Source of the DNA: Promethearchaeota archaeon
GTDB taxonomy: Archaea; Asgardarchaeota; Lokiarchaeia; Sigyniarchaeales; SOKP01
Length of the DNA: 46,501 bases
NCBI GenBank assembly: GCA_048938445.1
Contig: JBHLME010000019.1
Coordinates: 1-46,501 of the forward strand
Direction of reading: 5' to 3'
In this document: positions 1 through 46,501 of the stretch, one piece after another
How the letters are laid out: the number at the start of each line of letters is the position of its first letter
Numbering within the stretch: position 1 is the first letter of the stretch
Program-made: the position numbers and the translations under genes
Notes under the pieces: model-generated
Database searches by the model: none
What the model was told of the DNA's origin: nothing
Seen by the model: the letters and a program-made list of their open reading frames with translations, nothing else

Positions 1-1467
1 GTCACTATCAGTTGTAAAAATATATTGTGCTGCTGGAGTCAAGTACGCTATCATATCATTAGCACTAATCCCTAAATCATTTTCAAAATAGTATTCTAGG
101 TCGGGATCATAATTATATAGCGCATTTAGTGCAGTAGCTACTATGTCATCTCCTGGGAAAGGATACCATGCCCGTGGTAATATGTATGAGATTAAACTAT
201 CAAAGGTGAAATGAAATTCGTCTCCTAGCATTTCGAATAATAATCCTGCAGGGCATCCTGAATCTGCCGCTACTAATACTCCTCTGTAAAAATCCGTCAT
301 TAGATATACTATAAAATAATTTATATCTACATCATAATTGTAAAACGTATTAGACATGACGCCCATTAATGGAGTAACTTCCAACATGGACATACCCTTT
401 TGATACATGAGATGCAACAGGCTTACTCCACGATTTTCTATAGCCTTTAGGAAAGAAATAACGAATGGTTCAATATAAGCAATATCTAAAGTTATAGTTT
501 CCTGAGTAGAAGAGGGTCCAACAGTGTAAGAATATATTTCAGATTTTACATAGTTAGCTTGTTTTTTATGTTCCCAGTTTCCTGCCCAATCTTCAATGTA
601 GATATAATATTCAATTTCGGTATCATCAGGAAATCCAGGAATCGTGCCCGTGATGGTAATAGGATTCTCAGGATCTGAGGACGCAATTGGATAATCGGCA
701 CCTAAAGGTATTTGTTTATAAATATTCTGCCATGCCTGATCTTGAAAATCACTTTTTTGCCAAGTAGTCTGCCCAACTTCCCTATAATAAATGGAATTAT
801 TTCTTGAGATTCCCGCCCCAATGTCGCTTGTTTTGACGTTAATAGTCACCACTTGATCGTCATTTGCAACACCCCTTTCTATTTCATGAATAAAAGGGTC
901 CCATCCTTCTAAATCGAGTGGCATTGGAAGTGCCATTGTGATTGGTAATTTCATACCCAATAATGGTTCATTAATGGCTCCATCTATGAGAATATAAACA
1001 TCTAAATCAGCACTTAAGGTAAATGGTTGACCCCAAAACATTGCTCTCAAGAAATGAGAAAAAAGTACTCCTTGTGAACCTACATTAGAGATTCTCATAT
1101 AAATAGGAACGGTCATCGTAGTATTAGCAAAAATGTCAACTTCCTCAGGAATATATCCCGTCCCTAGGATTCCACTCAAATATCTGATAGAAAGGGAGGC
1201 TCTAGGGATTCTCATATCAACATCTAAGTGATTTGTAAATTCTGTGTCCAAACGTGTCAATACCCACGTCCACTCGTTTTGTTCATTAACATCACTATCA
1301 ACAAAGACCATTTCCTTGAGGACTACGTTTTCAGGATGTTCAGATAAAGCCACCATGTTCAAGTAAGGTTCTAATTGTGGGACTGCATAAATACCAACGG
1401 GAGTTATAACTGCCGCTATTACTCCAATTATCAGTAATCGAGACCACCAACTTGAATATCTCCCCAT
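1..1467 (-). CDS. Large membrane-anchored surface protein, 3' end outside window (>=489 aa): N-terminal TM, LEA_2/WHy-like domain, Ig-like domain
   Basis: Not in the ORF track; translated by hand from ATG 1467 (MGRYSSWWSRLLIIGVIAAVITPVGIYAV...), open to base 1. Segment FTNHLDVDMRIPRASLSIRYLSGILGTGYIPEEVDIFANTTMTVPIYMRI fits the LEA_2 pattern; GTIPGFPDDTEIEYYIYIEDWAGN is an Ig-like strand motif. Starts 1 nt after the upstream gene's stop. Confidence 0.8.
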   Translation of the reverse strand, partial: MGRYSSWWSRLLIIGVIAAVITPVGIYAVPQLEPYLNMVALSEHPENVVLKEMVFVDSDVNEQNEWTWVLTRLDTEFTNHLDVDMRIPRASLSIRYLSGILGTGYIPEEVDIFANTTMTVPIYMRISNVGSQGVLFSHFLRAMFWGQPFTLSADLDVYILIDGAINEPLLGMKLPITMALPMPLDLEGWDPFIHEIERGVANDDQVVTINVKTSDIGAGISRNNSIYYREVGQTTWQKSDFQDQAWQNIYKQIPLGADYPIASSDPENPITITGTIPGFPDDTEIEYYIYIEDWAGNWEHKKQANYVKSEIYSYTVGPSSTQETITLDIAYIEPFVISFLKAIENRGVSLLHLMYQKGMSMLEVTPLMGVMSNTFYNYDVDINYFIVYLMTDFYRGVLVAADSGCPAGLLFEMLGDEFHFTFDSLISYILPRAWYPFPGDDIVATALNALYNYDPDLEYYFENDLGISANDMIAYLTPAAQYIFTTDSD

Positions 1468-1468
1468 T

Positions 1469-2770
1469 TTAGATACTACCTCCTTCTTTTTTTACTTGTT
1501 TATAATATTTATCAACTTTCTTCTTGGTTGGAAGAGTTATTACTCGAGGTTGATGTCTATTTCGATAGATTCTCGTAGCCGCAATTGACCCTATAGTTAC
1601 TACAGCAATTCCAATTAATAAAATCACGACTGGTTGTAATTCAAGAGGACTTGCTGTAAAAGAATATATTTCGGTTGTTCTTGAATTTCCTGCCATATCT
1701 GTAATTTCCACGTAAAAACTAACCTCTGAACCAGCAAGTTGATTTGGAATTTCACCATAATGAAAGCCATCCTCATAAAGTAGCATGTTATCAGCTTGTT
1801 TATAAGGCCCTTTGTTTACAGAATAAAATAATTTTATTGTTTCATTACTAACTCCTGAACCGTAGAATTCATCAAAAATTTTCATTTTTATTTCCCAATT
1901 TGAAGCTGGATTTTCTTGGTCCCATGTTGGTGGAATATAATTTGGTGGTGTAGTATCATCATTTCTCACTTCTAATGTTACATAATCTTCACCCCCCATA
2001 CCACCACTAACAGGTGCTCCTTCATCAGTATCATAAACATCTAAAGTAAAATAATTCATAATTCCATATTTTATATTTTGAATAAATTCTTGTTGAGCAA
2101 CACCCAAATCAAATCCCACTAATTCTAATAAAGCATTGAGAGGGATAGCTAATGGATTGATTTCCGGATTCCCGAGAGATATTAATGGATCATACAAATA
2201 GTACTCATCAATTGGAATATCAAATTCATAATAACTTTGTCCTGGAACCTTCGCGCTTGTTGTATATGTAGTTTGTAATTCATTAACTGAAAAAGAAGAA
2301 AGTCTTACGACCATTGCTTCAATATCAACCATGCTCATGAGGTCATATATAGAAACTAAGGATGGGGGAAAAAGCCAAGGTATAATTTTTGCATGAATCA
2401 GAGGATCTTCAATTAATAATAAGTCAAGATAAAGAAATACATTATAGTGTTTATCTTCTCCTAATAATGATAATCTCAATTCTTGATCTGCCCCTAGATT
2501 GTCTGAATATACTCTTAATTTAAATGCCCCATCTCCTGTTTTGAGGAAATTTCCTGAATCATCAGAGAAGCTATAATCAAAACTATGACCTCGTTCCTGG
2601 ACAAACTCATAACGAATAGGTGTAATTGATGGTTTAGGCGTGATAATTACTTCTGTAGGATTCTCAGTATTTATTGTATTGATCCCAGTTGGTAGACACA
2701 TTGTAGCTGTTAATAACAACGTGCTAAAAACTATTGTCAATACAATAAAAAATCTATGTTTTACTTGCAT
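1469..2770 (-). CDS. Type I membrane/surface protein: signal peptide, Ig-like domain, C-terminal TM, basic cytoplasmic tail
   Basis: Hydrophobic N-terminus; DTTPP...SGV...GEIPNQLAGSEVSFYVEITDMAGN Ig-like motif; TM VVILLIGIAVVTIGSIAA followed by an R/K-rich tail. Confidence 0.8.
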   Translation of the reverse strand: MQVKHRFFIVLTIVFSTLLLTATMCLPTGINTINTENPTEVIITPKPSITPIRYEFVQERGHSFDYSFSDDSGNFLKTGDGAFKLRVYSDNLGADQELRLSLLGEDKHYNVFLYLDLLLIEDPLIHAKIIPWLFPPSLVSIYDLMSMVDIEAMVVRLSSFSVNELQTTYTTSAKVPGQSYYEFDIPIDEYYLYDPLISLGNPEINPLAIPLNALLELVGFDLGVAQQEFIQNIKYGIMNYFTLDVYDTDEGAPVSGGMGGEDYVTLEVRNDDTTPPNYIPPTWDQENPASNWEIKMKIFDEFYGSGVSNETIKLFYSVNKGPYKQADNMLLYEDGFHYGEIPNQLAGSEVSFYVEITDMAGNSRTTEIYSFTASPLELQPVVILLIGIAVVTIGSIAATRIYRNRHQPRVITLPTKKKVDKYYKQVKKEGGSI

Positions 2771-2822
2771 TGTTCTTTCAACATTAATTTTTGAATTTTT
2801 TAATAAATTTCAATAAAATCAT

Positions 2823-2847
2823 AAAATCACTATTAGAGAGTGATTTT
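2823..2847. promoter_or_regulatory. 9-bp inverted repeat (operator or 5'UTR hairpin) upstream of the surface-protein operon
   Basis: AAAATCACT-ATTAGAG-AGTGATTTT lies between the TATA box (2877-2884) and the ATG at 2770. Confidence 0.4.
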
Positions 2848-2856
2848 TTGCTTATT

Positions 2857-2892
2857 TAAATATTTCAACAGCTGTCTATATAAACGTTTCCC
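2857..2892 (-). promoter_or_regulatory. Archaeal promoter (BRE-TATA-N11-AAATATTTA)
   Basis: Minus strand reads GGGAAACG TTTATATA gacagctgttg AAATATTTA. Confidence 0.6.
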
Positions 2893-3167
2893 ACTGATTT
2901 TATGACCAGAAAGCAAAAAACATAAAATTTAAAAATGAAAAAAAAACCAATAAAGAAGAATAATATCCAAAAAAAAGCAATAAGAATTAAAATTTAATTG
3001 AATTTTTTTGGTGTTGAAAAATAATAAAATATTTTATGATTTGATAAATAGTAAAGTTAAACCGTATATTTCTAACATTTTCAGATTTATATTAGTGAAA
3101 AAATTAACCTATATGAAAAATAATTAAGGTTCTAATAAAAATAAATAATTTTAAATAGTGTAAAAAA

Positions 3168-3203
3168 TAGGAATCTTTATAAATATTAATAACGAAATAT
3201 TGA
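3168..3203 (+). promoter_or_regulatory. Archaeal promoter (TATA-N11-AAATATTGA)
   Basis: GGAATC TTTATAAA (3176-3183) tattaataacg AAATATTGA (3195-3203). Confidence 0.65.
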
Positions 3204-3249
3204 GTTAAGAATATACCTCTTTCAAATAATAAAACAGGAAAAAAAATCA

Positions 3250-3675
3250 ATGGTGAATAAATTGGTAGATCGACCAAAAGGAATAAATATTTGGATAATA
3301 GTTGAGATTATTACAGCAATTTCACTAATTATTTTCGCAATTTTGTGCTTAACTGGTATCGCCTTTCAATATTATAATACAAATATTCAAGCTAATCTTG
3401 AATCGTTATTAGCTCCTCTAGCAGTAATGAGACTAGATCAATTAATATTATTTATGTTTACAGAAACAATGTTTTTCCTTTATGGCATATTATTCTTATT
3501 ACTTGGTTTATCATTCCTTGCTAGTGCTGTATTGCTTTATATGATGAAAGAATTAGGACGATTATTATCGGTTTTTAATGGTGTCTTCATACTATTGTCG
3601 ATAGTCGGACTTATTCTAGGAATCCTCATGATCTGGTATTTTAGAAGGAGTAAAACAAGATCTTACTTTCCATAA
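3250..3675 (+). CDS. Small multi-pass membrane protein of unknown function
   Basis: 141 aa, about 4 hydrophobic segments, N-terminal RPKG and basic C-terminus. Confidence 0.75.
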   Translation: MVNKLVDRPKGINIWIIVEIITAISLIIFAILCLTGIAFQYYNTNIQANLESLLAPLAVMRLDQLILFMFTETMFFLYGILFLLLGLSFLASAVLLYMMKELGRLLSVFNGVFILLSIVGLILGILMIWYFRRSKTRSYFP

Positions 3676-3766
3676 TTAATGGATGAATAAACTTTTCTCA
3701 CAATTTTCTTTTTTTATATTTATCGAATTTAATTGTTTCCAAACTAGTCAATACTTAAAAAGAATA

Positions 3767-3802
3767 AGGATATCTTTATAAAGTTGTAAGTGTAAATATT
3801 GA
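3767..3802 (+). promoter_or_regulatory. Archaeal promoter (TATA-N11-AAATATTGA)
   Basis: GGATATC TTTATAAA (3775-3782) gttgtaagtgt AAATATTGA (3794-3802). Confidence 0.65.
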
Positions 3803-3843
3803 ATATAGAAACTTCTTTAAATTAATTTTATTTGGTCAACATC

Positions 3844-4986
3844 ATGCAAGAACGGAAAAAAGAAAAGAGAATAAAGGGAATTGGAGGGATCATCGCAAAA
3901 ATGATGAAACCTTTAGAAACTGATGAAGTCTTTTTAGCTAAATTCTCCCAACTTGAAATGAAAGCATTAATAAATGCTCATGATACGAAATATGCTGCTA
4001 TTGTTAATTTTAATCAGGGAAAAATTGACGTTGAAGCTGTAAAAAATGATCCTGTGGAAAATATTTCGAAAAAAACCTTACATTGGGATGGAAAACTTGA
4101 GACGGAAGTTGCGATATTATTACAGATCGCAACAGGAGAAATTGGGTTGTTAGGTCTTGTAAAATTAATTATGACAAGAAAGGTGAAAATTAAGGGATTA
4201 TTTAAGATGCTATCATTGTATAATGTTTTTAAAATAGCAGGTGCTAAGGAAAAATCTATTAAAGAACCATCAAAAGAAGTAGCGAGAAAAGCGAGAATAA
4301 AGAGCACTACTTTATTTTCAAGAAGGTCCAAATTTATTACTGCGGGAGTATTAGGAATTGTATTACCCTCAATATTATCTCTATTATTCATGTGGGCGTT
4401 AGGTGATATTCGCATGTGGTGGGAGCTTTCTTATGGTAATCTTGGTCTATTTTATTCATTGGTGATATTTAATGTATTTAATCTCGTGTCTGATATGATT
4501 TTACTTGGCTATGGATACTGGTATGTATTTATTATATGGGCAGTTACTGGGATATTTATTGGAATTCTCTCGAGAGATATTCTCAAGAGCCTCATAATTG
4601 ATCTAATTGCAATTGTTACAAATGTCATTCTATATACTATCTTTATTACAATCTTTAGCTCCTTTTTTCCTGATAATTTCGTGCATAGCTTGATTACAAA
4701 ATCAAGTATTTGGTATCCAGGCTTAATTGAAGGATTTGTTTCATTCTTTTTTATCTTCGCACAAATTACACTCGATTCGTTTGCACTTCCAATGTTAGTA
4801 TTATTCACGCTTATAGGCGGAATTATTAATCCTAAACCTGAATATTACACTGTACTCGATGTAAAGCAGGATATTAGAATTAAGAAAAAATTCAAAGGTT
4901 CTATTATACCAAGCAAGCAAATTAATTCAACTTCTCAAAATAGAGGGGTTAGTATAGAAGAAAAATCTCGAGTTAGAGCAATATAA
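3844..4986 (+). CDS. SCP2 (sterol carrier protein 2)-like domain fused to a ~5-TM membrane domain, paralog 1
   Basis: N-terminal ~130 aa ends with the SCP2-like signature LLQIATGEIGLLGLVKLIMTRKVKIKG; C-terminal half is multi-TM. ATG 3844 preferred over TTG 3832 because it matches the paralog's MQE start. Confidence 0.75.
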   Translation: MQERKKEKRIKGIGGIIAKMMKPLETDEVFLAKFSQLEMKALINAHDTKYAAIVNFNQGKIDVEAVKNDPVENISKKTLHWDGKLETEVAILLQIATGEIGLLGLVKLIMTRKVKIKGLFKMLSLYNVFKIAGAKEKSIKEPSKEVARKARIKSTTLFSRRSKFITAGVLGIVLPSILSLLFMWALGDIRMWWELSYGNLGLFYSLVIFNVFNLVSDMILLGYGYWYVFIIWAVTGIFIGILSRDILKSLIIDLIAIVTNVILYTIFITIFSSFFPDNFVHSLITKSSIWYPGLIEGFVSFFFIFAQITLDSFALPMLVLFTLIGGIINPKPEYYTVLDVKQDIRIKKKFKGSIIPSKQINSTSQNRGVSIEEKSRVRAI

Positions 4987-5094
4987 ATAAGACTCCATAA
5001 AAAAATCTTTATAATCTTAGGTTAATTATAAATTTTTTAATATTTTTTTTGTATGACTTTTTTAAAGAATTTATTAGGTTATGATAATTTGAAA

Positions 5095-5130
5095 AAGATA
5101 CCTTTTTAAAGTCTCCTATCTAAATATTGA
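5095..5130 (+). promoter_or_regulatory. Archaeal promoter (TATA-N11-AAATATTGA)
   Basis: GATACC TTTTTAAA (5103-5110) gtctcctatct AAATATTGA (5122-5130). Confidence 0.65.
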
Positions 5131-5180
5131 AATAAAAGATATTATTTGGTCAATTTCAAATATAAAAAGAAGTGTTAATA

Positions 5181-6353
5181 ATGCAAGAACCAACAGAAAA
5201 AAAAGCAAAAAGACTTCGTGGAATTGCAGGTGTAATTGTAAAACAACTAAAACCTATAGAAAATAAACAAGAATTTAAAGATAATTATTCAGATCTAAAT
5301 TTAAGGCTATTATTAAATCCTATAGATTCAAAATATGCCGCGATTGTAAATCTTAACAATGGTATATTTGAAGTAGAATCAATAAAAAATGAGCCAAAGG
5401 AAAATCTCAGTAAAGATGTTTTAAAATGGAATGGGATGTTAGAAACTAGCACTCCAATCTTTTTAAAAATATCAATGGGTGAAATTGGACTTGGCGGACA
5501 GACTAAACTCATAATGACTCGTAAGATGAAAATGAAAGGAATGACAAAACTGCTCAAATTCGCGAAAATATTATCATTATCCGATGTTGTTCAAGAAAAA
5601 CCTCCCAAGGAGAAGGAAAAGAAAAAGATTAGAACTATGGTAAAAGAGGCTAAAACTGAAGCTATCTTTTCAAGGAGAGCTAAAATGATTACTGCAGGAA
5701 TAATAGGAATAATACTCCCTCCTATATTGACCTTGTTAATCATGGGTGCATTAGATGAAATTCGTCCATTATGGGAACTTTCTTATGGAAATTTTGGCTT
5801 ATTTTATTCTATGGTTGTATTTAATACATTTAATCACGTATCTGATATGATTTTACTTGGATATGGATATTGGTATGTATTTATTGTATGGGCAGTCACC
5901 GGAATATTTATTGGACTTCTATCAAGAGATATCCTAAAGAGCTTGATGATTGATCTAATCGTTATTGGTGTAAATGTTATCATATATTCAATTAGTGTTT
6001 CAATCTCTAGCTACTTATTTCCTGATTACTTTATACATAGTTTGATTACAGAATCTAGTCCTTTGTATCCTGCTTTAATTGAAGGACCTCTGATTTTCTT
6101 CGCCATAATTGTACAGATTTTAATTCAATCATTTGCTTTACCAATGCTGGTATTATTTACGTTAATTGGTGGGTTAATCAATCCTCGACCTGAATATTAC
6201 ACTGTATTTGATGAAAATATGGTAAAACTAAAACAAAAACAAAAAGGACCGGGAATACAGAAAAAAGGAATGATAGCTCCCCCACCAAGTGTAGCACCTC
6301 CGCCACAAGCACCTAAAGAAGAAAGACCTTTGGAAACGGTTTCAAATGTTTGA
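5181..6353 (+). CDS. SCP2-like domain fused to a ~5-TM membrane domain, paralog 2 (Pro-rich tail)
   Basis: FLKISMGEIGLGGQTKLIMTRKMKMKG; TM region highly similar to paralog 1 (SDMILLGYGYWYVFI, FALPMLVLFTLIGG, PEYYTV); tail APPPSVAPPPQAP. Confidence 0.75.
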   Translation: MQEPTEKKAKRLRGIAGVIVKQLKPIENKQEFKDNYSDLNLRLLLNPIDSKYAAIVNLNNGIFEVESIKNEPKENLSKDVLKWNGMLETSTPIFLKISMGEIGLGGQTKLIMTRKMKMKGMTKLLKFAKILSLSDVVQEKPPKEKEKKKIRTMVKEAKTEAIFSRRAKMITAGIIGIILPPILTLLIMGALDEIRPLWELSYGNFGLFYSMVVFNTFNHVSDMILLGYGYWYVFIVWAVTGIFIGLLSRDILKSLMIDLIVIGVNVIIYSISVSISSYLFPDYFIHSLITESSPLYPALIEGPLIFFAIIVQILIQSFALPMLVLFTLIGGLINPRPEYYTVFDENMVKLKQKQKGPGIQKKGMIAPPPSVAPPPQAPKEERPLETVSNV

Positions 6354-6356
6354 AGC

Positions 6357-6392
6357 ATTTTTTTATTTTTTATTTTTTATTATTTATTCTTT
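6357..6392 (+). terminator. T-rich archaeal terminator region
   Basis: Runs of T (TTTTTTTATTTTTTATTTTTAT) directly after the stop, between convergent genes. Confidence 0.45.
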
Positions 6393-6422
6393 TAAAAAGA
6401 TTATTTTCTCAAGAAATTTTGA

Positions 6423-7376
6423 TTAATTTTCTTTATTTTGCATGTCCTTAACAATAGTAAATACTTCATCAAGCAATTCAACATGTCGTTTACCAAAAAA
6501 TCTTAATATTTTCTTATAAAGGTGAGTTGAAATTCCTTTGGTAAACTGAGTCAATTTTCCATATCTCCGTTCAAATATATATAACTTCTTCTTTTTTATT
6601 TTTTTAAGATATAGTTTTATAGCTCTTTCTACTGTAAAACCTCCTCCAAATCCTTCAGAAACAATCTTTTTTTTTGTAAATTTTTCCCAATACACCTTTT
6701 TTCCCGCTTCAATCGCCATTTGTGCCACATTAGCATCAAGACTTTCAATAATATCTTGGGGGATTCCTATACCAACAGTCTCAATTAAGTTAGTCTTGAG
6801 AGGAAATGGACTTACAATTGAAACATTAATACCCTTATTATGATATTCTCCATAAAGCGCTTCACAAAAACCAGCATTCGCAAATTTAGTCGTATTATAT
6901 GGAATCAATCCTCCAATTCCAATAGTTCCTGCAATTGAGCTAGTAACTATAACGTGACCAAAACCTTGTTCTACTAATTTGGCAATAAATGCCTTAATAG
7001 TATAAATCATTCCCCAAAGATTTATATTAATAATCCTTTTCCACTGTGAGAAATCTATATTTTCAAAAGATCCACCTACAGCAATACCTGCGTTGCTAAA
7101 AATAAAATGAATGTCATTAAATTCATTAATAGCGGTTTTAGCGAGATTCTCTAACTGTAATCGTTTTGTCACATCACAACTAATAGCTAGTACTTTAACC
7201 CCATTAGTTTCAGTTATTTTCTTTACTTCTTCCAGTCGTTCCATGTTTATATCTGATATTACTAGATTTGTACCTATTTTTGCTAAACTTATGGCAAATT
7301 GTTTTCCTATTCCGCTTGCAGCTCCTGTGATGACCGCACATTTTCCCCTAAAGTATTTTTTTCTCATTAATCTCAT
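6423..7376 (-). CDS. Short-chain dehydrogenase/reductase (classical SDR)
   Basis: TGAASGIG, NAG, catalytic S...YNTTK (YxxxK). Confidence 0.93.
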   Translation of the reverse strand: MRLMRKKYFRGKCAVITGAASGIGKQFAISLAKIGTNLVISDINMERLEEVKKITETNGVKVLAISCDVTKRLQLENLAKTAINEFNDIHFIFSNAGIAVGGSFENIDFSQWKRIININLWGMIYTIKAFIAKLVEQGFGHVIVTSSIAGTIGIGGLIPYNTTKFANAGFCEALYGEYHNKGINVSIVSPFPLKTNLIETVGIGIPQDIIESLDANVAQMAIEAGKKVYWEKFTKKKIVSEGFGGGFTVERAIKLYLKKIKKKKLYIFERRYGKLTQFTKGISTHLYKKILRFFGKRHVELLDEVFTIVKDMQNKEN

Positions 7377-7489
7377 CCTTTAAATATATTAATAAATTTA
7401 TGATATGATACATTAGATTAAAAAATTTATTCATATTTTTAATCAAAACTATTAATCAAAATTTAACTTAAACCAAGACTATCAATTGC

Positions 7490-8182
7490 GTGATAAATTT
7501 GGAGTTATTAATTGTGGGATTTACACTATATATTGCTAATATAGTATTTTCTTTATTCATTTCCATATCAATCATTGAGAGACTTTACATTTCCAAGAAA
7601 TATAATAAAGAAGATAACTTCCACTTATATAATAATTTATTTTCTTGGGAATTATCCTTTATATTAATTAGTATTTCCAACGTGCTTCAAATTATTTCAT
7701 CTATGATCACTAATAATTACGTGTTTTCTATTATTATGTTAAAAATTAGCATTTTACTAATAATTAACGTATTTTGGGGCAATATAATTCATTCGGAGAA
7801 AGTAATGGATATAATCACCTATGAGAGACACATTTTAGCTGGATTTATTCCTATGATAATGCTGATTGTCTTATTTTTTTTGAATCTAGAATTTATTATT
7901 TTAATTTTCCTTTTAATTTCTCTATTCCCATATATAATTATCACGTTATTTTTAAAAAACACGGGACAGATCGTTAAAAAATCAATAAACATATGTTTTG
8001 GAGCCATCTTTATTGGAATGGGGCTTATTTTTCATCCAGAAGTATTGAAATCTTTTATTGGATTTCAAACCATACCTGAAAACCTTTTATCTATGATGAA
8101 TATTATAGCACCTATATCTTTTATAATAGGCACTATGTTAATTTTCAATGTAATAAGAAAAGATATATTTCCTAAAAATTAG
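7490..8182 (+). CDS. ~7-TM membrane protein of unknown function
   Basis: 230 aa, about seven hydrophobic segments, GTG start; no recognisable motif. Confidence 0.65.
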   Translation: MINLELLIVGFTLYIANIVFSLFISISIIERLYISKKYNKEDNFHLYNNLFSWELSFILISISNVLQIISSMITNNYVFSIIMLKISILLIINVFWGNIIHSEKVMDIITYERHILAGFIPMIMLIVLFFLNLEFIILIFLLISLFPYIIITLFLKNTGQIVKKSINICFGAIFIGMGLIFHPEVLKSFIGFQTIPENLLSMMNIIAPISFIIGTMLIFNVIRKDIFPKN

Positions 8183-8190
8183 CATTTGAC

Positions 8191-9468
8191 TTACTGAAGG
8201 TAAAACAATACCGTTGGGACCAAATTACTTTTAAGTGATAAACTTTCATTTTTAGCGGGATTAACTAATTTGCTTGCCAAGTTATTTATTGTATTTTCTG
8301 CTGAATCGAGTCTAAATAAACGTCTTAATTTAGAATCATCAGGATTAGGAAGAATTAATTTTTGCCATTTTAATCCCAAACCATTAGCCTGTAATTGTAA
8401 TCCTGCCAATGCCATACCTGATTCTATTTCTGACCAGTAGGTTACATCTAATAGTTTACTATGAAGAAATCCTGAACATGGCTTTTTTCGATCAATACAT
8501 AATAATATTGCGTAATTTGAAAATTTAAAGTTAAATTCTTCTTCAATTTCAGATTTAAAATCATCTGATGAGAATTTTTGAATGAAGTGATCATAGAAAA
8601 TCTCATCATTAAATCGAATCCACCTATTTAATACAGAATATCCCACAGGATTATATATATAAGATCCTTTTGGCAAATCTGCAAGTTCGTCCACAATGAC
8701 AATTGGATAAACAGAATTTCCAGCACAACCAGATGCATGAACACGACCATAACCATTTTTTTCTACTAAATCTCGGTTTCCATGAGTAGCATGATCTGTT
8801 TCTCCTTCACAAGCCCAGAGCAATTGAGATAATTCGTGTAATGTTGAATTATTTGGAGATTTAACTTCCACATTGTTGAAAATAGCATCATCTAAAGAAG
8901 TTCCTTTATATAAGTTCTCATAAATCGCTCGATTTTTATAACAATCTGGAATGTCCAGGATAAAGGTTCCTTCCTCTATTTTTATCTGCAATGGGTCACT
9001 TTTATCTTCCAATAAAATATCCTTATCTCTTTCTCGGACTGCAACTGAATATAAAAAGATATGATTCTCATTTGTCAATTGATTGATCACTTTATTGTAT
9101 TTTTTAGGTTTTCTTGCGCGTTGGGATACGCCAAGCTTTAAATTCCCTGCTTTCAATGATAAATATTGCCACGTGAGTCCAATGCGAATCAATTCATTTA
9201 ATGGAATTTTTTCTTTCCAAAGTAATTCAGGATATACTTCCATTGTAAAATTTGTTTTTTCTTGATTAGTTAGCAAGGATAACTCATCATTATCATATTT
9301 ATAGATGCCCCCTTTATAATCCGGACCGTCAGGTAAAATGAAAAATAAAGTTCTTGAAAACGCGGCTTGTTGTGTTGATTTACAAATATCTTTGACATCG
9401 TTTAATGCTAAAGGATGACCCAGACCTGAACAATCTTTTCGACTTGCTAAACATTCTTGAAGGTTCAT
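8191..9468 (-). CDS. SagB/ThcOx-like nitroreductase-fold flavoprotein, probably with a duplicated fold
   Basis: LSQLLWACEG...RVHASG...VDELADLPKGSYIYNP...IESGMALAGLQLQANGLGL matches the SagB-type pattern; the N-terminal third carries a degenerate copy (GGIYKYD, WQYLSLKAGNLKLG). Confidence 0.7.
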   Translation of the reverse strand: MNLQECLASRKDCSGLGHPLALNDVKDICKSTQQAAFSRTLFFILPDGPDYKGGIYKYDNDELSLLTNQEKTNFTMEVYPELLWKEKIPLNELIRIGLTWQYLSLKAGNLKLGVSQRARKPKKYNKVINQLTNENHIFLYSVAVRERDKDILLEDKSDPLQIKIEEGTFILDIPDCYKNRAIYENLYKGTSLDDAIFNNVEVKSPNNSTLHELSQLLWACEGETDHATHGNRDLVEKNGYGRVHASGCAGNSVYPIVIVDELADLPKGSYIYNPVGYSVLNRWIRFNDEIFYDHFIQKFSSDDFKSEIEEEFNFKFSNYAILLCIDRKKPCSGFLHSKLLDVTYWSEIESGMALAGLQLQANGLGLKWQKLILPNPDDSKLRRLFRLDSAENTINNLASKLVNPAKNESLSLKSNLVPTVLFYLQ

Positions 9469-9591
9469 TTTGAAATCCTCTTTTTTGGAGTTAAATCATT
9501 CATATATATACATCATATATTTAATTATATTATTTCAAGCTTCTAAGTTTTTTTAAGTATTACCTTGATCATTTATAATTCAATTTTTATT

Positions 9592-11001
9592 TTAAATTAA
9601 ATTCAAACTTTGTTTTTTCTTCATTATATAAGCGAAAATTATAGGTGATATGGTAGAAGTGATAATAGCAATTAATATAGCAGATTCAAAAATAGTTTTT
9701 GATAAAAATCCAAGGGAATAACCAATATAAGCTGCAGCAATAATTAAACTTAGACGTGATGATTGTAAAAGCCCTGAGGCAAGACAATCGCTTTTTCCAA
9801 ACCTTTTTCTATATATTAAATAAGTTGGTATGATCTTTACAAAAAAAGCAAAACCTAAAAGTATTAAACCTAATAAAATTGTCCCCCAATTTAAAAATAA
9901 TTCTTCAATTTTCATTTGAGCTCCTACCATTATAAAAAAAATGGGAATTGTGAAACCATAACCTATAGCATGTAGTTTCTCATGTAATTCTTTTGTTTTT
10001 TGGTATGGGCTAATTAAAGATATTAATATTCCTGAAATAAAAGCCCCTAAGATCATTTCTGTCCCAAAGAGCTCTGACAAAATAATAAAGGTTAATAATA
10101 AAAAAATTGACCCTGTTACTTTTATTTCTGTTGTAGAAGTTTCTTTAATAGTAAATTTAGAATACCATTTAGGATGTTTTTTCATTATTTTTATAAGCTG
10201 GTAACAAGCAATGAAGATCAAGAATATTAATGGAATTAATAGCATTTCAGCTATATATCCACTAGAATATATTGCAGTCATGATTGTAAGTAAAATCATT
10301 GATACAAAATCTGCAATTATCGATATGATGAGAATTGCTTGACCATACTCGGTTTCTGATATTTTTAATTCAAAAAGAATTGGAAATACAATTCCTACGG
10401 AGGTTGTAGAAAACATTACTCCCATGAATAGAAAATTGAACGGTTGATAAAAAATTGAAATTATTAACATCAGTATTATTGCGAGACCTAAACAACCTAA
10501 ATAAGATAATAAACCATTAAAGTAGGGTTTATTACTAATATCCAAATGTGAAAAATTCCAATGTCTGTGAATTCTTCGTTTAGCTGATTTTCTGGTTATA
10601 TGTTTAATTATAATTTGATCTAGTTTTGAAATATCTTGCGGCTCCTCCCCTAAAGGAATCTTGGATTTTTCTTCTTCACTAAACTTTTTTTCGATATATT
10701 TTTCTTCAAGTCTATCTTTAATTGATTGTTTCACTTGAGGATGTATGAGATGCTCAAAATCGATTTCAATCCCTGAAAGAAACATTAAAAAAGCAAATCC
10801 AAAAAACCTAAGGAATTCTAACCAAGGATCATCACCAGGAATTAATTTTAATAATGAATCTCCAAATATTAATCCCACGAGCAATTCACCAACAACTATA
10901 GGTATTGAAAACTTTTTAAATCTTGAAATGATGATAGGTATGATAAATGCAAAAAATATTACTATTAATAATGGAACCGCATCTATAGTTTCAAAAGCCA
11001 T
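9592..11001 (-). CDS. Monovalent cation:proton antiporter, CPA2 family (NapA/KefB-like)
   Basis: PIVVGELLVG, LMFLSGIEID, STTSVGIV, IADF, ILGAFISG, IPIFFIMVG; about 12-13 TM. Confidence 0.92.
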   Translation of the reverse strand: MAFETIDAVPLLIVIFFAFIIPIIISRFKKFSIPIVVGELLVGLIFGDSLLKLIPGDDPWLEFLRFFGFAFLMFLSGIEIDFEHLIHPQVKQSIKDRLEEKYIEKKFSEEEKSKIPLGEEPQDISKLDQIIIKHITRKSAKRRIHRHWNFSHLDISNKPYFNGLLSYLGCLGLAIILMLIISIFYQPFNFLFMGVMFSTTSVGIVFPILFELKISETEYGQAILIISIIADFVSMILLTIMTAIYSSGYIAEMLLIPLIFLIFIACYQLIKIMKKHPKWYSKFTIKETSTTEIKVTGSIFLLLTFIILSELFGTEMILGAFISGILISLISPYQKTKELHEKLHAIGYGFTIPIFFIMVGAQMKIEELFLNWGTILLGLILLGFAFFVKIIPTYLIYRKRFGKSDCLASGLLQSSRLSLIIAAAYIGYSLGFLSKTIFESAILIAIITSTISPIIFAYIMKKKQSLNLI

Positions 11002-11115
11002 AATTTGAATTTATTTTTAGAATCTATAAATATTTTCATAAACTTTTTCCAATTATCTAGATATTTTATTATCTAATAATAATGTGCTAAACTATAAGCC
11101 TAACATTAGAAGATA

Positions 11116-12348
11116 TTAATCTCTTTCGATTAAAGTAGCCATACCCGTACCACCACCAGCGCATTGAGAACAAACTCCATATTTCGCTTTTCTACGTTTT
11201 AATTCATGGAGTGCTGTTAAAATCAACCTAGCTCCTGTCATGCCTGGGGGGTGACCTATTGCGATAGCTCCTCCATTTACATTTACCTTTTCCTCATTAA
11301 TCCCTAAAGCTCTTATACAAAATAAAACTTGTTGGGCTTGAGCTTCATTGATTTCAAATATATCAATATCCTCAAGGGTAAGAAAATTCTTTTTTAATAT
11401 ATTGCGTATTGCTGGTATCGGTCCTAGGCCCATATATTGAGGTTCTACATTTCCCATGGTACAATCTTTCCAATATCCGAGTGGCTTTAATTTCAATTCT
11501 TCAGCCTTATCTTTTGACATCAACAAAATCGCAGCAGCACCATCATTTAAATTTGGTGTGTTTCCTGCAGTCACGAAACCTCCTTCTCTGAAAACAGGTT
11601 TTAGACTATTTAATTTTTCTAAAGTCACATCTGCTCGAGGACTCTCATCTTCAGAAATAATCTTTATTCCTTTCCTATTTGAAATTTCAACAGGAGTTAT
11701 TTCTTCAAAAAATTTTTCTTGCTTTGCTTTTTGATAATTTAATTGGCTGTTTAAGGCAAATTTGTTTATATCTTCAAAAGTTAGATTAATCTGAGGAACA
11801 TTATATTTTTTACAAATTTCATCCTTATCCCTAATTATGTTTTCAGCAGTTTCTCCAACATGTTTATACCCTCCATACACGCCATGTATGTCTGTAAATC
11901 CATCATAAAATAATGCATCAACAATTTGCGTGTTATTTAATCGATAACCCCACCTCATGTCCAATAGCATATATGGACATTGACTATTACTATCCATACC
12001 TCCCGATATAATGACATCACTAACACCTAATTGGATTTGATGTGCTGCGATTTCGACCGCTTTCATTCCAGAGGAGCAAATATTATTAACTGTTAAAGCA
12101 CCTGCGGTGTAAGGAATTCCTGCCTTGAGTGATGCTATCCGGCATGGACTATTCCCCATTCCTTCTTGATGAATCGCACCCATTATTACATCTTCAACTA
12201 ATTTTATATCTATTCCTGCTCTTTGTATTGCAGCTTTTATCGCAATTGACCCTAATTCCACAGCAGGGACATCTTTAAATGCACTTCCAAACCGTCCAAC
12301 TGGTGTGCGGGCTCCACTTACAATTACAACTTCTCTCAAGGTTTTCAA
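11116..12348 (-). CDS. Acetyl-CoA C-acyltransferase (thiolase)
   Basis: RTPVG, TVNNICSSG, GGAIAIGHP, CAGGG catalytic motifs. Confidence 0.96.
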   Translation of the reverse strand: MKTLREVVIVSGARTPVGRFGSAFKDVPAVELGSIAIKAAIQRAGIDIKLVEDVIMGAIHQEGMGNSPCRIASLKAGIPYTAGALTVNNICSSGMKAVEIAAHQIQLGVSDVIISGGMDSNSQCPYMLLDMRWGYRLNNTQIVDALFYDGFTDIHGVYGGYKHVGETAENIIRDKDEICKKYNVPQINLTFEDINKFALNSQLNYQKAKQEKFFEEITPVEISNRKGIKIISEDESPRADVTLEKLNSLKPVFREGGFVTAGNTPNLNDGAAAILLMSKDKAEELKLKPLGYWKDCTMGNVEPQYMGLGPIPAIRNILKKNFLTLEDIDIFEINEAQAQQVLFCIRALGINEEKVNVNGGAIAIGHPPGMTGARLILTALHELKRRKAKYGVCSQCAGGGTGMATLIERD

Positions 12349-12477
12349 CTCAATTATTATCCAAATTTATTACTAAAATATGGAAATGGAATTATATTTT
12401 AATATAATACAAACTTATTTACTTTTGTTCAATACAATATATTATTTTAATTTATACTATATTTCAGAGGAAAACCA

Positions 12478-12948
12478 ATGGTCAATAGAATAAGAGCGAT
12501 TGAAATACAAAAATACATTGACAAAAAATTTTCAACCAAGTGGTATAAAGTAACACAAGAAGATATTCAAAAATTTGCAGATCTTACAAAAGATCACCAA
12601 TACATTCACATTGATCCAGAAAAAGCAAAAAAGTCATTTTTTGGACAAACTATAGCACATGGGTTTTTTGTTTTATCAATGCTCGGATTTTTTACATTAC
12701 AAGATGGTGACATGGATTCAATGCAGTTTTATATCACTGATGCTAAAGCTGTTATTAACTATGGTTTTGATAAAATTAGATTTATATCACCTGTTCCTGT
12801 GGGCTCTTTAATCCGGGATGTGACTTATATTTCAAAAGTTGAATTGGTAAAAAGAGGTATGAAATTCACATCACATCATACAGTCGAGATTAAAGGACAA
12901 GACCAACCCGCACTAATAGCAGATTGGATAAATTTACTTATTTTATAA
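12478..12948 (+). CDS. MaoC/NodN-family (R)-specific enoyl-CoA hydratase (hot-dog fold)
   Basis: FADLTKDHQYIHIDP...TIAHG, NYGFDKIRFISPV. Confidence 0.93.
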   Translation: MVNRIRAIEIQKYIDKKFSTKWYKVTQEDIQKFADLTKDHQYIHIDPEKAKKSFFGQTIAHGFFVLSMLGFFTLQDGDMDSMQFYITDAKAVINYGFDKIRFISPVPVGSLIRDVTYISKVELVKRGMKFTSHHTVEIKGQDQPALIADWINLLIL

Positions 12949-13047
12949 ATCTTAATTAAGATCATATGTTTCAGGGAGATTATTAAATTTTTAAAATAGT
13001 TTTTAATACAAATGTTAAATAAATAATTCTTATAAAATTTATATCAA

Positions 13048-14736
13048 GTGAGAAGACATTTGGAACTGCCAGACTACATAAAAAATAGGTATTGGAAGGA
13101 TTATTTGCCAGAAGGTATCACTCTAAATCTAGATATTCCCAAAGATCTTTCTTTGTGTGAGGCATTCAATGAATATACACTGAAAAACGGTGATAAGACA
13201 TTCATCTTGTATGAAAATATTGAATATACTTTTAAAGAGATACAAGAACTCACGAAAAAATTTTCTAATGCTTTAATAGATTTAGGAGTAAATAAAAAGG
13301 ATATAATAGCACTATGGCTCCCAAATTGTCCAGAATTTGTAATTAGTTATTTCGCGACGTTAATTATAGGAGGATCAGTTACTGTTATTAGTTCATTATA
13401 TGTTGCAAGAGAAGCAGCTTTCCAAATTAACGATTCTGGTGCAAGGTTCTTAATTATGGATGAAAAATTTTTAAATCATTATGAGAAGTTTGATAATAAA
13501 GCCTCATTGGAAAAAATTATTTTAGTAAACTTAGAAAAAGAATCTTCAAATGAACCATTAGCTGCTAATCAGGTTTATTTTAAAACTATAATTGATGAAG
13601 TTTCTGAACTAGATGCTCTACTTGAAGTAGAGATTAATCCTAAAGAAGATATTGCCGTGATTCAATATACTGGTGGAACTACTGGTATTCCAAAAGGAGC
13701 ATCCTTAACACATTATAATATAATTTCTAGCTGCTTTCATCTAGCACAACCTTCTGAATATATGAAAGAAAATTTTTTGAAGAGTGATATAGTGGCAATC
13801 TCAGTCCTTCCTTGGTATCACATTTTTGGCCAAGCTATAGAAATGGTATCATCTATCTTGCTTGGAACTAAATTAATTGTTTTACCATCTTTCGATATAA
13901 AAAAAATTACTGAAATAATCAAGAGATATCAGCCAAATACATTTTTTGGAGTACCCACCATGTACATTACGCTTCTAAATTCACCTTTAAGCAAAGATCT
14001 TGACATTTCTTGTTTGAAATATACTCATGTGGGGGCAAGTCCAATGCCAATCGAAGCTGAAAAACAATGGGAGAAGAGGACCGGGTTTATGATGTGTGAA
14101 GGATATGGTCTCACCGAAGCTAGCCCTGGTGTGTGTTTCTCTCCATCTTGGTCAAAGAAAAAAGAAGGAAGCTGTGGTCAACCATTACCAAATACGTTAG
14201 TTGGAACGATCAGTGAAGAGATGGAATTTTTGCCGATTGGTAGGGCAGGTGAATTAGTAATATCTGGTCCGCAAGTAATGGTAGGGTATCATAATAGACC
14301 AGAAGAAAATGAAGAAGTGTTTTTTGAAGCAGGGGGTTATAAATGGCTAAGAACTGGTGATTTTGCTCGAATTGATGAGGAAGGGTATATTTTTATCTTA
14401 GACCGCGTCAAGGACATGATAAAATATAAGGGACATAGTGTATATCCACGAGAAATTGAAGAAATTCTATATGAACACCCTTCTGTATTAGAATGTTCTG
14501 TAATTGGTATTGAAGATCCAATTAAAGGTGAAGATATTAAGGCCTATATCGTTCTGCGAGAAGAATATAAAAATAAAATAAGAGATCAAGACATTATTGA
14601 TTGGTCAAAAGAAAACCTAGCAGCCTATAAATATCCTAGAATTGTTGAATGCGTTGAAAGTCTACCTAAAAGTCCTGTTGGTAAGATTTTAAAGAAAAAT
14701 TTAAGAGAAATTGAGAAGAACAAGACAAAAAATTAA
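13048..14736 (+). CDS. Long-chain-fatty-acid--CoA ligase (FadD-like)
   Basis: YTGGTTGIPKG, EGYGLTE, RTGD, DRVKDMI, PKSPVGK. Confidence 0.95.
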   Translation: MRRHLELPDYIKNRYWKDYLPEGITLNLDIPKDLSLCEAFNEYTLKNGDKTFILYENIEYTFKEIQELTKKFSNALIDLGVNKKDIIALWLPNCPEFVISYFATLIIGGSVTVISSLYVAREAAFQINDSGARFLIMDEKFLNHYEKFDNKASLEKIILVNLEKESSNEPLAANQVYFKTIIDEVSELDALLEVEINPKEDIAVIQYTGGTTGIPKGASLTHYNIISSCFHLAQPSEYMKENFLKSDIVAISVLPWYHIFGQAIEMVSSILLGTKLIVLPSFDIKKITEIIKRYQPNTFFGVPTMYITLLNSPLSKDLDISCLKYTHVGASPMPIEAEKQWEKRTGFMMCEGYGLTEASPGVCFSPSWSKKKEGSCGQPLPNTLVGTISEEMEFLPIGRAGELVISGPQVMVGYHNRPEENEEVFFEAGGYKWLRTGDFARIDEEGYIFILDRVKDMIKYKGHSVYPREIEEILYEHPSVLECSVIGIEDPIKGEDIKAYIVLREEYKNKIRDQDIIDWSKENLAAYKYPRIVECVESLPKSPVGKILKKNLREIEKNKTKN

Positions 14737-14760
14737 TCTATTAGCTTTTAATTTGTCCAA

Positions 14761-15177
14761 CTAGTTTTTTACAAGTTGAATACAATTTGTTGGACACACG
14801 GTCAAGCAAGAAGGATTTTTATTATCTTTCAATCTTTCAATACAAAGATCGCATTTCATAGCGATTTCTTGCTGTTCATCAAATTGCATTGCATTATAAG
14901 GGCAAACTTCAATACAACCTTTACATCCAGTGCATAATTCTTTATTAATTAAAACAATACCTTGTTCATCTATAAAAATTGCCTCGGCAGGACATGCTTC
15001 TTTACAAGGTGCATCTTCGCAGTGATGACAATAAATAGGAAGGAATTTAGGAGAATCTTCAATTACTCGGATCAACCTTGGACCTACATCAAGGGCATGC
15101 TCCTGTTTACATGCCACTTCACAAGCATGACATCCCATGCAGTTATTTTCATTAATTTCTAAAAAGATCCTATCCAT
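14761..15177 (-). CDS. DmsB/FdhB-like 4x[4Fe-4S] ferredoxin subunit
   Basis: CMGCHACEVAC, CHHCEDAPCKEACP, CTGCKGCIEVCP, KCDLC...CLTVCP; GGAGG just upstream. Confidence 0.93.
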   Translation of the reverse strand: MDRIFLEINENNCMGCHACEVACKQEHALDVGPRLIRVIEDSPKFLPIYCHHCEDAPCKEACPAEAIFIDEQGIVLINKELCTGCKGCIEVCPYNAMQFDEQQEIAMKCDLCIERLKDNKNPSCLTVCPTNCIQLVKN

Positions 15178-15181
15178 CCTC

Positions 15182-17272
15182 CTACTCCTCTTTGCAGTAT
15201 GATATATTGCATAATAAAACTCTTAAATTTGTTGCACCCATCACAGGATCCATTGACTCATGAGAGTTATCAGTCAAAATATTTATATTAGAAAGATCCC
15301 ATCCATGATCAACACTCTTTAACTCGGGATACCACCATCCATGCTCTGCCACGACCACTCTAGGGTCAATCCCCGTGTTTAGTTTAGCCCGTTGTTTAGC
15401 ACGTCCCCTTGGAGATTCAATCCAAACCCAATCTCCCTCCTTAATGTTATGTTTATTTGCTGTATCGGGATGTATTTCTACAATAGGATCAGGCCTTATC
15501 TCTCTTAACCAAGGTATCATCCGGTTTTCAGAATGAAAAAACGTCGGTGTTCTTAAACCTGAATTTAATATGTATGGATACTTTTTAGCAAGATCTGGTC
15601 TAGAAATGGGGCTTTCTGGAATTTCCGTGTATTTTGGAAGAGGATCAAAACCCCAATTTTCAAGAATTGTAGAATATAATTCGACCTTACCTGTTGGTGT
15701 GGAAAATCCTTTTTCTTTATACTTATAGTATTTCATCTCTCCTTGGAGATATCCCTTTTTTTTAAACTCTTCCCAAGTTAAGCCCGATGGTTCTAACAAC
15801 CAATTTAATGAATCTTCTATGGAATCCCACCATTCTTGACCCAATTTCTTACCTAATTCCATGAAGATCTTGTGATCTTGCCAACATTCACCAATTTCTA
15901 CAACCTTCTGTCTTGCTAATACGTAGCCATGAAACTTCCAGTTTTCTGAAACGTGATCTTGCTCGAGCCAAGTACCAGTAGGGAGAAATACATCTGCTAA
16001 TTCTGCGGTTGGAGTTAAAAAAAAATCAGAGACAGCAAGAAATTCCAGTTTTTCTAGTGCTTTATAGACTTCATTTGCATTGGCTCTCGTAACAACAGGG
16101 TTAGTTCCTACAAGTAAACCTGCTTTAACCGGATATGGCTTTTCGGTCAAGATAGCATCCCACGCGCATTTGGGTGTAATAAAAGTCATTCTGGCCGCAA
16201 GCTTGTATTGATCTCCCCCTAATCGTTTATTTTTTTGTTCAGCTGATAAAGCTGTATGTGCAGAGAATTCAGCAACTTTTCTTACTGGAGGAGGTTGGTA
16301 AAAGACATTCCCACCAGGAGCATCAAGGTTACCCGTGGCAGCCATGAGACATACAGCAGTCCTTGTAAAATCAGTACAATTAATATTCTGCTCTGTAGGT
16401 ACTCCCCAATGAATTCCAGCTGGCTTTATGGTAGCATACATTCTTGCTGCTTTTCTGATCACTTCCTGATCAACCCAGGTTATTCGCTTTACCCTATCTA
16501 GAGCGTAATCTTGCTTTATCCTTTTGACAAAAGCATCCCAACCATGAATATATTGTCTAACAAATTCTTCATCAAATAAATTTTCTTCAATGATTACATG
16601 AAAAAATCCCATCGCTAGAGCAGCATCCGTACCTGGCCGTATTTGTATCCATATATCTGCTTTATTTGCTAAGAATCCTTTTCTTGGATCGATAACGATT
16701 AACTTTGTACCCTCTTTATAAGCTCGCCAAAAAGTTTCACCCTTGTATTCGTCTGGATTGGTCCAAAGTGGATTGCAACCCCAAATTATTATACATTTTG
16801 GATTGTTTTTATAATCACATACTGGAAATCTTCCACAAGTAGTCAGACTAGCACCTATTCGAGAGAGATAACACATGTGTCCCGCGGTTAATATGTTAGG
16901 AGTACCTAAAAGGTTTCCAAACCGGGAGAAATGACTTTCATAGTCTCGACCCGTTCCCTGCCCTACGATAATAGATTCAGGACCGTAATCTTTAATTACT
17001 TCATTGAATTTATTTGTTATCATGTCTAAAGCATCTTCCCAAGAGCATCTTTCCCAAACGCCACCATTTTTTTTCATTGGATAAATTATTCTTTCTGGAT
17101 GATATGCTAACTGAGTTATTGCCAATCCTTTAGAACACATCGTACCATGACTTATTGGTGATTCAGGATCTCCTTCAACTTTTATGACCTTACCATCTTT
17201 CACGTAGGCAATAACACCACACCCCCCATGACAGCCTCGACAGGTAGTTCTAATCTTCTTGAGATTTTCCAT
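15182..17272 (-). CDS. Mo/W-bisPGD oxidoreductase catalytic subunit, acetylene-hydratase-like clade
   Basis: CRGCHGGC...CSKG Fe-S motif, HMC metal ligand, IRPGTDAAL, C-terminal molydopterin-binding domain (EIHPDTA, HGWW); no Tat signal. Confidence 0.9.
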   Translation of the reverse strand: MENLKKIRTTCRGCHGGCGVIAYVKDGKVIKVEGDPESPISHGTMCSKGLAITQLAYHPERIIYPMKKNGGVWERCSWEDALDMITNKFNEVIKDYGPESIIVGQGTGRDYESHFSRFGNLLGTPNILTAGHMCYLSRIGASLTTCGRFPVCDYKNNPKCIIIWGCNPLWTNPDEYKGETFWRAYKEGTKLIVIDPRKGFLANKADIWIQIRPGTDAALAMGFFHVIIEENLFDEEFVRQYIHGWDAFVKRIKQDYALDRVKRITWVDQEVIRKAARMYATIKPAGIHWGVPTEQNINCTDFTRTAVCLMAATGNLDAPGGNVFYQPPPVRKVAEFSAHTALSAEQKNKRLGGDQYKLAARMTFITPKCAWDAILTEKPYPVKAGLLVGTNPVVTRANANEVYKALEKLEFLAVSDFFLTPTAELADVFLPTGTWLEQDHVSENWKFHGYVLARQKVVEIGECWQDHKIFMELGKKLGQEWWDSIEDSLNWLLEPSGLTWEEFKKKGYLQGEMKYYKYKEKGFSTPTGKVELYSTILENWGFDPLPKYTEIPESPISRPDLAKKYPYILNSGLRTPTFFHSENRMIPWLREIRPDPIVEIHPDTANKHNIKEGDWVWIESPRGRAKQRAKLNTGIDPRVVVAEHGWWYPELKSVDHGWDLSNINILTDNSHESMDPVMGATNLRVLLCNISYCKEE

Positions 17273-17434
17273 GGTTTGAGCTAATTTACTTTCTTTTCTA
17301 AAAATTTTTGCTATAACACATTAGATAATGTGGTTTAATTTAAGTTTTTTTAGTGAAAAAAGATTTAATTACTTCTCTGAGTAATCCATCCATAAAACCT
17401 AAATAATTATTAATCTAAAGTAAAATAGATACTG

Positions 17435-18829
17435 ATGAATAAATTTGACCAAATTTTTTATGCTAATTCAATTGCTATTGTAGGGGCTTCAAATAATCCA
17501 TCTAAAGCATCACATCAGATAATTAAGACAATGCTCAAAGAAGGATTTCAAGGGAAAATTTTTCCGATCCATCCCAAAGAAAATGAAGTTTTAGGATTAA
17601 AATGTTATAAATCAATTTCAGATATTGAAGAAGTAATCGATTTACTGATAATCGGAGTTCCTTCAAAAGAAGTACATGATATTTTCATTGAAGCATCTAA
17701 TCGAGTGGACATCAAGGGTGCAGTGATACTATCAGCAGGATTTAGTGAAACAGGTATTCCTGATATGATTGCTTTGGAAAAAAAAATAGTAGGTATTGCA
17801 AAGAAAGCAGGAATTAGAATATTTGGTCCTAATTGTATCGGAGTCATCAATTCGGACACTAAATTAAGCACGAGTTTTGCCCCGGTCTCAAAGGTTTTTA
17901 ATGGAAATCTAGGATTTATTACTCAAAGTGGTTCATTTGGAGGTTCTCTTTTAATGTTAGCAGAACAATCACCTAAACCATTAGGTTTCAATAAATGGGC
18001 ACATGTAGGAAATATGTCGGATGTAACAAATGTTGAAATACTAGAATATTTTGGAGAGGATCCGAGAATCTCTTCAATTGGCTTGTATTTAGAGGGGATA
18101 ACTCATGGTAAAGATTTATTGAAGATTGCAAAAAAAATCACGCATCAAAAACCAGTATTCTTATTAAAAGTAGGTACCACCGAAGCAAGTTCAATAGCTA
18201 CCCAATCACATACAGGGATCTTGGCAGGATCTGATAAAATTTATGATGCAGCTTTTAGACAATCAGGAATTATTAGAGTAAATAACATTGAAGAATTAAT
18301 CGACTCATTAAAAGCCGCATCAATGCTTTCAAAACCCAAAGGAAAGAATATTTGTGTTCTAACAGAAGCTGGAGGGCCAGGTATCATATCTATTGATGAA
18401 ATAACCAAAGATAATTATTTAAAATTAGCAAATATCACAGTTCATACAAAAAAACAATTAAATAACAAGTTACCTCCTATGGCTACTATATGTAGACCAA
18501 ATGGATACATTGATATAACTGCTGCTGCCTTAGAACAAGAGCATGCTGACACCTTAAAATTGGTATTAGATGATCCCAATGTAGACATTGTATTATTAAT
18601 ATCATTACCTCCAACATTTCTTCCTGCTATTAACGTAGCTGAGCATGTAGCTAAAGTCATAAAAAACTCTGATAAAATTGTAGCTGTTTGCTTCATGAAT
18701 GGAAAGTCAATGCTTGAATCAAGAACATTCTTAGAAAACAACAATATCCCCACATTTGACACACCTGACAGGGCTATAAGGGCTTTAATTAATTTAACTA
18801 AAGCATCCTGTTATTTAAAAAATGATTGA
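17435..18829 (+). CDS. ADP-forming acyl-CoA synthetase alpha subunit (CoA-binding domain protein)
   Basis: IAIVGAS, SAGFSE, GPNCIG, TQSG, SHTG phospho-His motif, AGGPG. Confidence 0.93.
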   Translation: MNKFDQIFYANSIAIVGASNNPSKASHQIIKTMLKEGFQGKIFPIHPKENEVLGLKCYKSISDIEEVIDLLIIGVPSKEVHDIFIEASNRVDIKGAVILSAGFSETGIPDMIALEKKIVGIAKKAGIRIFGPNCIGVINSDTKLSTSFAPVSKVFNGNLGFITQSGSFGGSLLMLAEQSPKPLGFNKWAHVGNMSDVTNVEILEYFGEDPRISSIGLYLEGITHGKDLLKIAKKITHQKPVFLLKVGTTEASSIATQSHTGILAGSDKIYDAAFRQSGIIRVNNIEELIDSLKAASMLSKPKGKNICVLTEAGGPGIISIDEITKDNYLKLANITVHTKKQLNNKLPPMATICRPNGYIDITAAALEQEHADTLKLVLDDPNVDIVLLISLPPTFLPAINVAEHVAKVIKNSDKIVAVCFMNGKSMLESRTFLENNNIPTFDTPDRAIRALINLTKASCYLKND

Positions 18830-18849
18830 GGTTAGTTGGATGATTTAAA

Positions 18850-19989
18850 TTATTTAAATCCTCCATAAACAGCAAAGTTATAATATTTATATATGATGTC
18901 AATGTCTTTAAATCCAGTTCTTTCTAACCATTTCAGATGATTAAATAAAACTGCTGGTTTGTCTTCCTTATAATGCTGTTTCACAATATTTTCAATTCTT
19001 TCAATTGTATATTCTTTATTCAAGAACGCTTTCCAAACTTGGATGTACATTTTTTGAATTGTTTTATTAGCACCTAAGACATTATCAAAATTAAAAAAAA
19101 CACCATTTTCATTTAAATAATTATAAATTTTACGATAGAAATGAATTTTATCTTCATCGGTAATTAAATGATGGAGGGACAGAGATGATATGGCTACATC
19201 ATATTTTTCTTTAAAAATAAAAGAAGAAAATTCTTCTAATATGAAATTAATGTTATCATAATTTTGGAGTTTTTGTTTCGCCATTTCAATCATATTAGAA
19301 GACATATCAACACAGGTAATGCTCGAATTTGGAAATACGTCCTTTACTTTCTTTGAAAGATTTCCCGTTCCACATCCTAAATCTATAACTTTAAAAGTAT
19401 CATTTTTACTAAATGGTATCGAATTCACAACCGCATCCAACATTTCTTCATAAAAAGGGATTAGTTTTAGGATCTCATTGTCATATGTTAAAGAGAACTC
19501 TTCAAAACTTTCTTTAATATCTTTCATTATTTTTTTATGAAAAGATTTTTCCAAATAATAAAGAGTAACCTTCTCGTTGAGCCTTTCAGTTTTGAATATC
19601 TCATATCCAAGTTTCTGGTAGAGATATAAGTTTTTTTCACTTTTTTCTCCAGTAAATAATTCATACCTTTTGACATCTGTATAGTAAGATTCGATTGTAC
19701 TAATTAAATTAGATCCTATCCCTTGATTTTGATATTTTGGATGAACTATTAGTTTTCCAACATAACATGTATCATTTTCTTGATGGGCTCTCACTGAACC
19801 AATAATTTTATCTCCTATAATGGCTTTTAAAAATATTTTATGGGAAAAATCTTCAGAAATGTCTTCGATGGTTTGAATTAAAGGAGGAATGGTGAAATCA
19901 TTATAAATTTCAGCTTCACTCTGATATGCTAATTTTTGGAGATTTAATATCTCCTGAGAATCATTGATATTTGCTTTTAGTATTCTCAT
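18850..19989 (-). CDS. GNAT acetyltransferase fused to a class I SAM-dependent methyltransferase
   Basis: N-terminus VHPKYQNQGIGS...NLYLYQKLGY; C-terminus VIDLGCGTG, SSLSLHH; single open frame. Confidence 0.88.
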   Translation of the reverse strand: MRILKANINDSQEILNLQKLAYQSEAEIYNDFTIPPLIQTIEDISEDFSHKIFLKAIIGDKIIGSVRAHQENDTCYVGKLIVHPKYQNQGIGSNLISTIESYYTDVKRYELFTGEKSEKNLYLYQKLGYEIFKTERLNEKVTLYYLEKSFHKKIMKDIKESFEEFSLTYDNEILKLIPFYEEMLDAVVNSIPFSKNDTFKVIDLGCGTGNLSKKVKDVFPNSSITCVDMSSNMIEMAKQKLQNYDNINFILEEFSSFIFKEKYDVAISSLSLHHLITDEDKIHFYRKIYNYLNENGVFFNFDNVLGANKTIQKMYIQVWKAFLNKEYTIERIENIVKQHYKEDKPAVLFNHLKWLERTGFKDIDIIYKYYNFAVYGGFK

Positions 19990-20229
19990 AATATTTTCTT
20001 ATTTACTCTTATCAAGTGAATAATAGACATGTTCAATATATTGTTAAATAACAAGCAATTAATAAATTTTTTTCCTAAATTGATTAAATATAAAAACAAG
20101 AAAGATTATAATAGAGGATTTATGGAATGCAGTAAAATGATTAAACTGATTAAAAACCTGGTTTATTTAATTGAATTCCTTTTAATTAAAAACAAGATAC
20201 TATAAAAATTATCTAATTGTATCTTAATT

Positions 20230-21177
20230 ATGGATATTTTTTCTCATTTAGTATTTGGTGCACTCATGTACCTGCTTTTTTTCAGGAATGTTACTTATGA
20301 TTATTTTTTTCTAGCAATTTTTTTTGTAGTCTTGCTAGATTTTGATGTATTTTTAACACCTTTGAAAAGGAAATTTAAATCAAATTATCTTGATCATCGA
20401 GGAGGCTCGCATTCATATATAATTGGAATGATAATATCTCTTATAGTAAGTTTGATCTATTCTCCATTAACAAATAAACCTTTTTTTATTGTCTGGGTTA
20501 TTGGAACGTTATTTTATAGTATACATGTTTCACAAGACATTCTTACAACCACGAAAATTCCTTGTTTTTATCCACTTTCTAAAAAAGAGTATGGATTTTA
20601 TGTTGAAAAAGCTGGCAGTTTCTTCACATTGATTAATTCAATGATTTTTCTCACTTTATTAGCTATATTCTATTTAAATTCTGTAGATTTAATTTTTTAC
20701 GTGATACTCGTTGATTTTTATACCTATTTCTTTTTAATATATTATTTATATCGTATTATGACTAAAATATTAATAAGTTCCCGTTTAAGGAGTGATCAAA
20801 AATACTTTCCCGGAGTTCTACCTTTTATTTACCTTGTTTTAGATCACAAGATTGAAAATAATCATATTTCATTTCGATTAGTTAAAAAATCTCATTTCTC
20901 TAAATCTAAGGAAATTTTGAGTACTGATACTTTCTTAAATCCTGAGGAAATGATATTTTTTAAAAAAGCATTGGAAAAGTGCAATAATATTTATTATTAT
21001 GCAAAATGGACAATATTTCCGAAATTTATTCGCAATAAAGGTGCTTTTTCAGTGAGATTCTACTTTTTAGAGATAATGATGAATAAAAATTCAATGTATA
21101 TTCAATTTAATTTTGATATTCTCACTCAACATGTAATATCTATTAACCAAAAACGTGGAAGTTTTCAATCTGTATAA
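20230..21177 (+). CDS. Membrane-bound metal-dependent hydrolase (YdjM-like)
   Basis: MDxxSH, LDFD, HRGGSHS, HVSQD motifs with TM helices. Confidence 0.88.
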   Translation: MDIFSHLVFGALMYLLFFRNVTYDYFFLAIFFVVLLDFDVFLTPLKRKFKSNYLDHRGGSHSYIIGMIISLIVSLIYSPLTNKPFFIVWVIGTLFYSIHVSQDILTTTKIPCFYPLSKKEYGFYVEKAGSFFTLINSMIFLTLLAIFYLNSVDLIFYVILVDFYTYFFLIYYLYRIMTKILISSRLRSDQKYFPGVLPFIYLVLDHKIENNHISFRLVKKSHFSKSKEILSTDTFLNPEEMIFFKKALEKCNNIYYYAKWTIFPKFIRNKGAFSVRFYFLEIMMNKNSMYIQFNFDILTQHVISINQKRGSFQSV

Positions 21178-21319
21178 TATCATAAATATCTCAGATATTT
21201 TTTTATAAAAATCCACCTTATTATTATTAAGCTCCCTTTTTCAAATACAATTTAATGAAATTAACAAACATTAATTTCTTATAAAAAAGAATTTATAATG
21301 TGTTTACAATAAATCATTT

Positions 21320-21949
21320 ATGTCTTCAATTGATATAAAAACAATTATCTTTGATTTAGGGGGTGTATATTTCACAAGAGGAACTGTTTTAGCTATAGAA
21401 AAGATTAAAGATATTTATGATATTAAAAAGGTAGAATTACTTCATAATATTTTTAAAGAAACACCAAATTCAGAGAGTTATCTCTTAAGAAGAGGTTAAA
21501 TGAATATTGATCAATTTGAAGAGAAATTATTCTCAAAATTACAAATTAATGCAAAAGAGAAAAAACACATAAGGCATATATGGTTCGGATCCTATTGTGT
21601 TCATTATGGCATGGAAGATTTAGTAAAAAAATTAAAAGAAAAATATAGATTAATTATATTTAGTGGTAATATAAAAGAGCGTATTGAATATCTTGAAGAA
21701 AAATGTAGATTTTTAAAATATTTTGATGATGTCGTATTTAGCTTTGATTATCAAAAAAATAAAGGTGATCTCGAGTTTTATGAGGAATTGATTAAACATT
21801 TAGAATGCGAACCTAATGAGGCTATTTTAATTGATAATGAAAAGAAAAATATCAAAATTGCACGTTCTTTAGATTTTAATGGAATCCATTATTACTATAC
21901 TGAAAAATTAATAGAGGATTTAAAAAAATTTAATGTAAATATAACCTAA
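21320..21949 (+). pseudogene. HAD-family phosphatase interrupted by an in-frame TAA (21497-21499)
   Basis: ATG 21320 gives MSSIDIKTIIFDLGGV (HAD motif I) ...YLLRRG* then MNIDQFEE... in the same frame; motifs II-IV (FSGN, K, LIDN) lie downstream. Confidence 0.8.
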
Positions 21950-22047
21950 TAATCCTTTCCTTTTTAGATAAATTATTTAAAATATATATGTAAAAATTTA
22001 GATTAATTGTTAAATTAATTTAAGAAAATAATCTTGATGAATAGTAA

Positions 22048-23880
22048 ATGAAATATCAAATCAATTATAATAATAATAATTCCCAACAAATTCAACAAGC
22101 TCTTAAGGTTTTAGCGAGCTGGATAGGAGAACCTGATTTAGATTCGACAAATAGTTTCAATTACTTTACCCTAGAAAACAATCAAGAAGAAATCAAAAAG
22201 TTGAATTTAGAAGAAACGAATAAACTTAAAAAAATCGATGATTTTTTGATATTAAGTCTTGATGATAATAATAAGAATGAAATAACCTTTATTTCTATGG
22301 GGGATCGGGGACTAGCGAATTCTATTTACTATTTGTATATGAAATTAAAGGAACGACAGATACATGATCCATTTTCTATTAATTGGAATGTTTTTGAAAC
22401 GCCTTATTTTGAAACGCGTGGCATTTGCCTATTTAATTTACCATTTGGCTTGGAAGGTCTATGCACCGACACGTGGACTCTTTCAGCGTGGAAAGTATAT
22501 TTGAATAGGCTTCGCTCATTTAACTATACCTCGGTAATATTTGGATTGCATGGCGGAATGTTATATCATCCAGATTATGAAGAATTGATAAAAAATTCGT
22601 GGAGATATGAAATATATGAAGAGGTTTTCAAATATGCTGAGGAGATTGGCCTTGAAATCATCATAATGCATGTCTTGAATGTACTTCCTGTTGAGCTTTG
22701 GATTAAGCATCCGGAAATAAGAGGAACAATAGAAATTGAACAAGGAATTACTTATTGTACTCAAAAAGGAAAGGAATTTGGAGAGAATCTCATTAAATAT
22801 ACTCTTGAGAGATTTAAAAACGTTCCAGGTGCCGCTTTATTCGCATTCGAGGGAGGTGGTTGTAATTGCGATTACGATAGAAATAATATGGTTGATATTG
22901 TCGATAATTTTTTAAAATTTATTAGAAAACATGCAAATCCTAAAAAACTCTATTTTTGCACCTGGTTTGCTTACGTGAAAGAGAATTTTTATTCTCCATC
23001 CATCAAGGGACTTCGGAAGAATTTATTTGCACAGATTTCTAAAGACATAAAAATTTTTGATGTTAGCAGGAAAACCTTAAAGATGGCAAAAAATCAGGAT
23101 TTTGAAATATTAGATTTTTTGTTTTTCATGGATCCCGAAGATGGCTGTGAAAATTCTTTAATTTTCCCCCGACCTCTCATCAAAATGACGAAGGACAGAA
23201 TTTTTGATTCAATTCAAGATCTTTCCCCAAATTTGAAAGGAATTTTTGGATATAGGGTAATACCCAAGACAAGATTCATCAATGATTACATTTTTGGGAG
23301 GTATCTATGGGATCCAGAAATAGAATTAAAAAATCTCATTAGCGAAACAGCAGGATTGCTTTCATGCTCAAATGAAGAAAAAGAAGGAATAATGTATGTA
23401 ATTCAGCAAATAGAAGATTTTTGGAAAACATTGGATGGGGATAAAATAAAAGAAAGTAACAAAATTCTAAAATCGATAATTCAAGACCAAAAGGAACCAT
23501 TAGAACCATTAAAAAGTATTCAAGAAGCACTTGCCATATTAGACTTACTTCTTCAATACTATTCGACCGACTCTGAAAGAAAGAAAGGGACAATTTTTCA
23601 AAAAATATACAAGAATATGAGGATTATGGACACTTTCCAATGTTATACATCATATAAAGTATGGGATATCGTATCGCGTGAGGTGATAAAACAGCGCATT
23701 AAGTGGTGGACAGATCATAGTAGAGGTCTTTTTGATCCTCAAGCTTTTCCTTGGAATTGCATTTGGGCAGGGAAATATCATTTGTTTGAGAATAAAAAGG
23801 ACGTGCTTCCCTGGTTTGAAATGAAGGACTTGGTAAAGATTGGTGTTCAAAGGATTACTTCTAAATTAAAGCGTAAATGA
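22048..23880 (+). CDS. Putative glycoside hydrolase-like protein (GH20/GH67-type N-terminal domain plus TIM barrel)
   Basis: ITFISMGDRGLANSIYYL and TPYFETRG resemble the hexosaminidase-like domain junction; WKVYLNRLRSFNY and AEEIGLEI resemble barrel repeats. Family not assignable by eye. Confidence 0.55.
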   Translation: MKYQINYNNNNSQQIQQALKVLASWIGEPDLDSTNSFNYFTLENNQEEIKKLNLEETNKLKKIDDFLILSLDDNNKNEITFISMGDRGLANSIYYLYMKLKERQIHDPFSINWNVFETPYFETRGICLFNLPFGLEGLCTDTWTLSAWKVYLNRLRSFNYTSVIFGLHGGMLYHPDYEELIKNSWRYEIYEEVFKYAEEIGLEIIIMHVLNVLPVELWIKHPEIRGTIEIEQGITYCTQKGKEFGENLIKYTLERFKNVPGAALFAFEGGGCNCDYDRNNMVDIVDNFLKFIRKHANPKKLYFCTWFAYVKENFYSPSIKGLRKNLFAQISKDIKIFDVSRKTLKMAKNQDFEILDFLFFMDPEDGCENSLIFPRPLIKMTKDRIFDSIQDLSPNLKGIFGYRVIPKTRFINDYIFGRYLWDPEIELKNLISETAGLLSCSNEEKEGIMYVIQQIEDFWKTLDGDKIKESNKILKSIIQDQKEPLEPLKSIQEALAILDLLLQYYSTDSERKKGTIFQKIYKNMRIMDTFQCYTSYKVWDIVSREVIKQRIKWWTDHSRGLFDPQAFPWNCIWAGKYHLFENKKDVLPWFEMKDLVKIGVQRITSKLKRK

Positions 23881-25110
23881 GTTATATATTTTCAAAAATT
23901 TCTCAAAAAGAACGTCTTGACTAAAAATCTTTCTCACTTTTTCTGAAAAACTTTCTATACGCACATCATTATTAATGTAAGAAAGCTGGAGTTTTAATTT
24001 TTGTTTAATTCCATTTATAAAATTAGGAAGTTCTTCTTTTAATGGTTTGTCGATTGATTCCATCTTAGGTCTATCGATATATTGAACGACATCATTCTCA
24101 CCACAGCATCGTGTTATTGTCTCTTGAATACCTGGTAAATCTGTTATTATTGCACGACATCCAGAAGCTAATGATTCAAGTAAGACTTTTGGAATACTAT
24201 CATAAAAACTAGGTAGGATGAATATATCACTTTTTCTAAGGTATTCCGCAAGGTCCTCTTGATTTACTTGACCTAGAAAGCATATTTTATCTTCAAGACT
24301 AGATGCCATTTTTACAATTTCATCTTTTTCATCACCTATCCCAGAACCAGCAAGGTACAATCTAAGATCAAGATCAATCTCTTTGAGAACTTCCTTATAT
24401 GCTTGAATCAACTGTGGAACACCTTTCGAATTGTTAAGTTTACCAACATATATGATTGAATACGATTTCTTCTCAGGTTTTTGTTTTAGGGGATGAAATA
24501 GATCAGTATTGATTCCTTGTCCAATGATATGAAAGTTATCAAATTTTTCAAAATTATAGCTCTTGATAATGCCTTGTTTCTGTTCTTCACTTTGAACTGC
24601 AATTATATCAATATCCTTAATTGGATTAATGACAAACTTTTTTAAATGTTCAGCTAAAACAATTTGTCGAAGTCCAGTGTTATGACAGCTAGTTACCATT
24701 GGGATTTTTGGAAATAATGCTCTACAAAGGGCAGAAACGAGCCACAGGTGATGGGAATGTATTATATTAGGTTGGAATTGCTCGATAGCAATTTTTAATT
24801 TCTCTGCAAATGCATGCAAATAAGATTCTAACATTTCTAGTGTAAAATCTGAAAATTTTGAAGAGAAGTAAGGCATCTGATCGGACATGCCCGCAACTGG
24901 GAAATTAACATCACACTTAATTGAACTATCATCACTTTGAAATTTTACCCAATTCACATATTTTTCATCTATAATGACCTTCAAGGGATATCCATTGTCT
25001 ACAGGTTGACCAAAAATAAGAAATTGTTCAATTCTTTTTTCTGCTGTATTATTAGTTAAATTTATAAGATTGATTCCAGAACCTGTGAAATAAGGCCTTT
25101 GACATATCAC
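23866..25110 (-). CDS. Glycosyltransferase family 4 (GT-B); true start probably upstream of 25110
   Basis: IHSHHLW, YVGKLNNSKG, ILPSFYDSIPKVLLESLASG; the frame stays open upstream (...PLKILRVICQRP) to a TAA at 25201-25203. Confidence 0.9.
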   Translation of the reverse strand: MICQRPYFTGSGINLINLTNNTAEKRIEQFLIFGQPVDNGYPLKVIIDEKYVNWVKFQSDDSSIKCDVNFPVAGMSDQMPYFSSKFSDFTLEMLESYLHAFAEKLKIAIEQFQPNIIHSHHLWLVSALCRALFPKIPMVTSCHNTGLRQIVLAEHLKKFVINPIKDIDIIAVQSEEQKQGIIKSYNFEKFDNFHIIGQGINTDLFHPLKQKPEKKSYSIIYVGKLNNSKGVPQLIQAYKEVLKEIDLDLRLYLAGSGIGDEKDEIVKMASSLEDKICFLGQVNQEDLAEYLRKSDIFILPSFYDSIPKVLLESLASGCRAIITDLPGIQETITRCCGENDVVQYIDRPKMESIDKPLKEELPNFINGIKQKLKLQLSYINNDVRIESFSEKVRKIFSQDVLFEKFLKIYNSFTL

Positions 25111-25345
25111 TCGTAATATTTTAAGCGGTGCTTGAGCTTTCCTTTTAATGTCGGGATTTTTATAATTGAATAATAAATCAGAGTAATATCCTAAATCCAG
25201 TTATAACACCATTCATTGCTATTTATAATGAGTCCTTAATATGAAATATATAGAATGCTCGGATTAAAAGTTTAAATGTATAATAAATATCATTTAATTG
25301 ATTTAAAAGATTTAAAAAAAAGGAGATAATAGAACGTAGGCAACA

Positions 25346-26110
25346 TTATTTAACTAAAGCAATCTGAATTTTTTCCTTCAAAGTATGTTGATATAACACT
25401 CTTTCTCCATTACATATTACACAGTAAGAGCCAAATGGGTAAATACCATTTTCTTGAGCCTCCTTACAACTCTCGAGCTTTATAAAATTTGCTTTATCAC
25501 CATGAGGCATTTTCTTTACTTCATCTACCAAGTCTACCACGTAAGGACATTGATCAGAATAAAAAAAAGTCACTCCTGACTCATATTCTTTTAATTTTTC
25601 CTTGGAAATTGGATAAAACTTGGGTTTAGGAACCTCATCTAAAAATGCTTTAACATATAATCCAAAATGAGGTTCCATCTCATCCACTTGTTCAAATCCT
25701 AATTTTTCATATAAATTCTTTTTTGGAAGCCATCCTCCCTTTTCAGCGGTCATTCCAACAACACCATGCATTCCCGCTTCTTTTGCATCTTTAATAGCAA
25801 AATCTATGAGTTGAGAACCATATCCTTTCTTTTTATGCTTACCTACAACCCATAAACAATGGATTACCATCCATCCATCAGCTTTAATTCCACGCCAATT
25901 ATATTCTCCTGGAATATATTCAATCATGCCCCTCGAAGTTTCTTTATTACCTTCTTTAACCAATAATAACTTGTATTTCAATCCTTCTTTAAATCGCTCT
26001 TTTATCCATTTTACTTTATTTTGATAACCAGGTAATTTTTTTTTAGTTTTTTTACAAAATAATTCTTGTTCATCAATATTCTTATTATTTATATCGATTA
26101 TTTTTCCCAT
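25346..26110 (-). CDS. GNAT acetyltransferase with YoaP-like C-terminal domain
   Basis: GMIEYIPGE, HCLWV, KKGYGS, YSDQCPY. Confidence 0.88.
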   Translation of the reverse strand: MGKIIDINNKNIDEQELFCKKTKKKLPGYQNKVKWIKERFKEGLKYKLLLVKEGNKETSRGMIEYIPGEYNWRGIKADGWMVIHCLWVVGKHKKKGYGSQLIDFAIKDAKEAGMHGVVGMTAEKGGWLPKKNLYEKLGFEQVDEMEPHFGLYVKAFLDEVPKPKFYPISKEKLKEYESGVTFFYSDQCPYVVDLVDEVKKMPHGDKANFIKLESCKEAQENGIYPFGSYCVICNGERVLYQHTLKEKIQIALVK

Positions 26111-26184
26111 TTTTCTGACCTTTTCTTATTAAATTATAATAAAAAAATAAGTTTTAGTTATATTATTATATGATTAACCTCCCT

Positions 26185-26700
26185 TTATTCTGCATATTCC
26201 TCGAAAAAACCTTGCTCTTCCCACCATTCAATACCATCTTCGAGACATTCTGGCCATCCTTCTAACCAAGGTGCAATATGGGCATCTCTTACCCTGTCGC
26301 ACATTGGAAAGTATGCTTTTAAGTCAATCACTGGTGTACCATCAAACGCATCTATACCAGCTAATTTAATAACTCCATTTTTAACATCCACATTTTGAAT
26401 GGCCGATGTAGTCAACAGGATAGGATTTGGACGATACTCTGCCCGTGTGGCAAAGATGCCTGTTTTAGGAGCATTTTCAGCATAAGGGACTTCTACAGCC
26501 CAATCTTTAGCATTTCGATACTCTTCCAAATCCATTTTATGTCCCCAAAAAAGTACTATTATATGAGACCACTTATCAAGTTCTTTCAAGGCCGAGCGGT
26601 AAGGTTTGTAAATATCGATGAAAAAATCTGCAGTTTTGGGATCATCACCTTCAACTCGTATTTGACCTATTGGTTTTAACTTAAATTCTTCCTCTGGCAT
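26185..26700 (-). CDS. TrmO/TsaA-like SAM-binding beta-barrel methyltransferase, copy 1
   Basis: LKPIG, SHIIVLFW, GIFATRAEYRPNPI, IDAFDGTPVIDLKAY; ATG 26700 preferred. Confidence 0.9.
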   Translation of the reverse strand: MPEEEFKLKPIGQIRVEGDDPKTADFFIDIYKPYRSALKELDKWSHIIVLFWGHKMDLEEYRNAKDWAVEVPYAENAPKTGIFATRAEYRPNPILLTTSAIQNVDVKNGVIKLAGIDAFDGTPVIDLKAYFPMCDRVRDAHIAPWLEGWPECLEDGIEWWEEQGFFEEYAE

Positions 26701-26776
26701 TTTAGAAACCTTTTTCAGTTGGTGAAACACAAAATGATTTTTTAATATTTAAATTCATCGATCAACGGAATCCATC

Positions 26777-26794
26777 TTCCGTACTTCTACGGAA
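26777..26794. promoter_or_regulatory. Perfect palindromic operator between divergent trmO-like and gyrI-like/ArsR genes
   Basis: TTCCGTA-CTTC-TACGGAA, immediately upstream of TATA-like TTTAAATA; an extra ACGGAA half-site lies at 26765-26770. Confidence 0.65.
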
Positions 26795-26845
26795 TATTTA
26801 AATACTTAAAATCTTAATATTAAATTAAATAAGAATAAAATAATT

Positions 26846-27376
26846 TTGATAAGGATGATCGAACCAGAGTTGGTTGAAAATAGGATTTTCAAACTCTTAG
26901 GCTGTGTATTTTATGGAGATCCCTTTCACTCCAAACCTGGTTGGACTAAAGGAAATGAAATTTGGCTTTTATGGGAGAGATTTGGAAATTTATCAAGAAA
27001 ATATTCTGCATTACTTAGTAAAGTTGCTAAAGATTTAGATACTGGTTATGAAATTCACATAGAACCTGAAGAGTATAAAACTACTAAGAATTATTATGTT
27101 TTTGTAGGGTTTGAAATAGAAGAATTTCTTGAAATTCCTCTTGAAATGTATTTTAAGTCCTTTCCTAAAATTAATTATGTTAAATTTTCTACTAAAATGA
27201 AAAGCAAGGAAAACTTAGGGGGATACATCTATAGAGAGTGGATGCCTAAAAATAATTTTAAGCAAGCTTTTCCATACGTGATTGAATCCTATAATTCAAA
27301 AAGATTTAAATCAGTTGACGATCCAGAATCAGAAATTGATTGGTATATTCCTATAAAAAAATTGAATAAAAAATGA
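26846..27376 (+). CDS. GyrI-like small-molecule-binding domain protein
   Basis: EIWLLWERF, YYVFVGFEI, YIYREWMP, ESEIDWYIPI. Confidence 0.88.
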   Translation: MIRMIEPELVENRIFKLLGCVFYGDPFHSKPGWTKGNEIWLLWERFGNLSRKYSALLSKVAKDLDTGYEIHIEPEEYKTTKNYYVFVGFEIEEFLEIPLEMYFKSFPKINYVKFSTKMKSKENLGGYIYREWMPKNNFKQAFPYVIESYNSKRFKSVDDPESEIDWYIPIKKLNKK

Positions 27377-27383
27377 GTTAAAA

Positions 27384-27776
27384 ATGTCAGAAGAAAAATC
27401 CTTAATTCGGATCATAACAACCTATATTGAATATTTTGATATAATTTTAGATATATTCAAAGCAATGGCAAATGATAAACGACTTTTAGTGTTATTAGCT
27501 GTTCTTGATCTTGATAAGACTTTTAATGAATTAAAGCGAGAAACTAAACTTCAAAAGTCTGCATTATCAAATCATTTAGTCAAAATGGTAAATATGTCAT
27601 TAATCGAAAATCCAGAACATGGAAAATATAGGATAACAAAAGATGGAAGAAATTTTATTATTGCTATGGAAAATGTGTTTAATTCGTCAGATATTAAAAA
27701 GAATAAAGAGATAGAAAAAACTCAAGAAGGGCAATTCTCGGATTCATTTGTTAATTATATTTTTGGTAATAATTAG
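27384..27776 (+). CDS. ArsR-family winged-helix transcriptional regulator
   Basis: FKAMANDKRLLVL...TFNELK...SALSNHL...YRITKDG. Confidence 0.88.
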   Translation: MSEEKSLIRIITTYIEYFDIILDIFKAMANDKRLLVLLAVLDLDKTFNELKRETKLQKSALSNHLVKMVNMSLIENPEHGKYRITKDGRNFIIAMENVFNSSDIKKNKEIEKTQEGQFSDSFVNYIFGNN

Positions 27777-28141
27777 GTTATTTCAATAAAATTCTCTGAA
27801 TATATCCATCGACAAAAATTTATTAATGACCAGTTAACAATTGCATTTAAATATAAAACAAGACATCTATTCAATGTTCAAGCTTAACGGTGAGAACGCT
27901 TGAGAAGTGGTAAATATCATCAATAGTCAATAATAACTTGTCTACTCTCGAGTAAGAAAAGTTAGTATCGAATTATTTATCGTAAGATAAGTAATCAAAG
28001 AATGGGTTTATGGATCTGTTCTAATATTGATATATTCTATATGCAAATATGGAAATGTTTTACAAATGCAGTGAAAACCCTCGGGAATTCAGCTGCAGCT
28101 TCTCAAACCCTTTTCTTCTAAAATTCTTAAATTACTTCTAT

Positions 28142-28309
28142 TTAAATATTAAATGATACTGGAATCTCTGGTTTATCAAATATTCCAATAGTAATGATTT
28201 CTTCTGGTTTTACAATAATCTTTGTGGATTGATCCAATCCTTTTTCTGTTAATCTCTTTAGAATTTTTTTTGGAATAAAACCATAATAGGATAAGAAATC
28301 ATCGAATTT
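28142..28309 (-). pseudogene. Orphan C-terminal gene fragment (55 codons)
   Basis: KFDDFLSYYGFIPKKILKRLTEKGLDQSTKIIVKPEEIITIGIFDKPEIPVSFNI*, preceded by an in-frame TAG and lacking a start; protein-like composition. Confidence 0.35.
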
Positions 28310-28334
28310 CTACGGAGTCAATGGTTATATGAAA

Positions 28335-29096
28335 TCATTTTAATTTTAAAATGAATATGCCAATTGCAAGTTTTCTGCGATATTCCAATACTTCTATTTC
28401 ATTTTCTTTGAATAAATTGAACCAAAAGTTATGGGATTTAAAGAACAAAGTATAAATACCATTTATTAAAATCGATCCCAATGAATTTCTGTGGAATTCA
28501 GTTAACCAAAAAATACCTTCTGGTTTTATGACTCTTTTTATTTCTCTTAATGCTTTAACTTTTTCAGGAATTTCATGAAACACGTAAGACATATTTATAA
28601 AATCAAAATTATTATCTTCAAATGGTATTTCCAAGACGGAACCATATTGAAATGTTGTTTGATTAGCAACTCCCTCGAGTTTAGCATTTTCTTGAACCAT
28701 TTCAAGTGAATTTCCCTTAATAGCGTTGTTAAATATATCAATTCCATACACGTGCCCTTTATCTTTAACTTGTTTAGCGAGTTTAATTGCTACTCTCCCG
28801 GATCCACATCCAATATCTAATATTTTAGGATTGGAAAAGATTTTCAGTCCGTTATTATCAATTATAGGATGGGCTTTACCAGTCTTACTGTAAAGATTGA
28901 CAGTTAATATTCCGAGAGCTGGCCAGAGAAAAAATATCAGACATATAATCCCGATAATTAAAAAAAATAAACCAATAAAACCTTGAATAATTAAAGTTAA
29001 GATGATTGATAAAATACCTAATATTCCAATCAATCCATATATTGTCATCATTCTTACATGATACCATCCATAATTTACTTTTTTTTGTACAGTCAA
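28335..29096 (-). CDS. Class I SAM-dependent methyltransferase with two N-terminal TM helices
   Basis: ILDIGCGSG, YGID, IPFEDNNFD, LREIKRVIKPEG; AGGTGA SD upstream of TTG. Confidence 0.92.
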   Translation of the reverse strand: MTVQKKVNYGWYHVRMMTIYGLIGILGILSIILTLIIQGFIGLFFLIIGIICLIFFLWPALGILTVNLYSKTGKAHPIIDNNGLKIFSNPKILDIGCGSGRVAIKLAKQVKDKGHVYGIDIFNNAIKGNSLEMVQENAKLEGVANQTTFQYGSVLEIPFEDNNFDFINMSYVFHEIPEKVKALREIKRVIKPEGIFWLTEFHRNSLGSILINGIYTLFFKSHNFWFNLFKENEIEVLEYRRKLAIGIFILKLK

Positions 29097-29106
29097 TATT
29101 TTTCAC

Positions 29107-29511
29107 CTATTTATAATTTAAGACGAATTGAATAAATGCTGATATAGTAATAGGATCAAAAAAGTGTTCTAATTTGCAGCAGATTTCATCTATTTTCTTA
29201 GAATCCTTGAATTTTAAAATCTTAAGAAAAAATAATTTTAGAATATTAAAGTTATTAAACAAATATTCGGCTAAATCTTTTCCTTCTTTAGTGATTTTAA
29301 CTAATTTTCTAGAGTTCCATATGATTAGTCCTTTTTCTTTAAGTTTATATAGTATGCTTGTTATAGATGATGGTTTAACATTCAGACACGAAGAAATTTC
29401 TGAATTTGATACCCCTCCATTTTTTTTAGTTCGTGCAATTTTATAAATAGTTTTTAGATAATCTTCATCTCTTCTTCGAATAATAATAATAACCTTGTTT
29501 TTTTCATCCAT
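29107..29511 (-). CDS. DtxR/MntR-family metal-dependent repressor (degenerate metal site)
   Basis: EDYLKTIY, VKPSSIT, ITKEG, CKLEH. Confidence 0.88.
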   Translation of the reverse strand: MDEKNKVIIIIRRRDEDYLKTIYKIARTKKNGGVSNSEISSCLNVKPSSITSILYKLKEKGLIIWNSRKLVKITKEGKDLAEYLFNNFNILKLFFLKILKFKDSKKIDEICCKLEHFFDPITISAFIQFVLNYK

Positions 29512-29772
29512 TTTTATTAACTCTACCGATATTTAATCATGAATCCAATAATTTTAACGAAATAAATGGCAAAATATATTAAAAATACGAAAGACCATTT
29601 TAAATGTTTAAATCTCTCATTTAATCTCATTTATACTATTTTCGCCTCAGCATTTAATTTATTCGATTGTCAATAGTCACTAATCACTTTTCATATTTAA
29701 ATGTTACTAGTGTCGATCAACATTAGACATAAGGCTTAAATAATAGAAAAACCATTTATATAATGAGGAATT

Positions 29773-30717
29773 ATGGAAAAACCGGTTGAAGTTAGCAAAA
29801 TAATGCAAATATTTAATGATCTTGGATTAAATAAAAAAGATTCTATGGTATATTTTGAATTGTTAAAACAAGGCCCAAAAGGAATGACGGTCAATGGATT
29901 AAATCATGCAGTTGATTTACCTCGAACTACCATTTATTCAATCCTTAACAAATTGAGTGAAATGGAATGCATTAAGGAAGGAGGGAAAGCATGGGGTGCA
30001 GGGCGGCAAGCTACAAACTATATAGCAAATAAATTTTCATATTTCATCAATATTCTAATAGATAATAAAGAAAAAGAATTGAACCATCTAATAGAAATAA
30101 AAGATGAACATTCAGACTATTTTGATCATATTTATAGAAGTGGTTATGAATATACAATTGAGGATGTAGATGCTGAATTCAGACCATACATTAAACCATT
30201 ATTGGAAAAAGGTTGGAAAATTAGTTCCTTTGATACTAAGGTTTGGGATGAGTATTTTGAATATAAAGTTTACGATTGCATGTTAATGATTCCTTATGCT
30301 AAATATATTAAAGATAGAAACAGCATACATCTATTTGAATTTAAATATGACATAGAACATGAAAAAAATGCCTTAAAATCTATGATTAATAATCTAAAGA
30401 AAAGAACAAAAGAGATCATAGGATATGAAACAGGTATTTCAAAGTTTGAATTACAAAATACCGAATTTACCTTTTTAGGAAGAACTTCTTCTGGAATAGT
30501 TCTTAAAACGAAAGTAAAAGAATTTAAAAAATCAAAATTTTTTTCTGAAATGTTGCCGCTAATTGAGAATTTAGAAGACTTCGATGATATTGAACTTTGG
30601 AGATCGGTTATAATGCCTTATAATAATAAGGTCTTTTTTGTTTGGGCTGAAAGTCTAGAGCTTATAGGGGAAATGTTTGATTCAATCAATAGTGTAGAAA
30701 AAATAACTCAAAACTAA
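29773..30717 (+). CDS. TrmB-like HTH transcriptional regulator with unknown C-terminal domain
   Basis: LGLNKKDSMVYFELL...LPRTTIYSILNKL. Confidence 0.8.
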   Translation: MEKPVEVSKIMQIFNDLGLNKKDSMVYFELLKQGPKGMTVNGLNHAVDLPRTTIYSILNKLSEMECIKEGGKAWGAGRQATNYIANKFSYFINILIDNKEKELNHLIEIKDEHSDYFDHIYRSGYEYTIEDVDAEFRPYIKPLLEKGWKISSFDTKVWDEYFEYKVYDCMLMIPYAKYIKDRNSIHLFEFKYDIEHEKNALKSMINNLKKRTKEIIGYETGISKFELQNTEFTFLGRTSSGIVLKTKVKEFKKSKFFSEMLPLIENLEDFDDIELWRSVIMPYNNKVFFVWAESLELIGEMFDSINSVEKITQN

Positions 30718-30761
30718 GTTTATATTGCAATTCAAAATAATAATTTTAGAATATCCTTATC

Positions 30762-31862
30762 TTAAGCTAATAATTCTAAAAAAATGGAAGAAGCTTTTTT
30801 ATACAGCGGTAATATTTCTAAATATGAATCAATTGAGCTGAGTATTTTCTTATATCCACATAATTTTCCTAATTCTTCCTTATCTTCAGTCATTTCAGAC
30901 TTAATAATCTTAAATTTATTTTCCCATTTTATCATTTCTTTAAAAGAATTTATACCTGAGATAAATAAAGAATCCTTAATAGATGACATGGAATATATTG
31001 TTTGACGTTTTAATTTTTCTGGAATAATTTCGCTATATTGTTCCTTATCAACTTTCTCGATTAGACCATTTTTAGCAAGGGTATTTACAACTTGTGAGAC
31101 CTTTCCTAATGACAAACCAGTTAGCTCTCTTATTCTCTCTTGCGTTAAAATTCCACGTGTAATAAAAAAAACATAGATCATCAAAGTAAATTCTGATAAT
31201 ACGGAGTAAGCAGACTCGTACATGAAAAAATCTATGATATCATCTTCAATTTTCTTCAGTTTTGGATCAAATTGCATGGTAATGTTATTAAAATCTTCAA
31301 ATGTCAATGATTTTTTATGTTGCCGTCTAAATTTCAAATCAACAGGACTGCTTGGATTTTTTAAGATTTCTAATATGTTTTGATAAATTTCATACACATC
31401 TATTGCATCTTTTAACCTTTTTAAAAGAAGTTTATAACCCTTTTTATTAGTCAGAGAACTATTCTCTAAATCCTTAATTTTAACCTTAAAATATTCTATT
31501 TCTTTTTCCATAGTCCCTAAAGCAAAATCAATTGATTTTTGGGAGATAGGAGCTATAAAATAGTAAGATTCGCGTGATCCCTGTATTTTTTCTTTTCTAG
31601 CTTGTCCTATATTGATAAGTGTTGATAAACCTGTTGAAATTGTAGATTTAGAAAATCTTGTTAAGTGTTTCAATTGACCTTGGGTTAACTTGCCATAGAC
31701 TAACAGATAAGCCATGATTTTTATCAACTTGTTAGAAAGAGATGAAAATCTTCCTATTTCCAAATAGTAATCTAGTATAATTGTCTCATATTTTTTTATT
31801 CGACCTTCGAAAGGAAAACAATTGGAATTAATGTTCATTAATAATAAATTATAATTATTCAT
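30762..31862 (-). CDS. Tandem-duplicated GbsR/MarR-like wHTH regulator
   Basis: Two repeats: KKYETIILDYY...LTQGQLKHLTRFSKSTISTGL and KKIEDDIIDFF...LTQERIRELTGLSLGKVSQVV. Confidence 0.8.
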   Translation of the reverse strand: MNNYNLLLMNINSNCFPFEGRIKKYETIILDYYLEIGRFSSLSNKLIKIMAYLLVYGKLTQGQLKHLTRFSKSTISTGLSTLINIGQARKEKIQGSRESYYFIAPISQKSIDFALGTMEKEIEYFKVKIKDLENSSLTNKKGYKLLLKRLKDAIDVYEIYQNILEILKNPSSPVDLKFRRQHKKSLTFEDFNNITMQFDPKLKKIEDDIIDFFMYESAYSVLSEFTLMIYVFFITRGILTQERIRELTGLSLGKVSQVVNTLAKNGLIEKVDKEQYSEIIPEKLKRQTIYSMSSIKDSLFISGINSFKEMIKWENKFKIIKSEMTEDKEELGKLCGYKKILSSIDSYLEILPLYKKASSIFLELLA

Positions 31863-31876
31863 ATTTATTTTTTTAG

Positions 31877-31957
31877 TTCGAATTATATGAAAACATTTAT
31901 ATAGGATGTATCAGATATTATTAATAGTGATTTTCTAAAATTCGAATCTCATGAAAA
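31877..31957. promoter_or_regulatory. Two 17-bp operator-like repeats flanking a TATA box
   Basis: TTCGAATTATATGAAAA (31877-31893) and TTCGAATCTCATGAAAA (31941-31957), 14/17 identical, with TTC-N9-GAA symmetry; TTTATATA lies between them. Confidence 0.65.
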
Positions 31958-31983
31958 TAAACCAATAAAAAACTAACTAAGAG

Positions 31984-32649
31984 TTGAATAAGAATATGGG
32001 CTTTAACCTTGATAATATTAGAATGACCTTCCTAAAATATACTCGAATGGCTTATAAATTACTTCCAAAAATTAATAATCCAAAAATTTTAGATGTTGGA
32101 TGTGGTTCTGGTATACCTACGTTAGAATTAGCAAAATTAAGTAATGGGAACATAATAGGCATTGATATTGACAAATCATCATTGGAAAAATTTAAAAAAA
32201 AAATGAATCAATCTGAATTCAATTATAAAATTTCAATTAAACAAATGTCTTTGCTTGATAATGATTTTCCTGATGAAAATTTTGATATTATTTGGTCAGA
32301 GGGGGCATTTAGTATTATTGGTTTTAAAAAAGCTATTAAGATTTGTCATAGACTTTTAAAAAAAGGAAAATTTTTAGTAATATTCGAAGCAGTGAATGGT
32401 GTAGAATATAATATGGAATTAATTAATTCTACAGGATTTAAACTTGTGGATAAAATATTATTGCCTGATGATATTTGGATAACAAACTACTTTGAACCTA
32501 TAAAAGAAATGATTAAAGAAATTAATTATAAAGAATTAACTCCTGATCAAGTCAAGGAGTTAAAAAAAGCTAAAAAAGACTTACATTGGGTAAAAAACGC
32601 AACTCCTAAAGAATTAGAAAGTGCCTTTTATACATTTATGAGAATTTAG
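31984..32649 (+). CDS. Class I SAM-dependent methyltransferase
   Basis: ILDVGCGSG, IGIDID, FDIIWSEG. Confidence 0.92.
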   Translation: MNKNMGFNLDNIRMTFLKYTRMAYKLLPKINNPKILDVGCGSGIPTLELAKLSNGNIIGIDIDKSSLEKFKKKMNQSEFNYKISIKQMSLLDNDFPDENFDIIWSEGAFSIIGFKKAIKICHRLLKKGKFLVIFEAVNGVEYNMELINSTGFKLVDKILLPDDIWITNYFEPIKEMIKEINYKELTPDQVKELKKAKKDLHWVKNATPKELESAFYTFMRI

Positions 32650-32680
32650 AATAGTATTCTTAAAAATGAGGTGAATTAAA

Positions 32681-32947
32681 ATAGAATTAATAGAATGGGT
32701 ATTTACAATTTTATCATTTATGGCTTTCTATTTTTTTGTAAGCAAGAAGGCAAGTCAACCAAATATTAGAATAATTGGGTGGGTGATGTCAATAATTATC
32801 AATTTTCTTATGGCAGTCTTTACACTTTCGATAGGTGTGTTAAGTATTGGAGTTATAAATATATGTTATGTGTTCTTAAATGGTTATGGAATACTCAATT
32901 GTTATATAGAAATCAAAAAGAAAGATAAAAAAAGTAATTTAAGGTGA
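32681..32947 (+). CDS. Small 3-TM membrane protein (PnuC-half/SemiSWEET-like size), probable ATA start
   Basis: GAGGTGA (32668-32674) is 6 nt before in-frame ATA 32681, giving (M)ELIEWVFTILSFMAFYFF...; TGA at 32672 blocks further extension. Confidence 0.6.
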   Translation: MELIEWVFTILSFMAFYFFVSKKASQPNIRIIGWVMSIIINFLMAVFTLSIGVLSIGVINICYVFLNGYGILNCYIEIKKKDKKSNLR

Positions 32948-32953
32948 ATTAAT

Positions 32954-33274
32954 ATGGATCTTATGCATAAATGTAAGGTAACCATTATTAAAACAACATT
33001 AAATGAAGAATTAATTGATGAATATATAAATGACGAATATAAAAAATTAGGATCTTGTGAAGTATTTGAGGAAGGACAAGAATTTATAATAGATCCCACT
33101 GTAGCTAAAGTTCCAGAAAACTTCTGTGACTGGGCTTGGGCGGATATACGTAAGGATATCATATTGGTTGCATCTGGAGGAAACCTAGGGTGGCTTAAAC
33201 AACCTGGAACTACCATAGTAACATGTACAGATTCTTTCCGACCGGTTTATTTCAAAATTGAAAGAATCGACTAA
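32954..33274 (+). CDS. TIGR04076-family protein
   Basis: KCKVTII, CEVFEEGQEF, PENFCDWAW, CTDSFRPVYFKIERI; AGGTGA SD. Confidence 0.88.
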   Translation: MDLMHKCKVTIIKTTLNEELIDEYINDEYKKLGSCEVFEEGQEFIIDPTVAKVPENFCDWAWADIRKDIILVASGGNLGWLKQPGTTIVTCTDSFRPVYFKIERID

Positions 33275-33382
33275 CACGTAAATAGTTAAAAAATTGATAT
33301 CTCTTTTATATAAAAGCAAGTTACAGGGAATCTTTAAATTTAGAATCATCTATTATTTATTGATAATAAAATATTGAAATAA

Positions 33383-33940
33383 ATGAATCAAATAAACAAT
33401 AAGAGAAAGAGAATATTAGCTCTTATTTGGAGCGGGATTCTTGTAGTAGTTGTTTTACCTATTATAGGTATAATGATATCAGTTTTGATAGATAATTTAT
33501 TTGCTTTTCCACAATTAATCTCTTTTCCCTTTAATATAATTATTGCTATTCCTCTTTTATTATGGGGTTTTTTTTGGGCTATCTGGTCAAATATTGAATT
33601 ATATAAGGTCGGACAAGGGAGTCCCATTCCTAGAGAAGATATTCATACAATTAAAGTGGTTTCGAGTGGTCCTTATAAATATTGTAGAAATCCGATGATC
33701 TTTGGCTATATTTTTCTGTGGGTTGGTCTTGGACTATTACTCAATTCTTTTTTTTTGACATTTGGAATATCATTATTAGTCTCTCTTTTACTCATAATAA
33801 TGGTCAAAGTATGGGAAGAAAAACATTTAGAAAAAGTATTTGGAGATCCTTATATTCAATATAAAAGTGAAGTCCCATTTGTCATTCCGTTTTTAAAAAA
33901 GAAAAAGAAATCTAAAAAATATTCTAAAAATGATTCTTAA
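33383..33940 (+). CDS. Isoprenylcysteine carboxyl methyltransferase / PEMT-family membrane methyltransferase
   Basis: GQGSP, GPYKYCRNPMIFG, EEKHLEKVFGDPYIQYKSEVP. Confidence 0.92.
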   Translation: MNQINNKRKRILALIWSGILVVVVLPIIGIMISVLIDNLFAFPQLISFPFNIIIAIPLLLWGFFWAIWSNIELYKVGQGSPIPREDIHTIKVVSSGPYKYCRNPMIFGYIFLWVGLGLLLNSFFLTFGISLLVSLLLIIMVKVWEEKHLEKVFGDPYIQYKSEVPFVIPFLKKKKKSKKYSKNDS

Positions 33941-34092
33941 TTACAAATAAAATAAAAGAAGGAAATGCAAAGATAACTTATCTTAATTATTTTAAACGCG
34001 TAAATTAAAATATTTTTTTGATTTTTTTTTATGAATTTTTTACAGCTGGTTTTAATATGGATTTAAACATGTTGTTTAATAACATCTTTTTC

Positions 34093-34110
34093 AGTTCATT
34101 TTTATGAACT
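34093..34110. promoter_or_regulatory. Inverted repeat upstream of trmO-like copy 2
   Basis: AGTTCAT-TTTT-ATGAACT, perfect 7-bp arms. Confidence 0.35.
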
Positions 34111-34235
34111 CAGAACTAATAAAATAAGATTTATTATTTTAATAAAATTAAAAATCGGTACTAAATATTACGAAATTATAAAAAAGTATGAAAATACTAT
34201 TTAATTAGATATTAAAAAAAATCAATGTTTTTATT

Positions 34236-34829
34236 ATGGAGAATTTAATTATAAATCCGATTGGAATAGTAAAGAATAAAGCAAACAAGGAAGTGTTAAA
34301 ATACTCAAATAAGGATTTAACCTTAGATCTAAATACAGCAATAAATCAGGGAAGTGACTTAATCAAGTCCAAAATAATAATAAACGAGGAATATAGAGAT
34401 TGTTTAGAGGGAATTGACGATTTTTCTCATATTATTATTTTTTTTTGGACTCATAAGGTACCTGATAATGCTCGCCAAATTAAAAAAGTCCATCCTGCCG
34501 GAATAAAAAAAATGCCAATCAAAGGAATTTTTGCAACACGATCACCGGTAAGACCTAATCCCATATGTAAAACAACAGTGAAATTAATAGAAAGAAAAGG
34601 CGATGTATTATTTGTAGAAGGATTAGATGCGATTGATAATACACCCGTAATTGATATAAAACCACATATACCTTTTTATGATTCTCCGATTAATGTTAAA
34701 TTAGCAAATTGGATGTATAAATTAATGGAGGAATTAAAAAATCTTACAAAAAACACTAGTAAAAATGATTCACCAAACCCATATTCCGTGGATATTCGTA
34801 ATCATCCTTGTTTAAATCCTGAACGATAA
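34236..34829 (+). CDS. TrmO/TsaA-like SAM-binding methyltransferase, copy 2
   Basis: INPIG, GIDDFSHIIIFFW, GIFATRSPVRPNPI, GLDAIDNTPVIDIKP. Confidence 0.92.
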   Translation: MENLIINPIGIVKNKANKEVLKYSNKDLTLDLNTAINQGSDLIKSKIIINEEYRDCLEGIDDFSHIIIFFWTHKVPDNARQIKKVHPAGIKKMPIKGIFATRSPVRPNPICKTTVKLIERKGDVLFVEGLDAIDNTPVIDIKPHIPFYDSPINVKLANWMYKLMEELKNLTKNTSKNDSPNPYSVDIRNHPCLNPER

Positions 34830-35103
34830 AATAAATATTATATATTATATAATAATTTTTTCAAAGAGAATTATTAATAACCCATAAAATTATTTCCTTT
34901 TATTATCTAGATCTTCTTTTCTATTCCGATAAATAAGGCAATATTACAGAATTCTTAAAAATTATTTATAGTTGTAAAAAATATTTCAGAATTTGAATTC
35001 TATTAGGTCTCATTTTTAAAATTCTACATTACCTAAAATTTCTTTAATAAATTTTAATTTATATAAGTAGAACTAAAATAATATGAAAATTTCAACATCG
35101 TAA

Positions 35104-36252
35104 ATGCCAAATATAATAATATTATCGGGATATAGAAGTGATTGGTTAGAAATTAAAAGAATTAAACAAGCTTCAGAGGATCTAGGATATTCGCATCAGG
35201 AATTCTCTGTGGAAGATGTTGGTTGGTCTCTACTGAAACCTATAAAGGATTATAAAAAAGATTCTGTTATAATTAACCGATTAGGTTTAATGTCCCAAGT
35301 TAATTATATTCAACCAATGTTATCATTCAATGGATATGAATTATTTAATAATCCCTCCGTTACGACTATTTGTGATAATAAATCATTGACTACAGCATGC
35401 TTTGAAGCTGCTAAGATTCAATCGACACCGACAATCTGGATTCCAATCACGAATCACCCAAGATTAAGAGTTCAGAATATAAGAGAATCGATTGTAAATG
35501 CTATTGAAAATGAGTTTGATTATCCTGTTGTAATAAAACCAACAGGGGGAGGTCGTGGTTGGAAGGTAACTTTTATTAAAAATAGGGATGAGTTAGATGA
35601 ATATTTATTTAATGATAAGCGGATCCTAGCAAATCCATGGGGATTGTATGTTCAACAATATAAGTCCCATATTGCGGATATTAGAGTAGTGGTTGGAAAA
35701 AAAAAGGGTTCACCTTTGGAAATATTTGCAGCATTGTTTAGAATTCCCATGAGAGAATATATCGTGGCTAATACCTCTCAAGGTAACCCTTCAGTCAAGT
35801 TTGAAATTACCGATAGAATAAAAGATCTTTCATTTAAAATGTGCAAGGCCGTATTAGACGGAGCCAGTAAATTAGATGGGGTTTCTGATCGAGGAATTCT
35901 ACTAGGTATAGATATATTAGTAAATTCTGATGACCTAGACCTTAGAAATTCTGTTAGAGATTTTGCAAAAAAACTAAAAAATTCCGAAGAATTTAAGGTA
36001 ACTCACAAGAAAAAACAATTCAAAGCAGATTTTGAAGCTATAGATAAAAAATTCCATTTAGATATGAAAAAATACATGAATCTAGACGTTTACCATGAAG
36101 TAAAGGAGTTATTAATCAAGGGAACCAGTAAATCTGAATTATTCGCAAGTGAAGCAAACGCTACTATTGACTTCGGTGATTTAACTCATGTCTTTAGTGA
36201 AGGAAAAGTAGCACGTGGAATAGTTGAATGTGCTGTTAGTAATTTATCCTAA
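35104..36252 (+). CDS. lysX: RimK/LysX-family ATP-grasp ligase ([LysW]-aminoadipate/glutamate ligase)
   Basis: CDNKSLT, YPVVIKPTGGGRG, VQQY, DIRVVV, ANTSQG, GIDIL, EAN; adjacent to lysZ and lysW. Confidence 0.75.
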   Translation: MPNIIILSGYRSDWLEIKRIKQASEDLGYSHQEFSVEDVGWSLLKPIKDYKKDSVIINRLGLMSQVNYIQPMLSFNGYELFNNPSVTTICDNKSLTTACFEAAKIQSTPTIWIPITNHPRLRVQNIRESIVNAIENEFDYPVVIKPTGGGRGWKVTFIKNRDELDEYLFNDKRILANPWGLYVQQYKSHIADIRVVVGKKKGSPLEIFAALFRIPMREYIVANTSQGNPSVKFEITDRIKDLSFKMCKAVLDGASKLDGVSDRGILLGIDILVNSDDLDLRNSVRDFAKKLKNSEEFKVTHKKKQFKADFEAIDKKFHLDMKKYMNLDVYHEVKELLIKGTSKSELFASEANATIDFGDLTHVFSEGKVARGIVECAVSNLS

Positions 36253-36269
36253 AAGGAGGTGTTAAAAAA

Positions 36270-37079
36270 ATTACAGAAAAAATAGTTATAAAGATTGGTG
36301 GCGATTTACTTAAGGAAAAACTGGATTTTGTCATTTCAGATTTGTTAAAATTGCACTCAGAAAAAAATAAAATTGTTTTATGTCATGCTGGAGCGGATAT
36401 CATTACTGAAGTGGCAGAGAAAATGGGAAAACCCCAAATTTTCACTCACTCTACAAAAGGATATAAAGCTCGTTTTGTTGATGAGGAAACTAGAGATATT
36501 TATATTATGGCAGTGGCAGGCTTAAATAATAAGCAAATTGTCAAGGAAATGATTGTAAGAAAGCTTCCTGCAGTTGGAATTTCTGGTGTTGATGGTGGCT
36601 TGCTCATAGCGGATAGATTTAAAAAAGCAATGGTAATTATTGATGGGAAAAAAAAATTTAAAGACAATTATACTGGAAAACCCATTGAAGTGAATGTTAA
36701 ACTAATTGAAACTCTCTGGGAAAAAGATTATATTCCCGTTATAGCTTCTATTGCTATCAGCACTGATAATGAGATAGTTGGTGGTGATAGTGATAGAGTA
36801 GCTGATGCAATTGCCGTGGCGATTAAAGCGGATAAATTAATACTTCTGACTGATGTTGATGGAGTTTTAGATAAAAATAGGAAACTTATTACTCACGTAA
36901 ATAGCTCAAGAGCCGAATCAATCCTTGAAAGTGTAACTGGGGGGATGAAAACTAAGCTCATTACCGCATTAAAATCTGCTAGTGAAGGGATTAAACAAGT
37001 AATTATCGCTTCTGGTCTACGAGAGAATCCGATCTCTAAGGCTCTTAATAATGAGAATTGCACAATCATAACTGATTAA
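36270..37079 (+). CDS. lysZ: [LysW]-aminoadipate/[LysW]-glutamate kinase (LysZ/ArgB), ATT start
   Basis: The essential IVIKIGG motif is encoded upstream of TTG 36342; SD GGAGGTG (36255-36261) is 8 nt before in-frame ATT 36270; SGVDGG, DSDRVA, LTDVDGV, TGGMKTK. Confidence 0.88.
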   Translation: MTEKIVIKIGGDLLKEKLDFVISDLLKLHSEKNKIVLCHAGADIITEVAEKMGKPQIFTHSTKGYKARFVDEETRDIYIMAVAGLNNKQIVKEMIVRKLPAVGISGVDGGLLIADRFKKAMVIIDGKKKFKDNYTGKPIEVNVKLIETLWEKDYIPVIASIAISTDNEIVGGDSDRVADAIAVAIKADKLILLTDVDGVLDKNRKLITHVNSSRAESILESVTGGMKTKLITALKSASEGIKQVIIASGLRENPISKALNNENCTIITD

Positions 37080-37163
37080 TTCTAATTAACATCAAAAGAT
37101 ATAAATCAAATAAAAAATAAAATTAATATTATTATTATTAAAAATTAAGAATGGTGAATATTT

Positions 37164-37376
37164 TTGGCTGAAAAAATATATGAAGCATCAAAAGAAGATG
37201 GAAATTTTATAATAGAATGCACTGAATGTTATTTTGAAAATGTAATTGAGGATGCTGAAAAAGACGATGTCATTGAATGTGAGGATTGTGGCGCACCTTT
37301 CACTATTGTTGATGTGTCCGATGACAAAATCAAGTACAAACCCGTCGTCTTTGATGAAGAAGAATGGAGAGAGTAG
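37164..37376 (+). CDS. lysW: Amino-group carrier protein LysW (zinc ribbon, acidic, C-terminal EEWRE)
   Basis: CTEC...CEDCG, very acidic, terminal W-x-E; follows lysX-lysZ; GGTGA SD. Confidence 0.88.
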   Translation: MAEKIYEASKEDGNFIIECTECYFENVIEDAEKDDVIECEDCGAPFTIVDVSDDKIKYKPVVFDEEEWRE

Positions 37377-37668
37377 TTTAAAATTTTTAGTTATCTCAAT
37401 CCTCCTCTTTTTTAAGCTTTACTTTATCCATCTGCTATTACTCTAAGATTTTTTTTAAAATTTATTAAATGTTGATATTAATCTATTTTATTTTTATTCA
37501 AGTAAAATCGTTTATATGAATTTAAAATAAGATTAACGATTAAAATTTCTTAAAATTCCTTAAAGTGGATGACAATGAAGAAGAATTAATTGAAATATAG
37601 AAAAATTTCAATGTTTACAAATCATAAAAAAAGTTAGCATTTATATTTTCTGTTAAACAATTTATATT

Positions 37669-38265
37669 ATGGAATTATCTAAAGAAAAAAAAGATAATGT
37701 CATAGGTTTTCGGATTAATAATTCATTTTATAACAAATTGGAAGAACTTTCATCCAAACAGAATGAAAAAAAAAGTAATATAGTTAGAAAAGCGCTTTCT
37801 TTTTATTTGAATTTTCAATCAAGCCCATTTCCAATGATCTTGTGGGGAAGAAATGAATTTGGACTTGTATTAGATTTTATGAAAGAAGAAAAACTTCAGG
37901 AATTAGCATTCCTATCATATAAAAATGGAATAAAATCACTTGATAGTATGCTTGAAACATATTCTATTAAAAATGAATCAAATTTTAAATTAGGAATTAA
38001 TATGTGGTTAAATATTTTAATAGATTATTCAGTTTCTCCTAAATTATTTAATTGGTTTGATTCAATAGAATGGTCTTGGATTAAGAAACCAAAAAAAATA
38101 TTAAGAATTATAGGGAATCATAGCATTAATAAGAATTTTTCACTCTATAGTAAATTTCTATTCACATATTATTTAAAGGATTATAATTTGCAATTGAGCA
38201 AAGAAGTCTTATTAGAAGATATGTTGATTTTAGAGTTTACCAGTCATAAAAATAAAACAAATTAG
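37669..38265 (+). CDS. Ribbon-helix-helix (CopG-like) regulator with a C-terminal domain, first gene of the corrinoid operon
   Basis: NVIGFRINNSFYNKLEELSSKQNEKKSNIVRKAL fits the RHH pattern. Confidence 0.7.
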   Translation: MELSKEKKDNVIGFRINNSFYNKLEELSSKQNEKKSNIVRKALSFYLNFQSSPFPMILWGRNEFGLVLDFMKEEKLQELAFLSYKNGIKSLDSMLETYSIKNESNFKLGINMWLNILIDYSVSPKLFNWFDSIEWSWIKKPKKILRIIGNHSINKNFSLYSKFLFTYYLKDYNLQLSKEVLLEDMLILEFTSHKNKTN

Positions 38266-38286
38266 AATTAAGGAAGGAAATAAAAA

Positions 38287-38919
38287 ATGGATTTTGAGAA
38301 ATTAACTGAAATGATAATCGAATTGGAAGTAGATGATATTGCCAGTTCAGTAGAAGAAGCATTGAATGAGGGCAAGGACCCATTTGAAGTGCTTAGTGCC
38401 TTAACTAAAGGCATGGATGAAGTTGGACGGAGATATGAAGAAAAAGAATATTATTTAACCGAGCTAGTTTTAGCTGGAGAAACTATGAAAGAAGCATTTA
38501 GCGTATTAAAACCTGCTCTAGCATCAGCTGATCAGTCCTCCGATAAAATAAGCATCATACTTGCAACAGTTAAAGGAGATAATCATGATATCGGTAAAAA
38601 TATTCTTGGTTCATTATTACTAAGTTCGGGTTTTGAGCTTTATGATCTTGGTATGGATGTAGATGAAAAAGTTATTATAGAAAAAGTCAAAGAAACTAAC
38701 TCCCAGATTGTAGCATTAAGTTCTTTGTTAACAATGACTGTTGAAGAAATAAAAAATGTTCATGATGCTTTAAAAGCTGCGGGATTAAGGGATAACGTTC
38801 AGCTTATTGTTGGGGGTGCTCCTTTAAATGAGGAACTAGCTAAAAAACTTGGTGCTGATGCATTTGCACCGGATGCCGTGGAAGGTGTCAAAAAAATAAA
38901 AGAAATGGTTGGCCAATAA
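38287..38919 (+). CDS. Corrinoid (B12-binding) protein, MtaC/MtbC-like
   Basis: Cap domain (GMDEVGRRYE, YYLTEL), DNHDIGKN (DxHxxG), DLGMDV, SSLLT, VGGAP. Confidence 0.96.
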   Translation: MDFEKLTEMIIELEVDDIASSVEEALNEGKDPFEVLSALTKGMDEVGRRYEEKEYYLTELVLAGETMKEAFSVLKPALASADQSSDKISIILATVKGDNHDIGKNILGSLLLSSGFELYDLGMDVDEKVIIEKVKETNSQIVALSSLLTMTVEEIKNVHDALKAAGLRDNVQLIVGGAPLNEELAKKLGADAFAPDAVEGVKKIKEMVGQ

Positions 38920-38943
38920 GTTAAAGAAACAAGATTTTCAAGC

Positions 38944-40098
38944 ATGAGAAGTATAGAAAGAGTAACGAGAGCATTTCATTTTGATAAACCAGATAGAGTA
39001 CCTTTATATCATATTGGGTTAGGAACTGATTTTTGGCCTGCTTTTTCTTATGAACCACCAGATTTTCAACCTACACAATATCCTCCCCATATTTGGGGAG
39101 GTCCCGCGTTCTATAGTACAATATTTGCCCGATTTTTTTATTACAAATGGGCTGATGAGCATCGTAAGAATTTAGGGTTACCTAAAAAGTGGTGGAATCA
39201 TGAGAAGGACGGGCAGTTATTAACGATTGATGAATGGGGTATCATCTGGAAGTCGGGATCTGTAAGAAGAGATAAAACTATGGGATATCCCTATATTGGG
39301 CCTTTCCAGGAATCCTATGATAATCTTGATGAGTATCAACATCCTGATGCAACAAACGATTCTCGATATCACTTTTGGAAAGGTATTATGAAACGATTTG
39401 GAAAGGGCAGGTATATATATGGTGGTCCTTTGCAGGCATTTATTTATGATCATTCTTCCTTTTTGCGAGGATTTACTAATATTATGCTGGATTTCAGAAA
39501 AAATCCCAATCAAATCCATAAACTAGCTAATATGGTTGCCGATTTTTTTTGTGACGCCGTGCAAAAAATAAAGGAAGTCATTCCTAATCTTAATGCGATC
39601 TTTGTTCTTGATGATCTTGGAACTCAAAAAGGACCTATCCTCTCTCCGGAAACGTTCCGAAGATTTTTTTTTGAACCATATAAGAGAGTAATTGACCTCA
39701 CTCATGATCTCGGAATGGATTTCATTCTTCATTGTTGTGGAAATATTTTGGAATTATTTCCTATATTTATTGATCTTGGAATTGATGTTATGGAATTCGA
39801 CCAACCGAATGTCACTGGAGTTGAAAATTACAAACATTATGCTGAACAGCAAAAAATTGCTTTTTTTTTGAGTTCTGATCTTCAGACTACTTTTACGCAA
39901 GGAACACCCGAGGAGGTTGAAAATGAGGTTAAATATTATGTTAAGGAAATTGGAAATAATTATGGTGGATTAGCCTTTTCCTCATATGCAGACACGAGAG
40001 CAATTGAAGCTCCAAGAGCGAATATAAGAGCGTTTAAAAATGCAGCTAGGAAATGGGGAAATTATAATTCACAAGGAAAAATAGAATGGATGGTATGA
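38944..40098 (+). CDS. UroD/MtaA-CmuA-family TIM-barrel protein 1
   Basis: PDRVP, DEWG, LRG, DDLGTQ, SPE, HCCG. Confidence 0.9.
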   Translation: MRSIERVTRAFHFDKPDRVPLYHIGLGTDFWPAFSYEPPDFQPTQYPPHIWGGPAFYSTIFARFFYYKWADEHRKNLGLPKKWWNHEKDGQLLTIDEWGIIWKSGSVRRDKTMGYPYIGPFQESYDNLDEYQHPDATNDSRYHFWKGIMKRFGKGRYIYGGPLQAFIYDHSSFLRGFTNIMLDFRKNPNQIHKLANMVADFFCDAVQKIKEVIPNLNAIFVLDDLGTQKGPILSPETFRRFFFEPYKRVIDLTHDLGMDFILHCCGNILELFPIFIDLGIDVMEFDQPNVTGVENYKHYAEQQKIAFFLSSDLQTTFTQGTPEEVENEVKYYVKEIGNNYGGLAFSSYADTRAIEAPRANIRAFKNAARKWGNYNSQGKIEWMV

Positions 40099-40101
40099 AA
40101 A

Positions 40102-41289
40102 ATGGATGCTCAAGAAAGAATATTAAGAACTATAAATCATGAAGAACCTGATAAAGTACCTTGGTTTGAATTAAGCATAGATAATCTAAAAATTGTTAAA
40201 CATTTTGGTGGAAAGTATGAACTCCAAGGTCTAGGAAGTGCTCTTAAATTGGCATACAATTTAAGTTTTAGGAGCAATAAAATTATGTCTAAAATGATGC
40301 CAAAAATGACTTATAGCAAGACAGTTCTAAAAAGATCAGTATCGGTAGTGAATAATCTCTATACAAATATTGGTATTGATCTTGCTATTGTGCCTTTAGC
40401 AGGTTATTACATATATTTTGAAAAAAAACGTTTAATTGATGAATATGCTAGAATTTTTGATGTTATAAAACAATCTAATGATAATATGGATTTCTTATAT
40501 TATAAGGGAGGAATTCTAAAAAATTTTGAAGATTATGAAGCTTTTCCCCCTTTGGATCCTGATAATCCAATAAGACAACAGATATTTAAAGTTGCTCAAG
40601 ATGTTCAAATCAAAAATAAAGGAAAATTATGTTTTGTTCCAGCTATTATGGGAATGATGGAAGCAAGTTGGGAAGGATTTGGGATTGAATTGTTCAGTAA
40701 AATGTTGACCAAAACCAAACAAATCCAGAAAATTTTTGATGATAGAGGTAATTTTGCTGTTGAGCTTACAAAAAGAGTCATTGAATGGGGTGAAACAGGT
40801 GGAATTCTTGTTTTTGATGATTATGGATATAAACAAGGATTGTTCATGAGTCCAAGAAATTATCGAAAATTTGTTTTTCCATGGTTAAAAAGGATTTGCT
40901 CAACAGCTCATAAAGGAGGTCTTAAAGTTATTTTACACTGTTGTGGAGATATTTTCCAAGTGATTGAAGATATTATCAATGCTGGTGTAGATGCTCTACA
41001 TCCAATCGAACCCACTACAGCCAACCCTGAATATAGTATATTCAACCTAAAAAAATTATATGGTGATAAAATTACGTTTGTAGGAAATGTCAGCCCTCAA
41101 GATCTTAGCTCAATGATTCCAGATTACATTCGAGATTATTCTAAAAGCTTACTAAAAGAAATTGCTCCTGGAGGTGGTTTTATCTTTGGTTCTGGGCATA
41201 GTATTAATCCTGCAGTAACATTGGACAATTTTTTAGCAATGAGAGAAACATTGTTAAAATATCGTGATTATCCTATTAAATTAAATTAA
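40102..41289 (+). CDS. UroD/MtaA-CmuA-family TIM-barrel protein 2
   Basis: EEPDKVP, DDYGYK, MSP, HCCG, GGGFIFGSGHS. Confidence 0.9.
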   Translation: MDAQERILRTINHEEPDKVPWFELSIDNLKIVKHFGGKYELQGLGSALKLAYNLSFRSNKIMSKMMPKMTYSKTVLKRSVSVVNNLYTNIGIDLAIVPLAGYYIYFEKKRLIDEYARIFDVIKQSNDNMDFLYYKGGILKNFEDYEAFPPLDPDNPIRQQIFKVAQDVQIKNKGKLCFVPAIMGMMEASWEGFGIELFSKMLTKTKQIQKIFDDRGNFAVELTKRVIEWGETGGILVFDDYGYKQGLFMSPRNYRKFVFPWLKRICSTAHKGGLKVILHCCGDIFQVIEDIINAGVDALHPIEPTTANPEYSIFNLKKLYGDKITFVGNVSPQDLSSMIPDYIRDYSKSLLKEIAPGGGFIFGSGHSINPAVTLDNFLAMRETLLKYRDYPIKLN

Positions 41290-41320
41290 AATTAAAAACG
41301 AAATAGATAAATTGATCAAA

Positions 41321-41710
41321 ATGAGTGAAAAGAATAATAAAATAGAAGGACTTCCAGCTTTAGTATATACAGCATTATGGCAAACTCGTGAAATGGGTTT
41401 TTTAAAGAATATTTTGACAGATTTAAAGATTAAAAATCTTAGAATTATGTTTTTTTTTAAGGATTATAAACCTGGAGCATTATTAGAAATTGATGGAGAA
41501 AAGGGAGATTATAAAGTCACTGCCATAGATTCAAGCGAGAATATAAAATATGATGGTGCGATTATTGGAGAATTAGGACCAATTGTAAAAATGTTAGAAG
41601 GTGGCTTTTTTAGAAAAGGTTTCAAAGTATTGATAAAAAAAAAACTAATTTTAAAAGGAAAATTAAATTTGTATAAATTTTTAAAAATCTTAGGGAGGTG
41701 TGCTATATAA
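41321..41710 (+). CDS. Stand-alone SCP2-like lipid-binding protein
   Basis: YDGAIIGELGPIVKMLEG...LIKKKLILKGKLNLYKF resembles the SCP2 C-terminal pattern and the N-domains at 3844 and 5181. Confidence 0.6.
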   Translation: MSEKNNKIEGLPALVYTALWQTREMGFLKNILTDLKIKNLRIMFFFKDYKPGALLEIDGEKGDYKVTAIDSSENIKYDGAIIGELGPIVKMLEGGFFRKGFKVLIKKKLILKGKLNLYKFLKILGRCAI

Positions 41711-42841
41711 GTGCTAGAAAATGATTCTTGGGAAGTGGTAAGTGATGCCTTAGAATGTAAAGTTCCTAAAAGAATCCCTACATTTTGTCTTGGTGCTGAT
41801 TGGGATTTTATGGAACGTTTCATTGCGGAAGTGGGATTCACATACGAAGAAGTAAAAGAACTAAAAAAGGATAAAATCGCGTTTATGTGCCCTACTCACG
41901 TAGCATTATCTGTGAAGCTCGGTGTCGATCTTACATGGATGACTGCTGGAGATCAACCAATCTGGTTGGATAGCGTGAATGAGATCGCATTACCTCATGG
42001 TGGGCGATTAAAATTTGTAATTCGAGACTCCACTTACAAAGTTCCACTTGGTAGAGAAAAAAGACCAATCCCCCATTGGTGGTTTTATAAAGAAGGTATA
42101 ACAAATAAAGATGAAATGCTGGAATATATGAAAAGAAATATTAACTACTTAAAACGTCCTTTTCGAAATATAAAAAAAATGGTTAAAATATGTGAAAAAA
42201 AATATAATTTAATCGTTGCAACCGGTATTGTAGGTCCTTGGGAATGTCTTCATTTCTCAATAGGTTTTGGAAATATAGCCAAATTTTGGAGAAAAGATCG
42301 AGACTTTTTACATGAATACAACCAGAAACTCATCGATTTCTCCGTAAAAGGTATGGAAGATATGGTAAAAATTATTAAACCAAAAGTGGTAATGATTGGC
42401 GATGATTATGGATTCAATAGCGGTTTGCAAATGAGCATAGAAATGTGGCGAGATTTGGTAAAACCGACATTAGCGGAATATGTAAGGATTGTTCATGATG
42501 CGGGGGGAAAGTGTCTATTACACTCTTGTGGTAGGGTTGGCGAATTATTTAAAGACTTTACTGAGATTAGTCTTGATGGCATAGAGTCTTTAAAGCCAAA
42601 GAATAACGATCTAATAGGGTTAAAGCAAAAATATGGGGATAAACTTGCACTATTGGGCACAATTGACGATTCTGAGATGTTAAAATATTCCTCTCCAGCA
42701 GATGTAAAGAAATCTGTCACCCAATCTATAAAAGATCTCGGACCAGGAGGGTATATCCCAGGAGCAACTAATTTTTTATTGGATCAACCAGTAGAGAATA
42801 TTCATGCGATGCTTGAAGCAATAAGAGAGTATAAAATTTAA
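41711..42841 (+). CDS. UroD/MtaA-CmuA-family TIM-barrel protein 3
   Basis: PKRIP, GDDYG, HSCG, GGYIPG, PVENI; GGAGGTG SD inside the upstream gene's 3' end. Confidence 0.9.
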   Translation: MLENDSWEVVSDALECKVPKRIPTFCLGADWDFMERFIAEVGFTYEEVKELKKDKIAFMCPTHVALSVKLGVDLTWMTAGDQPIWLDSVNEIALPHGGRLKFVIRDSTYKVPLGREKRPIPHWWFYKEGITNKDEMLEYMKRNINYLKRPFRNIKKMVKICEKKYNLIVATGIVGPWECLHFSIGFGNIAKFWRKDRDFLHEYNQKLIDFSVKGMEDMVKIIKPKVVMIGDDYGFNSGLQMSIEMWRDLVKPTLAEYVRIVHDAGGKCLLHSCGRVGELFKDFTEISLDGIESLKPKNNDLIGLKQKYGDKLALLGTIDDSEMLKYSSPADVKKSVTQSIKDLGPGGYIPGATNFLLDQPVENIHAMLEAIREYKI

Positions 42842-42972
42842 ACATTTTTTTTTGATGCATATTTATATTTTTTTCCTAGTTCTTTTATCTTGATTATAAA
42901 AAATAAAAATAAAGCTATTTAGGTTGATAATATTCTTTTAATTCAAAAATGGTAGAAAATTGAGATAAAATT

Positions 42973-44202
42973 ATGACATCAGATGTATATTTTTTTACAG
43001 CAAGGACTCGTGCGTACGAGGAAAGTTTATCAAAGATTAAAGGCCCTTTATCTCTAGAAAAATTAGGTTTTAGAGAAAAGATCAATGAAGATGATAAGGT
43101 CTGTGTTAAAACTCATTTTGGCGCCGAGGAAAATGTACGATATTTAAGACCGAGTTATATAAGGTTTTTATGTGATTATATTAAGCAGGTGGGCGGAATC
43201 CCCTCTGTCGCTGAATCATGTGGATGGGGTGCACCAGAGAGATTTACAGGGAAGCATTCTGAGTACAGTGGAAGAGCATCTGAAGATGAATATTTAAGGG
43301 TAGCATTATTACATGGATATACTCCTGAAACAATGGGTGCTCCAATCTTAATGTTAGATGGCTCGAATGGTACAAATATCATAAAACAGAAAATTAACGG
43401 GAAAATATTTAAAGAAGTCTTAGTAGCAGGCAGATTAAAAGAATTTGATCATTTAATTTTAGCAAGTCATTTTAAAGGACATCCAGCAGCGGGATTTGGG
43501 GGTGCCCTCAAAAACTTGGGAATAGGGTGCGTATCGAAAGGTGGAAAAGTCCAAGCTCATAATGGTAAGAAATTCGTGTTTAATTATGATGCTCCTATTG
43601 ATGATTATGAGGATTGCTTGAAAATTTGCCCAACTAAAGCAATTTCTGAAGGAGAAAATGGTAGAATACAAAGAGATGAGACTTTATGCAAATTATGCTA
43701 CATGTGTAAATCTGTTTGTAAAAATGATGTAATTGATATAGGTCAAGCAACCCGGGAAGAATTTATTACGCAAATGGTTGATAATGCTTCAGGTGTTGTA
43801 AAATACTTTGGAAGTGAAAAAATATTTTACATCAATTATGTAATTGATGTTACTTATCAGTGTGATTGCAGTGGTGCAAGTGATGTGCCCTTCGTATCGG
43901 ATATAGGAATCCTTTCCTCACTTGATCCTGTCGCTTTAGACCAAGCTTGTGTAGATTTAGTTCATAAATCCTCAATGAATCCACATTCCGCTCTTGGTGA
44001 TATTAAAACATTACAGAACGATGAAAACGAATGGTTTTCTTATACACCTCGGTTTGATCCCGATACCGGGAAATATGATTATAATCTTGACGCAAAAAAA
44101 TCTAAGCATTGGGAACTTCAAATGAAAATTGCTGAAGAATTGGAACTCGGTACTCGTGACTATAATCTTATTGAAGTTGAGATAGAAGTGGATAATCATT
44201 AG
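42973..44202 (+). CDS. DUF362 family protein with inserted 4Fe-4S ferredoxin domain
   Basis: VKTHFG, SHFKGH, GFGGALKNLGIGC, CKLCYMCKSVC, CDC, DIGILSSLDPVALDQAC. Confidence 0.92.
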   Translation: MTSDVYFFTARTRAYEESLSKIKGPLSLEKLGFREKINEDDKVCVKTHFGAEENVRYLRPSYIRFLCDYIKQVGGIPSVAESCGWGAPERFTGKHSEYSGRASEDEYLRVALLHGYTPETMGAPILMLDGSNGTNIIKQKINGKIFKEVLVAGRLKEFDHLILASHFKGHPAAGFGGALKNLGIGCVSKGGKVQAHNGKKFVFNYDAPIDDYEDCLKICPTKAISEGENGRIQRDETLCKLCYMCKSVCKNDVIDIGQATREEFITQMVDNASGVVKYFGSEKIFYINYVIDVTYQCDCSGASDVPFVSDIGILSSLDPVALDQACVDLVHKSSMNPHSALGDIKTLQNDENEWFSYTPRFDPDTGKYDYNLDAKKSKHWELQMKIAEELELGTRDYNLIEVEIEVDNH

Positions 44203-44327
44203 GAGATTAATTTTTTTTATGAGTATGTTACTAGTTGATAAACAATTCTAAATTTCCTTATAACCTATATATACATTATAAAGGTTGTTAATGAAAATAA
44301 ATTAAATTGTAAGTTCTCGAAAATATA

Positions 44328-45323
44328 ATGAATGAAATAAAATGGGGAATTTTAGGATGTGGAAAGATTGCACGTTTGTTTGCTGAAAGCTTAAAAGAAC
44401 TCCCCGATGCAAAATTAGAAGCAATTTCTTCTCGAACTGAAGGAATAGCTGAAAAATTTGGAACACAATATAAGGTTAAAAAGAGATATACAACTTATGA
44501 AGAATTAGCGAGTGACCCAGATATTGATGTCATATATATTGCTACTACTCATAATTTTCATTATGAAAATGCTTTATTATGTTTAAATTATGAAAAAGCT
44601 GTACTATGTGAAAAAGCTTTTACTGTAAATGCTCCTCAAGCTGAAATATTAATTAATACTGCTCGGAAAAAACGAGTATTCTTAATGGAGGCCATGTGGA
44701 CAAGATTTATCCCTTGTATGAAAAAATTAAAGGATATACTTGACGAAGAACGATTAGGAGATGTTCACTACGTGAAAGCGGATTATGGAAGGAATACTAA
44801 AGTTGCCAATTCACACCGACTATTTAATCTGGAATTGGCGGGGGGTGCATTATTAGATCTTGGGATATATCCCATTTCGCTTGCATCTATGATTTATAAA
44901 AGAGCACCAATGAGAATTACAAGTAGTGCAACTATAGGAGAAACTGGTGTTGATGATAGCTCCTTTTATTTCTTTGAATATGATAGAAAGGAGACAGCAT
45001 TCCTCTCTTCTTCCCTTAAAATAAATATACCTAATACAGCTCACATTTTTGGAACAAAAGGATATGTCCAAATATTCGATTTTGTCCATCCTACAAAAAT
45101 GATGCTAAAACTTGAAAGGAATCGCAAAAAAGAGATTAAAATTCCTTATAAATCTTTTGGATATAATTATGAAGCAAGAGAAGTAATGGATTGCTTGAAA
45201 GATGGAAAACTTGAGAGTGAAGTTATGCCGTTAGATGAAACCCTACAAATAATGAAAACTATGGATGAATTAAGATCTCAATGGAATTTAAAATATAAAG
45301 GAGATTATATTAATTCTATATAA
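44328..45323 (+). CDS. Gfo/Idh/MocA-family oxidoreductase
   Basis: WGILGCGKIA, YIAT, CEKAF, MEAMWTRF, GGALLDLGIY. Confidence 0.95.
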   Translation: MNEIKWGILGCGKIARLFAESLKELPDAKLEAISSRTEGIAEKFGTQYKVKKRYTTYEELASDPDIDVIYIATTHNFHYENALLCLNYEKAVLCEKAFTVNAPQAEILINTARKKRVFLMEAMWTRFIPCMKKLKDILDEERLGDVHYVKADYGRNTKVANSHRLFNLELAGGALLDLGIYPISLASMIYKRAPMRITSSATIGETGVDDSSFYFFEYDRKETAFLSSSLKINIPNTAHIFGTKGYVQIFDFVHPTKMMLKLERNRKKEIKIPYKSFGYNYEAREVMDCLKDGKLESEVMPLDETLQIMKTMDELRSQWNLKYKGDYINSI

Positions 45324-46090
45324 GAAATGAGTCCTAATTCATCAATTTTTTTAAGTATTTTATATATTTCTTCAATTGGTAAATTCATTTTATGTGCTAT
45401 GTCTTCGGAGGTATTAAAACCATTAAATAAATGTGCTATTTTATATTGAAGTTGTGTAAGAAGTCCCTGAGAAATTGATTGCTCAGGGAGCCTTATATCT
45501 TTATTCCAAGATTTTTTTCCATCATTATCTTTAACTTTCTTATAGATCTCTTCCTTTAATTGAATCTTCTTTAGATTTTTCAATCCAAATAACTTCAAAA
45601 AAGATTTTTTATATATTTTAAATATTGGAATATTATTTTTAACAACTCCAATTTGTCCATCTTTTAGTAAATCCCTTATAACCATATTAAAATCTTTAAA
45701 TTTAATAAGTCTTCCATCCCAGCCGATTAATTCACCTTTACTGTTGTATCTCTTAACAAATTTTGATTGTAAATTACTTAAACCATGATAAATAATCATT
45801 TTATCATCTGTTTTGTCTGCAACTCCGATTACGATCACATCATTTTGAACGATCAGGAATAAATTATATATCTCCATGTCTTTAATCAAATAAGCAGATA
45901 TTACTTATTTTATAATCTTTAAATCTCCTGATCCCATACTCATTTCTTTCCCAATGTTTTTAAATGCTACAACATAACCACTGATTAAATCTGAATCGAA
46001 ATCAACCTCAGTCTCAGAAAATCTTTCTGAAACTAAGCACACTCCGGAAATTTGGTGAACTATATATACTACATGAAGAATTTTAATCAC
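45305..46090 (-). CDS. Longin-like domain plus C-terminal wHTH protein, interrupted by a 30-nt insert (spliced gene or pseudogene; 251 aa if the insert is removed)
   Basis: ORFs 45905-46090 and 45305-45889 are in one frame separated by one TAA. ILHVVYIVHQISGVCL...DSDLISGYVVAFKNIGKEM...GDLKII/DMEIYNLF fits the longin-like pattern; C-terminal FNGFNTSEDIA...LKKIDELGLI is wHTH-like. Confidence 0.7.
45882..45911 (-). other. Candidate 30-nt archaeal-type (relaxed BHB) mRNA intron, or mini-insertion footprint
   Basis: GAUU AU^A AAAUAAGUA AUAUC UGCUUAUUU GAUU AA^A; contains the TAA; removal restores K-I-I-D-M. Confidence 0.5.
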
Positions 46091-46308
46091 TTATGATTTT
46101 TTTTTTTTATTTCTAATTATAATTTTAAAAAAGTAATTAAAAAATTTTAATTCAATCGGTTAAGAAATTATTTTGTAAAATTTAAAATTTATTCACAGAC
46201 AACTGTGTATAGTAATTATTTTTTATCCTCAAGATATTGCAATATGATATTAAAAATCGGACTCCTTAAGATTATTAAAAGCTTACAGATTTGTAAATTT
46301 TGATTAAC

Positions 46309-46501
46309 ATGGTTAGAATTCAAATCGATGATAATTCTAAACAATTAATTAGCTTTTTCATACTTACTTTTCTCATTTCATGGAGTATTTGGTTTATTGC
46401 TCCATTAATCTTTTATGGAGATTCCACTTCACTTGTTTATTTTTGTGGAATTGGAAACTTTGGTCCTTCATTGTCTGCAATAATTATTGCTTCAAGAATA
46501 A
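46309..46501 (+). CDS. CPBP/CAAX (Abi)-family intramembrane protease, N-terminus only
   Basis: Hand translation MVRIQIDDNSKQLISFFILTFLISWSIWF...GIGNFGPSLSAIII; FFxLxFxxSWxxW and FGPxxxA are typical N-terminal motifs; runs off the window. Confidence 0.7.
   Translation, partial: MVRIQIDDNSKQLISFFILTFLISWSIWFIAPLIFYGDSTSLVYFCGIGNFGPSLSAIIIASRI

Follow-up and report, generated by a model that had tools for sequence, protein, structure and literature searches.

Interrupted longin-type gene

A longin-type gene lies on the minus strand at positions 45305 to 46090 of the window (the whole 46,501-nt stretch of DNA that was analyzed), and its single interruption is a TAA codon within a 30-nt insert at 45882 to 45911. 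A preliminary description, made from the sequence alone, had proposed that two open reading frame (ORF) pieces standing in one frame are separated here by an mRNA intron of the bulge-helix-bulge (BHB) type, and its reading of the letters was accurate at every position. The pieces comprise 61 codons (45905-46090) and 194 codons (45305-45889), and the sole block between them is the TAA at 45905-45907 (KIIK*VISAYLIKDM). In the RNA, the motif runs GAUU, AUA, a hairpin, GAUU, and AAA, followed by GAC. As described, the hairpin has nine pairs, including one U·G, the two GAUU strands pair at all four positions (G·U, A-U, U-A, and U·G), and an exact 8-bp helix joins the two flanking exons. Cutting after the second base of both 3-nt bulges (AUA and AAA) removes 30 nt and gives the protein found in orthologs (...DLKII/DMEIY...), with 10 codons fewer, as in the insert-less orthologs. 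The observed and predicted features are as follows.

45912-46090, minus strand: exon 1, which begins with the GTG start codon (46090-46088) and ends after base 2 of the second Ile codon in DLKII; covers strand-strand-helix-strand 3 of the longin-like domain, assigned by ORF, ortholog alignment, and ortholog model
45926-45933, minus strand: distal exon-exon helix, 5' strand GAUCAGGA (45933-45926); codons G-S-G
45914-45917, minus strand: central helix H, 5' strand GAUU (45917-45914), in exon 1; partner 45884-45887
45911-45913, minus strand: 5' bulge AUA (45913-45911); predicted cut between 45912 and 45911; invariant in 7/7 clade A sequences (see below)
45882-45911, minus strand: predicted intron, 30 nt, comprising base 3 of the 5' bulge, the hairpin (23 nt), the 3' strand of helix H, and bases 1 and 2 of the 3' bulge
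45888-45910, minus strand: intron hairpin h', with a 9-bp stem of AAAUAAGUA (45910-45902) and UGCUUAUUU (45896-45888) and the loop AUAUC (45901-45897)
45884-45887, minus strand: central helix H, 3' strand GAUU (45887-45884), the last paired intron bases
45881-45883, minus strand: 3' bulge AAA (45883-45881); predicted cut between 45882 and 45881; AGA in L097; adjacent exon helix absent (A·G opposite)
45305-45881, minus strand: exon 2, from the third base of the Ile codon through D-M-E... to the TAA stop codon (45305-45307); remaining longin-like domain, linker, and C-terminal winged-helix-like domain
45851-45858, minus strand: distal exon-exon helix, 3' strand UCCUGAUC (45858-45851); codons F-L-I; invariant, including synonymous positions, in 7/7 intron-bearing sequences

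The relatives of the gene are Promethearchaeota, which fits the Asgard origin suggested earlier. The term longin-like also fits, through a subthreshold Pfam Longin match (PF13774; 19.6 to 19.8 bits against a gathering cutoff of 26.2) and through a structural model (mean pLDDT, 76.6) of P0002, an ortholog without the intron. The elements of this model (E7-12, E18-23, H33-50, E57-61, E65-72, E75-82, and H87-106) follow the strand-strand-helix-strand-strand-strand-helix order of the longin fold, and its best Foldseek matches are the N-terminal domain of Sec22b (TM score on target, 0.72) and the longin domain of VAMP7. The gene is longin-like by fold and, at its Pfam score, no member of the curated Longin family. 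The exon 2 product has weak matches to TrmB and HTH_NPRL3.

Conservation in orthologs and paralogs

Of nine ortholog loci, six (L091, L092, L093, L094, L097, and L098) carry a stop-bearing 30-nt insert at the same site; these six have 58 to 74% amino acid identity and come from metagenomes or records other than that of the window. The database proteins P0002 (251 aa), P0003, and P0007 and the loci L095, L096, and L099 have a gap of exactly 10 codons here and read GDLKVI-DMG across the site. Eight of the 13 database relatives, including that of the window itself (P0001), have been called as 190-aa C-terminal pieces beginning at the Met after the insert. A loop of sense codons in orthologs, named in the preliminary description as an observation that would refute an intron, was seen in none of P0002, P0003, P0007, and L091 to L099. 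An assembly artifact, also named there, is contradicted by contigs from the runs of other studies, which bridge the insert or cover it without interruption. With up to three mismatches allowed, the genome has a single copy of the 23-nt hairpin, which is therefore not the end of a MITE or an IS element. Every refutation test named there that could be run thus favored the intron. Both exons are under purifying selection: in 10 pairs of orthologs with the intron, dN/dS is 0.08 to 0.30 in exon 1 and 0.16 to 0.42 in exon 2.

The window sequence and the six insert-bearing orthologs make up clade A (seven sequences), which was scored separately from a paralogous clade B. The pairing foreseen in the preliminary description is kept in the orthologs by compensatory and wobble changes. 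Helix H is paired in 28/28 cells, and L091 has GAUC on both strands, by which both G·U pairs become G-C. In h', 95.2% of cells are paired and two pairs have changed on both sides (alignment columns 36/44, with C-G, U-A, and U·G, and columns 30/50, with A-U and U-A). When the partner is slid by one to three columns, pairing falls from 96% to between 26 and 50%. The covariation within clade A is thin: it comes from two pairs in seven related sequences, and its values were matched or exceeded in 50 of 500 shuffles. The distal exon-exon helix is 94.6% paired in clade A, with changes to G·U only, and its three broken cells all belong to L098, displaced in the ungapped alignment by an additional codon. 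This helix is not tied to the intron, because the intron-less L099 has it as well; it is missing in L095 and L096.

The members of clade B carry an insert of their own, of 29 or 30 nt, located 2 nt further on (15 distinct sequences). Aligned jointly with MAFFT, which followed the homology of the exons, the two intron types came to lie 2 nt apart; the clades were analyzed separately. In clade B, helix H is 100% paired (60/60 cells), six of the ten h' pairs have changed on both sides, and the covariation score is 0.344, compared with 0.182 in shuffles, a value reached by 0/500 shuffles. Cutting at AG/R ... AN/A (slashes mark the cuts) rebuilds an Asp codon from G plus AC or AU, and this Asp is present in every insert-less row; the unspliced sequences of 7 of the 15 members hold no GAY codon before the ATG. 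The 29-nt inserts of L084 and L085 would shift the frame if left unspliced; among the sister inserts generally, a TAG, a TGA, or a frameshift is found. By eye on the joint alignment, clade A and clade B introns are no more alike than AT-rich sequences would be expected to be.

Across the longin gene family, predicted introns occupy three or four positions, with at least 14 changes of intron state on the family tree. One cut rule, after base 2 of the 3-nt bulges that flank a 4-bp helix, restores an intact protein in all parsed cases: clade A (7 sequences), clade B (15 sequences), rtcB (5 loci), a Ras-family gene, and N-terminal inserts of the loci L050 and L087, in which only three out of four pairs of the central helix are formed. 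With this rule, no BHB could be parsed in L129, whose N-terminal insert has 35 nt. An intact paralog of the window gene occurs in the same genome (C28:52232-52957), and in most genomes the paralog lies directly upstream of rtcB.

Motif class, further putative introns, and enzymes

The window motif belongs to the relaxed class HBh' rather than to strict hBHBh', because it lacks an exon-side helix h beside the 3' bulge. Strict hBHBh' has at least two pairs there, and here an unpaired A and G adjoin helix H and the 3' bulge, leaving the triplet AAA with a helix on one side only. The intron-side helix h', for which the class minimum is two pairs, is present as the 9-bp stem directly after the 5' bulge. 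The caveats voiced in the preliminary description stand, in that the central helix is weak (two G·U and two A-U pairs) and the exon-side helix is not contiguous. The unit is closed solely by the distal 8-bp helix (45926-45933 with 45851-45858), which may act as a stand-in for the missing h.

The significance of the motif comes from the exact coincidence of its boundaries with the indel among orthologs and from its conservation, and not from its fold. The 93-nt region has an unremarkable folding energy (minimum free energy [MFE] z score, -1.59), with 12 of 200 shuffled sequences folding equally well. The MFE fold favors an alternative pairing of exon 1 with exon 2 that is not visibly conserved by eye in one other ortholog. 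Motifs with 4/4 central pairs, 3-nt bulges, a hairpin stem of at least 9 bp, a loop of 3 to 9 nt, and a length of 24 to 40 nt number 619 in the genome and 460 in locally shuffled sequence (9.25 million positions), a count near chance. An Rfam search of 45600 to 46200 returned nothing relevant, its sole match being a chance hit to mir-553 (E value, 0.45). The host genome has a GC content of 30%.

A scan of the genome for other stop-containing BHB inserts, as suggested by the preliminary description, gave 334 matches with a loose filter and 48 with a stricter one, mostly at gene boundaries or in wrong frames. It recovered the window site blindly (C83) and yielded a second case in a Ras-family gene (C15); only these two were validated. 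The Ras-family gene is split by a 31-nt insert, with Pfam Ras positions 1 to 33 and 45 to 158 on its two sides. The insert is absent from the DNA of L188, L189, and other orthologs, and Ras orthologs of 95 to 96% identity in two genomes (G002 and G004) have uninterrupted frames of 195 to 196 aa. A 23-nt segment in a PAS kinase gene (C145) is the remaining candidate. Matches rejected as introns were a continuous PHO4 ORF (C187), an atpA/atpB-like junction (C26), five intergenic sites (C172, C31, C182, C141, and C124), and three sites with unconvincing exons (C7, C38, and C111).

A predicted 29-nt intron was also found in the rtcB gene of Loki-group metagenome-assembled genomes (L004, L066, L084, L103, and L145); like the Ras insert (31 nt), it shifts the frame. 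It has the same architecture and size as the window intron, with a 4-bp helix H, a hairpin of about 9 bp, and the same bulges, AUA and AAA. In the rtcB intron, H is strong (UUGG/CCAA) and an exon helix h of 2 bp is present, which makes it full hBHBh', whereas the window intron has a G·U-rich H and no h.

The window genome encodes RtcB (on C28) and two ORFs of the tRNA_int_endo family, one of 202 aa on C26 (best PDB match, 3p1z_B; E value, 1.8e-35) and one of 204 aa on C80. According to PMC5829648, the splicing endonuclease EndA of Asgard archaea is an (alpha-beta)2-type enzyme with a broad-specificity loop; broad specificity is carried over to the EndA of the window genome from that source by analogy.

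Predicted splicing and its alternatives

The 30 nt at 45882 to 45911 are very probably a relaxed HBh'-class BHB mRNA intron in a longin and winged-helix gene, a reading from sequence comparison that we favor because of the structure, its conservation and covariation, the match of the cuts with the indel, the purifying selection acting on exons 1 and 2, and the occurrence of the enzymes in the genome. In the transcript, the four exon bases GAUU would form four pairs with the final paired bases of the intron, also GAUU, leaving the 3-nt bulge AUA between this central helix and the 9-bp intron hairpin, with AAA following the helix on the other strand. Two-subunit EndA would cut each triplet between its second and third bases, and RtcB would join the exons and probably circularize the 30-mer. 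The joined message would encode a continuous protein of 251 residues (...GDLKII-DMEIY...). Cleavage and ligation are predictions, as would be any regulatory use; the intron is probably just tolerated and itself serves no purpose.

It is unlikely that the gene is instead truly split, with a real stop codon and pieces of 61 and about 190 aa (with a restart at a TTG or ATG within the insert or at the ATG that follows directly) that together form one longin fold, the hairpin then acting in translational coupling or mRNA stability. Gene callers do predict the 190-aa piece in 8 of the 13 database matches, a TTG (ATG in L094) lies inside every clade A insert, and an ATG follows in six of seven; L098, however, has ATA at that position. 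Clade A alone fits a split by frame, all seven inserts being 30 nt and in frame, and purifying selection on both pieces is predicted in either case. The break would, however, come where strand 3 of the sheet ends, and changes inside the insert preserve RNA pairs rather than residues. The same architecture and cut rule recur in clade B, where the 29-nt forms and the rebuilt Asp require joining of RNA, and the architecture is found again in rtcB and the Ras-family gene with inserts that shift the frame (29 and 31 nt).

In gene 60 of phage T4, ribosomes bypass a stop codon that lies beside a hairpin and interrupts an otherwise continuous frame. The window gene resembles it in having a stop codon next to a hairpin in such a frame, and bypassing would here involve take-off before the TAA, skipping of the hairpin, and landing on a matching codon before GAC. 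The stop does directly follow a potential take-off codon, within the 5' arm of the hairpin, and matching codons exist in five of the seven clade A sequences (AAA...AAA in the window, L091, and L093; AUU...AUU in L094 and L097), but L092 and L098 pair AAG with AAA. We regard bypassing as very unlikely. Its product would be one to two residues longer than all intron-less orthologs, whereas excision gives exactly the ortholog length, and it cannot yield the Asp, present in every insert-less row, in 7 of the 15 clade B sequences. The 4-bp helix and the two triplets are fully conserved, although bypassing gives them no role. Product length, frame-shifting sister inserts, and conserved BHB geometry all speak against a mechanism of the gene 60 kind here.

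Even less probable is a decaying gene inactivated by a 30-bp insertion, left by a mobile element with a GATTA target duplication or by replication slippage. The flanks GATTATA and GATTAAA resemble a target site duplication around a 23-bp inverted repeat, and the intact paralog at C28 fits such a history. Against it, the insert is common to seven sequences that differ at 26 to 42% of residues, with open flanking frames (dN/dS, 0.08 to 0.42), and the genome has no other copy of the hairpin; the central helix needs just such an apparent duplication, which covaries (GAUC/GAUC in L091). Least credible is read-through or recoding of TAA as an amino acid with 10 extra residues as a loop, a reading that agrees with the in-frame insert, a multiple of three, in 7/7 clade A sequences but conflicts with the use of TAA to terminate the window gene and its neighbors, with the TAG, TGA, or frameshifts of the sister inserts, and with the conservation of RNA pairs rather than insert residues.

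Endonuclease-type introns are rarities in archaeal protein genes, the standard case being cbf5 of Crenarchaeota, whose pre-mRNA reportedly contains a BHB intron. Yokobori 2009 (PMC2738675) describes this intron as BHB type, with splicing shown experimentally. As described there, the cbf5 intron shares with the predicted window intron an "unconventional" BHB-like structure in an archaeal protein gene, cleavage assigned to a hetero-oligomeric EndA, and patchy presence with lineage-specific loss and misannotation by gene callers; the clade B sister intron also has the cbf5 phase, between bases 1 and 2 of an Asp codon. To judge from the same paper, the two differ in that cbf5 encodes a pseudouridine synthase of Thermoproteota, whereas the window gene encodes longin and winged-helix domains in Promethearchaeota (Asgard), its family has introns at several positions, and its splicing is deduced rather than experimental.

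The HBh' tRNA introns of TACK and Asgard archaea, as presented in PMC5829648 and in an Asgard tRNA census preprint (10.64898/2026.10.13.758758), likewise have four exon bases, located upstream of the 5' bulge, that pair with an equal number of intron bases preceding the 3' bulge, and they share 3-nt bulges, at least one flanking helix of at least 2 bp, and a similar size range; the preprint counts HBh' among the canonical classes. The same enzymes would be expected to act on both. Unlike those introns as presented there, the window intron has an mRNA host, with no tRNA body to supply the exon helix, and h is absent.

We infer that the window intron belongs to a population of 29- to 31-nt mini-introns in Loki-group protein genes. 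To our knowledge, tRNA-type introns have so far been documented in very few archaeal protein genes. In the literature covered, which took in a minority of the subscription journals, we came across no account of endonuclease-type introns in protein-coding genes of Asgard archaea. The cases in the longin gene, its paralog, a small GTPase gene, and rtcB suggest that such introns are broader in archaeal protein genes than annotated, and the recording of 8 of 13 database relatives as 190-aa fragments amounts to systematic misannotation. With the enzymes and a 93-nt substrate defined, the system is tractable.

In eukaryotes, HAC1 and XBP1 exemplify nonspliceosomal excision of a short mRNA intron by a protein endonuclease, with RtcB joining the exons in metazoans. 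In contrast to what is predicted for the window motif, these are cut at paired stem-loops by Ire1, not at a BHB by EndA, and are stress regulated. The introns described here are not spliceosomal, and nothing here connects them with eukaryotic introns; what they bear on is the tolerance of protein genes for intervening sequences in the lineage closest to eukaryotes.

A joint reading, which we offer tentatively and hold to be possible rather than probable, is that Loki-group Asgard archaea routinely carry 29- to 31-nt tRNA-type mini-introns in protein genes (among them genes of the eukaryotic signature type, namely the longin family and a Ras-type GTPase, as well as rtcB), often gained and lost, with mRNA splicing by EndA and RtcB as an ordinary layer of expression. 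As part of this reading, the longin and winged-helix family may work with or regulate the RNA ligase RtcB, because the paralog lies directly upstream of its gene in most genomes. If this is true, mRNA splicing by EndA and RtcB would be routine in the closest prokaryotic relatives of eukaryotes, and an intron in the longin and winged-helix message would tie production of the protein to the splicing capacity of the cell.

The interrupted longin-like gene

The longin-like, winged-helix gene on the minus strand of the window (45305-46090) falls into two open reading frames, which the preliminary description had taken to be in-frame pieces blocked by one stop codon:

45905-46090, minus strand: 61-codon ORF with a GTG start, first piece of the longin-like gene
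45305-45889, minus strand: 194-codon ORF, second piece of the longin-like gene

ORF analysis confirmed that the pieces share one frame and that the TAA at 45905-45907 is the sole barrier between them. The RNA order is GAUU (45917-45914), AUA, AAAUAAGUA, AUAUC, UGCUUAUUU, GAUU (45887-45884), AAA, GAC. The features described earlier were all found in the sequence: the 9-bp hairpin with one U·G pair, the helix between the two GAUU strands, and the 8-bp exon helix (45933-45926 with 45858-45851), which is perfect. The fold of the 93-nt unit is unremarkable (MFE z-score, -1.59), and the genome (29.6% GC) contains the motif architecture 619 times, versus 460 times after local shuffling; therefore, the motif alone is no evidence.

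The best reading of the 30-nt insert (45882-45911), well supported by sequence comparison, is a putative endonuclease-type mRNA intron of the HBh' class, a relaxed bulge-helix-bulge (BHB) class without the exon-side helix h. EndA would cut between 45912 and 45911 and between 45882 and 45881, RtcB would then join the exons, and the joined message would encode a 251-residue protein, equal in length to the intron-less orthologs. The predicted model of an intron-less ortholog (mean pLDDT, 76.6) has longin topology; in it, the intron site falls between I60 and D61, where strand 3 ends. The longin domains of Sec22b and VAMP7 match this model best, and there are also long alignments to GATOR1 complex chains. 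The Pfam matches of the window's gene to Longin and HTH_NPRL3, both weak, agree with these predictions, bearing out the original label "longin-like."

Conservation of the insert and its pairing

A protein-collection search with the read-through gene as the query gave 13 matches. P0002 (251 aa), P0003, and P0007 are full length, and their gap relative to the window's gene is precisely the insert's 10 codons (GDLKVI-DMD). Eight of the 13, including the window's own P0001, are 190-aa pieces that start at the Met directly after the insert, which suggests that their genes are interrupted, too. The preliminary description had proposed aligning orthologs for presence of the insert and for compensatory pairing, and both were found. 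Among nine orthologous loci taken from metagenome contigs, six (L091, L092, L093, L094, L097, and L098; 58 to 74% identity) are interrupted at the same site by 30 nt that include an in-frame TAA, three (L095, L096, and L099) lack the insert, and none of those compared has a sense-codon loop there. Allowing up to 3 mismatches, the window's genome has no second copy of the intron hairpin, and contigs from other studies' runs span or cover the insert with no gap; a repeat-element (IS/MITE) end and an assembly artifact are therefore excluded.

The seven intron-bearing sequences of this clade (clade A) were aligned without gaps. In this alignment, the central 4-bp helix, H, is paired in 28/28 cells, and L091, with GAUC on both strands, has G-C in place of both G·U pairs. 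Pairing in the hairpin reaches 95%, and two of its pairs are altered on both sides (C-G/U-A/U·G and A-U/U-A). In the distal 8-bp helix, 94.6% of cells are paired; the three broken ones all belong to L098, which an extra codon puts out of register. When the 3' partners were shifted by 1 to 3 columns, pairing fell from 96% to 26 to 50%. Shuffling is a weak control with only seven related sequences, and 50 of 500 shuffles matched the observed values. The codons of the 3' strand of the distal helix (UUC CUG AUC) do not vary among the seven intron-bearing sequences, synonymous positions included, and intron-less L099 also keeps the helix. With h missing, the distal helix may be what keeps the exons together.

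A second, far larger clade of the family (clade B; about 38 to 40% identity) reads GSGELKVIDMQ at the site. The read-through query matched 39 of 41 related genomes, mostly in a near-full-length clade-B copy. Among all loci fetched, an insert at this site occurs in 22 distinct sequences (7 in clade A and 15 in clade B) and is absent from 111 of 133 distinct C-terminal sequences. Clade-B inserts parse as UUAU, AG|R, an 8- to 10-bp hairpin, [GA]UA[AG], and AN|A (bars mark predicted cuts), the same architecture as that of the window's intron but with the cuts displaced by 2 nt toward the 3' end of the gene. In the alignment of the 15 sequences (A4), H is paired in 60/60 cells and 6 of 10 hairpin pairs are altered on both sides; the covariation score (0.344 versus 0.182) was reached by 0 of 500 shuffles, and RNAalifold recovers the hairpin unaided. 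The inserts of L084 and L085 are 29 nt long and frame-shifting. The cut always rebuilds an Asp codon (G + AC/AU), found in every insert-less row, and 7 of the 15 sequences have no GAY codon ahead of the ATG in unspliced DNA. This frame logic supports RNA joining.

Columns 21 and 59 of A4, which directly precede H and directly follow the 3' bulge, respectively, also covary (G-C, 11; A-U, 3; G·U, 1) and would make up an h of a single pair; the three sequences with A-U may belong to a single lineage. Just past the intron, a small exon-2 hairpin (columns 62 to 78, codons Q-I/V-F-Y-L; GCAGAU...AUCUGU) shows Gln-Leu codon covariation, with two pairs altered on both sides and 86.7% pairing, and occurs in some intron-less genes as well.

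A FastTree tree of the 133 distinct exon-2 proteins, many of whose nodes are weakly supported, has the A-type intron only in clade A (7/10 rows) and the B-type only in clade B (15/123 rows). The pattern of presence and absence takes at least 14 changes to explain, frequently separating close sisters, with gain and loss indistinguishable. The A and B types may be a single intron that moved by 2 nt or may have been gained independently.

Alternatives to splicing

A split gene making two polypeptides is improbable. Clade A alone would allow it, as every insert there is 30 nt long, in frame, and has an internal TTG or ATG, but the BHB geometry is conserved, L098 has ATA in place of the downstream ATG, and relatives carry frame-shifting inserts. 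Neither read-through, restart, nor bypass can account for a frame-shifting insert whose excision rebuilds the family's Asp codon. Translational bypass is given very little credence. Slighter still is the chance of decay or a mobile-element footprint: dN/dS is 0.08 to 0.30 in exon 1 and 0.16 to 0.42 in exon 2 (10 pairs among five intron-bearing clade-A genes). Both pieces encode protein, so the gene is not decaying. Read-through, which meets the same clade-B insert and rebuilt Asp codon, is the least credible.

The mechanism proposed for the window's intron is the one described for the crenarchaeal cbf5 intron, where the BHB is unconventional, EndA is hetero-oligomeric, and certain lineages have lost the intron (PMC2738675); splicing in the window is inferred from sequence. 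Full-text literature searches returned no report of endonuclease-type introns in Asgard protein genes.

Further inserts, splicing enzymes, and rtcB

Additional inserts were found in clade-B genes and, in the window's genome, by a blind scan for H-bulge-hairpin-H-bulge units whose excision joins two open frames:

L050, ~1529-1558: 30-nt N-terminal clade-B insert between QY/QH and TG, BHB parse
L087 (= L007), ~1493-1523: 31-nt N-terminal clade-B insert between QY/QH and TG, BHB parse
L129, ~1183-1217: 35-nt N-terminal clade-B insert within TG|IC
Contig C15, 5103-5133, minus strand (loci L174/L185): 31-nt insert in a Ras-family GTPase gene, GCAC AA|C ... GUGC AG|A, 9-bp hairpin
Contig C145, 17346-17368, plus strand (locus L181): 23-nt candidate insert, AAUG CA|U ... 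UGUU UC|A

The L050 and L087 inserts have h (CC/GG), H with 3/4 pairs, UA|A, a 10- to 11-bp hairpin, and AA|C, and their H helices differ by a compensatory U-A to C-G change. The L129 insert has no parse by the rule that fits the others; L129 and L041 have site-1 intron sequence in common. The blind scan recovered the window's site, and its remaining matches were mostly gene boundaries or wrong frames. The C15 insert, with a perfect 4-bp H (GCAC/GUGC), separates GT from NIV of the small GTPase, with Pfam Ras positions 1 to 33 and 45 to 158 on opposite sides. Orthologs read as DNA (L188, L189, and others) have GTNIV without an insert, and the 95 to 96% identical copies in related genomes G002 and G004 are uninterrupted frames of 195 to 196 aa versus 144 aa here; this intron therefore looks like a recent gain. 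The C145 candidate lies in a PAS-histidine kinase gene, within the third PAS domain, between open frames of 342 and 267 codons.

The window's genome encodes RtcB and two tRNA_int_endo ORFs, one on C26 (202 aa; best solved relative, 3p1z_B; E value, 1.8e-35) and one on C80 (204 aa; best solved relative, 1a79_A). By eye, a presumed catalytic Tyr/His/Lys pattern is kept in the C26 product, whereas the His is missing from the C80 product. Two paralogs would fit the (alpha-beta)2 type with a broad-specificity loop described for Asgard EndA (PMC5829648). In a preprint on Asgard tRNA introns, 44 genomes out of 60 are reported to have two EndA paralogs, and HBh' is placed among the canonical classes (10.64898/2026.10.13.758758). 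ARAGORN called 44 tRNA genes in the window's genome, 15 of them intron-bearing, some doubtful (e.g., a 1634-nt "intron" and a tRNA-Stop).

The genome's clade-B paralog lies directly upstream of rtcB:

C28, 52232-52957, plus strand: clade-B paralog
C28, 53254-54561, plus strand: rtcB, RNA-splicing ligase
L004:3033-3061, L066:2637-2665, and L103:1519-1547, same site in L084 and L145: 29-nt frame-shifting insert in rtcB

With the genome's RtcB as the query, tblastn found a match in 118 of 168 fetched loci (L004 to L170), usually starting 230 to 300 nt after the longin gene; the window's clade-A copy does not adjoin rtcB. The clade-B arrangement suggests that the longin and winged-helix family is functionally tied to the ligase. 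The rtcB insert, in 5 of the 118 loci with a match (Loki group), follows residue 69 (GGVGY|DINCG) and forms a full hBHBh' motif (2-bp h; H, UUGG/CCAA; AU|A; 9-bp hairpin; AA|A), its bulges identical to those of the window's intron. If rtcB is spliced in this way, the message for the ligase would itself require the ligase.
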